Assembly: GCA_963707215.1 (NCBI GenBank) | Contig: CAVPPB010000001.1 | Coordinates: 416,001 to 480,000, forward strand | DNA: 64,000 bases | Source: an uncultured Chloroflexia bacterium | GTDB lineage: Bacteria; Chloroflexota; Limnocylindria; Limnocylindrales; CSP1-4 | Reading direction: 5' to 3' | In this document: positions 1-64,000 of the stretch, in pieces | Layout of the letters: the number at the start of each line of letters is the position of its first letter | Numbering within the stretch: position 1 is the first letter of the stretch | Program-made: the position numbers and the translations under genes | Notes under the pieces: generated by a model | Told to the model about the DNA's origin: nothing | Database searches by the model: none | Seen by the model: only the letters and a program-made list of their open reading frames with translations

Positions 1-1
1 G

Positions 2-967
2 CTCGAGGGCGCCGACGCGGTCGCCCACGGATGCACCGGCAAGGGCAACGACCAGGTCCGCTTCGACGTCGCGGTCCATGCCCTGGACCCTGGACTGGCT
101 GTCGTGGCGCCGATGCGGGTCGGCATGGGCCTGACCCGTGACCAGGAGATCGACTACGCGGAGGCCCGCGGCATCGAGATCCCGATCACCAAGCAGTCGC
201 CCTACTCGATCGACGTCAACCTGTGGGGCCGCTCCTGCGAGACCGGGGTCCTCGAGGACCCCTGGACGACACCGCCGGCCGATGCGTATGAGTGGACGGT
301 CGCCCCGTCGGACGCGCCCGCCCCGGTCGAGATCGTCGTCGCCTTCGAGGGCGGCATCCCGGTCTCGGTCGACGGCGAGCGGCTGCCACCGGCCGAGCTG
401 GTCGAGCGGCTCAACACCCTCGGCGGGGCCCACGGCGTCGGCCGGATCGACCACGTCGAGGACCGCCTCGTCGGCATCAAGAGCCGCGAGGTCTACGAGG
501 CGCCTGCCGCGGCGATCCTCCACACGGCCCACCGCGCGCTCGAGGGCCTCACCCTGACCAAGGACACCCTCCGCTTCAACAGCCTCGTCGCCGACGAGCT
601 GGCCCGCCTGACCTACGACGGCCTGTGGTTCAGCGCCCTGTCACGGGATCTGCGGGCGTACGCGGCGTCATCGCAGCGGGTCGTCTCGGGCGAGGTCCGG
701 CTGCGGCTCGACCACGGATCGGCGGTCCTGGCCGGCCGGCGCTCGCCGCTCTCGCTCTACGACAAGGACCTCGCGACGTACGACGAGGGCGACGCCTTCG
801 ACCACGCCAGCGCGGTCGGGTTCATCGAGATCTTCGGCCTGCCGCTGCGGGTCGAGGCGGCCCGCCACGGCGCCGTCGGAGCCCACCACGGCGCGGCCTG
901 GGCCTGGACCGACCCGCTCCTCGAGCGTCTCGAGGTGAGCATGACGGAGGCGACACCGACCGGCTGA
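2..967 (+). CDS. argG: Argininosuccinate synthase (5'-truncated by window edge)
   Basis: In frame from base 2: AVAHGCTGKGNDQVRF; then YSIDVNLWGRS and DHVEDRLVGIKSREVYEAP motifs. Confidence 0.97.
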   Translation, partial: LEGADAVAHGCTGKGNDQVRFDVAVHALDPGLAVVAPMRVGMGLTRDQEIDYAEARGIEIPITKQSPYSIDVNLWGRSCETGVLEDPWTTPPADAYEWTVAPSDAPAPVEIVVAFEGGIPVSVDGERLPPAELVERLNTLGGAHGVGRIDHVEDRLVGIKSREVYEAPAAAILHTAHRALEGLTLTKDTLRFNSLVADELARLTYDGLWFSALSRDLRAYAASSQRVVSGEVRLRLDHGSAVLAGRRSPLSLYDKDLATYDEGDAFDHASAVGFIEIFGLPLRVEAARHGAVGAHHGAAWAWTDPLLERLEVSMTEATPTG

Positions 968-1012
968 CGGATCGCCGCAGGCTGTTCGACCCCCGACTCG
1001 CGGCCCGACCCC

Positions 1013-2116
1013 CTATCCGACGACGACCGGCAGCTCCTCGGCCCGGATCCGGGCGTAGCCGGGCTTGACGACCTCGTTGATGAGGCGGAGCCGCTCGTCG
1101 AACGGGGCGAAGGCGCTCTTGAGGGCGTTGATCGTCAGCCATTCGAGCTCGCCGAGACCCAGCCCGAAGGCCGTGTCGAGGGCGGCCATCTCGCTCGACA
1201 TGGACACTCCGCTCATCAGCCGGTTGTCGGTGTTGACGGTGACCCGGAAGCGGAGACGTCGGAGCAGGTCGAAGGGGTGGGCCTCGATCGAGGCGGCGGC
1301 CCCGGTGTGGACGTTCGAGGTCGGGCACATCTCGAGCGGCACGCGCCGGTCGCGCACGAGGGCCGCCAGGCGACCGAGGTGGACCGACCCGTCGTCGCGG
1401 ACCTCGACGTCGTCGACGATCCGGACGCCGTGGCCCAGCCGCTCGGCGCCGCACCACTGGAGCGCCTCGGCGATCGACGGGAGCCCGAAGCTCTCGCCGG
1501 CGTGGATCGTGAGATGGAAGTTCTCGTGGCGGACGAGGTCGAACGCCTCCAGGTAGCGGGTCGGCCGGTAGCCTGCCTCGGGGCCGGCCACGTCGAAGCC
1601 GACGACCCCCTGATCCCGCCAGCGGACGGCCAGCTGGGCGATCTCCAGGCTCCGGGCGAACTGGCGCATCGCCGTGATCAGCGTCCGGACCTCGATGGGG
1701 TGGCCGGCGGCGGCGGCCCGCCGCTCGCCCTGGCGGAAACCGGCCTGGACTGCCTCGACGACCTCGTCGAGGGTCAGGCCTCGCTCGACGTGGAGCTCGG
1801 GAGCGAACCGGACCTCGGCGTACACGACGCCGTCGGCGGCGAGGTCCTCGGCGCACTCTGCGGCGACACGCGCCAGGGCGTCCGGTGTCTGCATGACCCC
1901 GACGGTGTGAGCGAAGGTCTCGAGGTAGAGCTCCAGGCTCTTGCGGTCGGCACCCTGGGTGAACCAGCGGGCCAGCTCGTCGACGTCCATCGTCGGCAAC
2001 GCCCCGTAGCCGGTCTCGCGAGCGAGTTCGACGACCGTCGCGGGTCGCAGTCCGCCGTCGAGGTGGTCGTGGAGCAGTGCCTTGGGTGCCCGTCGGATCG
2101 TCTCGAGTGTCAGCAC
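1013..2116 (-). CDS. add: Adenosine deaminase
   Basis: [11 protein letters not shown] (HxHxDG), HAGE, RLGHG, CPTSN, VNTDN; GTG at 2116 preceded by GGAGG. Confidence 0.93.
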
Positions 2117-2225
2117 GCCTCGCCCTCCACGGCCGATCGATCCTGCGATCGATCGCGCCGATCGTACCGCGCCGAGACCACCCGTCGACCGCTCGGTACA
2201 CTCGGCGAGCCGGTACGGGAGCACC

Positions 2226-4049
2226 ATGTCCAAGCCGATCGAATCCTACGCCCTGCTCGGTGACACGCACACCGCGGCGCTGGTCGCCCGCGACGGGTCC
2301 GTCGATTGGATGTGCGCGCCGCGCTTCGACTCGCCGGCCTTCTTCGCCGCCCTCCTGGGGACGGCCGACCACGGTCGCTGGCAGCTCGCGCCCGTCGAGC
2401 CGTCCACCTCCACCGAGCGCCGCTATCGAGGGGACAGCCTGGTCCTCGAGACGGAGATGACGACGGACTCGGGTACGGTCCGGATCGTCGATTGCCTCGT
2501 CCCCGGACGGGCGACGCCCCACCTCGTGCGTGTCGTCGAGGGCATGCGCGGCTCGGTCCGGTGCCGCTCCGAGCTCATCCTGCGCTTCGACTACGGCTCG
2601 GTCGTCCCATGGGTCCGGCAGCTCGACGGCCGGCTTCACGCTGTGGCCGGACCCGACGCGATCGTCCTCGACACACCTGTCGAGACCCACGGCGAGGACC
2701 GGGCCACGGTCGCCGAGTTCACCGTCGGCGAGGGTGACCGTGTCCCGTTCGTGCTGGGCTGGCACGCGTCGCACCATCACGCCCCCCGGCCGCTCGAGGC
2801 GGCCGAGGCGATCGAGCAGACCACCGAGTGGTGGGCGTCCTGGTCCGCCAAGTGCACCTACGAAGGACCATGGAGTGCCGCGGTACGCGGTTCCTTCACG
2901 GTGTTGAAGGCGCTCACGTACGGCCCCACCGGCGGTCTCGTCGCTGCCGCCACGACGTCGCTCCCGGAGCAGCTCGGCGGGGTCCGCAACTGGGACTATC
3001 GCTACTGCTGGCTTCGCGATGCGACCTTCGCGCTGTACGCCCTCGTCCTCGGCGGGCACCGGGACGAGGCAAAGGCCTGGCGCGACTGGCTCGTTCGAGC
3101 CGTCGCCGGTGATCCGGATCGGGTCCAGATCATGTACGGGCTGGCGGGCGAGCGTCGACTGCCCGAGCTCACGCTCGAGTGGCTGCCCGGGTACGCGGAT
3201 TCGCGGCCCGTCCGGATCGGCAACGGTGCCGTCCGCCAGGTCCAGCTCGACGTCATCGGCGAGATCCTTGATGCCGGACACGTGGCTCGACGGGCCGGCA
3301 TCCCGCCTGACCCCGTCGCCTGGGCGATGCAGCGGCACCTGCTGGGCTACCTCGAGGAGCACTGGCGAGATCCGGACGATGGCCTCTGGGAGGTCCGCGG
3401 CGGCGGTCGCCGCTATACCCATTCGGGAGTCATGTCGTGGGTCGCCTACGACCGGGCCGTCAAGGCCGTGGAGCGGTTCGGGCTGCCGACGACGGTCCCG
3501 GTCGAGCGTCTCCGGGCGATCCGCGACGCCATCCATGCCGAGGTCTGCGACTTCGGATTCGATCCCGAGCGCGGCTCCTTCGTCCAGGCGGCCGGCTCCA
3601 GGGCGCTCGATGCCAGCCTGCTGCTCATCCCGCTGGTCGGCTTCCTGCCCGCCGGCGATCCGAGGGTCCGAGCGACGATCGAGGCGATCGAGCGGGAGCT
3701 CACGGTCGACGGCTTCGTGATGCGCTACCTCCACGACGAGGCCCCCGATGGCCTGCCACCCGGCGAGGCCACCTTCCTGGTCTGCTCCTTCTGGATGGTC
3801 GACTGCCTGAGCCTGGTCGGGCGGACCACGGACGCCCGGCAACGCTTCGAGCGGCTCCTGGCGGTGCGCAACGACGTCGGCCTCTATGCGGAGGAGTACG
3901 ACCCCCGGGCGGCGCGGATGCTCGGCAACTTCCCGCAGGCCTTCAGCCACGTCGGGCTCGTCAACTCGGCCTTCAACCTGGCCGGTCTCCACGGCCCGGC
4001 GGAGCATCGTGCCGAGCGGCCCGGGCAGGGGGAGGCTCGACGGGTCTAG
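2226..4049 (+). CDS. Glycoside hydrolase family 15 (trehalase/glucoamylase-like)
   Basis: [42 protein letters not shown] motifs; ATG 2226 after GGAG. Confidence 0.93.
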
Positions 4050-5476
4050 CCCTCGCCGGCCTCCCGGCCCAGGCGTTGGCGGGCTGCGGCCAGGGCCGCC
4101 CGGACCCGCTCGGGCGCGGTGCCGCCGACGACGTCGCACGTCGCCACGGCCGCCTCCAGGGTGGCCCCCGCCCGGAGCTCCGCGCCGATCCCAGGGGCCG
4201 TCGCCAACTTCGCCGCGGCGGGATCGCCGCTACCGGTGAGGACGAGTTCGACGAGGGCGTCGGGGATCTCGTCCAGGCCGAGGCCTGCCTCCTCGGCATG
4301 GGCGACGAGCGAGCCGACGACATGGTGGGCGGCCCGGAACGGCACGCCCCGCCGAGCGAGCGCGTCGGCCACGGCGGTGGCCGTCGTGTAGCCCTCGGCT
4401 GCCGCCTCGCGCATCCGGGCTCGGTCGACGGTGACCGTCGCCACGAGACCGGCCATCACCGCCAGTGAGGCCTCGAGCGTCGCGACGGCCGCGAAGAGCG
4501 GCGCCTTGTCCTCCTGCAGATCGCGCTGATAGGCCAGCGGGAGGCCCTTGAGCAACCCCAGCGTCCCGGCCAGGCCCCCGGCGACGGTGGCGGCGCGCCC
4601 GCGGACCAGCTCCGCCGGGTCCGGGTTCCGCTTGTTGGGCATCATCGAGGAGCCCGTCGAGAAGGCGTCGGCGACCCGGATGAAGCCGAACCGCGGGTTC
4701 GACCACCAGGTGACCTCCTCGGCGAGCCGCGAGAGGTGGGTCATCGCGAGGGCGCAGGCCGCGACGATCTCCACGACGAAGTCGCGGTCCGCCACGGCGT
4801 CGAGCGAGTTGGCAGTCACCCCGTCGAACCCGAGCTCGTCGGCGACCGCCTCCCGGTCGATCGGGAAGCCGGCCCCCGCGAGCGCCCCCGACCCGAGCGG
4901 GCTCAGGTTGAGGCGGCCGCGAGCGTCGGCCAGGCGGCCCCGGTCGCGCTCGAGCATCTCGACATAGGCCAGGAGATGGTGGGCCAGCAGGACGGGCTGG
5001 GCGGGCTGGATGTGGGTGGTTCCCGGCAGGATCGCCTCGCCGTCGCGCTCGGCCAGCCCCACGAGGGCCGCTTCGAGCCCGACGATCGTCCGGTCGAGCC
5101 GGTCGCAGGCGCGCCGCGCCCAGAGGCGCAGGTCGGTCGCGACCTGGTCGTTGCGGGAGCGTCCCGTGTGGAGCTTGCCGGCGACCGGGCCGATCCGCTC
5201 GTGCAGGGCAGCCTCGAGGTTGAGGTGGACGTCCTCGAGCTCCGGGTCCAGCTCCAGCGACCCGTCGACGACCTCGCGGCGAAGGGCCTCGAGGCCCCCG
5301 ACGAGGGTCTCCACCTCGGCGGGCTCGAGGAGCCCGGCCCGTCCGAGCCCGCGGACATGGGCGATGGAGCCGACCAGGTCGTCCTCCGCCAGGGCAGCAT
5401 CGATCTCGGTCGACCGGGTGAACGCGATGACCGACGGGTCGTTGGGCTCGCGGAAGCGGCCACCCCAGAGTCTCAT
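4046..5476 (-). CDS. argH: Argininosuccinate lyase
   Basis: MRLWGGRF, HTGRSRNDQVATD, GSSMMPNKRNPD signature. Confidence 0.96.
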   Translation of the reverse strand: MRLWGGRFREPNDPSVIAFTRSTEIDAALAEDDLVGSIAHVRGLGRAGLLEPAEVETLVGGLEALRREVVDGSLELDPELEDVHLNLEAALHERIGPVAGKLHTGRSRNDQVATDLRLWARRACDRLDRTIVGLEAALVGLAERDGEAILPGTTHIQPAQPVLLAHHLLAYVEMLERDRGRLADARGRLNLSPLGSGALAGAGFPIDREAVADELGFDGVTANSLDAVADRDFVVEIVAACALAMTHLSRLAEEVTWWSNPRFGFIRVADAFSTGSSMMPNKRNPDPAELVRGRAATVAGGLAGTLGLLKGLPLAYQRDLQEDKAPLFAAVATLEASLAVMAGLVATVTVDRARMREAAAEGYTTATAVADALARRGVPFRAAHHVVGSLVAHAEEAGLGLDEIPDALVELVLTGSGDPAAAKLATAPGIGAELRAGATLEAAVATCDVVGGTAPERVRAALAAARQRLGREAGEG

Positions 5477-5506
5477 CGGACGCCTCCGCTCATCGTGCAC
5501 CTCCGC

Positions 5507-7006
5507 TCATGGGGTCACCCAGCCTTTCGAGCGCTCGACGGCCCGGTGCCAGTCGTCGAGCAGCCGGCGCCGCCCCGCGGCGGCCATCCGCGGCTCGAAT
5601 CGTCGGTCCAGCCGCCAGGTGGCTGCCAGCTCATCCGTCCCGTCCCAGAAGCCCACCGCCAGGCCGGCCAGGAAGGCGGCCCCGAGGGCCGTCGTCTCCG
5701 TCACCACGGGTCGCTCGACCGGGACCTCGAGCAGGTCAGCCTGGAGCTGCAGGAGCGCATCGTTGCGGGCGGCGCCCCCGTCGACCCGCAGCTCGGCCAA
5801 CCGGGAGCCTGTGTCGGCCTCCATCGCCTCGAGTACGTCGGCGACCTGGAGGGCGATCGAGTCGACCGTGGCCCGGGCGATCTCGGCCAGGCCGGTCCCA
5901 CGGGTCAGCCCGATGAGCAGCCCGCGGGCACCGGGGTCCCAGTGCGGCGCTCCCAGGCCGGTGAAGGCCGGCACGAGCACGACGCGGTCACGGGCGCCAG
6001 CGGCCAGTGCCTCGACCTCGTCCGAGGACCGGATCGCCCCAAGGCCGTCGCGGAGCCACTGGACGGCGGCCCCCGCGATGAACACCGAGCCCTCGAGGGC
6101 ATAGGCGGGCGGGGCGCCCGGTCCGAGCTGCCAGAGGACCGTCGTCACGAGGCCGCTACCCGACGGCACGGGCTGGTCGCCGACGTTGCGGAGCGTGAAG
6201 GCGCCAGTGCCGTAGGTGTTCTTCGCCATCCCCGGCGCCAGGCAGGCCTGGCCGAACGTCGCTGCCTGCTGGTCGCCCGCGATCCCGGCGATGGGGATGG
6301 AGCGCCCGAGCCAGCTGGGATCCGTCTCCGCGTAGACCTCCGAGGATGAGCGCACCTCGGGCAGGACCGCCAGCGGGACGCCGACGAGGTCGGCCAGCTC
6401 CGGATCCCAGCTCATGGCCCGCAGGTCCAGGAGGAGGGTCCGGCTGGCGTTCGACACGTCGGTCGCGTGGATCCGCCCGCAGGTCAGCCGCCAGAGGAGG
6501 AACGAGTCGACGGTCCCGGCGGCGAGTTCACCGGCCTCGGCCCGCGCTCGGGCGCCGGGCACGCTGTCGAGGATCTCGGCGATCTTCGGACCGGCGAAGT
6601 AGGCATCGAGCGGCAGGCCGGTGCGCTCCCGGAAGGCAGACTCATGCCCGGCCGCCCGGAGGGCCTCGCAACGCGGGGCCGTGATCCGGCTCTGCCAGAC
6701 GATCGCGTCGGCGATCGGGTCCCCGGTGGCCCGGTCCCAGACGATCGTCGTCTCGCGCTGGTTGGTCAGCCCGATCCCCGCCACGTCGGCGGCCCCGGCG
6801 CCGGCCCGGGCGATCGCCTCCCGTGCCGTCGCGAGCTGGGTCGACCAGATGTCGGCAGGGTCGTGGGTGACGTGACCGGGCGTCGGGTAGTGCTGGGGGA
6901 ACTCCTGCTGGGCGGTGGCGACCGGTCGACCCGACCGATCGAAGAGGATCGCCCGCGACGACGTCGTGCCCTGGTCGAGAGCCAGGACGAACCGCGGCTC
7001 GGTCAT
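5507..7006 (-). CDS. glpK: Glycerol kinase
   Basis: [46 protein letters not shown]. Confidence 0.97.
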
Positions 7007-8769
7007 CGCCCGGCCACCAGCTCGGACCCGGGGTCGACCGGAACCACGGTCGACCCCACGACGGACGCTGAGCTCGCGCCGGCCCCGGCTGACGCCACCC
7101 CGGGTGACGCGGGGGTGCCGATCGGGTCCGTCGGCCCGCCGGGGACGTCGTACTCCCGTCGCGCCGTCGCCAGGTAGGACTCGACCTCGGCCCGCTGGCG
7201 ATCCTCGTCCCAGCCGAGCTCGCCACCGAGGATGGCGGCGACCCGCGGGGCGATCGAGGCGCCGCGGTCGGGCAGGCTCGTTGAGAGGCGCATCCGTCGC
7301 GACAGGACGTCGTCGAGCGACAGGGCCAGCTCCTGGCGGGCCGCCCAGCTCACCTCGGCCTCGAGCTGGTGGGTCCCCGGGCCGAGGGTGGCCGGGTGGC
7401 CGGGTGAAGATGTCAGCCCGACGACGTCACGCGCCTCGGTGCCGTGGCGGGCGACGAGCCGCTTCGCGACCTCCGGGTCGAGCCCCTCGCCAGCCGCCAG
7501 TTCGTCGGCCAGACCGGCAAGCGCGCGGCGATCGGCGGCACCGACCAGGAGCAGCTGTGACGTCGCCGAGGGGTGCGTCCGGGCCTCGTCGCCCAGCGCC
7601 GCGTCGACCGCGTCTCGGGCCATGATCCGGTAGGTCGTGTACTTGCCGCCGCCGATCCGGACGAGCCCCGACCGCTCGACCCTGACGCGGTGCTCCCGAC
7701 TCACCTTGACGGTGGAGCGGTCGCCGCCGTCGCCGACGAGGGGACGGATCCCGGTGAACGCACCGACGACCTCGTCGAGACGCAGATCGACGTCAAGGGT
7801 GGCGTTCACAGCGTCGAGGATGCGGCGGACCTCGTGCCCGGTGGGCGCCGGGCGGTCGGGGGGGCCGGGGTCGGGCTCGTCGGTCGTCCCGATGAGCCAG
7901 GCGTCCGGCCAGGGCACCACGAAGACCACCCTCCCGGCAACCCGGATCGTCATCCCGGTCCGGAGCGGCAGGCGGTCCCGCCGGACGACGAGATGCGAGC
8001 CTCGGCTGGGAACCATCCGGACGGGAGCCCTGCCGAACGGATCGTCCGTCCGCGACGACCAGACGCCGGTCGCGGCCACGACGTGCCTGGCCCGGACCTC
8101 GAAGTCGACCCCCGCGAGCACATCCCGGACACGGACCCCGCCGACCCGGCCGGCATCGTCGAGGAGAAGTCCGGTGGCCTCGGTCCGCGTCGTGGCGACG
8201 GCCCCGAGCGTCACCGCCGTCCGGGCGAGCGCGACGACGAAGCGGGCGTCGTCCTCGGTGCCGTCGTGGTAGACGATCCCTCCCCGGAGCCCGTCACGGC
8301 GAAGGACCGGGGCCAGATCGAGGGTGGCGTCGACGTCGAGATGCCGCGCCCGTCCGCCGTCGCGGGCCGCCCCGAGCAGGTCGTAGAGGGCGATGCCGCT
8401 CCCGTAGACGAGCCTCGTGACGCCGGGCGGGCCGTAGAGCGGGAAGAGGAACGGCTCGAGGGTCACCAGGTGTGGCGCCAGGCGGAGCAGCCGCGATCGC
8501 TCGGCCAGGGCCTCGCGGACCAGGCCGACGTGGAGCCGCTCCAGGTAGCGGAGCCCGCCGTGGATCAGCCGCGACGATCGCGACGACGTCCCCACGGCCA
8601 GGTCGTCGCGCTCGACCAGGGCGGCCCGCAGGCCGCGCGACGCGGCGTCGAGCAGGATGCCGGCGCCGGTGACGCCGCCGCCCACGACGACGAGGTCCCA
8701 TGGCTCATCGGCGAGCCGGCGGAGGTCGCGGACTCGTCGTTCGAGCGGTCGGTCGGGCGGGCGCTCCAC
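7003..8769 (-). CDS. glpD: FAD-dependent glycerol-3-phosphate dehydrogenase
   Basis: [36 protein letters not shown]; overlaps glpK start. Confidence 0.94.
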
Positions 8770-8866
8770 GTCCGAGAGTGTCGCAGATGTCGGCGCCTCC
8801 GGGCGTCGACCGATCCGGCGATGCGGGCGGTGAGCCGAGCCCCCGGACCCGGCGAGGGCGGGGCGG

Positions 8867-10063
8867 CTAGGCCGTCGCGCCCCCCTCGCTCGGGCCTTCC
8901 GGCCACTCCGGCCGGGGCTCCCGGCGACGGGGCATCGCCGCCCAGCCGACGAGCGCCGCGGCGGCGGTCGCCACCGATGCCGCCGCGAAGAACGGCGCCG
9001 TCCCGGCGGCCTGGATGACGATCCCGCCGACCAGGTTGGCGAGGATGGCCGCCAGACCGAAGGCGGTCGTCTGGTAGAGGCCCTGGCCGGTCCCCTGGAG
9101 CCGATCCGGCAGGAGTCGCTGCATGGTCAGGACGGCGGTGATCCAGATGCCGGCGAAGGCGAGGCCGCTGGGGATCCGCGTCAGGACGATCCAGAGGGGA
9201 TCGGCCAGGAACGCCCAGCTCAGGACGCAGAGCGCGTAGACGACGGCACAGCCGACGAAGAGGGTCCGGATGCCGAGCCGCGGCACGAGTCGTCCGGCCA
9301 CCAGCATCCCCGGGATCTCGGCCAGCGCCGACAGGCCGACGCTGAGCGCGACTGCCGACGGTCCGCCGCCAAGCTCGACCAGGCGCAGCCCAAGGAAGGT
9401 GAAGCCGCCGAGCACGCCAACGTGGACCAGGAGGATCGCCAGCAGGACCAGCGGCAGTCGCGGCTGCACCGCGAAGGCGACCCGAAAGGAGCCGCCCCGC
9501 CCGTGGGACGAGCCGTAGCGGGACAGCTCGGCCCGTGGGCGGTCCGGGATGCCGCCGGCGACGACGGCCATCACCACGGCCCCCAGCGAATAGAGGAGCG
9601 AGGCCGGACCGTATCCGGCGACGTCGTAGAGGAAGCCCACTGCGACGGCGGCTGCGGCGAACCCCAGGCTCGTCAGGAGCCGGATCGGCGGGTACTGGCG
9701 CTCGGGGTCCTCGAGCGCGTTGACGGCGACCGCATCGGCCAGCGGCCCGATGGCCGATTCGGTCCCTGCCCAGCAGAGGTAGAGCGCCGCGAGGAGGATC
9801 GGCGGCCATGGCAGGCCGAACGCGATGAGCGCCACGCCGGACAGCAGCGCCGCGACCCGCAGGGCTCCCGAGCGTCCGAGTCTGACGTCGGCGAGGTGGC
9901 CCCAACCGGGCACCGACGCGGCGAAGACGAGGCTGGCGGCCGCCGTGACCACCCCGATCACGGCCGGCGCGAAGCCCCGGTCGTCAAGGATGACCGCGAC
10001 GAACGGGAAGAAGGTCGCCAGGGCCAGGCCGTAGACGAGGAAGAAGATCCGGATGGCGCGCAC
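8867..10063 (-). CDS. MFS transporter
   Basis: ~12 hydrophobic helices, WGHLADVRLGR motif A variant; GTG 10063 lies 8 nt after a TACGAT -10 (start uncertain). Confidence 0.85.
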   Translation of the reverse strand: MRAIRIFFLVYGLALATFFPFVAVILDDRGFAPAVIGVVTAAASLVFAASVPGWGHLADVRLGRSGALRVAALLSGVALIAFGLPWPPILLAALYLCWAGTESAIGPLADAVAVNALEDPERQYPPIRLLTSLGFAAAAVAVGFLYDVAGYGPASLLYSLGAVVMAVVAGGIPDRPRAELSRYGSSHGRGGSFRVAFAVQPRLPLVLLAILLVHVGVLGGFTFLGLRLVELGGGPSAVALSVGLSALAEIPGMLVAGRLVPRLGIRTLFVGCAVVYALCVLSWAFLADPLWIVLTRIPSGLAFAGIWITAVLTMQRLLPDRLQGTGQGLYQTTAFGLAAILANLVGGIVIQAAGTAPFFAAASVATAAAALVGWAAMPRRREPRPEWPEGPSEGGATA

Positions 10064-10242
10064 GAGGACCCATCGTAGGGTCCGCACCGGGTCCCCGGGC
10101 GGCCGCGGTGCGAGCCGACCGAGGTGCCACGTCGGGTCGCGCCGCCCCGACGTTCCTGCCAGACTGCACCGACCGTGGACAGCCTCCCTGCCGGTCCGTC
10201 CGCTCCCCGACCTCGCCACGACGCCCGCCGGAGGTAGGCGCG

Positions 10243-11250
10243 ATGCAGGCGACCAGCCCGGGTTCGCGCGTCGACTGGGTCCTCTTCGGGCTGCTCGGGC
10301 TGTTCTGGGGCAGCAGCTACCTGTTCATCAAGATCGGGGTCGGCTCGATCACCCCGTTCAGTCTCATCGCCGGCAGGCTGCTGATCGGGGCCCTCATCCT
10401 GGGTATCGTCCTGCTGGCCAGCCGGGTGGAGCTGCCCCGGGAGCGTCGGGTCTACGGCCACCTGGCGGTGATGGCCTGCATCAACATCGCCATCCCGTTC
10501 TTCCTCATCACCTGGGGCGAGCAGTCGATCGACTCGGCCCTGGCGGCCATCCTCAACTCGACCGTTCCGCTCTTCACCATCGGGCTGGCGGCCCTCGTCT
10601 TCCCTGCCGAGGCCATCACCACCAACCGCCTGGCCGGGCTCATCGTCGGGTTCGTCGGGGTCGTCATCGTGGTCGGCCGCGGGACCGGGGTGGACGTCGG
10701 GATCGACGGCCTGGCCGGCGAGCTGGCGCTCATCGGCTCATCGATCTCCTACGCGCTGGGCGTGGTCTACGCACGCCGCTTCGTCCATGGTTTGCGACCG
10801 ATGGTCCCGGCCTTCTTCCAGGTCGCCATCGCCGCCGTGATCACCGGCTCGCTGGCGCTGGCGCTCGAGGCGCCCTGGACCCTCCAGCCCACCCCGGAGG
10901 CGCTCTTCGCGGTCCTCTGGCTCGGCGTCTTCGGCTCGAGCGCCGCGTACCTCATCTTCTTCCGGCTCATCCGCAGCTGGGGTCCGACCCGGACCTCGAT
11001 GGTGGCCTACCTGCTGCCGATCGTGGGCATCGTCCTCGGGGCCATCGTCCTGGGGGAGGTCATCGACGCCCGGATCGCCCTCGGCACCGGCCTGGTCATC
11101 GCCGGCGTCGCCCTGGTCAACTCCCGACGCCGTTCCCGTCAGCTCTACGCACGGGCGGCCACCGAGACCCCGCCGATCCCTCCGGACGCCCTGGCGTCCG
11201 TCGCCGAAGCGACCGACGCTGAGCCCGAGCCCGACCGGCCGACATCCTGA
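10243..11250 (+). CDS. DMT/EamA family transporter
   Basis: LFWGSSYLFIK, SALAAILNSTVPLF, YLLPIVGIVLG; RBS GGAGGT before ATG. Confidence 0.9.
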   Translation: MQATSPGSRVDWVLFGLLGLFWGSSYLFIKIGVGSITPFSLIAGRLLIGALILGIVLLASRVELPRERRVYGHLAVMACINIAIPFFLITWGEQSIDSALAAILNSTVPLFTIGLAALVFPAEAITTNRLAGLIVGFVGVVIVVGRGTGVDVGIDGLAGELALIGSSISYALGVVYARRFVHGLRPMVPAFFQVAIAAVITGSLALALEAPWTLQPTPEALFAVLWLGVFGSSAAYLIFFRLIRSWGPTRTSMVAYLLPIVGIVLGAIVLGEVIDARIALGTGLVIAGVALVNSRRRSRQLYARAATETPPIPPDALASVAEATDAEPEPDRPTS

Positions 11251-11268
11251 CGACCCGGACGCCGCGCC

Positions 11269-12213
11269 TCAGCCCCCAAGGACGAGCAGGGCGACGCCCG
11301 CGACCACGAGGACCGAGGCGAGGATCCGTCGCCCGGCGTCGCGCCGGTCCGACGCCTCGCCGAGGACGATGGCGCCCCATGCGGCCCCGAGCACGACGGC
11401 CGATTCTCGCAGCGGCGAGACGGCAGCCTGGGGCGCCTGCGAGAGGGCGTACAGCACCAGGAGGTAGCCAGCCAGCATGAAGAGGCCGCCCACGGCGGCC
11501 CGGCGCGTGGCGGCCCCGGCCAGCCGCGAACGGACGGAAGCACCCCCGACATCGCGGACCCCGGGACGATCGAGGCGCCGACGGGCGAGGGCAACGACCA
11601 CGAGGCCGAGGGACATCGCCGGCCAGATCAGCATCGCGTAGAGCCAGCCGTCCTCGAGGCGGACACCGATCCGGTCGATCGTCGTGTAGCCGGCGATGGC
11701 GACGCCGGTGGCCAGGGCAAGGACGCCTGCCGAGACGGCTGGGCGACCGCCTGCAGCGGTCCTCACCCGCCCGGCGCCCGCCCGGAGCGCCCGCCAGGGT
11801 CGCGTGAGCACGAGGATGGCGACCAGGAGCGCGACCACGCCGACGCCGCCGGCCGGACCGAGCCGCTCCCCGAGGAGGAGGACGCCGATCGCCGCGACGA
11901 TCACCGGCGAGGTGCCCCGGGCGGTCGGGTAGACGAGCGACAGGTCGCCGCGACGATACGCCTCCGAGAGGAGCGTGAAGTAGATCGTCCCGACCACTCC
12001 CGAGGCCACGATGAGCGCCGCCATGGTCGTGGTGACCGACGGTTGCCCCAACGTCAGCCACCCGACGACCGTGGGGACGACCAGGACCGTGGTCGCCGTC
12101 CACACGGCGATCGAGGTGGCTTCGAGCGGGTCGGCCCCGGTCTTGACCCGGATGTTCCAGGTGACGTGGAGGACGCCGGACAGCAGGACGAGGCCGACGA
12201 TGAGCGGGTCCAC
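11269..12213 (-). CDS. DMT/EamA family transporter
   Basis: LHVTWN, AYRRGDLSLVYPTARG, VSPLRESAV motifs. Confidence 0.87.
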   Translation of the reverse strand: MDPLIVGLVLLSGVLHVTWNIRVKTGADPLEATSIAVWTATTVLVVPTVVGWLTLGQPSVTTTMAALIVASGVVGTIYFTLLSEAYRRGDLSLVYPTARGTSPVIVAAIGVLLLGERLGPAGGVGVVALLVAILVLTRPWRALRAGAGRVRTAAGGRPAVSAGVLALATGVAIAGYTTIDRIGVRLEDGWLYAMLIWPAMSLGLVVVALARRRLDRPGVRDVGGASVRSRLAGAATRRAAVGGLFMLAGYLLVLYALSQAPQAAVSPLRESAVVLGAAWGAIVLGEASDRRDAGRRILASVLVVAGVALLVLGG

Positions 12214-12261
12214 GGCTAGGCGCGGCCGCCGCGCCGAGGCGACCGCACCTGCCGACCCGGC

Positions 12262-13959
12262 CTAGCCGTTGACGTCGCGGCGCCGCATCCCCCAGGCGCC
12301 CACCAGGATCCCGCCGACCGCGAGGACCAGGCAGGCGACGATCCCGACGGGGTCGTACTCGCCGATCATCGGCTGGCCGAAGTGGGTCGTGAGGGCGAGC
12401 TGGGCGACCCAGTCCGGCAGCTCGAGCGGCGGGGCGAGCAGGGCGATGAGGAACGTGGCGACGACGAAGAGGGCCACGATCTCCGCCGCGATCGAGCTCC
12501 GCCAGAGCCCGCCGATGGCCACGCCGATGCCGATCAACCCCACGGCATAGATGCCGAGAACGAACGTCCCGACGACCGGCGTCGCGACATCGCCGCCGGC
12601 GAACGCCGAGCCGACGCCGATCCCGATGGCGACCAGCGTGGTCATGACCAGGACAGCGAGGATGGCCCCGATGCCGCCGGCCACGACCCAGCGGGCCGGG
12701 GTCAACGGCGTGACGAGGAGCTCCTCGAGGCGACCGCTGGACTCGTCGGACGCCCAGCGACCCACGAAGGTCGCCGCGGCGAAGCCGATGACGATGATCC
12801 CCATCTCGACGAAGATCAGCTGCAGGAACCAGCCGGACGACGTCATGTCGACCCCGGGGAAGATCGTGGTGAGGATCTCCTCGAACGTCGGGAAGTCGGT
12901 CAGCATCGCCTCCGAGAAGGCCTTGCTGACCGCGGCCATCATGAAGCCGAAGATGCCGATCCCGATGCCCCAGGCGAGCGCTCCGGGCAGCTGGTCGCCG
13001 AACGCGCGGCCCTCGGGACCGCGGAGGCCGAGGGTGGCCTTCGGCAGACCCGGCATCGGGATCCCGGTCATGACGCCGAGATCACGGCGGTTGAAGAGCT
13101 CCACGCCGACCGCGAACAGGACGACCGTGATGACGGCAACGAGGGCCAGCGACGCCCAGTCGTACTGGCCGGCCAGGGCGACGTGGTCGTACGTCCAGTA
13201 GAACCAGGAGATGTTGCCGATCCCCTCGAACGCTGGCACGTAGGGGGCGTAGTTGCCGATCAGGAACATGCCGAGCATCACGGCCCCGGCCACCCCGGCC
13301 GCGCTGGCCCGCCCGACGATCGGCCCGAGGGCGAAGGCGATCGAGCCCGAGATGAGCCCCAGCAGGCCGACCCAGAGGGCGAAGCCGGCGGCCTCCAGCG
13401 GCGAGATGTCGTCCCCGAGGGCCGCGTTGCCGAACACGTTGGACGACACGACGGCAGCCACGGCCATGACCGCCAAGGCGACGACCATGACGGTGACGTG
13501 GGCGGTGAGCTTCTCGAGGGCGATCCGGCGCTTCCCGAAGGGCGCCGCCGCGACGAAGTCGAGGCTGGCCCGGCGAGCCTCACCGGCCAGCGTCGAGGAC
13601 AGCGCCAGGATCGACCAGAGCCCCGCGATGAACACGAAGACCGGGCCGTACTTGTAGGTCAGGAAGCCCCCCATCGTCTCGACTTCCAGCGGGTTGCCGG
13701 CGATGCCAGCCATGATGGGCGGGACCGCCTCGGTGATGGCGACAAGCTCGGCGCGCGCCTCTGGTGTCGAGTAGGTCGTCCCCCAGGCGGTGCCGAGGAC
13801 GAACATCAGGCCGGCGAAGAAGCCGGCCATGATGATGAAGGCGAGCCTCGAGTCGCGGATCGTCTTGCCGTAGATGCTCCCGAACCCGTAGATGCGATGG
13901 CGGAACGGGATGGCGGGGATCGTCGCCCCGCGCGGCGGGAGGTGGGTGTCAACGGCCAT
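12262..13959 (-). CDS. ABC-2 type exporter permease (internally duplicated)
   Basis: Two similar halves (LAGEARRASLD / WASDESSGRLE; RRDL / RRDV), ~12 TM helices; follows ABC ATPase. Confidence 0.85.
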   Translation of the reverse strand: MAVDTHLPPRGATIPAIPFRHRIYGFGSIYGKTIRDSRLAFIIMAGFFAGLMFVLGTAWGTTYSTPEARAELVAITEAVPPIMAGIAGNPLEVETMGGFLTYKYGPVFVFIAGLWSILALSSTLAGEARRASLDFVAAAPFGKRRIALEKLTAHVTVMVVALAVMAVAAVVSSNVFGNAALGDDISPLEAAGFALWVGLLGLISGSIAFALGPIVGRASAAGVAGAVMLGMFLIGNYAPYVPAFEGIGNISWFYWTYDHVALAGQYDWASLALVAVITVVLFAVGVELFNRRDLGVMTGIPMPGLPKATLGLRGPEGRAFGDQLPGALAWGIGIGIFGFMMAAVSKAFSEAMLTDFPTFEEILTTIFPGVDMTSSGWFLQLIFVEMGIIVIGFAAATFVGRWASDESSGRLEELLVTPLTPARWVVAGGIGAILAVLVMTTLVAIGIGVGSAFAGGDVATPVVGTFVLGIYAVGLIGIGVAIGGLWRSSIAAEIVALFVVATFLIALLAPPLELPDWVAQLALTTHFGQPMIGEYDPVGIVACLVLAVGGILVGAWGMRRRDVNG

Positions 13960-14863
13960 CGCCGGTCACCTCCACGGCCTTGCGGCCGTACTGGGCGAGG
14001 AACGTGTCCTCGAGTGATGGCTCGCGACTGGTGAAGTCGAGCAGCTCATAGCGGGCTGCGGCCTGGACGACCGGCCCGATGGGCCCGTTGACCCGGAGCC
14101 GAAGGACGTGGTCGCTGACCTCGACGTCGCTGACCCCGGGCAGCTGCTCGAACTCGGCGGCCGGGACGGGTCCGCTGAACATCAGCTCGACCTGGTGGTG
14201 GGCGAGGTCACGCAGCGCGTCGACCGTGCCCTCGCGGACGATCCTGCCTTCACGGATGATGGCCACCCGGCCGCAGGTCTTCTCGACCTCGCTCAGGATG
14301 TGGCTCGAGAGGAAGACCGTCGTCCCCTCGGCGGCCGTCTCCATGAGGGTCTCGAAGAAGCTCTGCTGGATGAGCGGGTCGAGGCCCGACGTCGGCTCGT
14401 CGAGGATGAGCAGCTCGGGTCGGTGCTGGAGGGCGATGACCAGGCCGACCTTCTGCTTGTTGCCCTTGGAGTACTCCTTGTACCGGCGGGTCGGATCGAG
14501 ATCGAGGCGCTCGATGAGCGCCGCCTGGTAGGTAGGGTCGACGCCACCGCGGAGGTTGGCGAAGTACTCCATCGTCTGCTTCCCGGTCAGCCGGTCGTAC
14601 AGCGCGAACTCACCCGGGATGTAGCCGATCCGGCGATGGATGGAGACCGGGTCCCTCGTGGACTCGATCCCGAACACGAGGGCCTTCCCGCTCGTCGGCT
14701 TGATGAGGTCGAGCATCGTTCGGATCGTCGTCGTCTTGCCAGCCCCGTTCGGGCCCAGGAAGCCGAAGATCTCGCCCGGCTGGACCTCGAGATCCACCTC
14801 GATGATCCCGCGGTGCGCCCCGTACGACTTCGTGAGCTGCTCGGTGGCGATGACGGCGGTCAT
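13949..14863 (-). CDS. ABC exporter ATP-binding protein
   Basis: GPNGAGKTT, YSKGNKQK, LILDEPTSGLD, SSH; real start ATG 14863 inside the longer ORF. Confidence 0.95.
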   Translation of the reverse strand: MTAVIATEQLTKSYGAHRGIIEVDLEVQPGEIFGFLGPNGAGKTTTIRTMLDLIKPTSGKALVFGIESTRDPVSIHRRIGYIPGEFALYDRLTGKQTMEYFANLRGGVDPTYQAALIERLDLDPTRRYKEYSKGNKQKVGLVIALQHRPELLILDEPTSGLDPLIQQSFFETLMETAAEGTTVFLSSHILSEVEKTCGRVAIIREGRIVREGTVDALRDLAHHQVELMFSGPVPAAEFEQLPGVSDVEVSDHVLRLRVNGPIGPVVQAAARYELLDFTSREPSLEDTFLAQYGRKAVEVTGDGR

Positions 14864-15360
14864 GCGACCCCTGCCTTTCGTTCGTCCGACGACACGACGG
14901 TCGCTCGGGTCTGGGTAGCGCGGAACCGCTCCAGCATCGAGGGCAGTTCCTCCTCCATGAATGCGTAGACGTCGCGGAGCTCCTGGACCCGGGCCCGTGC
15001 CGCTTGTGAGCGGTCGCCGAGCATCTCCAGCCCATCGTCGGCGAGTCGCCGCCAGGCGACTGTCGACGGGAGGCGGGACTCGAGGACGGCAACCACCGAT
15101 CCGCGCGGGATGCTGAAGTACTCGCGGCGATCCCTCGGACGGGTCGACCGATGGATCAGGCCGGCCTGCTCCAGGAGTCGGACCATCCCGCTGACCGAGC
15201 CGCGGCTGGCGTGCAGCTCGCCGGCGATCGAGGCGGCCGTCTGCTCGGCGGGGTCGCAGATCAGGAGCCAGCCCCAGATCCGTCCGGCCATCCGGGGCAG
15301 GCCGCTGCCGGACAGCATCGAGCCGACGCGCTCGACGAAGGCAGCCTCCTGGTCCGTCAC
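14860..15360 (-). CDS. GbsR/MarR family transcriptional regulator
   Basis: GLPRMAGRIWGWLL...IAGELHASRGSVS...DRREYF; GTG after GGAGG; first gene of ABC operon. Confidence 0.85.
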   Translation of the reverse strand: MTDQEAAFVERVGSMLSGSGLPRMAGRIWGWLLICDPAEQTAASIAGELHASRGSVSGMVRLLEQAGLIHRSTRPRDRREYFSIPRGSVVAVLESRLPSTVAWRRLADDGLEMLGDRSQAARARVQELRDVYAFMEEELPSMLERFRATQTRATVVSSDERKAGVA

Positions 15361-15416
15361 CCGGGATCCTCCAGTGCGCTCCGTGGCTCGATGTCGACCG
15401 GTCAAGCATGCAGGTT

Positions 15417-15448
15417 CTCGTGATTTCAGTCAATACTGAACTCACGAG
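15417..15448. promoter_or_regulatory. Candidate operator for the GbsR/MarR regulator (14 bp inverted repeat, 4 nt spacer)
   Basis: CTCGTGATTTCAGT-CAAT-ACTGAACTCACGAG, one mismatch, AT-rich, upstream of regulator. Confidence 0.65.
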
Positions 15449-15520
15449 CATCACAGGATGAGCTGAGGCGAGCCGAGGCCTCGGAAGACCGACATATCGT
15501 CGACAGGTGGCGCCCGACCG

Positions 15521-16756
15521 ATGCCGGCCACGCCGGGTCGCCGCCAGCCTGGCCATGGCCATGGCCATGGGCGATACTGCCGGGATGAGCGATCCGAGCC
15601 TCGGAACCGGCGCCGCGCACGACCCGAAGGCGGCCCACCGCCAGGGGCCGACACGGCGACCGACGACCGCCACGGTCATGGCGACGGCGACCACACGCAC
15701 GATGGCGGCCACACGCACGCGCACGATCGCTCCGGCCCGCTCGGGTTCGTCGCCAGGCTCGTCGGGCACAGCCACGACCACGCCGACTCGATCGACGACG
15801 CCCTGACGAGCGATGCCCGGGGCATCCGGGCGGTCAAGCTGTCCCTCGTCGGGCTGGGCGTCACGGCGGTCCTGCAGCTCGTCGTGGTGCTCATCTCGGG
15901 CTCGGTCGCCCTGCTCGCCGACACCGTCCACAACTTCTCGGACGCCCTGACCGCGATCCCGCTCTGGATCGCCTTCGTGCTCGGATCCCGGGCCGCGACG
16001 CGCCGCTACACCTTCGGCTATCGCCGGGCCGAGGACCTCGCCGGGCTCTTCGTCCTGGTCATGATCCTCGGGTCCGCCCTGCTGGCCGGCTACGAGTCCA
16101 TCAGCCGGCTCATCGACCCGGTCACCATCACGAACATCCCGCTCGTCGTCACCGCCGGCGTCATCGGGTTCGCCGGCAACGAGGCCGTCGCCATCTACAG
16201 GATCCGGGTCGGCCGACGGATCGGCTCGGCGGCCCTGGTCGCCGATGGCTACCACGCCCGGACTGACGGCCTCACCTCGCTGGCCGTCGTGTTCGGCGCC
16301 CTCGGCGTCGCACTCGGCTATCCGATCGCCGACCCACTCGTCGGACTGCTCATCACGGTGACGATCCTGTTCGTGCTCCGCCAGGCGACGGGGCAGATGG
16401 TGGCTCGCCTGATGGACGCCATCGAGCCCGAGATCGTCGACCAGGTCGAGGCGACGGTGCGCTCGGTGCCGGAAGTCCAGGACCTGTCCCGCCTGCGGGT
16501 CCGCTGGGTGGGTCACACCCTGGAGGCCTCGATGGCCATCACCGTCGACTGCGACATGACCGTCAGCCGCGGCCACCGGGTCGCCGAGGAGGTCCGCCAC
16601 CGGCTGCTCCACGACGTCGCCCGGCTCGACACGGTCGCGGTCCACGTCAACCCGTGCGACCACTCGGGGGAGGACCCGCACGCCGAGCTGCGTCACCACG
16701 ATGTCCGGGCCGTGGTCGCCGAGCCTCCTACTCCCAGCCGGTCGCCAGCTCCTTGA
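15521..16756 (+). CDS. Cation diffusion facilitator (Zn/Co/Cd-type) with His-rich N-terminus
   Basis: SGSVALLADTVHNFSD, YTFGYRRAE, ADGYHARTD, VHVNP; start uncertain (ATG 15585 plus possible frameshift ~15645). Confidence 0.9.
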   Translation: MPATPGRRQPGHGHGHGRYCRDERSEPRNRRRARPEGGPPPGADTATDDRHGHGDGDHTHDGGHTHAHDRSGPLGFVARLVGHSHDHADSIDDALTSDARGIRAVKLSLVGLGVTAVLQLVVVLISGSVALLADTVHNFSDALTAIPLWIAFVLGSRAATRRYTFGYRRAEDLAGLFVLVMILGSALLAGYESISRLIDPVTITNIPLVVTAGVIGFAGNEAVAIYRIRVGRRIGSAALVADGYHARTDGLTSLAVVFGALGVALGYPIADPLVGLLITVTILFVLRQATGQMVARLMDAIEPEIVDQVEATVRSVPEVQDLSRLRVRWVGHTLEASMAITVDCDMTVSRGHRVAEEVRHRLLHDVARLDTVAVHVNPCDHSGEDPHAELRHHDVRAVVAEPPTPSRSPAP

Positions 16757-17888
16757 CGGCTCGACGGTCCCGTCGACGGACCAGCCAGACCGCGGCGGCC
16801 GTGGTCAGCGGAACGGCGGCCACGATGCCCAGGCTGCCGACGAGCGCCCTCACGATCTCGATCGCGACGATCTCGCCGGAGACGATCTCGAGGACACCCT
16901 GGCGGCCCGCAGCGAGAAGTACGAGCAGCGGCAGAGCAGCCCCGACGTAGGCCAGGACGAGCGTGTTCACGGTGGCGGCGATGTGCGAGCGGCCGACGTT
17001 GAGCGAGCGGCCAAAGAGGTCCCGGGACCCCAGCTTCGGATCGGCCTCATGGAGCTCGTGGACGGTCGCCGCCTGGGTGATGGTGACGTCGTCGAGCACG
17101 CCGAGGGCTCCGAGGATGACGGCGGCGAGAAGGAGACCACCGAGATCGAGCTCGATGCCCAGCAGGCTCTCGATGAACAGGGCGTCCTCCGACCCCTGCG
17201 CCGATGTGAACTCGGCCAGGGCGGTCGCGGCCACGGCCAGGCCGGCCGTCAGGCTCAGGGCCGCGAACGTGCCCAAGGCCGCGGCCAGGGTGGTCGGCCG
17301 CCAGCCCTCGGTCAGCAGCAGCGTCACCAGGGTGATCGCCGTGGCGCAGGCGACCGCCAGCAGCACCGGTTCCCAGCCGGCCAGGATCAGCGGCAGCAGG
17401 ACCTTGATGACGATGACCAGGGTCAGGGCGAGGGCCAGCAGCGAGCGGATCCCCCGCCAGCCGCCGACGACGGCGACGGCAAGGGCGAACATCGCCACCA
17501 GGCCGCCGATCGCCGGGATCCGCCAGCGATCCGACACCGCCACGAACGACCCGTCGGGCTGGGCCGTCAGCGACACGATGATCTCGTCGCCGACCGCGTA
17601 GTCCGGTACCTCGATCTGCCCGGACGGTCCCTGGAGGTACCCCTCGCGGGTCTCGCCGCGATGCGGGCCGCTCAGGACCTCGACCACCACCTCCGGGCCG
17701 GTCCCGTCGTCCCCGGCATCCAGGAACTCGACGATCCGACCGTGGGCCAGCTCGATCGGCGGGGCCGACGTGGGCGGCGGCGCGAGGTCGGGCAGGAGCA
17801 GGATGACGACGAGGACGGCCGTCCCGCCCAGGATCGCCCCGAGGTTCTGGCGCAGGCCCGACTCGAGGCGCCCGAGGACCGAGCTCAT
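16728..17888 (-). CDS. YibE/F family membrane protein
   Basis: LGALGVLDDVTITQA, VGRSHIAATVNTLVLAYVG, GLVAAVPLTT-like motif. Confidence 0.9.
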   Translation of the reverse strand: MSSVLGRLESGLRQNLGAILGGTAVLVVILLLPDLAPPPTSAPPIELAHGRIVEFLDAGDDGTGPEVVVEVLSGPHRGETREGYLQGPSGQIEVPDYAVGDEIIVSLTAQPDGSFVAVSDRWRIPAIGGLVAMFALAVAVVGGWRGIRSLLALALTLVIVIKVLLPLILAGWEPVLLAVACATAITLVTLLLTEGWRPTTLAAALGTFAALSLTAGLAVAATALAEFTSAQGSEDALFIESLLGIELDLGGLLLAAVILGALGVLDDVTITQAATVHELHEADPKLGSRDLFGRSLNVGRSHIAATVNTLVLAYVGAALPLLVLLAAGRQGVLEIVSGEIVAIEIVRALVGSLGIVAAVPLTTAAAVWLVRRRDRRAVKELATGWE

Positions 17889-17898
17889 CTGCCGCCCG

Positions 17899-18870
17899 TC
17901 AGACGCCGATCGGATGCCAGACCGTCTTCATCTCGAGGAAGGTGGCGATCCACTCGGGCCGCTCGGCGGCTCGATCGTCCAGCCAGTCGAAGCGGTCCTC
18001 GCGCTGGGCCGTCGGCCGGTGAGCGACGCGCTTGATCGTCTCGGCGGCAGCAAGCTCGGCGTCGACGACCAGCTCGTCGGGGGCACCCCACAGGTCGATG
18101 CCGTCGACGTCGCCATGGGCCGCCAGGATCGGCACCAGCTCGCGGCGGAAGCCGGTCAGGACGTTGACGACGCCGGCCGGCACGTCGGATGTCGCCAGGA
18201 CCTCGGTCAGGCTGATCGCGGGCAGCGGGCGCGTCTCGGACGCCAGGACGACCGTCGCGTTGCCGGCCACCAGCACCGGGGCGAGCCGACTCACCAGGCC
18301 GAGCAGCGACGAGGTCTCGGGGGCGACGATCCCGATCAGGCCGGTCGCCTCGGGGATCGTGAAGTCGAAGTAGGGGGCGGCGACCGGGTTGGACGAGCCG
18401 AGGATCTGGGCGATCTTGTCCGCCCAGCCGGCATACCAGACCCAGCGGTCGATCGAGCGGTCCACGAGCGCGGCTGCCCGGTCAGTCGAGCAGCCCTCGG
18501 CGGCGGCGACCTCGGCAACGAACTGGTCCCGCCGTCCCTCCATGAGCTCGGCGACCCGGTAGAGGATCTGGCCGCGGTTCATGGCGGTGCGATCGGCCCA
18601 TGCGTCGGTCGCCTTGCGGGCCACACGAACGGCGTCGCGGAGGTCCTTGCGTGATGCCCGGCAGGCATTGGCCAGCGGCGTGCCGCCGGGATCGCGGACG
18701 ACGTACGAACGACCGGACTCGGAGCGCGGGAACTGGCCGCCGACGTAGAGCTTGTAGGTCTTGCGGACCTCGATCCTGGGGGCCGGCGCGGCCTCGGCCT
18801 GGGCCTTCCGGGCGACCGCCCGGCCTTCGGCGGCGCGTGCAGCGGTGGTCGATCTCTCCCGGCTCGGCAC
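17899..18870 (-). CDS. Short aldehyde-dehydrogenase-like protein lacking the catalytic domain
   Basis: KTYKLYVGGQFPRSESGR, WYAGWADK, GVVNVLTG, ends EMKTVWHP; no ELGGK or catalytic Cys block. Confidence 0.85.
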   Translation of the reverse strand: MPSRERSTTAARAAEGRAVARKAQAEAAPAPRIEVRKTYKLYVGGQFPRSESGRSYVVRDPGGTPLANACRASRKDLRDAVRVARKATDAWADRTAMNRGQILYRVAELMEGRRDQFVAEVAAAEGCSTDRAAALVDRSIDRWVWYAGWADKIAQILGSSNPVAAPYFDFTIPEATGLIGIVAPETSSLLGLVSRLAPVLVAGNATVVLASETRPLPAISLTEVLATSDVPAGVVNVLTGFRRELVPILAAHGDVDGIDLWGAPDELVVDAELAAAETIKRVAHRPTAQREDRFDWLDDRAAERPEWIATFLEMKTVWHPIGV

Positions 18871-20394
18871 CTAGCGGTCCTCCAGCCGGACGTAGGCCAG
18901 GAGGCCGTGGAGGCCGCCCTCGCGCCCGAAGCCGGACTCTTTGTAGCCACCGAAGGGGCTCGTCGGATCGAACTTGTTGAACGTGTTGGCCCAGACGACG
19001 CCGGCCTTCATCCGCCGGGCCATCTCGAGGATCCGGCTCCCCTTCTCCGTCCAGATGCCGGCCGACAGCCCGTAGGCGGTGTTGTTCGCCTTCTCGACGG
19101 CCTCGTCGGGCGTCCGGAAGGTCAGCACCGACAGGACCGGGCCGAAGATCTCCTCGCGGGCGATGCGGTGGCTGAGGGCCACGTTGGTGAACATCGTCGG
19201 CCGGAAGAACCAGCCCCGGTCGGGCAGCTCGCAGGCCGGCTGGTAGAGCTCGGCGCCCTCCGCGACACCCGATTCGACGAGCTCGGTGATCCGCTCGAGC
19301 TGCTGTTTCGAGTTGATCGCCCCGACGTCGGTGTTCTTGTCGAGCGGATCGCCGACCCGCAGGGTCGCCAGGCGATCCTTGAGCTTGTCGATGAGCGGCG
19401 CGGCGATCGATTCCTGGACCAGCAGGCGGGAGCCGGCACAGCAGACCTCGCCCTGGTTGAAGTAGATCCCGTTGACGATGCCCTCTACGGCCTGATCGAG
19501 GGCCGCGTCCTCGAAGACGATGTTGGCGGCCTTCCCGCCGAGCTCCAGGGTCAGGGCCTTGTCGGTGCCGGCGACGGCCCGCTGGATCGTTCGTCCCACC
19601 TCGGTCGAGCCGGTGAAGGCGACCTTGTCGATCCGCGGATGGGCCGCGAGGTGAGCGCCGATGCTGCCCGGCCCGGTGACGATGTTGACGACGCCCGGAG
19701 GGAGGTCGGCCTGCCGGCAGACGTCGGCGAACAGCAGGGCCGTGAGCGGGGTCGTGCTGGCGGGCTTCAGTACCACCGTGTTGCCGGCCGCGATCGCCGG
19801 GGCGATCTTCCAGGCCAGCATGAGGAGCGGGAAGTTCCAGGGGATGATCTGGCCGGCGACCCCCAGCGGCCGAGCCACCCGACCGGGGAACGCGTACTCG
19901 AGCTTGTCGGCCCAGCCGGCGTAGTACCAGAAGTGCGCGGCGACGAGCGGGATGTCGACGTCGCGGCTCTCCTTGATGGGCTTGCCCGTGTCCATCGACT
20001 CGAGGACCGCGAACTCACGGCTGCGCTCCTGGAGGATGCGGGCGATCCGGAAGAGGTACTTGGCCCGCTCCTTGCCGGCCAGCGACGCCCATCGGCGCTG
20101 CGCACGGCGGGCCGAACGGACGGCCCGGTCGACGTCGGCAGCATCCGCCCGGGCCACCGCCGCGAGCGGCTCCTCGGTCGACGGGTCGACCGTCAGGAAG
20201 GTCTCGCCGCTGGCAGCCGGGACCTCGCGCCCGCCGATGAAGAGGCCGTAGCGGTCCTTGAGCCGGACGACGTCGCGCGCCTCGGGGGCTGGCGCGTATT
20301 CCCAGGGGATCGCCTGGCCGTCACCGAGACCCCACGACGAAGGGGCTCGCCCGCCGGCGGTCGTGAGGGCGCGGTCGGGGGATTGGGTGGTCAT
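18871..20394 (-). CDS. NAD-dependent aldehyde dehydrogenase
   Basis: IIPWNFP, FTGSTEVG, LELGGK, NQGEVCCAGSR, EEIFGPV, PFGGYKESGFG. Confidence 0.96.
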   Translation of the reverse strand: MTTQSPDRALTTAGGRAPSSWGLGDGQAIPWEYAPAPEARDVVRLKDRYGLFIGGREVPAASGETFLTVDPSTEEPLAAVARADAADVDRAVRSARRAQRRWASLAGKERAKYLFRIARILQERSREFAVLESMDTGKPIKESRDVDIPLVAAHFWYYAGWADKLEYAFPGRVARPLGVAGQIIPWNFPLLMLAWKIAPAIAAGNTVVLKPASTTPLTALLFADVCRQADLPPGVVNIVTGPGSIGAHLAAHPRIDKVAFTGSTEVGRTIQRAVAGTDKALTLELGGKAANIVFEDAALDQAVEGIVNGIYFNQGEVCCAGSRLLVQESIAAPLIDKLKDRLATLRVGDPLDKNTDVGAINSKQQLERITELVESGVAEGAELYQPACELPDRGWFFRPTMFTNVALSHRIAREEIFGPVLSVLTFRTPDEAVEKANNTAYGLSAGIWTEKGSRILEMARRMKAGVVWANTFNKFDPTSPFGGYKESGFGREGGLHGLLAYVRLEDR

Positions 20395-20476
20395 CGCGGG
20401 CCATTATGGCACCCGGCCCAGACGGTGCAGACCCGGGCGCCGTCCGGGCGCGGCCCAAGCGCGGCATCATCAAGCG

Positions 20477-21115
20477 ATGAACGGACCGACAACGATCACC
20501 TTGGTCGTGGCGATCGCCATCGCCGCCGTCGACTGGTGGGCGGTGGCGTCCACCCGGAGCGGCCTCGAGCGGGTCGCGAAGCCAGCGGTGATGGCCGCCC
20601 TGGTCCTCGCCGCGCTGACGACCGACCCGACCGTGAGCGAGCCGGTCCGCATCCTCGTCGTGGTCGCCCTCGCCGCATCGCTTGTCGGCGACGTCCTGTT
20701 GCTGCCGGGTGGATCGCTGGTCGGCGGTCTGGTCGCGTTCGCCGGCGCCCAGCTCGCCTACGGGGCGTCATTCGCACTGCGCGACCCCGCGCCGCCCGCT
20801 GTCGTCGCAGGGATCGTCGTCGGCGCGATCGTGGCTGCGACGGTCGGGCGCACGATCCTTGCCGGCGCGCCGCGCCCGCTCCGGCCGGCCGTCGCCGGCT
20901 ACCTGGTGGTGATCCTGGGCATGGCCGGTCTCGCCACCGGCTCGCTCGTGCCGGCCGCCGTCGTCGGCGCCTGGCTGTTCGTCGCCTCCGACACCATGCT
21001 CGGATGGGCGCTGTTCGTCGCGCCCATCGGTGTCGAACGACCTCGGCGGCGTGCTGCGGTGATGGCCATCTACCACGTCGCCCAGGTGCTGCTCGTCCTC
21101 TCGATCGCGGTCTGA
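20477..21115 (+). CDS. YhhN-like lysoplasmalogenase family membrane protein
   Basis: AKP, SLVGDVLL, GAWLFVASD, VMAIYHVAQ. Confidence 0.8.
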   Translation: MNGPTTITLVVAIAIAAVDWWAVASTRSGLERVAKPAVMAALVLAALTTDPTVSEPVRILVVVALAASLVGDVLLLPGGSLVGGLVAFAGAQLAYGASFALRDPAPPAVVAGIVVGAIVAATVGRTILAGAPRPLRPAVAGYLVVILGMAGLATGSLVPAAVVGAWLFVASDTMLGWALFVAPIGVERPRRRAAVMAIYHVAQVLLVLSIAV

Positions 21116-21186
21116 CGTGGCCGGCTCGGGATCGAACGGCCGCGGCCGGGGAGCCAGGCCCGACCGCCGGGACCGCGGTCCGGGGA

Positions 21187-21951
21187 TCAGCCGATGGCGA
21201 AGACGACCACGACCTGGACCATGACCTCGGTCGTGCCCGGCATGATCGGCACGGCGCCGTCGGCCGCCGCAAGCTCCCGGAAGATCGGCGCAGGCGGCGT
21301 GGCAGCCGTCTCGACGATCGAGATCGGTGCCCCGAGCCCGACGCCTGCGGCCGCGGCCAGGGCCTCGGCCCGGCGCTCGGCGTCGGCGACCGCGGCCTTG
21401 CGGGCCTCATCGGTCGCCTTCGTCGGATCGGCGACACTGAACGCCACGCCGCTCACGGTGGTCGCGCCGGCGGTGACAGCGGAATCGATGAGGACTCCGG
21501 TGTCGTCGATCTCGCGGACCGTGACGGTGAGCTGCTCGCTCGCCCCGTAGCCGACCAGCCGCGGAGCCTGGCCCTCGCGACTGTAGTCGTAGACCGGCGC
21601 CAGCGAGACGTTCGACGTCCGGAGGTCCCGCTCGGCGACGCCCTTGGAGCGCAGCGCGGCGATGACGGCCTCCATCTTCACGCCCGCATCGGCCAGGGCA
21701 GCCGTAGCCGAGTCGGCCTGGAGCTCGACCCCGACCGAGAACGACGCTTCGTCAGGGATGGCGATGACGTTCGCCGTGCCGGTGGCGGTGATCCCGCTGA
21801 CCGGATCGCCAGGTGCCCCCGGTGCCGGCGGCTGCGCCGGGACGGTGGAGATCGGCCGGGCCAGGACCGACGGCGCGATGAGCGCCATCGCTCCGACGGC
21901 GAGGGCGACGACGGCGATGAGGCGGGTGGATGGCTGGCGGTTCTCGGACAT
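21187..21951 (-). CDS. SIMPL (DUF541) domain secreted protein
   Basis: Signal peptide; GTANVIAIPD, LRTSNVSLAPVYDY, ARKAAVADAERRAEALA. Confidence 0.9.
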   Translation of the reverse strand: MSENRQPSTRLIAVVALAVGAMALIAPSVLARPISTVPAQPPAPGAPGDPVSGITATGTANVIAIPDEASFSVGVELQADSATAALADAGVKMEAVIAALRSKGVAERDLRTSNVSLAPVYDYSREGQAPRLVGYGASEQLTVTVREIDDTGVLIDSAVTAGATTVSGVAFSVADPTKATDEARKAAVADAERRAEALAAAAGVGLGAPISIVETAATPPAPIFRELAAADGAVPIMPGTTEVMVQVVVVFAIG

Positions 21952-22139
21952 GGCTCGGCTCCCATCGGCTCGGGCGCGCCGCTCGCAGCGCGTCGGACGG
22001 ACACGCCTCCCTGACGGACCCGCCGGTCCCCGGGTTCCCCTCCCGGGCGCCGGCGGCTCGGCCGGAGACCCACCGGCATCGGACCGACGACCCGCGGCCC
22101 ATCGCGCTGGGGCTCGATCGAATCGCTAGGCTGACCCCG

Positions 22140-22601
22140 ATGCGGATCCCCGAACCGCTCCCGGGACAGCCGGCCCTGCGTGTCGCCGCCTACGCCGTCT
22201 GCGCGGAGGGAGGACGGCTGCTCCTCTGTCGCATCGGGCCCGGCTACCCGGCCACGGGTCGATGGATGCTGCCCGGCGGCGGCCTGGAGTTCGGCGAGGC
22301 ACCCGAGGAAGCGGTGCTTCGCGAGCTCGTCGAGGAGACCGGGCTCGACGGTGTCGTCGAGGGACTCCTCGACGTCCGGTCCTGGCTGCTCTCCGCCGGC
22401 GTCGCCCCGCACGGGGGCCCGCTCCAGACGCTGGCCGTCCTGTACCGGGTCCGGATCGTCGGCGGGACGCTGCGGGATGAGCCCGCGGGATCGACCGACC
22501 GGGCCGCCTGGCTGGATGCCGACGCCATCTCGGCGGTCCGGCTGGCGCGGCCGGCCGCCCACGCGCTGGGCCTGATCGCCGCCGAGCTCGGGAGAGCCTA
22601 G
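22140..22601 (+). CDS. NUDIX hydrolase
   Basis: Nudix box PGGGLEFGEAPEEAVLRELVEETG; ATG 7 nt after TAGGCT. Confidence 0.93.
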   Translation: MRIPEPLPGQPALRVAAYAVCAEGGRLLLCRIGPGYPATGRWMLPGGGLEFGEAPEEAVLRELVEETGLDGVVEGLLDVRSWLLSAGVAPHGGPLQTLAVLYRVRIVGGTLRDEPAGSTDRAAWLDADAISAVRLARPAAHALGLIAAELGRA

Positions 22602-24010
22602 CCGGCGTCGGCGGTATCGACCGCCCGGGCGTCCCCGGGGGCGGCGGAGCCCATTCGATGCGGACCGACAGCCGGGTCGCCGGCCGGCTCCGCTGTCGCC
22701 TGGACGGCCGGGACCGTGGGGGCGTCGACCGGACGCGGACCGACGGCGGCCGCGACATCGCGCTGGGCGACCCGACCCCGCTCCGACCGGATCAGCCAGA
22801 TCGCGGCGATGGAAGCCACCGCCACGGTCACCCCGCCGCCGACGATGAAGCCCGCCCCCACCCCGGCGGCCGAGGCCAGCGCACCGATGATGAGGTTCCC
22901 GATCGGTGACGAACCGATGAAGACCGTCCCATACACGCTCATGACCCGGCCCCGGAGCTGGTCGGGCACGACCACCTGGATCGTCGAATTGCCCGACGTC
23001 AGCATCGTGATGGCCCCGAAGCCGGCTGCCGTCATGAGGACCAGGGCAAGGAAGAACATCCCGGACAGGCCGAGGAGGATCTGGGCGACCCCCAGGAGGA
23101 TCGCCCCGGCCGCCATCCTGGCCGGCCGCGGGGTCCCGACGAACGCCAGCCACAGGGCCGCGGTGAGCGAGCCGATGCCGGATGCCGCCATCAGGAAGCC
23201 GTAGCCCTCCGCGCCCAGATCCAGGACGTCCCGAGCGTAAACGGGGGCGAGGATGATGAAGTTCAGGCCGAAGGTCGAGGCCGATCCGACCACGACGAGG
23301 GCGAGCAGGACGATGGGCGTCCGGCGCACGTAGCCCAGCCCCTCGCCGAGCGCCCCGACGACCTCCCCGACCGAGCGCGGTCGGGCGACGGCGGGCGGGG
23401 GCAGCAGCTCGCTCGTCCGCATGAGCAACAGGGCGACGATCACGGCGCTGAAGCTGAGGGCGTTGATCAGGAACGCTGCCGCGACCCCGGTGGCCGCGAT
23501 GACGAGGCCGGCCAGGGCCGGACCCACGATCCGGGCGCCATTGAAGATCGCCGCGTTGAGGGCCACGGCCGCGGCGACGTCCTGGCGGCCGACCATCTCG
23601 ATCGAGAAGGCCTGGCGGACTGGCATGTCCACGGAGTTGCAGAGGCCCAGCAGCAGCGCCATCGCGACGACCATCCAGACCTCGACGAGCCCTGAGACCG
23701 TCAGCCCGAAGAGGACGAAGGCCAGCACCATCATCGCGAGCTGGGTCGCCACGAGCGTCGGCCGCTTGGGCAGCGCGTCGGCGACGAGTCCGCCGAACAG
23801 GCCGAGCACAAGGACCGGCAGGAACTGGGCCGCGAAGACGACCCCGATGAGGAAGGGATCCCCGGTCAGCTCGAGGACGAGCCAGGACTGGGCGACCGAC
23901 TGCATCCAGGTCCCGATGAGCGAGACCGTCTGGCCGCCGTACCAGAGTCGGAAGTTGCGGTGGCCGAAGACCCGGATGACCCCGGAGGACCCGAGGGGTC
24001 GAGCCCTCAC
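22598..24010 (-). CDS. MFS transporter (macrolide-efflux/MFS_3-like)
   Basis: RNFRLWYGGQTVSLIGTWMQ, FNGARIVGPALAG, PDQLRGRVMS. Confidence 0.92.
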   Translation of the reverse strand: MRARPLGSSGVIRVFGHRNFRLWYGGQTVSLIGTWMQSVAQSWLVLELTGDPFLIGVVFAAQFLPVLVLGLFGGLVADALPKRPTLVATQLAMMVLAFVLFGLTVSGLVEVWMVVAMALLLGLCNSVDMPVRQAFSIEMVGRQDVAAAVALNAAIFNGARIVGPALAGLVIAATGVAAAFLINALSFSAVIVALLLMRTSELLPPPAVARPRSVGEVVGALGEGLGYVRRTPIVLLALVVVGSASTFGLNFIILAPVYARDVLDLGAEGYGFLMAASGIGSLTAALWLAFVGTPRPARMAAGAILLGVAQILLGLSGMFFLALVLMTAAGFGAITMLTSGNSTIQVVVPDQLRGRVMSVYGTVFIGSSPIGNLIIGALASAAGVGAGFIVGGGVTVAVASIAAIWLIRSERGRVAQRDVAAAVGPRPVDAPTVPAVQATAEPAGDPAVGPHRMGSAAPGDARAVDTADAG

Positions 24011-24522
24011 GACGTCGCCTCTGCGGCCCCGGTCGCCGAGACCGGCGCTGCGGATCCCTCGACGAGGTCGCCGAGATGGCCCCGGAGATGGCGCCGGCGC
24101 TCCTCGGCCGCCTCGATCATGGCGGCGATCCGGTCGGCCTTGGTTCGCAGCATGGCCAGCTGGCGGTCGACCCGGGCCAGCGCGTCCTCGGCGATGGCCC
24201 GGCGCTCGAGCGGGTCCTCGGTCGCCCGGAAGCGCTCCCGGGCGTCGCGCCGAAGCGTCTCGTCCTCGAGCAGAAGGGCGATCTCGGCCAGCGAGAAGCC
24301 GGCGTCATCGCGGAGTCCCCTGATGAAGCGGAGGCGGTCCAGGTCGGAGGCGTCGTAGAGGCGATAGGCCCCGTCCGAGCGAGCCGCCGGACTCAGCAGC
24401 CCCAGCTCCTCGTAGTAGCGGATCGCCCTGGCCGTCAGGCCGGTCTCGGCAGCGACCTCGCGGATGCGCAGTAGGCGATCCTCGGGGCCCTGAGGGGGCT
24501 CGACGCCGTCGGGGGTGGACAC
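24007..24522 (-). CDS. MerR family transcriptional regulator
   Basis: IREVAAETGLTARAIRYYEELGLL...GAYRLY...GFSLAEI; overlaps MFS start. Confidence 0.93.
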   Translation of the reverse strand: MSTPDGVEPPQGPEDRLLRIREVAAETGLTARAIRYYEELGLLSPAARSDGAYRLYDASDLDRLRFIRGLRDDAGFSLAEIALLLEDETLRRDARERFRATEDPLERRAIAEDALARVDRQLAMLRTKADRIAAMIEAAEERRRHLRGHLGDLVEGSAAPVSATGAAEATS

Positions 24523-24539
24523 ACCGCGAGTCTACTCGA

Positions 24540-24561
24540 ACCTTGACGTTCGCGTAAAGGT
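24540..24561. promoter_or_regulatory. MerR-type operator in the merR-MFS promoter
   Basis: ACCTTGACG-TTCG-CGTAAAGGT dyad (1 mismatch); minus strand TTTACG-18nt-TAGACT-6nt-GTG. Confidence 0.65.
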
Positions 24562-24694
24562 AAAGGTCGTCGGGCGATGCGACGGGATCCCGGGAGAGGC
24601 CGCGGAGCCCAGCCGGTGCGCCTCCGGGGATGTCTTCGTCTTGGAGCGCGCTCATCGGCGCCAAGGTGCCGACCCAGGCTGCTACGCTCGCCGG

Positions 24695-26548
24695 ATGAGC
24701 ACGACCCGCCCCGCCCCGGCCTGGGAGCGCCGCTTCCGGACCCCCCTTCTCGGCTTTCCCGCGTGGACGTCCGCGGCCCCAGACCGGCTGGTCGCCTGGT
24801 CCACCGAGAGCGGCACCTACCAGGTCCATGCCTGGGACGCGGCCAGCGGCGAGCGGCGACGGCTCAGCGACGAGGCGGTCGGGGTGACCGAGGCGATCGT
24901 GACCCCCGACGGCCAGGGTGTCGTCTGGTTCGCCGACGAATCGGGCGACGAGGCCGGTCGCTTCGTCGTCGTGCCCTGGACGGGCGGGCCGCCGCGGCCG
25001 TACGTCGAGGGCGTGCCGCACGGCTGGAACGAGGGGATCTCCGCCCACGCGGACCGGGTGGCCGTGGCGGTCTCGAACGCCGATGGCTTCGGCGTCTACA
25101 TCGCCGAGACCGGACAGGCCGCCCGCCTCCTCCACCGTCACCCCGAGTCCGTCCGGATCGGCGGCGGGCTCATCTACGGCGGCTTCGCGACCGACCGGGC
25201 CGGGCTGTCGGCGGACGGGACGCTCCTCGCCCTCGAGCACAGCGAGCACGGCGACCTCATCCACCAGGCCCTCCGGGTGATCGACGCGCGGACCGGAGCG
25301 ACCGTCGGCGAGCTGGCCGACGAGGGCCGGGAGCTGGCCGCGGCCGCCTGGTCGCCGATCCCCGGGGACCGCCGGCTGGCCATCGCCCACGAGCGGGACG
25401 GCGAACGAGCCCCGGCCATCTGGGATCTCGCGACGGGCGAGATGGCGCCGCTCCGGACGGGGCTGACCGGCTTCGTCGAGCCGGTCGACTGGTGGCCCGA
25501 CGGGAGCGCGCTCCTCCTCATCGAGCTGATCGAAGGTCGCGACCGCGTGCACCGCCTCGACCTCGCGACGATGGGCCTGGAGACCCTGGCCACGCTGCCG
25601 GGGACGATCATCGGGGCCAGGGTCCGACCCGACGGGTCGGTCTGGTACCGCCACGAGTCGGGCGAGCATCCGCCGCGGATCCTGGCCGTCGGCCGGGCCG
25701 AGCCGATCCTGGAGGCCGAGGTCGGGGCGCCCGGCCGCCCGTACCGCGACTGGGCCTTCCGCAACCCGCATGGCCAGGAGGTCCACGGGTTCATCGTCGA
25801 GCCCGAGGGCCCGGGCCCGCACCCGACGATGATGTACGTCCATGGCGGGCCGACCTGGCTCGACCTCGACGAGTGGGATCCCTGGGTCCAGGCCTTCGTC
25901 GACGCCGGCTTCCTCGTCGGCCTGGTGAACTACCGCGGATCCGTCGGCTTCGGGCGGGAGTGGCGGGACGCCCTCATCGGCGACATCGGTCGGCCGGAGA
26001 CCGAGGACATCCTCGCCGGGCACGACGACCTCGTCGCCCGCGGGCTTGCGGACCCGGCCCGGACCGCCATCGGAGGCTGGTCCTGGGGCGGCTATCTGAC
26101 CCTCTTCGTGGCCGGCACCCACCCTGAGCGCTTCGCGGCTGGTGTCGCCGGCGTGCCCGTCGGCGACTACGCCGCCGGCTACGAGGACCTCTCGCCGCTC
26201 CTCCAGGCCTACGACCGCGCCCTTCTCGGTGGCTCGCCCGAGGACGTCCCAGACCTCGTGGCCGATCGCTCGCCGATCACCTACGTCGACGACGTCCGGA
26301 TGCCGCTCCTCATCCTCGCCGGCGAGAACGACAGCCGCTGCCCCATCCGCCAGGTCATGAACTACGTCGAGCGTCTGCGGGCGCGCGGCGCGGACCACGA
26401 GCTGTACCGCTTCGGGACCGGGCACGGCTCGATGGTCATCGACGAGAAGGTCCGCCAGGCCGGGTTGATCCTCGACTTCCTGGCCCGTCGGGTCCCTGGC
26501 GCCGACCGGCTGCCGCCGCCCACCGTCGACCTGCCCGGGACGACCTGA
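24695..26548 (+). CDS. S9 family (prolyl oligopeptidase/acylaminoacyl) peptidase
   Basis: VHGGP, NYRGS, GWSWGG, GENDSRC, GHG triad; beta-propeller-like N-terminus. Confidence 0.93.
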   Translation: MSTTRPAPAWERRFRTPLLGFPAWTSAAPDRLVAWSTESGTYQVHAWDAASGERRRLSDEAVGVTEAIVTPDGQGVVWFADESGDEAGRFVVVPWTGGPPRPYVEGVPHGWNEGISAHADRVAVAVSNADGFGVYIAETGQAARLLHRHPESVRIGGGLIYGGFATDRAGLSADGTLLALEHSEHGDLIHQALRVIDARTGATVGELADEGRELAAAAWSPIPGDRRLAIAHERDGERAPAIWDLATGEMAPLRTGLTGFVEPVDWWPDGSALLLIELIEGRDRVHRLDLATMGLETLATLPGTIIGARVRPDGSVWYRHESGEHPPRILAVGRAEPILEAEVGAPGRPYRDWAFRNPHGQEVHGFIVEPEGPGPHPTMMYVHGGPTWLDLDEWDPWVQAFVDAGFLVGLVNYRGSVGFGREWRDALIGDIGRPETEDILAGHDDLVARGLADPARTAIGGWSWGGYLTLFVAGTHPERFAAGVAGVPVGDYAAGYEDLSPLLQAYDRALLGGSPEDVPDLVADRSPITYVDDVRMPLLILAGENDSRCPIRQVMNYVERLRARGADHELYRFGTGHGSMVIDEKVRQAGLILDFLARRVPGADRLPPPTVDLPGTT

Positions 26549-26560
26549 CCCGGTGCCGGG

Positions 26561-27652
26561 TCACCCGGCCGCTCGACCAAAGGCGTAATGCTGCTCGCCC
26601 GGGCGACAGGGATTGCCGCGACCGAACCGGACCTCGCCCGTGGTGACGTCGGCGACGCACCAGAAGACGGTCTTTGAACCAATCCCGCTCGCGTGGTGTC
26701 GGCAGATCGCCGGCTCAGTGGCGTGGTCCGACAGGAACCCGCGCATCGTCGCGGGGTCGACGCTGCCGGGTGCTGCGGCCGCAAGGAGCTCGGTCGCACG
26801 GGCGTGGCGGACGGCCGACCGGCGGGCGTAGGCCCGGTCGCCCTCGAAGCGGGTCATCCGGGCACAGGCGTAATGGTTGGCGTGAGCCAGCCAGCCGCCG
26901 GGCCCGAGCCCGCTCACCTCGGCGTCGGTCGCCGAGCCCTCGACGTTCGCGACGCCCCCGTCGGCGGTCGCCAAGACGGTGTTGTACGAGGAGGCCCGGT
27001 CGGCGCGGAGGGCCATGCCGATCGCCTCGCCCATCGTCCGGGCGGTGAGCTGCTCGCGGACCATCAGCAGCCGCGGCACGCCGACGCGCTCGTCGTTGGG
27101 CGACAGCTCGTTGCCGGTCAGCGAGAGGCCGGCGTCGTTCCAGCCGACGCTGATCCACGGCCCGATGCCCAGGCTCAAGACGACTGGCTCGCCGGGCACC
27201 CGCCACTCGATGGCGACGACCTCGTCCTCGGCGCGCGGCGCGAGGTCGTTGTCGTGGCCGACGATGACGTGGCCGTCGACGGTCAGCGGCGGGCCGGCGA
27301 CGAGATCGGTGCAGCGGCCCGTGACCGGTGCCGTGGCCTGCGACGGGCGGACGGTCCAGATCTCCTCGATCGAGGCGGCGAAGAGGGCCAGCGGGTCGAC
27401 GCCGGCCCCCTCGGCGGCGCCGTCGAGCTCCTCGACGAGCCAGGGGCTGGCGGCGCGGGTCGCGGCGCGGTAGTGCGACGCCAGCTCGAGCTGCTCGGCC
27501 AGAGTCCTGCCGTCGGGGATCGGCCCCTCGAAGGCGACCGCCCGGTGGAGCACCTCGGCCGTCGCCTCGCCCACCTGGCGGCCGACCTCGCGGTGGCTGC
27601 CGGTGACGGTCAGCAGCGGGATCGGATCGGCCGGCGTCGATGGTTCGACCAC
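26561..27652 (-). CDS. Peptidase C45 (Ntn-hydrolase, acyl-CoA:IPN acyltransferase-like)
   Basis: GRCTDL autoproteolysis site, GHDND, GWNDAGL, HANHY. Confidence 0.85.
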   Translation of the reverse strand: MVEPSTPADPIPLLTVTGSHREVGRQVGEATAEVLHRAVAFEGPIPDGRTLAEQLELASHYRAATRAASPWLVEELDGAAEGAGVDPLALFAASIEEIWTVRPSQATAPVTGRCTDLVAGPPLTVDGHVIVGHDNDLAPRAEDEVVAIEWRVPGEPVVLSLGIGPWISVGWNDAGLSLTGNELSPNDERVGVPRLLMVREQLTARTMGEAIGMALRADRASSYNTVLATADGGVANVEGSATDAEVSGLGPGGWLAHANHYACARMTRFEGDRAYARRSAVRHARATELLAAAAPGSVDPATMRGFLSDHATEPAICRHHASGIGSKTVFWCVADVTTGEVRFGRGNPCRPGEQHYAFGRAAG

Positions 27653-27662
27653 GGCGGGACCG

Positions 27663-28646
27663 TCAGTCGAGGGTGAAGTCGTCCGGGTCGGCGTAGGCCC
27701 CGGTCCGTTCCTTCTCGAGCTGCATCAGGACGTCGTTGAGCAGGCTCGAGGCTCCGAAGCGGAAGCGCTCCGGGGTCATCCACCGCGGGCCGAGCGTCTC
27801 GTAGAGGACGACGAGGTACTGGATCGCTTCCTTGGCCGTCCGGATCCCGCCGGCCGGCTTCATCCCGACGGCCCGGCCGGTGGCGGCCTCGAAGTCGCGG
27901 ATCGCCTCGAGCATCACCAGCGTGACGGGCAGCGTGGCCGCGGGGCTGACCTTGCCCGTCGAGGTCTTGATGAAGTCGGCCCCGGCCGCCATCGCCAGGA
28001 CCGAGGCCCGCCGGACGGCATCGTATGTACCCAGCTCGCCGGTCTCGAGGATGACCTTCAGATGGGCCTCGCCGGCGGCATCCTTGATCGCCACGATCTC
28101 GTCGAAGACCGTCCGGTAATCACCGGAAAGGAATGCACCGCGGTCGATCACCATGTCGACCTCGTCGGCCCCGGCGTCCACGGCGGCCCGGGTCTCGGCG
28201 AGCTTGATGTCGAGGAACGTCTGGCCCGACGGGAAGCCGGTCGCCACGGAAGCGACCCGGACCTGGGAGCCTCGCAGCGCCTCCTTCGCCTCGGCGACGA
28301 GCGCCGGGTAGACGCAGACGGCCGCCACCGACGGGATGGACGGGTCGCCGGGCATCGGCCGGACGGCCTTGGCGCAGAGGGCCCGCACCTTGCCCGACGT
28401 GTCCTTGCCCTCGAGGGTCGTCAGGTCGATCATCCGGACCGCAAGATCGAGTGCCCAGACCTTCGAGGCCCGCTTGATCGATCGCTTCTTGAGGGCGTCC
28501 ACGCGCTGCTCAGCGGCGACCTGGTCGACCGGGCTCACCCGGCCGAGCATCCCGGCCAGCGAGCCGGGACGGGCATCCCAGGCCAGGACAAGCTCGTTGG
28601 CCCGGGTCCGGGCCGCGGAATCGCGAGGCGTGGTCGCGGTCGTCAT
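27663..28646 (-). CDS. deoC: Deoxyribose-phosphate aldolase (long form)
   Basis: IDLTTLEG, VATGFPSG, LKVILETGEL, ADFIKTSTGK, KPAGGIRT, RFGASSLL. Confidence 0.96.
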   Translation of the reverse strand: MTTATTPRDSAARTRANELVLAWDARPGSLAGMLGRVSPVDQVAAEQRVDALKKRSIKRASKVWALDLAVRMIDLTTLEGKDTSGKVRALCAKAVRPMPGDPSIPSVAAVCVYPALVAEAKEALRGSQVRVASVATGFPSGQTFLDIKLAETRAAVDAGADEVDMVIDRGAFLSGDYRTVFDEIVAIKDAAGEAHLKVILETGELGTYDAVRRASVLAMAAGADFIKTSTGKVSPAATLPVTLVMLEAIRDFEAATGRAVGMKPAGGIRTAKEAIQYLVVLYETLGPRWMTPERFRFGASSLLNDVLMQLEKERTGAYADPDDFTLD

Positions 28647-28706
28647 GGGACGGGAAGGATACACCCGCCCGTCATGGCCGCCGAGAGCCCTCGCGACCCG
28701 TGGCGA

Positions 28707-30857
28707 TCAGGCGCCGGCCCGCTGCCGGGGCTTCGGCGGGAGTCGTCGCCCGTCGTCGACGAGATACCAGCGGAACCAATCACGGACCTGCTCGAGATGG
28801 GCGACCCGGCGGTACGGTGTCCCTGAGCGGGTGAGCTCGTGCGTCTCCCCGGGCACCCGCATGAGGCGTACCGGCCGGCCCAGCGAGCGCAGGACCGTGA
28901 AGAGCGACTCCGCCTGGGCCACCGTGGTCCGGATGTCGTCCTCCGCGTGCTGGATCAGCAGCGGGGTCCGGATGCCCGACGCGTAGGTCAGCGGCGAGAT
29001 CCGCGCGTAGAGCGCGAGATCCTCCCACGGCGCGACCCCGAACTCGAGACGGGCCCAGTCGCCGGAGGCGATGTCCCCGGTCAGCATGAGCGTCGTCATG
29101 TCGCTGACCCCACGACAGGTCATGGCGGCCCGGAAGCGGTCGTCGTGGGCGATGATCCAGGTCGTGAGGTAGCCCCCATACGAGCCCCCCGTGACACCGA
29201 GCCGATCCGGATCGGCCCGCCCCTCGGCGACCAGGTCGTCTACCCCGGCCAGCACGTCGCGCATGGGCCCATCGCCCCAGTCGCCGGCGTTGGCGGCGTT
29301 GAAGGCCTGGCCGTAGCCCTCCGACCCGCGCGGATTGGCAGCGTAGACCCCGATCCCCTGCCCGGCCAGGACCTGCCACTCCCACATCGGCGCCCAGCCG
29401 TACAGCGTGTGCGGCCCACCATGGATCTCCAGGACGAGCGGCGCCTCGCGGGGTCCGGCGGTCGCGTCGCCGGGGATCGGCGGGTAGTACCAGCCCTGGA
29501 TCCGCCGTCCGTCCACCTCGGACCAACGCTCCTCGGGCTCGACGAGCGCGACGCCGTCGAGGAGGTCGCGGTGCAGGTCGGTCAGGCGGCGGGGCTTGAG
29601 CGAGCCGCGGACCCGGCCGGCCGGGACGTCGACCAGGTGGAGGTCGGCCGGTGAGGTCGCCGTCGCGATGAGCAGCGCGACCCGGGTCGAGCCCCGGGGC
29701 CCCGGGACCGCGTCGACCGACACGACATAGTGGCGTCCCTGCGTGAGGCGCTCGACAGAGCCGTCGGCGACGGCGATCCGCCAGAGCTCGTACGAACCAT
29801 CGACGGGGGCCGTGAAGAGGATCCAGCGCCCGTCGGCCGTCGGCAGCAATCGCTCGCCACGACCGGGCGAGAGGTCGCTGTTCATCGTGGACCCCGGCAT
29901 GAGGTCATGGGCGCCGCTGAGGTTCCGGCCGCCGGTCCGGAGATCATCCGAGCCGTCGGCAGCGAACAGCCAGACGTCCGCCCTGCTACCGGCGCCGACA
30001 GGGAAGCGGTGGCCCAGGAGGGCCAGGGTGCGCCCGTCCGGCAGCCAGGTCGGCTCGAAGAAGACCCCGCCACCGCCGGTGATCCGGGTGACCCGGCCGC
30101 TGGCGACCTCGACCACCCAGACGTCGCTCTGGAACGTCTTGTCCGCGCCGGGTCGTCGATCCGCGACGAAGGCGACCCGGCTGCCGTCGGGGGACCAGGC
30201 CGGCGACTCCTCACTGGTCCGGCCTCGGGTGAGCTGGCGGGCCTCGCCGGTCCCGGCGTCGACGATCCAGAGGTGCGATACACGGTCGTCGATGAAGCCT
30301 CGACCGTTGTAGAGGTACCCGAGCCGGTCGAGGTAGCGGATGTCGGAGCGGGGCGGACGTCCCGGCTCCGACTCGCCGAGCCGGCGCAGCCGGGCGTCGC
30401 GGCGGCGATCGGCGGCCAGCGAAGTCGTCGAGACCAGGAGATAGCGTCCATCCGGCGACCACGACAGGCCGTCGACCCCCCGAGGCAGATCGGTCAGGCG
30501 ACGGGCCTCGCCGCCATCTACCGGCAGGAGGTGGACCTGGCTGCCGTCCTCGCGCTTCGCCGGATCGCGGTCGACGCCGGGCGGTGGGTCCTCCACGAAC
30601 AGCCGGCGGTCCGACAGGAAGGCCAGGGTCCGGCCGTCCGGCGACGGTCGGGCATGGAGATCGCGCCGGGAGCCGAGGGTGACCTGCCGGGTCGCGCCGT
30701 CATCCAGGCCGACGCTCCAGATCGCCTGACGGTAGCCGTCGAAGCCGGGCGCCACCGTCGCGATCGTCATCGTCGCAGACCGCCCGTCGGGCGACAGCCG
30801 CGGGCCGGTGGGGACCCGCAGTCGGTACAGGTCGTCGGGCGAGGCTGGTCGGGGCAT
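28707..30857 (-). CDS. S9 family peptidase with TolB/PD40 repeats
   Basis: WSPDG repeats, IHGGPH, NPRGSEGYG, GGSYGG, DDIRT, ETHEL. Confidence 0.93.
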   Translation of the reverse strand: MPRPASPDDLYRLRVPTGPRLSPDGRSATMTIATVAPGFDGYRQAIWSVGLDDGATRQVTLGSRRDLHARPSPDGRTLAFLSDRRLFVEDPPPGVDRDPAKREDGSQVHLLPVDGGEARRLTDLPRGVDGLSWSPDGRYLLVSTTSLAADRRRDARLRRLGESEPGRPPRSDIRYLDRLGYLYNGRGFIDDRVSHLWIVDAGTGEARQLTRGRTSEESPAWSPDGSRVAFVADRRPGADKTFQSDVWVVEVASGRVTRITGGGGVFFEPTWLPDGRTLALLGHRFPVGAGSRADVWLFAADGSDDLRTGGRNLSGAHDLMPGSTMNSDLSPGRGERLLPTADGRWILFTAPVDGSYELWRIAVADGSVERLTQGRHYVVSVDAVPGPRGSTRVALLIATATSPADLHLVDVPAGRVRGSLKPRRLTDLHRDLLDGVALVEPEERWSEVDGRRIQGWYYPPIPGDATAGPREAPLVLEIHGGPHTLYGWAPMWEWQVLAGQGIGVYAANPRGSEGYGQAFNAANAGDWGDGPMRDVLAGVDDLVAEGRADPDRLGVTGGSYGGYLTTWIIAHDDRFRAAMTCRGVSDMTTLMLTGDIASGDWARLEFGVAPWEDLALYARISPLTYASGIRTPLLIQHAEDDIRTTVAQAESLFTVLRSLGRPVRLMRVPGETHELTRSGTPYRRVAHLEQVRDWFRWYLVDDGRRLPPKPRQRAGA

Positions 30858-30958
30858 CCACTCCTCCCGGGTTCCTTCGGGCAATCGGGCCCGGGCCGGC
30901 CGCCAGTCTAGCGGCTACCATCGAGTGCGATGCGCCCTCTCGGGCCCCGGTGCGAGCC

Positions 30959-31762
30959 ATGACCGACCAGCTGTCGCTCGACCTCGACGACGCCCTGCCC
31001 CATCCTCCGAGCCTCCTTCGACCGATGCTGCCTCGTCCGGCCGCCGAGCCGTTCGACAGCGCCGATCACCTCTTCGAGCCGAGCTGGGGTGGGCGGCGGG
31101 CCCTCGCGTTCCTCGAGCCGGCGGTGGAGCGCGATGCAGGGGGTCGCTGGCTGACGGCGACCGGGGGGCCATCGCTCCGCCTCCTCGATGCCGGCGGGAC
31201 CGACCTGGCCGGGCTCGCCCCCGAGCTCGACGAGCTGGCGCTCCGGGTCGAGGCCCGGTCCGCGGTCCTCGATGGCGAGATCGTCGCCACCGAGCCGTCG
31301 GGTCGGGCGGATCGCGGCGCCCTCGACGTCCGTCTGGGCGGTCGCCCCGGCCCTCCGCTGACCTACCTCGTCTTCGACCTCCTCTACCTGGACGGCCGGC
31401 CGCTCCTGGGGCAGCCACTGGCTCGCCGGCGCGAGGCCCTGCGGCGGATCGTCCGGCCGGGACCGGAGATCGTGGCGGTCCCGGCGATCCCGGGCGAGGG
31501 ACGGGCCCTCCACGATGCGGTCACCGCCCAGGGGCTCGCCGGCGTGCTCGCCCGGCAGCGGGCCAGCCCCTACCTGCCGGGGGTCCGCAGCCGCCTCTGG
31601 CGTTCGATCACCGCCGGGGCTCCCATCCTGTCGTCGGCGTCGACGGGCGACCATGCGGATGCGCCACCGGGGTCGGACGCGGCGGGCGCCGACGTGCCGG
31701 CGCTCGGCCGAGGCTCCATCCTGGCGGTGATCCGCAAGCTCCCGCTGGAGGACGAGCCGTAG
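30959..31762 (+). CDS. ATP-dependent DNA ligase adenylation-domain homologue, catalytically degenerate, no OB domain
   Basis: RPML, FEPSWGGRR (motif I KxDG lost), VLDGEIV, YLVFDLLYLDG, PLARRREAL, GLAGVLAR, SPYLPGVRSRLW. Confidence 0.85.
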   Translation: MTDQLSLDLDDALPHPPSLLRPMLPRPAAEPFDSADHLFEPSWGGRRALAFLEPAVERDAGGRWLTATGGPSLRLLDAGGTDLAGLAPELDELALRVEARSAVLDGEIVATEPSGRADRGALDVRLGGRPGPPLTYLVFDLLYLDGRPLLGQPLARRREALRRIVRPGPEIVAVPAIPGEGRALHDAVTAQGLAGVLARQRASPYLPGVRSRLWRSITAGAPILSSASTGDHADAPPGSDAAGADVPALGRGSILAVIRKLPLEDEP

Positions 31763-31837
31763 CCGACGTCCGGGCGGATCGATAGGCTCGGTCGTGGTGA
31801 TCGGACCAGGAGGTGAGCCGGCGGCGAGCCGAGGCGC

Positions 31838-33160
31838 CTAGTCGCCGCGGCGGGCCACGGCAAGGAAGAGCCGCAGGCCGGGTCGCTGGCCGTAGAGCAG
31901 GACCCCGGCCCGGTAGACGCGGACCGCCACGGCCGCGGCGGCCACGACCGACCCGGCCAGGATGCCGAGCGACAGGGCGAGCTCCCACGGTTCCACTCGG
32001 CTGACCATGATCCTTGCCAGCATCACGAATGGGCTCCAGAAGGGGACGAACGAGGCGATCCGGGCGAGGGCGTCGAAGCCGCCCGGGATCGACACGATGG
32101 CGATCAGATAGCCGGCCATCGAGAGCAGGCTCAGGGGCAGGGCGACGACCTGGAGGTCCTCCTGACGGCTGACCAGCGATCCGGCGGCCGCGTAGATGAC
32201 CGCGTAGAAGGCGAAACCCAGGACGAAGTAGGCAAGGAAGGCGACCAGGAGCCCCGGGGTGAGCCCGGCCAGCGAGACGGTCTCTCCGGCCGCAGGCCCC
32301 AGGATGGCAGCCGCCAGCACCTCCTGGACGACCAGGATGAGGCCAGCAGGCAGGAGGATCGCCAGGTACTGGGTCAAGCCGGCCGCACCAAGCCCGACGA
32401 CCTTCCCGGCCAGCAGCTGCTCGGCCGACGCCGCGCTGACGAGCAGCTCCATGACTCGCGAGCTCTTCTCGGTGGCCACGCCGGCGGCCACCCACATCCC
32501 GTAGATGACCAGGGTGATGAAGATCAGGACGACGAAGGCGATGGCCAGGAACGAGCGGCTGGCGGCCACCGTGGGGTCGACCGGCCGACCGCCCTCGGTC
32601 GCCCCGCCGCTCGCCACGATGTCGTAGCCCGGGACACGGAAGGCGTCGGCTCCAGGGTCGATCGTGCCGTCGGCCTGCCAGTCCAGGATGGCCGCGCCCA
32701 GGGCCGCGAAACCGACCAGCTGGGCCGTCGTGGAGCCGCGCGGCCCGGCGGTGTGGAAGGTGAACGAAAGTCCCCCGGACTCGAGCCGCTCGACGATGAC
32801 GGTGCCGGCGATCGAGCTCGCCTCGACGGCGGCGATCTCGGCCTGGGCCGAGGTTCCGGCGACGATGTCGTAGGGCTCGACCCAGCCGGGCGGCCCGGTA
32901 CCCGTCGGCGGCATGTTGAGCACGCCGCCCAGCGAGGCGATGGTCAGCGACTCGACCGCCGGATCGTCGGCGACGACGGTGAGCGTCTGGATGGTCGTCC
33001 GCTCAGCCAGCCGGATCACCAGCGGCCCGAGGGCGATCGTGCCGGCGATGAGCGCCAGGATCACGGTCGAGACGATGAAGAGGCGGCTGCGCACGCGCTC
33101 GCGGTACTCGCGAGCGGCCACCCGTCCTGCGTTGGGGACGAGCGGCTCGTGTCGGCTCAT
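31838..33160 (-). CDS. ABC-2 permease (NatB/YhaP-like)
   Basis: VAAREYRERVRSR, GVATEKSSRVMELL, LLAGKVVG, YRAGVLLYG. Confidence 0.9.
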   Translation of the reverse strand: MSRHEPLVPNAGRVAAREYRERVRSRLFIVSTVILALIAGTIALGPLVIRLAERTTIQTLTVVADDPAVESLTIASLGGVLNMPPTGTGPPGWVEPYDIVAGTSAQAEIAAVEASSIAGTVIVERLESGGLSFTFHTAGPRGSTTAQLVGFAALGAAILDWQADGTIDPGADAFRVPGYDIVASGGATEGGRPVDPTVAASRSFLAIAFVVLIFITLVIYGMWVAAGVATEKSSRVMELLVSAASAEQLLAGKVVGLGAAGLTQYLAILLPAGLILVVQEVLAAAILGPAAGETVSLAGLTPGLLVAFLAYFVLGFAFYAVIYAAAGSLVSRQEDLQVVALPLSLLSMAGYLIAIVSIPGGFDALARIASFVPFWSPFVMLARIMVSRVEPWELALSLGILAGSVVAAAAVAVRVYRAGVLLYGQRPGLRLFLAVARRGD

Positions 33161-34185
33161 CGCCGCGCCTCCCCCGCCGTCGCGGGATCCGACGGTGCCG
33201 GTACCGGCCCGTCGGCAGCCGCGTCCGGGGGTTGCCTCGTCGGCGAAGGCACGTGCGAGGGCCCCAGCGAAGCCGCCTCGCTGGCCGGCCGGCCGACACG
33301 CTCGATGAAGAGCTGCTCCAGCGAAGGCTCAAGGACCTCGAACCGACGGACCTTCAGGCCCCGGGCCAGCGCGGCCGCCAGGACGTCGTCCGGCTCGACC
33401 GCCGGATCGAGCGCCAGCTCGACCTCGTCGACGCCGGGTCGGACGACCCGAACGCCGTGGAGATCGTCGAGCCAGGCCGTCTCGCCGGCCGTCTCGAAGC
33501 CGATCCGGATGGCCCGGCCACGGGCCGCCCGCTTCACCTCGCGCAGCTCGCCTGCCACCACGAGTCGGCCCCGGTCGATGATGGCCACGGACTCGCACAT
33601 CGCCTCGACGGTCTCCATCTGGTGGGTCGAGAAGACCAGGGTGCGGCCGCGCTCGCGCAGCTCGAGGAATGCCTCCCGGAGCAGGGCGGCGTTGACCGGG
33701 TCGAGCCCGGTGAACGGCTCGTCCATCAGGAGGACCTCCGGATCGTGGAGGACGGCCGCCAGGAACTGGATCTTCTGCTGGTTGCCCTTCGAGAGCTCCT
33801 CGGCCGGGCGATCGGCCAGGTCCGGGATGCGGAGCCGATCGAGCCAGTCGAGGGCGTCGCGCCGTGCCCGGTCGGCGGACACGCCGTGGAGGCCGGCGAA
33901 GAAGACCAGCTGATCGACGACCCGCATCCGGGGATAGAGACCGCGCTCCTCGGGCAGGTAGCCGAAGGTCGACCGAGGCAGGTCGAGGGTAGAGCGGCCC
34001 CGCCAGGTGATCGCCCCGGCGTCGGGCCGGACGACCCCGAGGGCGATCCGCATCGTGGTCGTCTTGCCGGCCCCGTTGGCGCCGAGGAAGCCGAAGACCT
34101 GACCGGCGGGCGCCTCGAACGACAGGTCGTCGAGAGCCGTGACCGGCCCGAAGCGCTTGACGACGCCGTCGACGACGAGGCTCAT
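33157..34185 (-). CDS. ABC ATP-binding protein (NatA/YhaQ-like)
   Basis: GANGAGKTT, GYLPEERGLY, LSKGNQQK, MDEPFTGLDP; ATG 34185 after GGAGG. Confidence 0.94.
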   Translation of the reverse strand: MSLVVDGVVKRFGPVTALDDLSFEAPAGQVFGFLGANGAGKTTTMRIALGVVRPDAGAITWRGRSTLDLPRSTFGYLPEERGLYPRMRVVDQLVFFAGLHGVSADRARRDALDWLDRLRIPDLADRPAEELSKGNQQKIQFLAAVLHDPEVLLMDEPFTGLDPVNAALLREAFLELRERGRTLVFSTHQMETVEAMCESVAIIDRGRLVVAGELREVKRAARGRAIRIGFETAGETAWLDDLHGVRVVRPGVDEVELALDPAVEPDDVLAAALARGLKVRRFEVLEPSLEQLFIERVGRPASEAASLGPSHVPSPTRQPPDAAADGPVPAPSDPATAGEARR

Positions 34186-34393
34186 GGACGTGGCTGCCTC
34201 CGGGAGGTGACGCTGCGCCGAGGATATCCCCGACCGGTCGGAGCATCCTCGGCCCGGTCCGGTCGGGGGCAGCGGCCGATGGTCCCGGTGGCAGGGAGGC
34301 GCTGGCCCCACGGGGCCCATCATCCCGCACGGTCCCGGGACGCGCATCCGGGGTTCTCCCGGCATCGCCGGGCCTGCCCCTAGAATGCGCCCC

Positions 34394-34439
34394 GTGACGA
34401 ACCCCATGACGAACCCCGTGCCGAACCCCGACCCGAACC
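34394..34439 (+). repeat. Degenerate 12-bp tandem repeat (xxNP codons) at the DUF971 start
   Basis: GTGACGAACCCC ATGACGAACCCC GTGCCGAACCCC GACCCGAACC. Confidence 0.7.
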
Positions 34440-34789
34440 GGCCGACCCGCATCCACGCCGACCGGACCGCCGCGCGGCTGGAGATCGCCTGGGCCGACGG
34501 CCACGAGACGACCTACGAGCTCGTGGCCCTGCGCTGGCTCTGCCCGTGCGCCTACTGCCGGGGCGAGGCGGGGCTGCCCGGCTGGCTCGACTCCGGCCCG
34601 ACCCTGACGCCGGAGCAGACCCGCCTCGTCGACCTCCAGCTCGTCGGCAACTACGCGGTCGCCCCGACCTGGGGCGACGGTCACCACACAGGCTTCTACG
34701 CCTTCGATCTGCTCCGCGACCGCTGTCCGTGCCGCGACTGCGCCACCCGGCGAGCGTCCTCGTCGGCGGACCTTCGCCCGCCCGGCTAG
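34394..34789 (+). CDS. DUF971 / GBBH-like N-terminal domain protein
   Basis: LEIAWADG, LRWLCPCAYC, VGNYAV, WGDGHHTGFY; GTG 7 nt after TAGAAT. Confidence 0.88.
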   Translation: MTNPMTNPVPNPDPNRPTRIHADRTAARLEIAWADGHETTYELVALRWLCPCAYCRGEAGLPGWLDSGPTLTPEQTRLVDLQLVGNYAVAPTWGDGHHTGFYAFDLLRDRCPCRDCATRRASSSADLRPPG

Positions 34790-34903
34790 ACAGGCGCCCA
34801 CGCCGGGGCGGAGCGCCGGCCCGTGCTACGATTCGCGGTCAGTCCAGCGTCGAGCGCCTGTCGGGGACGCGATCCCGCGGGCATGCACCGGGAGCAGACC
34901 GCC

Positions 34904-37075
34904 GTGACCGCCGTCGAGTCGCCGCAGACCCGCCCCACGGGCGCGCGGTCCGGCCGTGGGCGGCGGGCCCGAGCCACCGTCCCCTACCTCAACCGGGAGT
35001 TCTCCTGGCTGCAGTTCAACGCCCGGGTCCTCCACGAGGCGCGCGATCATCGGAACCCGCTCCTGGAGCGGGCCAAGTTCCTGGCCATCTTCGCCAGCAA
35101 CCTCGACGAGTTCTTCCAGGTCCGGATCACCGGCCTCCGGGAGCAGGTCCGATCCGGATCGACGAAGTCCTCGATCGACGGCAAGAGCCCGGTCGAGCAG
35201 CTCGCCGAGGCCCGGACGCGGGTCCTCGAGCTGGTGGCCGAGCAGTCGGCCATCTTCAACGACGTCAAGGCCGGCCTCGCCGAGCACGGCATCACGATCG
35301 CCGAGTACGCCGAGGTCCCCGAGCATCATGAACAGCTCCGCCAGCGGTTCCTGGAGGAGATCTTCCCGGTCCTCACCCCGCTGGCCGTCGACCCGGGCCA
35401 CCCCTTCCCGTACATCAGCACGCTGAGCCTGTCGATCGCCGTCGGCCTCCACGACCCCGACACCGGCGACCGGCGCTTCGCCCGGGTCAAGGTCCCGCCG
35501 ATCCTGCCTCGCTTCGTCGAAGTCGAGCCGTCGCGGTTCGTGCTCCTGGACCAGATCATCGAGGCGAACCTGGACCTGCTCTTCCGGGGCATGGAGATCG
35601 TCGAGACCCACCTCTTCCGGGTCACTCGCAACGCCGACCTGGCGATCGAAGAGGACGAGGCCGACGACCTGCTCATGGCCGTCGAGGAGGAGCTCCGGCG
35701 GCGTCGCTTCGGCGGTCCGGTGCGGCTCGAGGTGGAGCGCTCCATGCCGGGCACGACGCGCGACATCCTGCTCCGCGGCATCGGCCTCACCGAGGACGAC
35801 TGCTACGAGATCAGTGGCATGCTCGACCACACGGCCCTGTGGCAGCTGGTCTCCCTCGATCGACCCGACCTCTCGATCGCCCCCTGGTCGCCGATCACCC
35901 CACCGCGCCTGCTCCCACCGGACGAGGACGAGCCGACCGACATCTTCGCGGTCATCCGCAACGGCGACCTCCTGGTCCACCATCCCTACGAGAGCTTCGC
36001 GGCCTCGACGGAGCGCTTCGTGGCCCAGGCGGCCGACGACCCCGAGGTCATGACGATCAAGGCGACGCTCTACCGGACCTCCGGCGATTCGCCGATCGTC
36101 CACTCGCTGATCCGGGCGGCCGAGCGCCGCAAGCAGGTCGTGGTCCTGGTCGAGATCAAGGCCCGCTTCGACGAGGAGGCCAACATCGTCTGGGCCCGCA
36201 AGCTCGAGCAGGCCGGGGCCCACGTCGTCTACGGGCTCGTGGGCCTCAAGACGCACTCCAAGATCGCCCTGGTCGTCCGTCGCGAGGGCTCGATCCTCCG
36301 TCGCTACGTCCACATCGGGACCGGCAACTACCACCCCAGGACGGCCCGCCTCTACGTCGACCTGGGGCTCCTCAGTTGCCGCGAGGACCTCGGCGCCGAC
36401 GTCACAGACCTCTTCAACGTCCTGACCGGGCTCTCGCGCCAGCGCGAGTTCCGCCGCCTGCTCGTGGCCCCGCACACGATGCGCCAGCGATTCCTGGAGC
36501 TGGTCGATCGCGAGATCGCCCACGCCCGGGCGGGCCGGCAGGCCCGGATCATCGTCAAGACGAACGCGATCGTCGACCTCGCCTCGATCGAAGCCCTCTA
36601 CCGGGCCGGCCAGGCCGGCGTGGAGGTCGACCTGATCATCCGCGGCATCTGCTGCCTGGTGCCCGGGATCGAGGGCGTCTCGGACCGCATCAGGGTCCGC
36701 TCCGTCGTCGGCGAGTTCCTGGAGCATTCCCGCATCTGGGGCTTCGCCAACGGCGGCCGCGACGAGTGGTACCTGGGCTCGGCCGATCTCATGGAGCGCA
36801 ATCTCGACCGCCGCATCGAGGCGGCCACGCCGGTCGACGATCCGATCGCCCAGGAGCGGCTCCGGGAGGTCGTCGAGGTGATGATGGCCGACGATCGGCA
36901 CTCGTGGCAGCTGGGCTCCGATGCGATCTGGCGCCGGACCGAGGAGATCGACGGCCGAGAGGGGCATCTCGGCACCTTCGAGGTGCTGAAGGACCGCGCC
37001 CTGGCCGCCCAGGAGGTCGCGGTGACGCCGCACCGGCCGGGCGAGGGCACCGGCTCGCTGGACCCGAGGGCCTAG
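34904..37075 (+). CDS. ppk1: Polyphosphate kinase 1
   Basis: YLNREFSWLQFNARVL, HPFPYIS, VHHPYESF, IKARFDE, LKTHSK, GTGNY, SADLMERNLDRRIE; start 34883 or 34904. Confidence 0.97.
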   Translation: MTAVESPQTRPTGARSGRGRRARATVPYLNREFSWLQFNARVLHEARDHRNPLLERAKFLAIFASNLDEFFQVRITGLREQVRSGSTKSSIDGKSPVEQLAEARTRVLELVAEQSAIFNDVKAGLAEHGITIAEYAEVPEHHEQLRQRFLEEIFPVLTPLAVDPGHPFPYISTLSLSIAVGLHDPDTGDRRFARVKVPPILPRFVEVEPSRFVLLDQIIEANLDLLFRGMEIVETHLFRVTRNADLAIEEDEADDLLMAVEEELRRRRFGGPVRLEVERSMPGTTRDILLRGIGLTEDDCYEISGMLDHTALWQLVSLDRPDLSIAPWSPITPPRLLPPDEDEPTDIFAVIRNGDLLVHHPYESFAASTERFVAQAADDPEVMTIKATLYRTSGDSPIVHSLIRAAERRKQVVVLVEIKARFDEEANIVWARKLEQAGAHVVYGLVGLKTHSKIALVVRREGSILRRYVHIGTGNYHPRTARLYVDLGLLSCREDLGADVTDLFNVLTGLSRQREFRRLLVAPHTMRQRFLELVDREIAHARAGRQARIIVKTNAIVDLASIEALYRAGQAGVEVDLIIRGICCLVPGIEGVSDRIRVRSVVGEFLEHSRIWGFANGGRDEWYLGSADLMERNLDRRIEAATPVDDPIAQERLREVVEVMMADDRHSWQLGSDAIWRRTEEIDGREGHLGTFEVLKDRALAAQEVAVTPHRPGEGTGSLDPRA

Positions 37076-37079
37076 CTCG

Positions 37080-38939
37080 GTGGACACGGCGCGGCCCGTC
37101 GAGGTCGAGCTCAAGTACCGTGTCACCGACCCCGCCGTCGGCCGCGAGATCCTCGACGGACCGACGCTCGGCCCCCTGATGGCCCGCGACACGGTCCGCT
37201 CGTCCCAGACCGAGGATCGCTACGTCGACACGCCGGACGGGTCGCTCGCGCGGGCCGGCTTCGCCGCCCGACTCCGGCGGACCGGTGGCGGCGACATCAT
37301 CTCGGTCAAGTCGCTCGCCTCCGTCCGGGTCGGCTCGATGAACCACCGCGAGGAGCTCGAGGGACCGGCCATCCGGGGTGACGCCCCGTCCGACTGGCCA
37401 CCATCGTCCGCCCGCTCGTTGGTCCTGGAGCTGGCCGGCGACGCCTACCTGGTGGAGCTCGTGACGATCCGCCAGCTCCGCCATCGGCGCCACTTCGGCG
37501 ACGCCGACGGCGCCCTGGTCGAGCTCAGCCTCGACGAGGTGGACGTCGTCGCGAGCGGTCGCATCGTCGAGCACTTCACCGAGCTCGAGGCGGAGCTGAA
37601 GGACGGCTCCGAGCCCGCGCTCAACGCGGTCGCGGAGGTCCTCGACGCTCATCCCGGGCTGACGGCCGATCCGGCGTCCAAGCTGCAGCGCGCGTTGACC
37701 GCTGCCGGGATCCCCGCCGGCGGGACCGGGACTGCCGCACCATCGAGCGCCGAGGAGGGGTCGATGACCGACGAGACTAGAGCGCCCGCTCTGCCGCAGG
37801 GGTCCGACGCGTCGCTGTCCGAGCCCGCGGTGCCCGTCGAGACGGGGATCGCCGCGGTGGAGGCCTCGACCGACGGCGAAGCCGAGGCGCCGACGGCCGA
37901 GGTGGCGAGCCCCGAGGCGCCACCGACCGAGGTGCCGGCCCTCGAGGCGCCGCCAGCCAAGATCGCGCCGGTCAGGCCGCAGCGTCCGCCCCGACCGAAG
38001 CTGAGCGTCGGCAAGAGCCCGGGGGTCCGCGGCGATGACACCCTCGCCGAGGCGGGTCGGAAGGTCCTCCGTTTCCACTTCGCCCGGATGCTCGCCCGGG
38101 AGGAAGGCACCCGGCTCGGCGAGGTCGCCGAGGAGCTCCACGGGATGCGGGTCGCCACTCGCCGGATGCGGGCCGCCTTCCGGGTCTTCGGGGAGGCCTA
38201 CCGGCCCGGCCGGACGCGGCGCTACCGCCGCGACCTCCGCGACGTGGCCCGTCGGCTGGGCGCGGTCCGCGACCTCGATGTCCTGATCGAAGGTCTGACG
38301 GTGTATGCGGCCGACCTGCCCGCGGCCGAGGCCGCGGCCCTCGAGCCGCTCGTGGCCGGCTGGCGCCAGCAGCGCGAGGACGCCCGGACGCTGCTCGGTC
38401 GGACCCTCGACTCCGCTGACTACCGCCGCTTCGTGGATGGCTTCCTGGAGTTCGTCCGGACCGAGGGCATGGCCGTGCAGCCGGTCGCCCCGACGGCCCC
38501 GCACCGGGTCCGCGACGAGATGCCGGCCCACATCTGGGCGGCCTACGCTCAGGTCCGAGCCTATGAGCCGGTCCTCCGCTGGGCCGACGTCGAGACGCTC
38601 CACGAGCTGCGGATCGCTGCCAAGTGGCTCCGGTACACGATGGAGTTCGTCCGCGAGCCGCTCGGGCCCGAGGCGGAGCCGCTCATCGAGCGGGTCGTCG
38701 CCCTCCAGGACCATCTCGGCTGGCTCCACGACGCCGACGTCGCTTCCGCCCTTGCTCGCTCATTCCTCGTCGAGCACGCAGCCGACCTGTCCGAGGAGCA
38801 GACGGGGGCCATCGGCCGCTACCTCGTGGAGCGCGAGCGCGAGCTGGCCCGCCTTCGGCGGTCGGTCGGCGCACCGTGGCGGCGGGTCGCCGGCCTGGCC
38901 TTCCGCCGAGCACTCGGGCGGGTGGTCGCCGGGCTCTGA
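37080..38939 (+). CDS. CYTH + CHAD domain protein (polyphosphate-associated)
   Basis: EVELKY, YVDTPDG, ELEAELK, SKLQRAL (CYTH); LHGMRVATRRMR, LGAVRDLDV, LHELRIAAKWLRY, QDHLGWLHD (CHAD). Confidence 0.92.
   Translation: MDTARPVEVELKYRVTDPAVGREILDGPTLGPLMARDTVRSSQTEDRYVDTPDGSLARAGFAARLRRTGGGDIISVKSLASVRVGSMNHREELEGPAIRGDAPSDWPPSSARSLVLELAGDAYLVELVTIRQLRHRRHFGDADGALVELSLDEVDVVASGRIVEHFTELEAELKDGSEPALNAVAEVLDAHPGLTADPASKLQRALTAAGIPAGGTGTAAPSSAEEGSMTDETRAPALPQGSDASLSEPAVPVETGIAAVEASTDGEAEAPTAEVASPEAPPTEVPALEAPPAKIAPVRPQRPPRPKLSVGKSPGVRGDDTLAEAGRKVLRFHFARMLAREEGTRLGEVAEELHGMRVATRRMRAAFRVFGEAYRPGRTRRYRRDLRDVARRLGAVRDLDVLIEGLTVYAADLPAAEAAALEPLVAGWRQQREDARTLLGRTLDSADYRRFVDGFLEFVRTEGMAVQPVAPTAPHRVRDEMPAHIWAAYAQVRAYEPVLRWADVETLHELRIAAKWLRYTMEFVREPLGPEAEPLIERVVALQDHLGWLHDADVASALARSFLVEHAADLSEEQTGAIGRYLVERERELARLRRSVGAPWRRVAGLAFRRALGRVVAGL
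37884..37973 (+). repeat. Three degenerate 30-bp repeats encoding the EAP-rich CYTH-CHAD linker
   Basis: EAPTAEVASP / EAPPTEVPAL / EAPPAKIAPV. Confidence 0.65.
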
Positions 38940-38990
38940 TCCGGCCCCGTCAGCGAGGCGACGACCACCGGAGTCGGTCGACCAGGGTGG

Positions 38991-40727
38991 TCAGTCGACC
39001 CAACCGTGGGCCAGCGACTCGAGTCGGTCGCGCCAGGACGCACCCGCGTGACCGAGCGCCCGGACGAGACCTTCGCGGAGGCCAGAGCTCGATGCGACCA
39101 GTCGATCAAGGCCGTAGTGCTCCAGCAGCATCGCCAGGATGACGGCGCCGGCCGGCAGCATCCTCGCCCGCTCGGGCCGGATCACATGTCGTTCGGCGAA
39201 GGTCGCCGCCGGTTCGGCCATCAGGATCGCCAGGGCGTCCTCGAGACGCCGCGCCGTCAGGATCCGGTCCGTGGAGGCGGCAGGCACGACCAAGACGAGG
39301 TTGTCCGCGGTCCCTCCCACCGCGACAAGGTCGGACATGGCCGCCACCGGCGCCGCCGCCAGGCGCTCCCGGACTGCCGCTCGGAGCGTTTCGATCTCCC
39401 GGGGCGCCGGCGGATCGTCGCTCAGGTAGCTGTCGGTCAGCCTGGCTGACCCCACCGGGAGGCCGAACGCGGACGCCCGCCGCCCGGGGCTCACGAGGAC
39501 GAGCTCGCTGCTTCCGCCACCGACGTCGATGACACCGAGCTCTGAGGTCACCGGGCGCCCCTCGGTCGCCCCGAGGAGGGTGAGAAAGGCTTCCTCTTCG
39601 TGACCCAGGACGTGGACCGGGACGCCGGAGGCCCGCTCGACATCGGCGATGGCCCGCGCCGAGTCGCCCGAGCGACGCAGGGGCTCGGTGCCGACGATCG
39701 CGATCGAGGTCGCGCCGAGCTCCCGGGCCGTGTCGACGTAGCGTGCGAGCGCGGCTGCCAGCTCGGCACGGAGCTCCGGCCCGAGGACTCCGGCATCTGC
39801 CGCCCGGCCGAGCCCGAGGAACACGGACTCGTCGACCAGCGGCTCGATCCGATGGTCCTCGAGAGCCGCGACAAGGAGGTGGACCGAATTGGACCCAGCG
39901 TCGATGGCGGCAGCGATCATCCGGCCCGGAGCCGGGGGCTCGATCACGGCCTGCTCCGGCTCGGCGACCGGAGTGGGCAACACGGCCGCGGGGGGCTCAG
40001 CCACCGGCGGCGACTCGACGGACGCACGCGGCAGGTCCTCCGACACGGGAGCCCCGGCGGGTGCGGCCAGGTCCAGGCCCGCAGGTCCGGGCCCCTCGGC
40101 CTCCTGCGGCTGCCCTGGTGCCGTCGGGACCCCGACCTCTGATCCCACGGCAACCTCGGGACCGGCCGACCACTCGGGCCCTCCGGGCTGGGGTTCCCCG
40201 GTCGCCTCGGGGTCCGCGGTCGCTTCGGGCTCGTCGGGCTCGTCGGGCTCGTCGGGCTCGTCGGCACGCGCGGCCTGCTCGGCCGCCTCGGCCTCGTCGA
40301 TCGACTCGGCGGCGTCGTCGGCAAGCGTGGAGGCGATGTCGGCGTGATCCTCACCCGCGTCCGCGTGCTGGAGGCTCGACTCGCCGAGCTGCGCGAGGGC
40401 GCCCTCCGCCATCGCCACGGATGGCCACACGTAGGCAGCTGCCGGCCCGGAGATGGATCGACTCGCGTTGAGGACGTCCTCGGCCGCCGCCCGCACGTCG
40501 GCCTCGGCCGCGCCCAGACGTCGCCGGCGCTTCCGGCCCTTGCGCCCGGCGGCGATCGCCTCGGAGAGCCGGCGGCGGCGGCGCTCGGCCTCGGCAAGTG
40601 CCAGCGAGAGCGACGCATCGCGCCGGGCCAGGCGACGGAGAGCGCGACGGCCGCCGCGGTCGAGGGACGCAGCGATCTCCTCGTCGACCCCTGGCGGCCA
40701 CCGTCGGCCCTGGTCACGCTTGCCCAT
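38991..40727 (-). CDS. ppx: Ppx/GppA family exopolyphosphatase with long N-terminal extension
   Basis: AAIDAGSNSVHL, EEEA, IDVGGGSSE, VGGTA, GLREG; ~270 aa extension; no HD domain. Confidence 0.88.
   Translation of the reverse strand: MGKRDQGRRWPPGVDEEIAASLDRGGRRALRRLARRDASLSLALAEAERRRRRLSEAIAAGRKGRKRRRRLGAAEADVRAAAEDVLNASRSISGPAAAYVWPSVAMAEGALAQLGESSLQHADAGEDHADIASTLADDAAESIDEAEAAEQAARADEPDEPDEPDEPEATADPEATGEPQPGGPEWSAGPEVAVGSEVGVPTAPGQPQEAEGPGPAGLDLAAPAGAPVSEDLPRASVESPPVAEPPAAVLPTPVAEPEQAVIEPPAPGRMIAAAIDAGSNSVHLLVAALEDHRIEPLVDESVFLGLGRAADAGVLGPELRAELAAALARYVDTARELGATSIAIVGTEPLRRSGDSARAIADVERASGVPVHVLGHEEEAFLTLLGATEGRPVTSELGVIDVGGGSSELVLVSPGRRASAFGLPVGSARLTDSYLSDDPPAPREIETLRAAVRERLAAAPVAAMSDLVAVGGTADNLVLVVPAASTDRILTARRLEDALAILMAEPAATFAERHVIRPERARMLPAGAVILAMLLEHYGLDRLVASSSGLREGLVRALGHAGASWRDRLESLAHGWVD
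40225..40264. repeat. 9-bp tandem repeat (TCGGGCTCG)x4, encodes DEP repeats in Ppx
   Basis: Four perfect copies plus a partial copy. Confidence 0.9.
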
Positions 40728-40837
40728 CAGGATCTCCCGCCTGTGCTGGGGTGGGCCGGCGACTCACCTGGGCCGCCGGTGCCCCTCCAGTGTGCCACCC
40801 TCGGGACGCTGTCTGGGCGCGGACCCCGATCGCCCGC

Positions 40838-41248
40838 TCAGGACCCGCCGACAGCGACAGCGTCGATCGCCCGCCGAAGCCGTTCGGCGGCTTCCTCGGC
40901 GACCCTGGCGACCTCCGGGTCGCCGACGATCCCCATCGCCGCAAGGGGGTCCATCGCCTCGACGATGGTCCCATCGCTGTCCGCTCGCAGGACGACGTTG
41001 CACGGGAGCAGGACGCCGACTGATGGGGCGGCCTGGAGAGCCCGATGGGCCAGCGGCGGGTTGCAGGCGCCCAGGATCACGTATGGAGCGAGGTCGACGC
41101 CCAGCTTGGCCCGCATCGTCGCGGCCACGTCGATCTCGGTCAGGACCCCGAACCCCTCGGTCCGCAGGGCCGCCTCGACGACCGGGCGGACCTCTTCGAG
41201 GGGCGCCTCCAGGCGAGTGCCGAAGGAGTAGCTCGTTCCGATCGCCAT
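40838..41248 (-). CDS. DUF302 domain protein
   Basis: EGFGVLTEIDV, YVILGACNPPLA, GVLLPCNVV; RBS GGAGGT. Confidence 0.92.
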   Translation of the reverse strand: MAIGTSYSFGTRLEAPLEEVRPVVEAALRTEGFGVLTEIDVAATMRAKLGVDLAPYVILGACNPPLAHRALQAAPSVGVLLPCNVVLRADSDGTIVEAMDPLAAMGIVGDPEVARVAEEAAERLRRAIDAVAVGGS

Positions 41249-41437
41249 GTGTGACCTCCCGGGATGCATACCTTGTACTTGCGTTCTTGCGCAAATACTA
41301 AAGGAGTCCGGGCATCTCGTCCTGTCCGGGCATCTCGGCATGGGACCGAGGACCGTTCGGCGAGAGCCGTCGTGGCGCCACGATGATTAACGCTGTCGAA
41401 ATGACGCGTTGCCAGGGCCGTCCGAACCTGCCTCCCG

Positions 41438-42144
41438 ATGGCTGCTCCAAGCGTCGCCCCCAAGCGCTGGCTCGTCCTCGCGACCGACGGCCCCGGACCC
41501 GCGTTGGCGGCCCACACGGCCGCGGAGGTCCTCCTCGTGGCCACGCCCGATGCGTTCGCGACAGCCCTCCGCGATGTTGCACCGACGGTCGCGGTGCTCA
41601 CCAGCCCGCCGGCCGATCGTGCCACGATCGAGCTTGCCCTGCGGGAGCGTGGCCGGCGAAACCGACTGCGGATCGTCCTCCTCGATCACCCGGGTGCGGT
41701 GGACGAACGACTGGCGGCCCTCGAGGCGGGCTTCGACGAGGCGTTCCCGACGTCGGTCCATCCACTGGAGCTCACGGCCAGGATCAGCCGAGTGTCCCGG
41801 GATCGCCGCCCGCCAGGTCCCGCGTCGTTCGAACTCGGCGGGAGGGTTCACGCTCGATCTGGCCGGCCAGGAGCTCCGGCGGGATGGCGTTCGCATCCAC
41901 CTGCGGCCCAAGGAGTACCGCCTCCTGGCAGTCCTGGCCGCGGACCCGGGTCGAGCGTATACCCGACAGCAGCTGCTCGATCGGGTCTGGGGTCGGGGCC
42001 ATCGTGGCGATCCCCGGACGGTCGACGTCCACGTCCGCTGGCTCCGCTCGAAGATCGAGGAGACCCCCGAGGAGCCCACGTCGGCTGATCACGGTCCGGG
42101 GGACCGGCTACCGGTTCGACCCGGCACCGTTAACGGACTCTTAA
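41438..42144 (+). CDS. Atypical OmpR/PhoB-family regulator (degenerate receiver + winged helix), two +1 frameshifts (~41840, ~42076)
   Basis: Frame A receiver-like (ALEAGFDE), frame B LRPKEYRLL...QLLDRVWG...RTVDVHVRWLRSKIE, frame C LITVRGTGYRF. Confidence 0.8.
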
Positions 42145-42146
42145 CC
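42129..42146 (+). promoter_or_regulatory. Candidate PHO box upstream of pstS
   Basis: GTTAACG-GACT-CTTAACC direct repeat with 11-bp period. Confidence 0.65.
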
Positions 42147-42246
42147 CGCCACACATCTGTCGTTGAACCGCCCGGCGGACGCTTCGCTCCGCCTGGCGAA
42201 CCAGGCTCAGCGCCCGCATGGGCGCACCGAAACGGAGGAACCCTGC

Positions 42247-43256
42247 GTGACCATCACCGCAACGAAGCGCGTGACCGCCCTGATCCTGGGCGCCGCCTTC
42301 GTCGTCGCCGCCTGCGGCAGCAGCTCCACCCCGGCCCCTGATCGGTGGCTCGGGCGACGGCGGCTCGATCATCGTCTCCGGCAGCTCGACGGTCGAGCCC
42401 ATCTCGACCGGGGTCGCCGAGCTCTTCAAGGAGTCGAACCCCGACTTCCAGTACCAGATCGAGGGACCCGGGACCGGCGACGGCTTCAAGCGCTTCTGTG
42501 CCGGCGAAACCGACATCAGCGACGCCTCCCGTGCCATCAAGGAGGAGGAGGCCCAGGCCTGCGCCGACGCCGGGATCGAGTACGTCGAGCTCAAGATCGC
42601 CTACGACGGCCTCAGCGTCCTGACCAGCGTCGAGAACGACGCGATCGCCTGCCTCAGCTTCGCCGACATCTACGCCCTGGTCGGTCCCGAGTCACTGGGC
42701 TTCACCAGCTGGGCCGACGCCGCTGGCATCGCCGGGGAGCTCGGATCGCAGACCGAGTTCCCGGACGCCGACCTGACGATCACCGGCCCGGGCGAGGAGT
42801 CGGGGACCTTCGACAGCTTCGTCGAGCTGGTCCTGGCCGACATCGCCGAGGAGCGCGGCCAGGACGCCACCACCCGACCCGACTACACGCTCGAACGCCA
42901 ACGACAACGTGATCGTCGAGGGCATCACCGGCAGCCCGACCTCGCTCGGCTGGGTGGGCCTGGCCTTCGCCGAGGAGAACTCGGACGTCGTCAAGGAGAT
43001 CGCGATCTCCGAGGAGCCCAACGGCGAGTGCGTCGAGCCGAACGCCGAGACCGTCTCCGACGGCACCTACCCGATCTCCCGGCCGCTCTTCATCTACGTC
43101 AACACGGCCAGGGCCGCGGAGAACGAGGCGGTCAGCGCCTACGTCGACTTCTACCTTGCCGAGGGCACCATCGCGACCGTCCTCGAGACGGTCCCCTACG
43201 TCAACCTCCCGGCCGACGAGCTCGACGCGACGCGAGCGGCCTGGGACGGCCGCTGA
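42247..43256 (+). CDS. pstS: Phosphate ABC transporter binding lipoprotein (two +1 frameshifts, ~42340 and ~42890)
   Basis: Lipobox VAAC-G; IVSGSSTVEP, GPGTGDGFKRFC, DISDASRAIK, ESGTFD, GTYPISRPLFIY across three frames. Confidence 0.9.
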
Positions 43257-43275
43257 AGCTCCCTCCTCCTCTCGG

Positions 43276-43313
43276 GAGACCGGCCGGGCCAGCTCGGAGG
43301 CCCGGCCGGTCTC
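43276..43313 (+). terminator. Perfect 15-bp stem-loop between pstS and pstC (terminator or mRNA stabiliser)
   Basis: GAGACCGGCCGGGCC-AGCTCGGA-GGCCCGGCCGGTCTC. Confidence 0.8.
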
Positions 43314-43346
43314 TCCGTCCATCGCTAGACTTCGATCTGATCGACG

Positions 43347-44286
43347 ATGACGACGCAGACGCACGAGCCCGACCACGCCGCCGCGCACGCTCGCGGGCAG
43401 TCGCTCCCTGCGCTCGCGGGAGCGGGCCATCGGGCGCTTCTTCTTCGCCAGCGCCCTCGTCTCGATCGCCGTCACCGCCTTCATCGTCTTCACCGTGGCC
43501 GAGCAGGCGGTCGAGTTCCTGCTGGCCATCGATCCATCCCAGCTGATCGCGGACGGCTGGTTCCCGCGGCGCGGGATGTTCGACATCGCGACGCTGCTCA
43601 TCGGCACCTTCATCGTCACGGCCATCGCGATGCTGATCGCCGGGCCGATCGGGCTGCTGTCGGCCATCTACCTCGCCGAGTACGCGAGCCCGCGGACCCG
43701 TGGCGTCGTCAAGCCGGTCCTCGAGATCCTGGCCGGCGTCCCCAGCGTCGTCCTGGGCTTCTTCGCGCTGACGTTCATCAACCCGACGCTCATCCAGACC
43801 TTCGTCCCGGGAGCCAAGGGCTTCAACCTCGCCTCCGCAGCCGTGGCCGTCGGGATCCTGACGATCCCGCTCATCGCCTCCATCTCCGAGGACGCGATGA
43901 AGGCCGTGCCGGCCTCCCTCCGCGAGGCCGCCTACGGCCTGGGGGCACGCCGGGTGGCGGTCGCGGCGCGGGTCGTCGTCCCGGCGGCGATCTCCGGGAT
44001 CGTCGCAGCGATGATCCTGGGACTGTCCCGGGCGGTCGGCGAGACGATGGTCGTGGCCATCGCCGCGGGCGCCTCCGGAGGCTCTCTGCGGTCCTGGAAC
44101 CCCTTCGAGCCCGGCCAGACCATGACGGCGGCCATGGCGTCCCTGGCGACGGGGTCCGACCAGGTCGTGGGCGACAACGCCGCCTTCCAGAGCCTCTTCT
44201 TCGTCGGGCTCCTGCTCTTCGCGATGACGCTTCTGCTCAACCTCATCGGCGACACCTTCGTCCGCCGGGTCCGCCAGAGCTACTGA
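43347..44286 (+). CDS. pstC: Phosphate ABC permease PstC (one +1 frameshift ~43362)
   Basis: AIYLAEYA, KPVLEILAGVPSVVLG, REAAYGLGA, SRAVGETM. Confidence 0.93.
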
Positions 44287-44294
44287 GGCACGAC

Positions 44295-45224
44295 ATGGCG
44301 AACCCCTCCGTCACGACCGTCGCCGTGCAGCGATCCCTGGCCGGGACCGGCCGCGACTGGGCCGGGACCCTGTTCGCCCTCCTGCTCCTGGGCGCGCTGC
44401 TCCTGACACTGGTCGTCCTGGTCGTCCTGATCGTCGACCAGCTGACCCGCGGGCTACCGGTCTTCCAGGAGCGAGGGTTCGACTTCCTGACCTCCGGCCT
44501 CTCGTCGAACCCGGCCAAGGCCGGCGTCGGGCAGGCCATCGTCGGTTCGCTGGTCATCGGCCTGCTCGTGGCGATCTTCTGCTTCCCGCTGGGGATCCTG
44601 ACCGCGGTCTACCTCGAGGAGTACGCTCCGGACAACGCCCTGACCCGGTTCATCAACGTCAACATCCGGAACCTGGCCGGGGTCCCGTCGATCGTCTACG
44701 GCCTGCTGGGCCTGACCGTCTTCGTGGCCCTGTTCGCGGCCCTGGGCTTCCCCAACAGCGGGCGGAACATCCTCGCCGGGGCCGTCACGCTGACCGCCCT
44801 GATCCTGCCCATCGTCATCATCACCTCGGCAGAGGCGCTGCGAGCCGTGCCGCAGTCGCTCCGCGAGGGCGGCTACGGGGTCGGCGCCTCGCGTTGGCAG
44901 GTGACCCGGCAGCTGGTGCTGCCGGCCGCCCGGCCCGGGATCCTCACGGGAACGATCCTCGCCCTGGCCCGGGCGCTGGGCGAGACCGCTCCGCTCCTGC
45001 TGGCCGGGGCCGTCCTGGGGAGCTTCTCGACCTCGGGATCGCTCGGCGACATCCTGACCGGGCCGTACACGGTCCTTCCGGTGACCGTCTACGACTGGTC
45101 CCGCAAGCCGCAGGAGGAGTTCCGGGAGCTGACGTCGGCGGCGATCCTGGTCCTCCTGGTGCTGACCCTCTCGTTCAACGCGCTGGCGATCCTCCTGCGC
45201 AACCGCTACCAGAAGCAGCTCTGA
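44295..45224 (+). CDS. pstA: Phosphate ABC permease PstA
   Basis: [30 protein letters not shown]. Confidence 0.94.
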
Positions 45225-45273
45225 CCACGAGACCATGATGACCACCGAAGACCCGGGCCCGCAGGAGGACCCC

Positions 45274-46116
45274 ATGACCACCGAGACCACCACGCCGAGC
45301 ATCGACCTGACCCTCGCGGCGGCCGGCGTCACCAGCGAGACCATGTCATCGCTGCCGAGCGCCGTCGCCCTGCGGGACGTCTCCGTCTACTACGGCAGCT
45401 TCCGGGCCGTGAAGGAGGTCACGATCGACATCCCCCGGCAGCGGATCACCGCCTTCATCGGCCCGTCCGGCTGCGGCAAGTCGACGCTCCTGCGCTCGAT
45501 CAACCGGATGAACGACCTGATCCCGAGCGCCCGGGTCGAGGGGCACATGGTCTACCACGACGAGGACCTCTACGCCGACTACGTCGACCCGGTCGAGGTC
45601 CGGCGGCGGATCGGGATGGTCTTCCAGAAGCCCAACCCGTTCCCCAAGTCGATCTACGACAACGTCGCCTTCGGCCCCAGGGTGACGGGCTTCAAGGGCG
45701 ACATGAACGAGCTCGTCGAGTCGTGCCTCCGTCGGGCGGCGCTGTGGGACGAGGTCAAGGACAAGCTCCAGGAGTCCGGCCTGGCCCTCTCGGGCGGCCA
45801 GCAGCAGCGGCTGTGCATCGCCCGGGCGATCGCCACCGAGCCGGACATGATCCTGATGGACGAGCCATGCTCCGCGCTGGATCCGCGCTCCACGCTCCAG
45901 ATCGAGGAGCTGATGGCCGAGCTGAAGGAGAAGTACACGATCGTCATCGTCACCCACAACATGCAGCAGGCCGCACGCGCGTCCGACTTCACGATCTTCC
46001 TGACGATGGACGACGACCGGGCCGGCTACGTCGTGGAGCAGGGCGACACGATCGGGATCTTCACCAATCCCAGGAACAGGCTGACCGAGGACTACGTGTC
46101 CGGTCGGTTCGGCTGA
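45274..46116 (+). CDS. pstB: Phosphate ABC ATPase PstB
   Basis: [43 protein letters not shown]; start 45235 or 45274 (GGAGG). Confidence 0.97.
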
Positions 46117-46129
46117 GCGAGGTGCCGAG

Positions 46130-46912
46130 ATGACCGAGGAGCAGCAGCCGACCGAGCCCACGGCCGACGCCCGGGAGGTGCCGGAGGAGGTTCCCGAGGA
46201 GGTCGAGCGGCTCCTCCAGCGCGTCGAGGGTGACCGAGCCCTGCCGGTCGGCATCGTCCACCGCGACGTCCTGGACCGCGAGATCCGGTTCATCAAGGAC
46301 GCCATCCTGCGGATGGGCTCGCTCTGCGAGGACGCCATCCGGGGCGCCGCCGAGGCGCTCATCCGCCACGACGCCGACAAGGCGCTCGAGGTGATCCGTG
46401 GTGACGCCCTGGTCAACGAGGTCCAGGTCTCGATCACCCGGCTCGTCTCGGTCACGATCGCCACCCAGCAGCCGGTCGCCCGGGATCTCCGGCTGCTGTT
46501 GACCCTCGACCACGTCAGCTACGAGCTTGAGCGCGTCGGGGACCACGCGGCCTCGGTGGCGAAGGCGGTCATCAAGCTCTCGCCGGAGCCGCCCCTCGAG
46601 GGCTACGTCCACATGCCCGAGATGGCGGATCAGGCGGCAAAGGTCATCCACGGGGTCCTGCGGGCACTCGTCGAAGTCGACCCAGAGGCGGCCCGCGAGG
46701 CTGCCAGGCTCGACGACGAGATCGACACGCTGTACCACGCCACCTTCGACGAGACCGTCAAGCTGATGCGCCAGGACCCGGCCAACGTCGAGCGCGGCGC
46801 CCGGATCATCCTCGCGTCCCACTACCTCGAACGGATCGGCGATCGGGCGACGAACATCGCCGAGGACGTCGTCTTCCTGGCGACCGGCGAGGTCGAGGAC
46901 CTGAACCCCTGA
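46130..46912 (+). CDS. phoU: Phosphate signalling protein PhoU
   Basis: QQPVARDLR, LERVGDHA, LERIGDRATNIAE. Confidence 0.95.
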   Translation: MTEEQQPTEPTADAREVPEEVPEEVERLLQRVEGDRALPVGIVHRDVLDREIRFIKDAILRMGSLCEDAIRGAAEALIRHDADKALEVIRGDALVNEVQVSITRLVSVTIATQQPVARDLRLLLTLDHVSYELERVGDHAASVAKAVIKLSPEPPLEGYVHMPEMADQAAKVIHGVLRALVEVDPEAAREAARLDDEIDTLYHATFDETVKLMRQDPANVERGARIILASHYLERIGDRATNIAEDVVFLATGEVEDLNP

Positions 46913-46971
46913 CCGGGTGGCGGGCTCCGATCGCCCGCACCGAGGCGTTGCCAGCGGGGTAGCATCCCCGC

Positions 46972-47478
46972 ATGAGCACGGACCGCCTGAAGCTGCACCT
47001 CCTCCGACATGCCGACGCCGGCGACAGCGCCGCGTGGGTCGGCGACGATGCGGAGCGGCCCTTGTCGCGCAAGGGACGTCGCCAGTCCGAGCTGCTGGGC
47101 CGATTCCTGGCTGCGGGCGGCTTCCGGACCGACGCCATGATCACGTCGCCCCTGGTCCGTGCGGCCGAGACGGCCGAGCTGGTCGCGGCCGAGCTCGTGA
47201 CCCCGGTCCTGGTCGACGAGCGGCTGGGGTCCGGCTGCGGTCCGGACGAGTTCGTCGCCATCCTGGCCGATGCCGGCGACCCGGTCCGACCGGTCCTGGT
47301 CGGCCACGATCCGGACTTCAGCGAGCTGGCCTCGTGGCTGACCGGCACGGCGATCGACATGAAGAAGGGCTCCATGGCCAGGATCGACCTCGACGGGCCG
47401 CCCGGGCCGGGCAGCGGTCGGCTCCGCTGGCTGCTCCCCCCGGACCTGCTGGCCACCGATCCCAGCGAGCGCTCCTAG
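46972..47478 (+). CDS. sixA: Phosphohistidine phosphatase SixA-like
   Basis: LLRHADA, DAERPLS, TSPLVRAAETA, LVGHDPD. Confidence 0.88.
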   Translation: MSTDRLKLHLLRHADAGDSAAWVGDDAERPLSRKGRRQSELLGRFLAAGGFRTDAMITSPLVRAAETAELVAAELVTPVLVDERLGSGCGPDEFVAILADAGDPVRPVLVGHDPDFSELASWLTGTAIDMKKGSMARIDLDGPPGPGSGRLRWLLPPDLLATDPSERS

Positions 47479-48215
47479 CCCGCAGGCAGGGAGGCTCGAT
47501 CGTCGTCGGGGCCGCAGCCCATCTCGAGGGCGGCCCCCTCGACGCATAGAGCTGCCACGCCGAGGCTCGCCAGCCGGCGGGCGTCCGAGGTCCGACGGAC
47601 CGTCCAGCCGGCGACCTCGAGGCCGGCATCCCGGGCCAACCGCATCGAGCGCTCGTCGATCGCCGCCCAAGGCACCGAGACACCCGAGCAGCCGAGAGCG
47701 AGCGCCTGACCCACGGTCGCGCGGTCGAGCGCATCCGAGTTGAGCCAGCGGGCCCAGCCTGGAGCGAGGCCGGCGAGTCGCCCGAGGAGCGCTTCGTCGA
47801 ACGACGAGAGCGCCAGAGCCTCCGGGGGATCCCCGCGAACTGCACGGACGATCTCGACCGAGGCTGCGACCACGTCGTCCTTCAGCTCGACGTCCAGGAA
47901 GGCTGGAGCCGGCATGGCCGCCAGGGCCGCCTCCAGGGTCGGGACGCCGTGCGCGGCCAGCTCGGCGATCGTCATCCGGGCGGCGGTGGTCGCCACGCCC
48001 TGGACCCGACGGAGCGTCGCGTCGTGGAGCACGATCGGGGTGCCGTCGGCGGCGGTCCGGACGTCCAGCTCGACCCCGTCGCACGCTGGGACCGCCAGGG
48101 CCGCCCGGAAGGCGGCCAACGAGTTCTCCGGGACCGCGCGGTGATCGCCGCGGTGGGCCAGGAGGAGCGGCCGTGGCCGACCGCCGGGCGCCACTGCCCG
48201 CTCGATCGACGGCAC
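47475..48215 (-). CDS. Glycerophosphodiester phosphodiesterase
   Basis: AHRG, PENSLAAF, VELDV, LHDATL, VELK, GWTV. Confidence 0.9.
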   Translation of the reverse strand: MPSIERAVAPGGRPRPLLLAHRGDHRAVPENSLAAFRAALAVPACDGVELDVRTAADGTPIVLHDATLRRVQGVATTAARMTIAELAAHGVPTLEAALAAMPAPAFLDVELKDDVVAASVEIVRAVRGDPPEALALSSFDEALLGRLAGLAPGWARWLNSDALDRATVGQALALGCSGVSVPWAAIDERSMRLARDAGLEVAGWTVRRTSDARRLASLGVAALCVEGAALEMGCGPDDDRASLPAG

Positions 48216-48216
48216 G

Positions 48217-48975
48217 TCAGCCGACCCGGAGGATCGCCGCGACACCCAGGTGGTCCGATGGGTAGAGGGTGGGATCGTGGACGGCCGGACGGTCGAAGAC
48301 CATGCGGGCGGACTCGACGGTCGCCGCGCCGCGGACCCAGATGTAGTCGAGGCAGCCGGGCAGGCCGGCGGTGTCCATGGCAGGGGCGACGAGTCCCGAC
48401 GGCCAGGTCGCCTCCGGTTCGGCGCCATTGGCTTCCGCGTGAGCAGAACGGAAGCCGGCGCCCTGCATCCGCACATGCGTCGGCTCCCCCGGTCGGGCGT
48501 TGAAGTCGCCGACGACGACCTGCGCGTCCGATGGAGGTGCGGCGTCGAGCCAGGCGACCAGGCGCTCGGCCTGCTGATCGCGGACCGCGTCGTGCTCGGG
48601 CCCGACGAGGTGATGGAGGTGGACGACGGCCACGAGGAGCCCTGCGCCGCCGGGCGGCTCGACCCGGGCCCGGATGGCCGCGCGCTGGACATCCAGGTCG
48701 AGGCGCTCGTCGGCCATCGGCGCCAGCGGCGCCCGAACGAGCAGGCTGTTGCCGTACTCGGGCCGCCCGGCCCAGCCGCGGACGATCCGGTACTGCCCAT
48801 CGCCGGCCGCCCCGACCAGCCGGTCCTGCTCCATCGGGTAGACGACCTCCTGGAGGCCGAGCAGGTCGGGCTGGAGCGCGGCCATGTCGGCGAGGATCAG
48901 GGGCAGCCGCTCCGCCCAGCGGTCGACGAAGTGGAGCAGGTTGAGCGTCGCGACGGTGACCCGGTCCACGATCAT
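48217..48975 (-). CDS. Endonuclease/exonuclease/phosphatase (EEP) family protein
   Basis: ATLNL, LGLQEV, VVGDFN, LDYIW, PSDH. Confidence 0.9.
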   Translation of the reverse strand: MIVDRVTVATLNLLHFVDRWAERLPLILADMAALQPDLLGLQEVVYPMEQDRLVGAAGDGQYRIVRGWAGRPEYGNSLLVRAPLAPMADERLDLDVQRAAIRARVEPPGGAGLLVAVVHLHHLVGPEHDAVRDQQAERLVAWLDAAPPSDAQVVVGDFNARPGEPTHVRMQGAGFRSAHAEANGAEPEATWPSGLVAPAMDTAGLPGCLDYIWVRGAATVESARMVFDRPAVHDPTLYPSDHLGVAAILRVG

Positions 48976-50261
48976 GCCCCCCTCCCGGGTGCCGCCGGCT
49001 CGTGCTGGTCGCCGCGGGCTTCGGGATCGGCAGCGACCGGCAGCACCACCGTGAACGTCGACCCGATACCCTCGCCCGACTCGAGCTCGATCCGCCCGCC
49101 GTGCGCCTCGACGATATGGCGAGCGATCGCCAGTCCCAGGCCGGTCCCGCCGCCCCGGACGCGCGCCCGGTCGACCTTGTAGAAGCGTTCGAAGACGCGC
49201 GCCTGGGCCGCCGATGGGATCCCGATCCCGCGATCCTCGACCGCGATCGAGACCTCGTCGTCACGCTCCGCGACGTGGACCACGACCTGGCCGCCGTCGG
49301 GGCTGAACTTGATCGCGTTGTGGACGAGGTTGACGAGCACCTGGGCAAGCCGGGCCTCGTCACCGCGGACGGCTCGGACGGCGTCCGGGGCATCGACGTC
49401 CAGGCGCACGCCCTGGCGGTCGGCGAACACCCGCAGGCGGTCGGTCGCGGCCACCGACAGCGCGACCGGGTCGACGATGTCGAGCAAGTGGATCGGGCCA
49501 CCGGACTCGATCCGCGAGAGGTCGAGCATCTCGTTGACCATCTGGGCGAGGTTGCCCGTCTCCACCTCGATCTTGGCGACCCGGTCGCGGGTCCGCGGCT
49601 CGACACTGTCGCCGGCTGCGTCAAGGTCGCGCGCCAGCGTCTCGGCCAGGAGCCCGATGTTCGTGAGCGGCGTGCGAAGCTCGTGCGAGAGATTGTCGAT
49701 GAACTCCGCTCGGATCCGCTGGAGCCTGCGGAGCTCGGAGACATCCTCGAGGACCAGCCAGACACCGCCGGCCGGCGACCGCCGGGAGCGGACCCGCAGC
49801 TCACGCACCCCTTCATCGCGAACGGTGAGATCCTCGGAGAGCGAACCGACCTTGGGCGCGGACCGGACGAGGTCCTCGACGCGTCGGTCGAGGAAGATCT
49901 CCATGACCGTCCGGCCGGTCAGGCCCCCCTGTCTTGGACCCACGAGCATCGTCGCCGTCAGGTTCGCCTCGTCGACCACCAGGTCATCCGTGACATGGAT
50001 GACGCCGAACCCGCCTAGACCGGTGACGACCCGTCCCTCCGGCCCGAGCCTGGAGGTGTCGGCGTCCGCCGCGGGGATCTCCGGGTCACCACTGCCGGCA
50101 GGCATCGCGCCGGCGCTCGTCCGTTGGATCGGAGCGGAAGACCGCGTCGGCCGTTGGCTCGCTGCTCCGCTCGAACGGGCCCGTCGCGCACCGAGGAGGA
50201 AGCCGATCCCGAGCCCCGACACCAGCGCCACCGGGATGATGAAGACGACGAGTGGGTCCAC
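48972..50261 (-). CDS. phoR: PhoR/SenX3-like sensor histidine kinase
   Basis: Single N-terminal TM, PAS-like region, SHELRTPL, NLVHNAIKF, FERFYKVD, GGTGLGLAI. Confidence 0.85.
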   Translation of the reverse strand: MDPLVVFIIPVALVSGLGIGFLLGARRARSSGAASQRPTRSSAPIQRTSAGAMPAGSGDPEIPAADADTSRLGPEGRVVTGLGGFGVIHVTDDLVVDEANLTATMLVGPRQGGLTGRTVMEIFLDRRVEDLVRSAPKVGSLSEDLTVRDEGVRELRVRSRRSPAGGVWLVLEDVSELRRLQRIRAEFIDNLSHELRTPLTNIGLLAETLARDLDAAGDSVEPRTRDRVAKIEVETGNLAQMVNEMLDLSRIESGGPIHLLDIVDPVALSVAATDRLRVFADRQGVRLDVDAPDAVRAVRGDEARLAQVLVNLVHNAIKFSPDGGQVVVHVAERDDEVSIAVEDRGIGIPSAAQARVFERFYKVDRARVRGGGTGLGLAIARHIVEAHGGRIELESGEGIGSTFTVVLPVAADPEARGDQHEPAAPGRGA

Positions 50262-50332
50262 GGGCCCATGGTCGCATGGGCCCGCCGGTCCCGGGTAGCG
50301 TCTGGTCCCGCGGGCCGCTCCCGGGACCGCGC

Positions 50333-52057
50333 TCAGGCGGTGGTGGCCGTCTCCGGAAAGCCGTCGCGGAGCATCGCCTCGACCTCGGCGATGGGGAGCT
50401 GGCCCCGTTCGCCGGTCCGGCGCTCGGTCACCTCGATCGAATCGGCGGCCAGCGACCGCGGACTCACGGTCAGGATCCAGGGCATGCCCAGGAGCTCGGC
50501 ATCGGTGAACTTCACCCCGGGCGACTCGGGTCGGTCGTCCCAGAGGAGCTCCCGTCCGGCCTCGAAGGCAAGGTCGTGGAGTCGCTGGGCCACCTCGAGG
50601 ACGCGCGGGTCCTTGTCGCTGCCGATCGAGACCAGGTGGGCCGCGTACGGCGCGATCTCGGCCGGCCAGGTGATGCCCTTCTCGTCGTGGTGGGCCTCGA
50701 CGACGCAGGCCAGGTTGCGCCCGAGCCCGATGCCGTACGAACCCATGACGATGGGGTGGCGCTCGCCGTCCTCGCCGAGGTAGTAGGCCCCCAGCGCTTC
50801 GGAGAAGTCGGTGCCGAGCTTGAAGATGTTGCCGACCTCGATCCCACGGCGGAGCTTCACCGGCGCTTCGCAGCGAGGACACGGGTCGCCCTCCCGGGCG
50901 CTCGCGATGTCGGCGACGAGGTCGGGCTCGTAGTCACGCGGGACGTTGACGTTCCGGACGTGCCAGCCCACGCGGTTGGCGCCGGCTACCAGGTTCGGTG
51001 AGCGCGCGACCAGGTCGTCGACGACGACCGTCGCGTCGCGGGCGGCCATCGGCGATCCGTAGCCTGGCTCCATGCCGTGCTCGCGGATCTCCTCGACCTG
51101 GGCCGGCCGGAGCTTGCCGGCGGGCGTCCGGAGGGCGTTGGCCAGCTTGGTCTCCCCGACCTCGAAGTCGCCGCGGACGATGGCGACCACGAACCGACCA
51201 TCGCCGGTCACGAAGAAGGTGGCCTTGGCGGTCCGGTCCTCGCCGACCCCCAGGAAGCGGGCGAGGTCGGCGATCGTATCGGTGCCGGGCGTCTCGACCT
51301 CCTCCATCGGCAGGGGTGCCTCGTCGGCGGGCTCGCGCTTGCCGACCACGGCGATCTGCTGGTTGTCGGCGTACCCGCAGGCGTCGCAGAGGACGAGGGT
51401 GTCCTCGCCGTACTCGTTGACGACCATGAACTCGTGGGCCCCGCTTCCGCCCATGACCCCGACGTCGGCCCCGACGGCGATGGCGTCGAGCCCGAGCCGC
51501 CGGAAGATCCGCTCGTAGGCCGCGTAGTGCTTGCGGTAGCTGACGTCCAGGCCGGCGTCATCGCGGTCGCAGCTGTACGAGTCCTTCATGACGAACTCGC
51601 GGACCCGGATGAGGCCGCCTCGCGAGCGAGGCTCGTCGCGGAACTTGGTCTGGAAGTGGTAGACGAGCAGGGGGAGCTGGCGGTAGGACTTGACGATGTC
51701 GCGGAGCAGCAGCGCGACGACCTCCTCGTGGGTGAACGCCAGGACGAGGTCGCGGTCGGCTCGATCCTTGAACCGGAGAAGCTCGGGTCCGATCTTCTGG
51801 TAGCGGCCGCTCTCGCGCCAGATCTCGGCCGGGTGGACGACCGGCATCTCCATCTCCTGGCAGCCGATGGCGTCGAGCTCCTCGCGGATGACCTGCTCGA
51901 TCCGCCTGGTCGCCCGGAAGCCGAGCGGCAGGAGCGTGTAGATCCCGGCCCCCAGCTGGCGAACGTAGCCGGCCCGGACGAGGAGGCGGTGGGATGGCAT
52001 CTCCGCGTCGGCGGGGTCGTCACGGAGGGAGGTGAAGAAGAGCTCGCTCACACGCAT
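50333..52057 (-). CDS. proS: Proline--tRNA ligase (bacterial type with editing insertion)
   Basis: SHRLLVRAGY, KFRDEPRSRGGLIRVREF, GIEVGNIFKLG, MGSYGIG. Confidence 0.97.
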   Translation of the reverse strand: MRVSELFFTSLRDDPADAEMPSHRLLVRAGYVRQLGAGIYTLLPLGFRATRRIEQVIREELDAIGCQEMEMPVVHPAEIWRESGRYQKIGPELLRFKDRADRDLVLAFTHEEVVALLLRDIVKSYRQLPLLVYHFQTKFRDEPRSRGGLIRVREFVMKDSYSCDRDDAGLDVSYRKHYAAYERIFRRLGLDAIAVGADVGVMGGSGAHEFMVVNEYGEDTLVLCDACGYADNQQIAVVGKREPADEAPLPMEEVETPGTDTIADLARFLGVGEDRTAKATFFVTGDGRFVVAIVRGDFEVGETKLANALRTPAGKLRPAQVEEIREHGMEPGYGSPMAARDATVVVDDLVARSPNLVAGANRVGWHVRNVNVPRDYEPDLVADIASAREGDPCPRCEAPVKLRRGIEVGNIFKLGTDFSEALGAYYLGEDGERHPIVMGSYGIGLGRNLACVVEAHHDEKGITWPAEIAPYAAHLVSIGSDKDPRVLEVAQRLHDLAFEAGRELLWDDRPESPGVKFTDAELLGMPWILTVSPRSLAADSIEVTERRTGERGQLPIAEVEAMLRDGFPETATTA

Positions 52058-52134
52058 GGCCCGAAGCATAGCCGGAGCGCCACGAGCCGCGCGGGGACGG
52101 CCGCGAGCGAGGCCCCCGGGGGCCGCCGCCACTC

Positions 52135-52151
52135 GTTAACATCGGATGAAC
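52135..52151 (+). promoter_or_regulatory. Candidate PHO box upstream of pit
   Basis: GTTAAC-ATCGG-ATGAAC, 11-bp period. Confidence 0.5.
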
Positions 52152-52188
52152 GCCCCACCGCGCCCGCCGCGAGGTCCCCTGCCCACTC

Positions 52189-53220
52189 GTGGAAGCTGTC
52201 ACCCTGTCGCTGGTCATCGTCGTCGGGCTCGCGCTCGTCTTCGACTACATCAACGGCTTCCACGACACGGCCAACGCGATCGCCACCTCGGTCGCGACCC
52301 GGGCACTCCGCCCGCGCGTCGCCGTCGCCATGGCAGCCTCGTTCAACTTCATCGGGGCCTTCTTCGGCACGGCCGTGGCCAAGACGATCGGCAGCGGACT
52401 GGTCGACGACGCCACGACCACCCAGGCCGTCGTGGCGGCCGCCCTGATCGGCGCCATCGCCTGGAACCTGCTGACCTGGTGGTGGGGCCTGCCCAGTTCA
52501 TCGAGCCACGCCCTCATCGGCGGCCTGATCGGCGCCACGGTCATCGCCGCCGGCACCGGAGCCCTCAAGATCGACGGCATCGTCAACAAGGTCCTCATCC
52601 CGATGGTCAGCTCGCCGATCATCGGGTTCAGCCTGGCGTTCGTCTTCATGCTGTCGCTGTACTGGATCTTCCGGAACCAGCTACGCAAGCCGATGGCCCG
52701 GATCTTCCGGCGGCTGCAGGTCCTGTCGGCGGGCTACATGGCGTTCTCCCACGGGACGAACGACGCCCAGAAGACGATGGGCATCATCACCCTCTCGCTG
52801 GTCGCCGCCGGGGGCATCGAGAACGGCTGGGTGACCCTCGACGCGAACGGACAGGCCAACATCCCGACCTGGGTCATCATCGCAGCGGCCAGCGCCATCT
52901 CCCTGGGGACCGCCGTCGGCGGCTGGCGGATCATGCGGACCATGGGCCACCGCGTGGTCGAGCTGGAGCCGGTCCACGGCTTTGCCGCCGAGACGACGGC
53001 CGCCACCGTCCTGCTCGGCACCGCTCAGCTCGGGATGCCCGTTTCGACGACCCACGTGATCTCGAGCTCGATCATGGGCGTGGGATCGAGCAAGGGGCCG
53101 CGCGGCGTCCGCTGGGGCGTGGCCCGGAGCATCCTCATCGCCTGGATCGTGACCATCCCCGCGACCGCCACGACCGCCGCGGTGGCGTGGCTGATCATCC
53201 ACAACCTCTTCGTCGCTTAG
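52189..53220 (+). CDS. pit: Inorganic phosphate transporter (PiT family)
   Basis: NGFHDTANAIATSV, PSSSSHALIGG, HGTNDAQK, PVSTTH. Confidence 0.95.
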   Translation: MEAVTLSLVIVVGLALVFDYINGFHDTANAIATSVATRALRPRVAVAMAASFNFIGAFFGTAVAKTIGSGLVDDATTTQAVVAAALIGAIAWNLLTWWWGLPSSSSHALIGGLIGATVIAAGTGALKIDGIVNKVLIPMVSSPIIGFSLAFVFMLSLYWIFRNQLRKPMARIFRRLQVLSAGYMAFSHGTNDAQKTMGIITLSLVAAGGIENGWVTLDANGQANIPTWVIIAAASAISLGTAVGGWRIMRTMGHRVVELEPVHGFAAETTAATVLLGTAQLGMPVSTTHVISSSIMGVGSSKGPRGVRWGVARSILIAWIVTIPATATTAAVAWLIIHNLFVA

Positions 53221-53245
53221 CCACCGCGCTGCTCAGGAGTCACCG

Positions 53246-53863
53246 ATGACCTTCCGCCTGCTACCCAAGGACCAGCGCTTCTTCGAGCTCTTCATCAAGG
53301 ACGGCGAGAACCTCCTGGCGGCGGCCCGCGAGCTCCAGGACCTTGTGACCGACTACCGCGACATCGAGGAGCGGGTCGCCCGGATCCGGGTCCTCGAGCA
53401 CCGCGGTGACGAGATCGACGAGGAGGTCAACCGCAAGCTCGACGCCGCCTTCATCACGCCATTCGACCGGGAGGACATCCACGAGCTCGTCGTCCGGATG
53501 GACGACGTCGTCGACGGGATCCAGGAGATCGCAGAGACGTTCCTCATCTACGGCATCGCCCGCCCGACCGAGGAGTCGATCCGCCTGACCGGGATCCTGA
53601 CGGCCCAGGCCGTCCAGATCGTCGAGTGCCTTGGCAAGCTCGAGAAGCTCAAGGGCCTGGAGCCGCACGTCGCCCAGATCCATGAGCTCGAGAACGAGGC
53701 CGACGGCCTCTCGCGAGCCGCCGTCGCCCGGTTGTTCCACGAGGCTGGCGACCCGCTCGAGGTCATCAAGTGGCGGGACGTCTACATCGCCCTCGAGGAA
53801 GCGATCGACGCCGCCGAGGACACCGGCGAGGTCATGGAGCGGATGGTCCACAAGGGGACCTGA
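53246..53863 (+). CDS. DUF47 (PhoU-like Pit accessory) protein
   Basis: EHRGD, FITPFDREDI, ENEAD, VIKWRDVY; follows pit. Confidence 0.93.
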   Translation: MTFRLLPKDQRFFELFIKDGENLLAAARELQDLVTDYRDIEERVARIRVLEHRGDEIDEEVNRKLDAAFITPFDREDIHELVVRMDDVVDGIQEIAETFLIYGIARPTEESIRLTGILTAQAVQIVECLGKLEKLKGLEPHVAQIHELENEADGLSRAAVARLFHEAGDPLEVIKWRDVYIALEEAIDAAEDTGEVMERMVHKGT

Positions 53864-53915
53864 GCAGGCTCACCGCGGTCTTCGGTCGACCGCCGCCCTC
53901 GATCAGCCAACGGAC

Positions 53916-54644
53916 TCAGCCGACCGGCGCGGGCTCCGAGGCCGGCTCGACGGGCGTCGGCCGCCGGAAGACGTAGCCGACCCCACGGACCGTGTGGACG
54001 AAGACCGGCGTCGACGGGTCGTCCTCGATCTCACTTCGCAGCCAGTGCACGTGGACGTCGACCGTGCGCGTCTCGCCAGCGTACTCGTAGCCCCACACCC
54101 GCTCCAGGAGCTGGTCCCGGGTGAAGACCTGGCCGGGGTGTCGGACGAGGAAGGACAGGAGCTCGAAGGCCTTCGGCTTGATCGGCACGGGTCGGCCGTC
54201 GCGAAGCAAGCGGTGCCCGGCCAGGTCCACCTGCACGGAGCCGAGGTCGACGATCCTGGCCCCCTCGCCCGCGGCCACCTGCTCCGCCCGCCGGAAGAGG
54301 GCCCGGATGCGGGCCGAGAGCTCGCGGAGGCTGAACGGCTTGGTGACGTAGTCGTCGGCCCCGAGCTCCAGGCCGACGACCTTGTCGAGCTCGGAATCCT
54401 TGGCCGTCAGCATGACGATCGGGATGCCGGATTCGGCCCGGATGATCCGGCAGACCTCGATGCCGGACAGCTCCGGCAGCATCAGGTCGAGCAGGATCAA
54501 GTCGGGGGCATCGGCCCGGAAGCGGGTCAGCGCCTCGCGCCCGTCGGCCGCGGTGAGCGTCCGGTAGCCGTCGGCCTCGAGGGCCTCGGCGAGGGTCTCG
54601 CGAAGGGTCGGCTCGTCTTCGACGACGAGGATCGTGCGTGCCAT
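53916..54644 (-). CDS. phoB: PhoB/RegX3-like response regulator
   Basis: LVVEDE, LLDLMLP, MLTAK, GADDYVTKPF, RTVDVHVHWLR, TVRGVGY. Confidence 0.85.
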   Translation of the reverse strand: MARTILVVEDEPTLRETLAEALEADGYRTLTAADGREALTRFRADAPDLILLDLMLPELSGIEVCRIIRAESGIPIVMLTAKDSELDKVVGLELGADDYVTKPFSLRELSARIRALFRRAEQVAAGEGARIVDLGSVQVDLAGHRLLRDGRPVPIKPKAFELLSFLVRHPGQVFTRDQLLERVWGYEYAGETRTVDVHVHWLRSEIEDDPSTPVFVHTVRGVGYVFRRPTPVEPASEPAPVG

Positions 54645-54697
54645 CGATGGGAGTCTCCACCGGGCATGTTAACGCGGCATTGGCTGCCGCCCGCGGA

Positions 54698-55087
54698 TCA
54701 GCGCTCGAGGGCGTACCACTCCACGAACGAGCGACAGCGACCGGCGACGTCGAACTCCAACAGGAACACGTTGTGGTAGCGCCGGGCGACCGGCCCGCCC
54801 GGTCCCGTGAAGTACTCGCTGGTGCCGACCGCCACGGCCCGGTCCCCGTCGACGAGCCAGGGGACGTAGCTCGCGGCATAGGTGCCGGCCTGGTCGCGCT
54901 CGGACGCGTCGCCGTCCGGCGCCAGCCAGGATCCCACGATGGCGTCGCGGCCGCGGATCGGCAGGCCCCACGGGGCAAAGCGGTACTCGGCGTCGTCGGA
55001 GAAGAGCTCGCCGATCGCGTCCGGATCGTAGGTCTGCCATGCCCGGATGTAGCGTTCGAGCCAGTCCCTGACGTCGTCCGTCGTCAT
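54698..55087 (-). CDS. NTF2/SnoaL-like protein
   Basis: WLERYIRAW...LFSDDAEY...GRDAI...GRCRSFVEW. Confidence 0.8.
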   Translation of the reverse strand: MTTDDVRDWLERYIRAWQTYDPDAIGELFSDDAEYRFAPWGLPIRGRDAIVGSWLAPDGDASERDQAGTYAASYVPWLVDGDRAVAVGTSEYFTGPGGPVARRYHNVFLLEFDVAGRCRSFVEWYALER

Positions 55088-55172
55088 CGCCGGTTCCCTC
55101 CGTCGCTCGGTGCTGAGGATGCCACGCTCGGCGGTGCGGTTCCGGGCCGGTCCGCAGCGACCCAGCTTCGGC

Positions 55173-56714
55173 TCAGCCGTCGGCGGCGTCGGCGGGCCCC
55201 GCGGCCAGGGCGGCGATCGCGGCGTCGAGTCGCTCGAGGGTCCGCTCCCGCCCCAGTGCCACGAGCGTGTCGAAGAGTGGAGGCGCCGCCGTCCGGCCCG
55301 TCGTCGTCACGCGAATGGCCATGAACAGGTCACCGGCCTTCCAGCCCCGGGCCTCGGCCAGGGCCCGGATCGGCGGCTCCAGCTCGTCGGCCTCGAAGGC
55401 GACCGCCCCGAGCCCCTCCACGGTGGCCCTGACCGCGACGAGGGCATCGAGGGCCGTCGCGACGTCCCAGCGCTTCGGTACCAGGAGCGCTGGGTCCACC
55501 TCGACCTCGTCGACGAAGAGGAAGCCCACCAGGTCGCCGACGGCACCGAGCGTCGGCAGGCGCTCCTGGATGACCGGCAGCAGCGCCCGGATCTCGTCGT
55601 CGGCCGGGAGGCGGTCGATCCGCCCGTCCGTCAGATCGGCCTCCAGGAACGGTCGCAGCCGATCCACGAGGTCCTCGGCATCGAGCCGACGGATCCACTG
55701 GCCGTTGACCCAGTCGAGGCGCTCACGGTCGAACACCGCTCCGCCCTTCTGGACCCGCCCGAGCTCGAAGCGCTCGACGATCTCGGGCAGCGACATGATC
55801 TCCTCCTCGGTGCCCGGCGACCAGCCGAGCAGGGCGAGGAAGTTGACGAAGGCCTCCGGCACGAAGCCCTGCGCCCGGTAATCGGAGACCGCGGTCTGGC
55901 TCTTGCGCTTGCTCATCTTCGAGCGATCGGGGTTCAGGATCAGCGGCAGGTGGGCGAAGGCCGGGACCGCCTCGCCGAGCGCCCGGAACAGCAGGATGTG
56001 CTTCGGCGTGTTCGAGAGGTGGTCCTCGCCCCGGATGACGTGGCTGATCCGCATCGCCGCGTCGTCCACGACGACGGTGAAGTGGTAGAGCGGCGTCCCG
56101 TCGGCCCGAACGATGACGAAGTCGCCACCGAGGTTGGCGGTGTCGATCTCGACCCGGCCCCGGACCAGGTCGTCGAAGACCACCGTCCCCTCCCCCACCC
56201 GGAAGCGGATCGTCGGCCGCCGGCCGGCGGCCTCCCGGGCGGCCCGCTCGGCAGGGGTCAGCGCGGCGCAGCGGCCGAGGTAGCGGGGAGCCTCGCGGGC
56301 CGCCTCGGCCGCCTTCCGATCCGCTTCCAGCTCACCGGGCGAGCAGTAGCACGGATAGGCCCGGTCCTCGGCGAGGAGGCGGTCGGCGGCCGCCCGGTAG
56401 CGGTCCAGCCGCTGCATCTGGCGGTAGGGACCGAAGGGCCCGCGATCGGGACCACCGGCCACGTCCGGGCCCTCGTCCCAGGTCAGGCCGAGCCAGTGCA
56501 GCCCGTCGAGGATGTCCTTCTCGTAGGCGATCGACGAGCGGGCGACGTCGGTGTCCTCGAGACGGAGGACGAACGTGCCGCCGACGTGCTGGGCGAAGAG
56601 GTAGTTGAAGAGCGCGGTCCGGGCCGTGCCGACATGGAGGGGACCGGTCGGGCTGGGGGCGATGCGGACCCGGATCTCGGGGGCGGATCCGCGGCGGGGC
56701 TGGTCGTCGGTCAT
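55173..56714 (-). CDS. gltX: Glutamate--tRNA ligase
   Basis: RIAPSPTGPLHVG, LRLEDTD, IRGEDHLSNT, KMSKR. Confidence 0.97.
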   Translation of the reverse strand: MTDDQPRRGSAPEIRVRIAPSPTGPLHVGTARTALFNYLFAQHVGGTFVLRLEDTDVARSSIAYEKDILDGLHWLGLTWDEGPDVAGGPDRGPFGPYRQMQRLDRYRAAADRLLAEDRAYPCYCSPGELEADRKAAEAAREAPRYLGRCAALTPAERAAREAAGRRPTIRFRVGEGTVVFDDLVRGRVEIDTANLGGDFVIVRADGTPLYHFTVVVDDAAMRISHVIRGEDHLSNTPKHILLFRALGEAVPAFAHLPLILNPDRSKMSKRKSQTAVSDYRAQGFVPEAFVNFLALLGWSPGTEEEIMSLPEIVERFELGRVQKGGAVFDRERLDWVNGQWIRRLDAEDLVDRLRPFLEADLTDGRIDRLPADDEIRALLPVIQERLPTLGAVGDLVGFLFVDEVEVDPALLVPKRWDVATALDALVAVRATVEGLGAVAFEADELEPPIRALAEARGWKAGDLFMAIRVTTTGRTAAPPLFDTLVALGRERTLERLDAAIAALAAGPADAADG

Positions 56715-56798
56715 GGCCGGAGGGTACACGGCCCGCCGGGGGGCTTCCGATGCGGGCCGCCGGATGGGAGCGCCGGTCCCTCGGACCTCTCGAGCGGG

Positions 56799-57545
56799 TC
56801 AGGCGCGGTCGAGCGTGCGGCCCTCGCGCTCGGGAACCCGGTGGAACAGGGCCGGGTCGGCCTCGCCGGGCAGGACCCGGATCAGCGATGCCGGCCGGAG
56901 GCCCAGGGTGGCCCGACCGATGGGCCCGTCGAGGGTCAGCGAGTCGAGCGACTCGGAACGGGCCAGGACGGTGATGTGAGCCCCCGGCGTCAGCCCGCGG
57001 GCTTCGAGATAGGACAGCAGGCCGGCATCCTCCTCGGCCTCTTCGGTGATCCGGTAGACGGTCGCCCGGTTGCCGGCCTCGACCTGGCTCAGGGGGATCC
57101 CGGTCGGGCGGCGGCGGGCGGTCTCGAGGTCGATCGGGTTGCCGTGCGGGCAGGTCTCGGGGTGCCCGAGCAGCGCGTCCAGCTGCGCCTCCACGCGCGG
57201 CGACAGCGCCCCCTGGAGCCGGGCTGCCTCCTCGTCGGACTCGGCCCAGCCCAGGCCGACGACCGACGTCAGGAGCCATTCGAGGAGGGCATGCCGCCGA
57301 AAGATCCCGTCGGCGGCGGTCCGTCCAGCGGTCGTGAGATGGAGCTCGCGGGACGGCGACGACTCGACGAGCCCATCGGCCCCGAGTCGCCGGAACATCT
57401 CGGAGGCCGCCTGGGTGCTGACGCCGAGGCGGCGGCCGACCTGGGCCGCGCTGACCCGGTCGCCCTCGCCGGTCATCACGCGCAGGGCGAGCAGGTACTC
57501 CTGGGCCGCCGAGGAGAGATCGCCCGGGCCGTGTCGACGCTGCAT
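56799..57545 (-). CDS. DtxR/MntR family metal-dependent regulator with FeoA domain
   Basis: QEYL, RRHALLE, CPHGNPI, C-terminal FeoA-like; own TACGAT -10 6 nt before ATG 57545. Confidence 0.9.
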   Translation of the reverse strand: MQRRHGPGDLSSAAQEYLLALRVMTGEGDRVSAAQVGRRLGVSTQAASEMFRRLGADGLVESSPSRELHLTTAGRTAADGIFRRHALLEWLLTSVVGLGWAESDEEAARLQGALSPRVEAQLDALLGHPETCPHGNPIDLETARRRPTGIPLSQVEAGNRATVYRITEEAEEDAGLLSYLEARGLTPGAHITVLARSESLDSLTLDGPIGRATLGLRPASLIRVLPGEADPALFHRVPEREGRTLDRA

Positions 57546-57592
57546 GGGCCCATCGTAGCGGGCGCCGCCGGTCCCGCGGGAGATCGACGTCC

Positions 57593-58574
57593 CTAGCGCG
57601 GGCCGGCGATCCGGATCGCGGCGCCGGTCGCGAGCCCCACGGCGAACGGCGCGAGCAGCGCCGGCAGGAGCAGGTCGTCGGCAGCGGCCACCGCCGCCCA
57701 GCAGGACGAGCGCGGAGACGACGGCCGTCAGCAAGCCGGCGAGCAGGCCGGCCGAGGCCGCGGTATCGCGTCGGGCCGCTCCCGTCGTCCGGGATGCGGA
57801 GGTCGGCGTCGTTGGCCAGGGCCCTGGGGCCGGGCCTGCCGCCGGGCCGGCCGTCGGGCCGGGAGCCCGCCCCGACCCGGAGATCGGCGGGGTAGCGCCG
57901 GGACCCGGGGGGCTCCCCGTCGCTCGGCGAGCCCGGGCCTGGTACTCGGGGCCGTGCTTCCGCGGGTCCGCGTACTCCTTCGGGTTGATCGTCCAGTAGG
58001 TGCCGCTCGAGGCGCCGTACCAGCCCGCGCCCTCCCAGCTCGGCTCGAACGGCTCCTGGCCAGCCTCGTCGTAGCTCGTCGAGTTGAGGGTCGCCCGGCG
58101 GCGGCTCCCGGATCGCCGGCGGCTGCTCGGTCCACCGTCCGTCCGGCTGCCGGGACCTCCGCCCGCGCTGGCACGACCGCCCGGCGTGGCCCCGTCCTGC
58201 GAGGCCGTCGGGCCATCGCCCGGGGACCCGGTCGGTCGCCCGGTCGACCACCAGCTGCCACCCGACCAGCCCGTCGACGACCAGCCGGCTCGGCCACCGG
58301 ACCGGGTGCGGTATCCCTGCCGGGATGCCCTGGCTCGCGTCGGGTCGGCGTCCCATGGCGCCTGCTGGCGAGCAACACGACCGGCGGGGCCCGGCCGCCC
58401 ACCGACGATCTGCTCGTACGCGGCCTGGATCGCCAGGAAGCGACGGACCTCGATCTCGCCGGCGGAGTCGGGATGGTAGCGCTTGGCCAGCCGGCGATAG
58501 GCACGCTTGACCTCGTCGACCGGGGCGCCCGGCACGAGCCCGAGCGTGCGATACGGATCGGCGCTGAAGGTCAT
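57593..58574 (-). CDS. J-domain protein with C-terminal membrane hairpin (probable frameshift ~57697)
   Basis: DPYRTLGL...VKRAYRRLAKRYHPD; shifted frame gives AAVAAADDLLLPALLAPFAVGLATGAAIRIAGPR* ending at TAG 57593. Confidence 0.8.
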
Positions 58575-58604
58575 GGTGGCGCGGTCACCCCCGAAGGGTC
58601 CGGG

Positions 58605-59777
58605 TCAGCCGACGAGCTCGCCGACCGGCACCAGCTCGAAGTCGACGACCGACTCCGCGCTGACGCGCCCATGCGGGTCGCGCTCGGTCGGCCGATGGTA
58701 GCGAGCGAGCTCCCGAAGCGGCCGTCCGTCGACCACCCCCACCTGGCGGAGCGCCTCGACGGTGGCGGCCCAGGTGGCCCGCTCGTACCCCCCACCATCT
58801 TCGATCTTGATGGCGAGGCCGGATGGTCCCTTACGACGGCCGACGTCGGCGCGCGGCCCGGGCAGGATGGCGACGCCCCGGAGTGCCTCCATGCCGCCCT
58901 TGCTGACCAGGCGCCCGGGCAGCGCCTTCATGAGCGAGGTGTCGAGACGGTCGCGCGTCCCGCCGATCATCTCGGGATGGGCGAGCATCGCGTCACGGAC
59001 GATCGTCAGGGCCGGCGCGACGGCCCGCCTGGGGTCGGTGGCCGGGAGGGCCGCGGGCTCGGCAAGGACAGCGTAGGCCCGGGCGACCTCCCGCAGCGCG
59101 ACCGCGTAGGTCGGCACGCCGCAGCCATCGATCGCCATCGGGATCCGGTCCGGCTCCCGGCCGAAGACGCGGGCGACCGCGGATCGATAGGCCACCTGGG
59201 CCGGATGGTCCGGCAGCCAGTAGCCGTCGGGATCCCAGCCGTGGAGCTTCGAGAGCAGGATGAAGACGCTGTGCTGGCCGGAGCACATGTGGCGGACCGG
59301 GCCCGGTCGCTCGCCGTCGCGGGCGAGGCGGGACGCGGTGAGGTCGTCGAGGGGCATCCCTTCCGCCCCGCAGGCGAGGATCGACTGACTGACCCGGGCC
59401 CGGCGGTACATGCCCTGGAGCGTCCGGACGTGCAGGTCCTCACCGCTGTGGGACGAGGCCATGAGCGCGAGCTCGGCCGCGGTCAGGTCGAAGGCTTCGA
59501 TCCCACCCGTCTCGACGAGGCTCACCAGCCCGAACGGCTTGACGGTGGAGCGTAGGGTGACGACCCGATCGGGCTCGCCCACGGCCATGAGCTCGCGGCC
59601 ATCGGCGTCGACCTCCACGACATCGCCACGGTGGACGCTCTCGACGATGCCGTCCCGAGCCACCCTCACCAGGACGGGAGCGACGCTCCCGCGGGTCGAC
59701 CGCGAACGCGACGTGGCGGACCGCCGTTTGGCAGAGCCGCGGGGCTTCGGGGCTGGGGACGCGGCGGCGTCGGGCAC
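58605..59777 (-). CDS. Class 3 (Rhizobium-type) L-asparaginase homologue
   Basis: VESVHRG, RSTVKP, SHSGEDLH, HMCSGQH, DGCGVP, KIEDG; GTG after GGAGG. Confidence 0.85.
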   Translation of the reverse strand: MPDAAASPAPKPRGSAKRRSATSRSRSTRGSVAPVLVRVARDGIVESVHRGDVVEVDADGRELMAVGEPDRVVTLRSTVKPFGLVSLVETGGIEAFDLTAAELALMASSHSGEDLHVRTLQGMYRRARVSQSILACGAEGMPLDDLTASRLARDGERPGPVRHMCSGQHSVFILLSKLHGWDPDGYWLPDHPAQVAYRSAVARVFGREPDRIPMAIDGCGVPTYAVALREVARAYAVLAEPAALPATDPRRAVAPALTIVRDAMLAHPEMIGGTRDRLDTSLMKALPGRLVSKGGMEALRGVAILPGPRADVGRRKGPSGLAIKIEDGGGYERATWAATVEALRQVGVVDGRPLRELARYHRPTERDPHGRVSAESVVDFELVPVGELVG

Positions 59778-60065
59778 GGATGCGGCCTCCGGGTCGGGAC
59801 GATGCCCCGAGGATAGCGCGGGTCCGGGTATGCGACCGGGCGGGCGGATCACCGTTCGTGGGCACCCGACCGGCGAGCCGCCTCGGCCCGGTCGCTGGCG
59901 CGACGCTAGGTCGCGGCGGGACCCGCGTCAATGCCTCCGGCCGTGGGAGCGAGCGGGACCACCCTGATGCCGGTGCGCCCGGGCACCGCTCCGGTCGCGG
60001 CGGCCGGTGCTAGCATCGGGCGCGGTCCCCTTCGCCCCGGCCCTGTCCGCCCCGGAGATGCCACC

Positions 60066-60719
60066 GTGACCGAACTCGACCTTCCGAAGACCCTCCACGT
60101 CTCGAGCCACCCGGCCGTCCAGCACAAGCTCGCGATCCTGCGCGACGAGGACGTCGAGCCGAAGAAGTTCCGCGAGGTCGTCCGCGAGCTGTCGTGGCTC
60201 CTGGGCTACGAGGCACTGGCCGACACCCGCGTCCGTCGGATCACCGTCCGCACGCCGCTCGAGACGACCGAGGCCCACGAGCTGGCCGACCGGATCGGCC
60301 TGGTCCCGATCCTGCGGGCCGGTCTCGGCATGGTCGACGCCATGCTGGAGCTGATGCCGACGGCCCAGGTCTGGCATCTCGGCCTCTTCCGCGACGAGCG
60401 GACCCTGCGGCCGGTCGAGTACTACAACAAGCTGCCCGATTCCGCGAGCGTCGACGTCTGCCTCATCCTCGACCCGATGCTGGCGACCGGCGGCTCCGCC
60501 ACCGCCGCCATCGAGGTCCTCAAGCGCTGGGGCGCGGTCAGGATCAAGCTGGTCAACCTCATCGCCGCCCCCGAGGGCGTCCGGGCCGTCCACGAGGCGC
60601 ACCCGGACGTCGAGATCTACAGCGCCGCTCTCGACCGGGAGCTCAACGACAAGGGCTACATCATGCCCGGCCTCGGTGACGCGGGCGACCGCCAGTTCGG
60701 GACCGGCCACTCGAGCTAG
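60066..60719 (+). CDS. upp: Uracil phosphoribosyltransferase
   Basis: VPILRAGLGM, LDPMLATGGS, GYIMPGLGDAGDRQFGT. Confidence 0.97.
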   Translation: MTELDLPKTLHVSSHPAVQHKLAILRDEDVEPKKFREVVRELSWLLGYEALADTRVRRITVRTPLETTEAHELADRIGLVPILRAGLGMVDAMLELMPTAQVWHLGLFRDERTLRPVEYYNKLPDSASVDVCLILDPMLATGGSATAAIEVLKRWGAVRIKLVNLIAAPEGVRAVHEAHPDVEIYSAALDRELNDKGYIMPGLGDAGDRQFGTGHSS

Positions 60720-60863
60720 GCCCCATGCTCGGTCGCCCATCGCGGTGAGACGTCGTCCGGGTCTTGGATCGCGCGTTCACGCCACTTCCGTCGACGGCGT
60801 GGCACCGACCGACCCGGGCACGGAGCCCGAGGCGGCCAGCGGTGCCACGGGGGTCTGCCCCGG

Positions 60864-61202
60864 CTAGTCCGTATCGATCACGAGCTCCGACGGGGCCTCG
60901 GCCGGCGGCGTCGACAGGTCGACCCCGTGGACCGACTGCACATGCTCCAGGAACCATGTGCTGAATTCGTCACGGGAGCCCATCATCTGCCCGAACGATC
61001 GCAATGGATCTTCCCCCTCGAGGGTGACGATGACGAGATCACCCATCGGGGTCGACTGGAGGAAGGTCCGCTCGCGGACTCCGGCCCGCTTCCTCGACTC
61101 GACGAATTCCGCCCGGCGTGGCCCGTTGATCTCCTCCATCCAGGCCCGCCACTCGTCGGTCTTCCCGGGTAGGATCGGGAACGTCGCTGCCATCAACGCC
61201 AT
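60864..61202 (-). CDS. Small hypothetical protein (possible dimeric alpha+beta barrel)
   Basis: AAGGAGG RBS, natural composition, FPILPGK...GVRERTFLQ...VHGVDL. Confidence 0.7.
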   Translation of the reverse strand: MALMAATFPILPGKTDEWRAWMEEINGPRRAEFVESRKRAGVRERTFLQSTPMGDLVIVTLEGEDPLRSFGQMMGSRDEFSTWFLEHVQSVHGVDLSTPPAEAPSELVIDTD

Positions 61203-61461
61203 GGGACGCCTCCTTGGTAGGGCCCGCCCTCAACGCATGGGTCGCACGGGTGCTGGGCCTTCCCCGATTCTGACAGCCGACCGCAAGCAGACCGCACTCG
61301 CAGTGGATGGACCCCGGGCCGACACCGCTCGTTCGGCGCCCCGGCAAGGGACGGGACCGGTCAAGCCAGCCGCCTTCATCACCGGCGCGCTGGCACCGGT
61401 GAGGCGCGAGCCCCCACGCCCCTCGGGGGGCTACGCCCCGGGATCCGGAGGCCCCTGACCC

Positions 61462-62394
61462 ATGGACCTGGAGCGCGTGGCGCCAGAGCTGCGGGAGCGC
61501 CTCCGGTTCGCCAGCGTGGGCCCTATCGACAAGCCCTGGCGACGCGGCCTCGCTCGTGCTGTCCTGCGGTTGATGCGGTCACCGAAGGTGGAAGGTGTCA
61601 CGCTCGAGCTGAGCGCCGGGTCCGGTCTCGGCGCCCGGGTCTACCGTCCGCAGGGCATGGCCGCGTCCGGGACCGTCCTCTGGATCCACGGCGGCGGCCT
61701 GGTGATCGGGCGGGCGGCCCAGAACGATCGGCTGTGCGGCGAGCTGGCCCGCGAGGCCGCGGTCACGGTCGTGTCCGTCGAGTACCGCAAGGCGCCAGAG
61801 CATCCCTTCCCGGCCGCCCTCGACGACTGCCACGCGGGCTGGTCGTGGATCCAGCGCGAGGCTGTGCAGCTGGGCCTCGACCCGGGTCGGGTCGTCGTCG
61901 CCGGCGAGAGCGCCGGCGCGGGTCTCGCGGCGGCGCTGGTCCAGCGGCTCCACGATGAAGGTGGCACCCAGCCGCTCGGCCAGCTCCTGTTCTGCCCGAT
62001 GCTCGACGATCGCACTGCCGCTCGCCGGGAGCTCGACGAGATCGACCACCCCGTCTGGGACAACCGGCTGAACCGCTTCGGCTGGCGGTCGTACCTGGGC
62101 GTCGAGCCCGGGGCCGCGTCCGTGCCGCCCTACGCGGTCCCAGCCAGGCGACCCGACCTGGCGGGACTCCCTCCCGCCTGGATCGGCGTTGGCGAGCTCG
62201 AGCTGTTCCACGAGGAGGACGTCGTCTACGCCGAACGCATGCGCGCGGCTGGCGTACCGGTCGACCTGGACGTCGTGCCCGGCGCCGTCCACGGCTTCGA
62301 GGTCTGGGCCCCCGACAGCGCTCTCGCCAGGGCCCATGTCGGTCGGGCCCACCGGTGGCTCCGTCGGCTCCTCGGCGAGACCGGGGACGCCTAG
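61462..62394 (+). CDS. Alpha/beta hydrolase, HSL-family esterase
   Basis: IHGGG, YRKAPEHPFPA, GESAG, HGF. Confidence 0.93.
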   Translation: MDLERVAPELRERLRFASVGPIDKPWRRGLARAVLRLMRSPKVEGVTLELSAGSGLGARVYRPQGMAASGTVLWIHGGGLVIGRAAQNDRLCGELAREAAVTVVSVEYRKAPEHPFPAALDDCHAGWSWIQREAVQLGLDPGRVVVAGESAGAGLAAALVQRLHDEGGTQPLGQLLFCPMLDDRTAARRELDEIDHPVWDNRLNRFGWRSYLGVEPGAASVPPYAVPARRPDLAGLPPAWIGVGELELFHEEDVVYAERMRAAGVPVDLDVVPGAVHGFEVWAPDSALARAHVGRAHRWLRRLLGETGDA

Positions 62395-62444
62395 CTTCCC
62401 GCTTCCACGACCGGCCACGATGCAGCGCCGGCCCGGGCCGGCGG

Positions 62445-63740
62445 TCAGTCCACCGGACCGGCGTCCGCCGTCGGCTGCTCGCTGGCGTGGGCGATGTACG
62501 GGAACTGGCGCCAGAGCCCCAGCACCAGCGCCGCCGACCCTACGAACCCGAACCAGAACGGGGCGGTGATGCCGAGCTCGCGGGCCAGCAGGCCGCCGAT
62601 GGGCGTGCCGATGACGATGCCCAGGACGACGCCGATCGTGTAGATCCCGGTCACCCGGCCCAGCAGCGGGTCGGGGACGGCCCGCTGGCGGACGACGGTC
62701 GAGGTCGTCCCCCAGATGAAGGCGTGGGCCCCGAAGACCACGAACGTCGCCAGCGCCACGACCGGTGAGGTCGTGAGGGCCAGTACCAGGTGGGTCGCCG
62801 TCTCGATGAGCAGGCCGACCCGCATGATGTCGCCGAGCGAGAACCGCCGCTCCAGCCGGCCGTAGGCGCTCGTGCCGACGAGCCCCCCGACGGCCATCGC
62901 CGTCGTCAGCAGCCCGAACCCTACCGCCCCCATCCCCAGTCGCTCATCGGCATACAGGACGAGGATGGACCAGGCCGCCCCGAAGGTCACGTTGAAGGCG
63001 AAGATCGTGAGAGCGAGCGTTCGCATCGGGGGGTTGCCGACCAGCCAGCGCATCCCCTCCAAGAGGTCGGCCCGGATGCTCGATCGTGGGCCGGCCGGCT
63101 CGGCTGGGCTCGACAGGACGATCCGGCTCACGAGCAGCGCGCCAAGCGCGAAGCAGACCGCCTCGGCCGCGAACGGGATCGCCGTCCCGACGACGAACAG
63201 GAATGCGCCGATCGGCGGGGCGAAGAGCTGGTTGGAGAGCAGGAACGCGCCGATCAGGCGGGCGTTGGCGATGCCGAGATCCTCGCGACGGACGAGCCGT
63301 GGCAGCAGGCTGCCGCTGCCGACGTCGGCGAACGTCTCGGCGGTGCCGAGGACGAAGAGGGCGGCCAGGATGAGCGGGACGGTCACCGCACCGCCGGCGA
63401 TCGTCGCCGCGAGTGCCCCCAGCACCACGGCCCGTCCGAGGTTTACGACCACCAGGATCCGCCGCCGGTCGTAGCGGTCGGCGGCCGTCCCGGCGACCAG
63501 CCCGAACACGAGGGTCGGCAGCATCTGAGCGAGGAACGCCATCGAGACGACGAGCGGGTCGCGGGTCAGCGAGGCGACGAGGAGCGGTCCGGCGGCCAGG
63601 GCGAAGCCGTCGCCGACGTTGGTCAGGATCGACGAGGCCAGCAGCCAGCGGAAGCTCCGGCCGAGCCGCTGCGGCACGACGGCTTCGAGGGCCGCCTCGA
63701 GGGGCACGACGATCGCGGACCGCGGAGGCTCGGATCCCAT
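62445..63740 (-). CDS. MFS transporter
   Basis: GTAADRYDRRR, VPDPLLGRV, ~12 TM; start uncertain (63740 or 63767). Confidence 0.9.
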   Translation of the reverse strand: MGSEPPRSAIVVPLEAALEAVVPQRLGRSFRWLLASSILTNVGDGFALAAGPLLVASLTRDPLVVSMAFLAQMLPTLVFGLVAGTAADRYDRRRILVVVNLGRAVVLGALAATIAGGAVTVPLILAALFVLGTAETFADVGSGSLLPRLVRREDLGIANARLIGAFLLSNQLFAPPIGAFLFVVGTAIPFAAEAVCFALGALLVSRIVLSSPAEPAGPRSSIRADLLEGMRWLVGNPPMRTLALTIFAFNVTFGAAWSILVLYADERLGMGAVGFGLLTTAMAVGGLVGTSAYGRLERRFSLGDIMRVGLLIETATHLVLALTTSPVVALATFVVFGAHAFIWGTTSTVVRQRAVPDPLLGRVTGIYTIGVVLGIVIGTPIGGLLARELGITAPFWFGFVGSAALVLGLWRQFPYIAHASEQPTADAGPVD

Positions 63741-63950
63741 ACCGGACGACTCTAGGGGGTCGATCATCGCCCCTGCTGGCCCGCCCGACGGCGACCCCGA
63801 CCCGGGCTCGGGGAAGCCCGGTGGCGGCCATCTCGCGGGCGAGGGTGACCCGTGCCACAATGCCGTGCGCTGCGCCGACGGGCCCGGCGATCACGCGGTG
63901 ACCCTCGAGACCGCAGCATGGCGGCCGGGGACCGCACTCGGGAGGCGAGC

Positions 63951-64000
63951 ATGAGCGCGATGCAGGGACCGGGTCCGGGCCCGGAAGTCGCGATCCGGAC
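63951..64000 (+). CDS. Start of a CDS running off the window
   Basis: GGGAGG RBS then ATG, open to the window end (MSAMQGPGPGPEVAIR...). Confidence 0.5.
   Translation, partial: MSAMQGPGPGPEVAIR

Follow-up and report, generated by a model that had tools for sequence, protein, structure and literature searches.

Why would a bacterial genome maintain a protein with the fold of a DNA ligase once the residues for ligation have gone? The question is raised by a gene on the forward strand of the window (the whole 64 000-nucleotide stretch of DNA analysed here), which lies at 30959..31762 and encodes a 267-amino-acid ligase-like protein, predicted to be non-catalytic and hereafter called P0001. Its reading frame runs unbroken from an ATG at 30959 to the stop codon at 31760–31762, with an in-frame GTG at 30950 as an alternative start. 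The initial annotation had described a catalytically dead ligase domain with a sliding-clamp motif at its N-terminus, and every motif and coordinate that it quoted is present as written, as is the open frame.

The ligase nucleotidyltransferase (adenylation) domain occupies residues 20–220 (31016..31618, +). Pfam detected DNA_ligase_A_M (PF01068) on residues 97–214 (E 2e-13), the NCBIfam LigD/NHEJ-ligase models aligned to residues 17–217 with scores far under their cut-offs (e.g. 85.8 versus 227.75 bits), and the closest solved structure by sequence was the ligase domain of Mycobacterium tuberculosis LigD (1vs0, E 8.9e-14). The AF2 model reached a pLDDT of 86.5, with blocks of 92–97 across residues 20–220, and its top Foldseek matches were ATP-dependent DNA ligases, including LigD structures 6nhx and 1vs0 (E around 1e-13; query TM-score 0.58–0.63; 27% identity to the M. 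tuberculosis protein in the structural alignments with both). Matches in the ESM Atlas were limited to the family's own Chloroflexota clusters. No PF04679 match was found in P0001 at E values up to 1, nor was any other OB family reported, and the homologues carry a PF01068 annotation only. The 47 residues that remain after the adenylation domain are mostly predicted to be disordered; where the OB domain would be there is a variable Ala/Gly/Pro-rich linker (residues 221–250; 31619..31708, +) with gap-rich columns among 120 homologues and block pLDDT values of 51–59.

The loss of chemistry is seen across the family when the 120 best homologues of P0001 (54–80% identity, from uncultured soil and freshwater Chloroflexota) are set against 40 intact ligases. 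Motif I is reduced to EPSWGGRR (residues 40–47; 31076..31099, +), in which Lys has become Ser (Ser42, codon 31082–31084) and Asp has become Gly44, while motifs IV and V persist as GLAGVLAR (192–199) and WRSIT (214–218), with the Glu and Lys positions replaced (31532..31612, +). K42, D44, R78, E194, K199 and K216 are each present in 40/40 intact ligases and all six are replaced in the family, K42, E194 and K216 being found in 0/120 homologues, K199 in 1/120 and D44 in 2/120; Lys at position 218, which occurs in 28/40 intact ligases, was likewise found in 0/120. The motif Ia Arg, R78, survives in only 2/120 homologues against 40/40 intact ligases, which weakens the earlier suggestion of a nick or DNA-end sensor. 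LigD/LigC-type ligases (PF01068 with PF04679) share with P0001 the adenylation fold, motif III (VLDGEIV, 103–109), motif IIIa (YLVFDLL, 136–142) and the SxYxPGxRS segment (SPYLPGVRS, 203–211). Held against the features of an ATP-dependent DNA ligase, P0001 retains the fold and lacks motifs I, Ia, IV and V and the OB domain; it further differs from the LigD/LigC type in its added, conserved end peptides and its scores below the NCBIfam cut-offs. Judged from these alignments, the residues for all three steps of ligation are lost, and the OB domain with them.

What the family has kept, apart from the fold, is found at the two ends of the protein, in or beside predicted disordered segments. The N-terminal peptide DQLSLDL (residues 3–9; 30965..30985, +) resembles a clamp-binding motif, for which the consensus takes the forms QL[SD]LF and QLxLxL: QLSLDL (residues 4–9) has the form of the motif, stands on a segment predicted to be disordered (pLDDT around 50 in AF2) and is conserved among orthologues, with Q4 and L5 each in 119 of the 120 homologues, S6 in 106, L7 in 112 and L9 in 114. 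A DQLSLxL N-terminus is present in 115/120 of the best homologues, a LIRRLPL-acidic C-terminus in 112/120 and both in 107/120. The joint conservation of EPxWGG and an N-terminal QLSLxL, put forward earlier as a check, is borne out among the same 120.

When residues 1–45 were docked against the genome's own DnaN, encoded at C4:101531–102646, the score was 0.58 (runs of 0.56, 0.58 and 0.58) versus 0.11 for the best of three controls, with a partner pLDDT of at least 40 and contact agreement of at least 39%, a result that the tool rates as weak support. In the tool's calibration, 58 of 80 solved complexes attained the mark, as did 2 of 110 mismatches, and among those that attained it, scores of 0.60 or below came from only 7 of the complexes and from both mismatches. 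The score may also reflect memory of solved clamp–peptide complexes. The motif is short and carries little information, QL[SDT]L followed by F or x[LF] occurring 21 times in the genome's 14 842 stop-to-stop frames. The genome's Y-family polymerase homologue has QLSLF after its little-finger domain, and a separate lysine-less ligase lineage from Dehalococcoidia (P0198, P0390 and P0391) starts with MPQLSLF, which in the same place gives the clamp motif as a pentapeptide; no Ku was present among the eight flanking frames scanned for that lineage, on one 3.5-kb contig, a stretch too short to be informative. Of the clamp proposal in the initial annotation, the motif and its conservation hold, and the binding itself is weakly supported by the docking. 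Clamp binding is a plausible but putative property of the P0001 family.

The C-terminal peptide SILAVIRKLPL (residues 253–263; 31715..31747, +), which is followed by an acidic end, had been described as a short amphipathic tail (ILAVIRKLPL, residues 254–263). It is more than that, being a second conserved peptide: among the 120 homologues, P253 occurs in 108, A256 in 117, R260 in 112, L261 and P262 in 119 each and L263 in 98. A helix is predicted at residues 251–259 (block pLDDT 77 in AF2), and this helix may instead fold back onto the domain of its own chain and bind no partner. Loose matches to the motif were found in 10 other open-frame C-termini of the genome, none of them informative.

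Related peptides are found in the same phylum, and in the same places, on intact ligases that are encoded next to Ku. In the Dormibacteria ligases (P0179 group), motif I is intact in 120/120 (EVKWDGLR), the N-terminus carries QLxIxL in 117/120 (e.g. DQLQIEL) and the C-terminus LTRFPF in 119/120; at L143, the sole Dormibacteria locus examined, the ligase gene begins 26 nt past Ku. In the sister Limnocylindria family f3, Ku is followed by an intact ligase with the C-terminus LMVLHSLPF and an N-terminal stretch, PTLLDV, that has no Gln. A hydrophobic-x-x-(L/F)-P-(L/F) C-terminus is thus common to P0001 (IRKLPL), the Dormibacteria (LTRFPF) and f3 (LHSLPF). Unlike P0001, the Dormibacteria and f3 ligases are catalytically intact, retain the OB domain and lie right after Ku, and the tree gives no sister grouping of them with the P0001 family. 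Since the intact ligases with related end peptides, the tail among them, stand directly behind Ku, both an origin in end joining and binding to Ku are live possibilities, and Ku is the leading candidate for the partner of the C-terminus. The occurrence of these peptides on ligases of Ku operons is as compatible with Ku as with the clamp for a partner. The remark in the initial annotation that no Ku or PrimPol gene is nearby is true within the window, but given these Ku-adjacent ligases it does not separate the protein from end joining.

We weighed these peptides under two readings, of which we prefer, at just short of even confidence, that P0001 is a maintained, non-catalytic adaptor or competitor descended from a stand-alone LigD/LigC-type ATP-dependent DNA ligase that lost its chemistry and OB domain and kept its fold. 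The protein would act through its end peptides: the N-terminal DQLSLxL would dock in the peptide pocket of the beta clamp, as with Hda, Y-family polymerases and ImuB, and the C-terminal hydrophobic-x-R-L-P-L would bind a second partner, with Ku as the first candidate. An inert, ligase-shaped module would in this way be brought to DNA marked by the clamp or to ends bound by Ku, where it might either bridge clamp and Ku or regulate the access of real ligases. The narrower form of this proposal, an undescribed repair scaffold that arose from clamp-tethered Chloroflexota end-joining ligases and whose inert domain bridges the clamp at the N-terminus and Ku-bound ends at the C-terminus, appears distinctly unlikely.

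The other reading dispenses with the clamp: both peptides would bind Ku or another component of NHEJ, and the inert domain would serve as a bridge at Ku-bound breaks or as a competitor of LigD. We regard this as rather unlikely, although the related N- and C-terminal peptides of the Ku-adjacent intact ligases speak for it, and a structural role has been reported for catalytically inactive mammalian Lig4 (PMC11754673). Ku was detected in 64 of the 65 protein-bearing genomes, and both the protein and Ku are absent from f2, a streamlined sister family (for each, 0/24 in one count and 0/12 in another); yet Ku is also found in 86/92 genomes of the family as a whole, including 22 of the 27 without a P0001 homologue, so that the co-occurrence is uninformative, Ku being nearly universal outside f2. 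Against a Ku-only function, one 90% complete genome (G013) has the protein and no Ku match, and Ku was absent from the genes mapped at 20 orthologous loci (seven window genes mapped), the gene never adjoining it there. In the window genome itself, the sole Ku match, at C3:808320–809477, and a LigD-type gene are on one contig (C3) and the P0001 gene on another (C1). The N-terminal peptide, moreover, fits the clamp motif in both its forms: it follows QLSLxL in P0001 and QLSLF in P0198.

A ligand-binding or enzymatic function would draw on what is left of the adenine pocket, which might bind ATP, AMP, NAD or 5′-adenylated DNA, so that the protein would serve as a sensor or as a transferase of non-canonical type. 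Several pocket residues are indeed kept in the 120 best homologues (R47 of motif I in 120/120, E107 of motif III in 118/120 and F139 of motif IIIa in 120/120), and D105 and G106 of motif III and D140 of motif IIIa are invariant among close homologues. Such a function is nonetheless very unlikely: Lys makes up 0.2% of residues with no Lys column conserved among the homologues, the Glu of motif IV and the lysines of motif V, which hold the phosphates, are gone, and the residues that are kept may serve the fold alone. Erosion of the pocket goes further in the wider clade (E107 in 20/27, F139 in 17/27), while the end peptides are retained, as in the divergent members P0431, P0432 and P0434, where the motif III Glu is replaced and QLDLSI or QLPLAI is present together with LIQRLP(L/F).

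For dN/dS, 42 distinct sequences were available from the 45 recovered (52 loci plus the window). P0001 and its closest partner (L044, 82% identical) gave a dN of 0.125, a dS of 0.754 and a dN/dS of 0.165; the remaining 40 pairs gave 0.24–0.58, with dS near saturation. The alignment took 104 of the 120 homologues, omitting P0096, a 323-amino-acid gene call, and 15 others whose query coverage did not exceed 92%; 35 of its columns showed no variation and 60 were nearly invariant. Together these comparisons show an adenylation fold maintained under purifying selection, and the earlier choice of a maintained pseudoenzyme over decay is upheld, the loss being family-wide and selective and the dN/dS of the closest pair low at the value given.

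Within one Limnocylindria family, 65/92 genomes carried the protein; across four sister families it was found in 0/209. The 65 were counted manually from rows of at least 248 bits spanning model position 1–3 to about 260 (one row only to 235), 66 qualifying rows corresponding to 65 genomes with G123 counted twice; below this threshold came first a fragment of 180.6 bits, at the end of a contig, and then matches of 165 bits or less covering positions of about 14–223. The gene is dispensable, since it was not found in 27/92 genomes of its own family. In a quick-mode tree of 92 sequences hand-picked from about 430 proteins, 27 sampled members of the protein family formed one clade (SH-aLRT 99), and no single intact clade emerged as its sister; on this tree the family is of single origin. 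That P0001 is a functionless, decaying relic of a duplicated ligase gene, as the 27 genomes in which it was not found might suggest, is barely credible for a frame open in 42/42 distinct orthologous loci, with the dN/dS and column conservation given above and with conserved disordered end peptides and a conserved promoter-like element.

Several known systems resemble P0001 in part. Eukaryotic Lig1 has an N-terminal PIP box, and the Lig1–DNA–PCNA structure 7qnz was among the Foldseek matches of the P0001 model. Hda has an N-terminal clamp hexapeptide of the QLSLPL type, and its likeness to P0001 consists in that hexapeptide on a flexible end; it is an AAA+ protein without a ligase fold or any homology to P0001, the sole Pfam family of which is PF01068. 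QLSLPL has been reported as a variant of the clamp-binding motif in the epsilon subunit (PMC3664792), and an Hda–clamp complex has been described (PMC5397184). T4 ligase is tethered to the gp45 clamp via a motif on an unstructured segment, according to PMC12121391; Lig1 with PCNA and T4 ligase with gp45 resemble P0001 in that a protein of ligase fold bears a clamp motif within an unstructured segment, but they are active enzymes and their clamps are of the PCNA type. ImuB, described in PMC11791113 as a catalytically dead Y-family polymerase thought to act via the clamp and partner proteins, is similar in being a dead member of a DNA-enzyme family that serves as a scaffold, that of the mutasome; fold and pathway differ, and its partners are known while those of P0001 are putative.

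Full-text searches of article bodies turned up no lysine-less bacterial ligase family and no ligase in Limnocylindria. Among bacterial polymerases, ImuB is a known case of a dead enzyme that survives as a scaffold; for bacterial DNA ligases, to our knowledge, none has been described. The P0001 family is a clean case: its ligation chemistry is erased, its fold is kept, and nothing in it persists more than the two short end peptides. Were the N-terminal peptide to bind the clamp, some bacterial end-joining ligases would be clamp-tethered too, since that peptide also occurs on the active ligases that Dormibacteria encode beside Ku; bacterial NHEJ would then be linked to the clamp, a connection absent from current models. 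Should a scaffold bridging clamp and Ku prove true, bacteria would have a counterpart both of the PCNA-binding box in eukaryotic ligase I and of non-catalytic scaffolds of NHEJ, XRCC4, XLF and PAXX among them. Homologues are routinely annotated as ‘bifunctional non-homologous end joining protein LigD’ or ‘ATP-dependent DNA ligase’, and this misnaming of the family inflates the repair capacity inferred for Limnocylindria genomes.

The gene lies in a syntenic block with the order deoC, S9 peptidase, P0001 gene, ABC permease, ABC ATPase, DUF971 and ppk1. When seven window genes were mapped onto 20 loci (six-frame ORF clustering was swamped by high-GC shadow frames), the S9 peptidase adjoined the gene in 15/20, with one further partial match, and the permease in 16/20. 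As all 20 loci come from one family, kinship accounts for the synteny; there is no repair gene among the seven mapped neighbours, and the neighbourhood offers no hint of function.

Upstream of the gene, a putative −10-like promoter hexamer, TACCAT (30916..30921, +), has TACCAT-like counterparts in 42/42 distinct orthologous loci, at 12–70 nt before the DQL codon, and from this conservation we infer a promoter element. In 29/42 loci the gap between hexamer and start codon is only 6–11 nt, a leaderless layout, which argues that the annotated start codon is real. A 17-nt upstream element, of which no second copy was found in the genome at up to two mismatches, can be explained as two back-to-back −10 hexamers. 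Damage-inducible regulation was considered and rejected, neither a GAAC-N4-GTTC-type box nor a TGTC-N8-12-TAnnnT element being present upstream in the 42 loci. In the window and in four close relatives (L044, L045, L024 and L025), an out-of-frame mini-ORF of 9–10 codons ends in a stop that overlaps the ATG or GTG start of the gene; in the window it has 10 codons (30930..30962, +) and its TGA overlaps the ATG of the P0001 gene (ATGA), an arrangement that suggests translational coupling of the two.

The gene at window positions 30959–31762 (+) is an ORF of 267 codons whose translation runs without interruption and carries PF01068 (ATP-dependent DNA ligase adenylation domain) as its sole Pfam family (residues 97–214, E = 2e-13). 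The NCBIfam LigD and NHEJ-ligase models aligned over residues 17–217 with scores far below their cut-offs, and the nearest solved sequence was the M. tuberculosis LigD ligase domain (1vs0, E = 8.9e-14). An AlphaFold2 model computed from 104 homologues (mean pLDDT 86.5, pTM 0.83) was confident over residues 20–220, with predicted disorder at residues 1–18 and 221–250 and a short predicted helix at residues 251–259. Foldseek matched this model to ATP-dependent ligases (E ~1e-13 to 1e-14), the LigD structures 6nhx and 1vs0 showing 27% identity to the protein. The initial annotation had described a ligase domain that had lost its catalytic motifs, an observation confirmed here since every motif string quoted was in its place in the window translation. 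The product is a real ligase-domain protein, conserved and catalytically dead, that lacks an OB domain and bears a conserved peptide at each end, i.e. a pseudoenzyme descended from LigD/LigC-type ligases; a full-text literature search aimed at such a ligase family found no description of one.

A search of 5.8 billion proteins gave 1827 matches at E ≤ 1e-3 among 8000 scored candidates, the best 120 of which share 54–80% identity, are 237–361 amino acids in length, contain PF01068 only and come, where a source is named, from Limnocylindrales, Chloroflexota or Dormibacteraeota MAGs. Across these best 120 homologues, motif I contained Lys in 0/120, Asp in 2/120 and Arg in 120/120; motif IV kept Glu in 0/120 and Lys in 1/120; and the lysines of motif V were present in 0/120 at both positions. 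Motif III Glu (118/120) and motif IIIa Phe (120/120) were retained. Positions K42, D44, R78, E194, K199 and K216, each found in 40/40 intact ligases of a joint alignment, were all replaced in 27 sampled clade members, save K199, which was still Lys in four of them. The LigD of the window's own genome retains FEIKWDGYR. Lysine is scarce throughout the family (0.2% vs 10.8% Arg), so that composition could account for Arg in place of Lys at residue 199 but cannot account for a nucleophile replaced by Ser, Ala or Thr. For the closest orthologue (82% identity) the Nei–Gojobori estimates were dN 0.125 and dS 0.754 (ratio 0.165), and the remaining 40 pairs gave dN/dS of 0.24–0.58, which are over-estimates because dS was near saturation. 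These data indicate that ligation chemistry has been lost selectively and family-wide in a gene that is maintained, and the earlier proposal of a maintained pseudoenzyme instead of a decaying gene is upheld on both counts.

A quick maximum-likelihood tree built from 92 rows picked by hand placed the 27 family members in a single clade (SH-aLRT 99) but did not resolve their sister group. A family profile scored orthologues at 248–406 bits with end-to-end model coverage and real ligases at ≤165 bits over the core only. By this criterion the family occurs in 65/92 genomes of the window's Limnocylindria family (22/37 in an earlier sample) and in 0/209 genomes of four sister families of the same class (0/24 for one of these, f2, in an earlier sample), these tallies taking in unpublished genomes as counts. 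All matches above 50% identity in a genome-contig search were Limnocylindria or Chloroflexota MAGs, the next being ordinary ligases of other phyla at ≤38% identity.

Despite its predicted disorder, the N-terminal peptide (DQLSLDL, residues 3–9) is among the best-kept parts of the protein, with Q4 and L5 each conserved in 119/120 homologues, S6 in 106/120, L7 in 112/120 and L9 in 114/120. Beyond a variable Ala/Gly/Pro linker, the C-terminal peptide (SILAVIRKLPL, residues 253–263) follows the consensus PVLALIRRLPL and precedes a stretch of acidic residues; L261 is present in 119/120, as is P262. The N-terminal motif was matched in 115/120, the C-terminal in 112/120 and both in 107/120, homologues without a motif being mostly apparent truncated or over-extended gene calls. 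Both peptides are also kept in the divergent proteins P0175, P0176, P0189, P0191 and P0210 (from 1.84 billion cluster representatives searched) and, in a further search, in P0431, P0432 and P0434, in which motif III Glu is replaced by Trp or Met. Divergent members whose nucleotide pocket has eroded further thus still have their end peptides, which favours an adaptor and disfavours a nucleotide sensor.

The N-terminal peptide matches the clamp-binding consensus in its hexapeptide form, and a pentapeptide form (MPQLSLF) opens proteins P0198, P0390 and P0391 of an independent lysine-less Dehalococcoidia ligase lineage at the same place. One passage of PMC3664792 gives QLSLPL as a variant of the clamp motif. 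On contig C3 of the window's own genome, a Y-family polymerase homologue (IMS + IMS_C; 1108216–1109718 (−)) bears QLSLF past its little-finger domain, so this organism does make use of the canonical clamp motif; a possible second carrier is an N6/N4 DNA methyltransferase homologue (PF01555; 459677–461149 (+)), which has QLSLGL near its predicted N-terminus. The motif is short, occurring 21 times in 14,842 frames of the genome. Docking of residues 1–45 on the genome's DnaN scored 0.58 (runs 0.56, 0.58 and 0.58) vs 0.11 for the best control, which was rated weak support; a pass at this rating is wrong more frequently than right unless the interaction is likely beforehand, and the predictor may remember solved clamp–peptide complexes. 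The clamp-bound scaffold initially proposed is plausible on weak support, and we lean slightly towards the N-terminal peptide binding the clamp.

Two groups of stand-alone, catalytically intact, OB-containing ligases bear related peptides. The Dormibacteria P0179 group (120 sequences) has motif I EVKWDG(L/I)R in 120/120, an N-terminal QLxIxL-type peptide in 117/120 and a C-terminal LTRFPF in 119/120, and its gene begins 26 nt past a Ku gene at the one locus examined. In sister family f3 of the Limnocylindria, an intact ligase with the C-terminal end LMVLHSLPFGPE is encoded directly after Ku, and its N-terminal stretch (PTLLDV) differs in having no Gln. The presence of these peptides on Ku-operon ligases counts against clamp binding and could mean that the C-terminal peptide binds Ku, which we consider rather unlikely. 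Ku is found in 86/92 genomes of the window's family (64/65 with the ligase-like protein and 22/27 without), so that phyletic profiles cannot decide between clamp and Ku. The suggestion of a nick sensor is weakened by the loss of motif Ia, whose Arg persists in 2/120 of the best homologues.

A possible end-joining ancestry is the main addition to the initial annotation. Contig C3 encodes Ku and a three-domain PE-Lig-Pol LigD. With a multidomain LigD in the cell, the catalysis of a Ku-partnered stand-alone ligase would have become redundant; this ligase would then have shed its OB domain and chemistry, and may have been kept for the role of its end peptides. Such a history of the family is plausible. 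The LigD itself (797756–801349 (−); PE, ligase and polymerase domains) is spread over three frames, and its two apparent frameshifts could be an assembly error or mark a pseudogene. Elsewhere, motif I Lys or Asp is missing and the OB domain kept in P0198, P0390 and P0391 and in a ligase-like group of ~320–365 amino acids (e.g. P0195, P0196, P0215, P0249, P0251, P0253, P0392 and P0393), all from Dehalococcoidia or Chloroflexota where named; ligase chemistry seems to have been lost more than once in Chloroflexota.

The ligase-like gene is monocistronic, divergent from an S9 peptidase gene and convergent with an ABC-2 permease gene, the synteny of this block being kept throughout the family. Its neighbours, named from translations, are deoC, the S9-type peptidase, the ABC-2 permease and an ABC ATPase, a DUF971-like ORF and ppk1 (27663–28664 (−), 28707–30884 (−), 31838–34452 (−) and 34385–37075 (+)); no repair gene was among the seven window genes mapped onto orthologous loci. 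All 42 distinct loci have a TACCAT-like −10 hexamer upstream, and none of them showed a damage-promoter pattern of the LexA or actinobacterial type in this region. The layout is leaderless in 29/42, where the start codon lies 6–11 nt past the hexamer and DQL begins two codons later, placing the motif firmly at the extreme N-terminus. In the window, sequence reading places back-to-back −10-like hexamers, AGTCTA and TACCAT, within 30905–30962; AGTCTA (TAGACT on the other strand) is probably the −10 of the divergent peptidase gene, and this half is absent from locus L028, which has no peptidase gene next to it. At the place of the leaderless start, the window and four close relatives instead begin an out-of-frame mini-ORF of 9–10 codons (10 codons at 30930–30962 in the window) whose TGA overlaps the ATG or GTG of the ligase-like gene.
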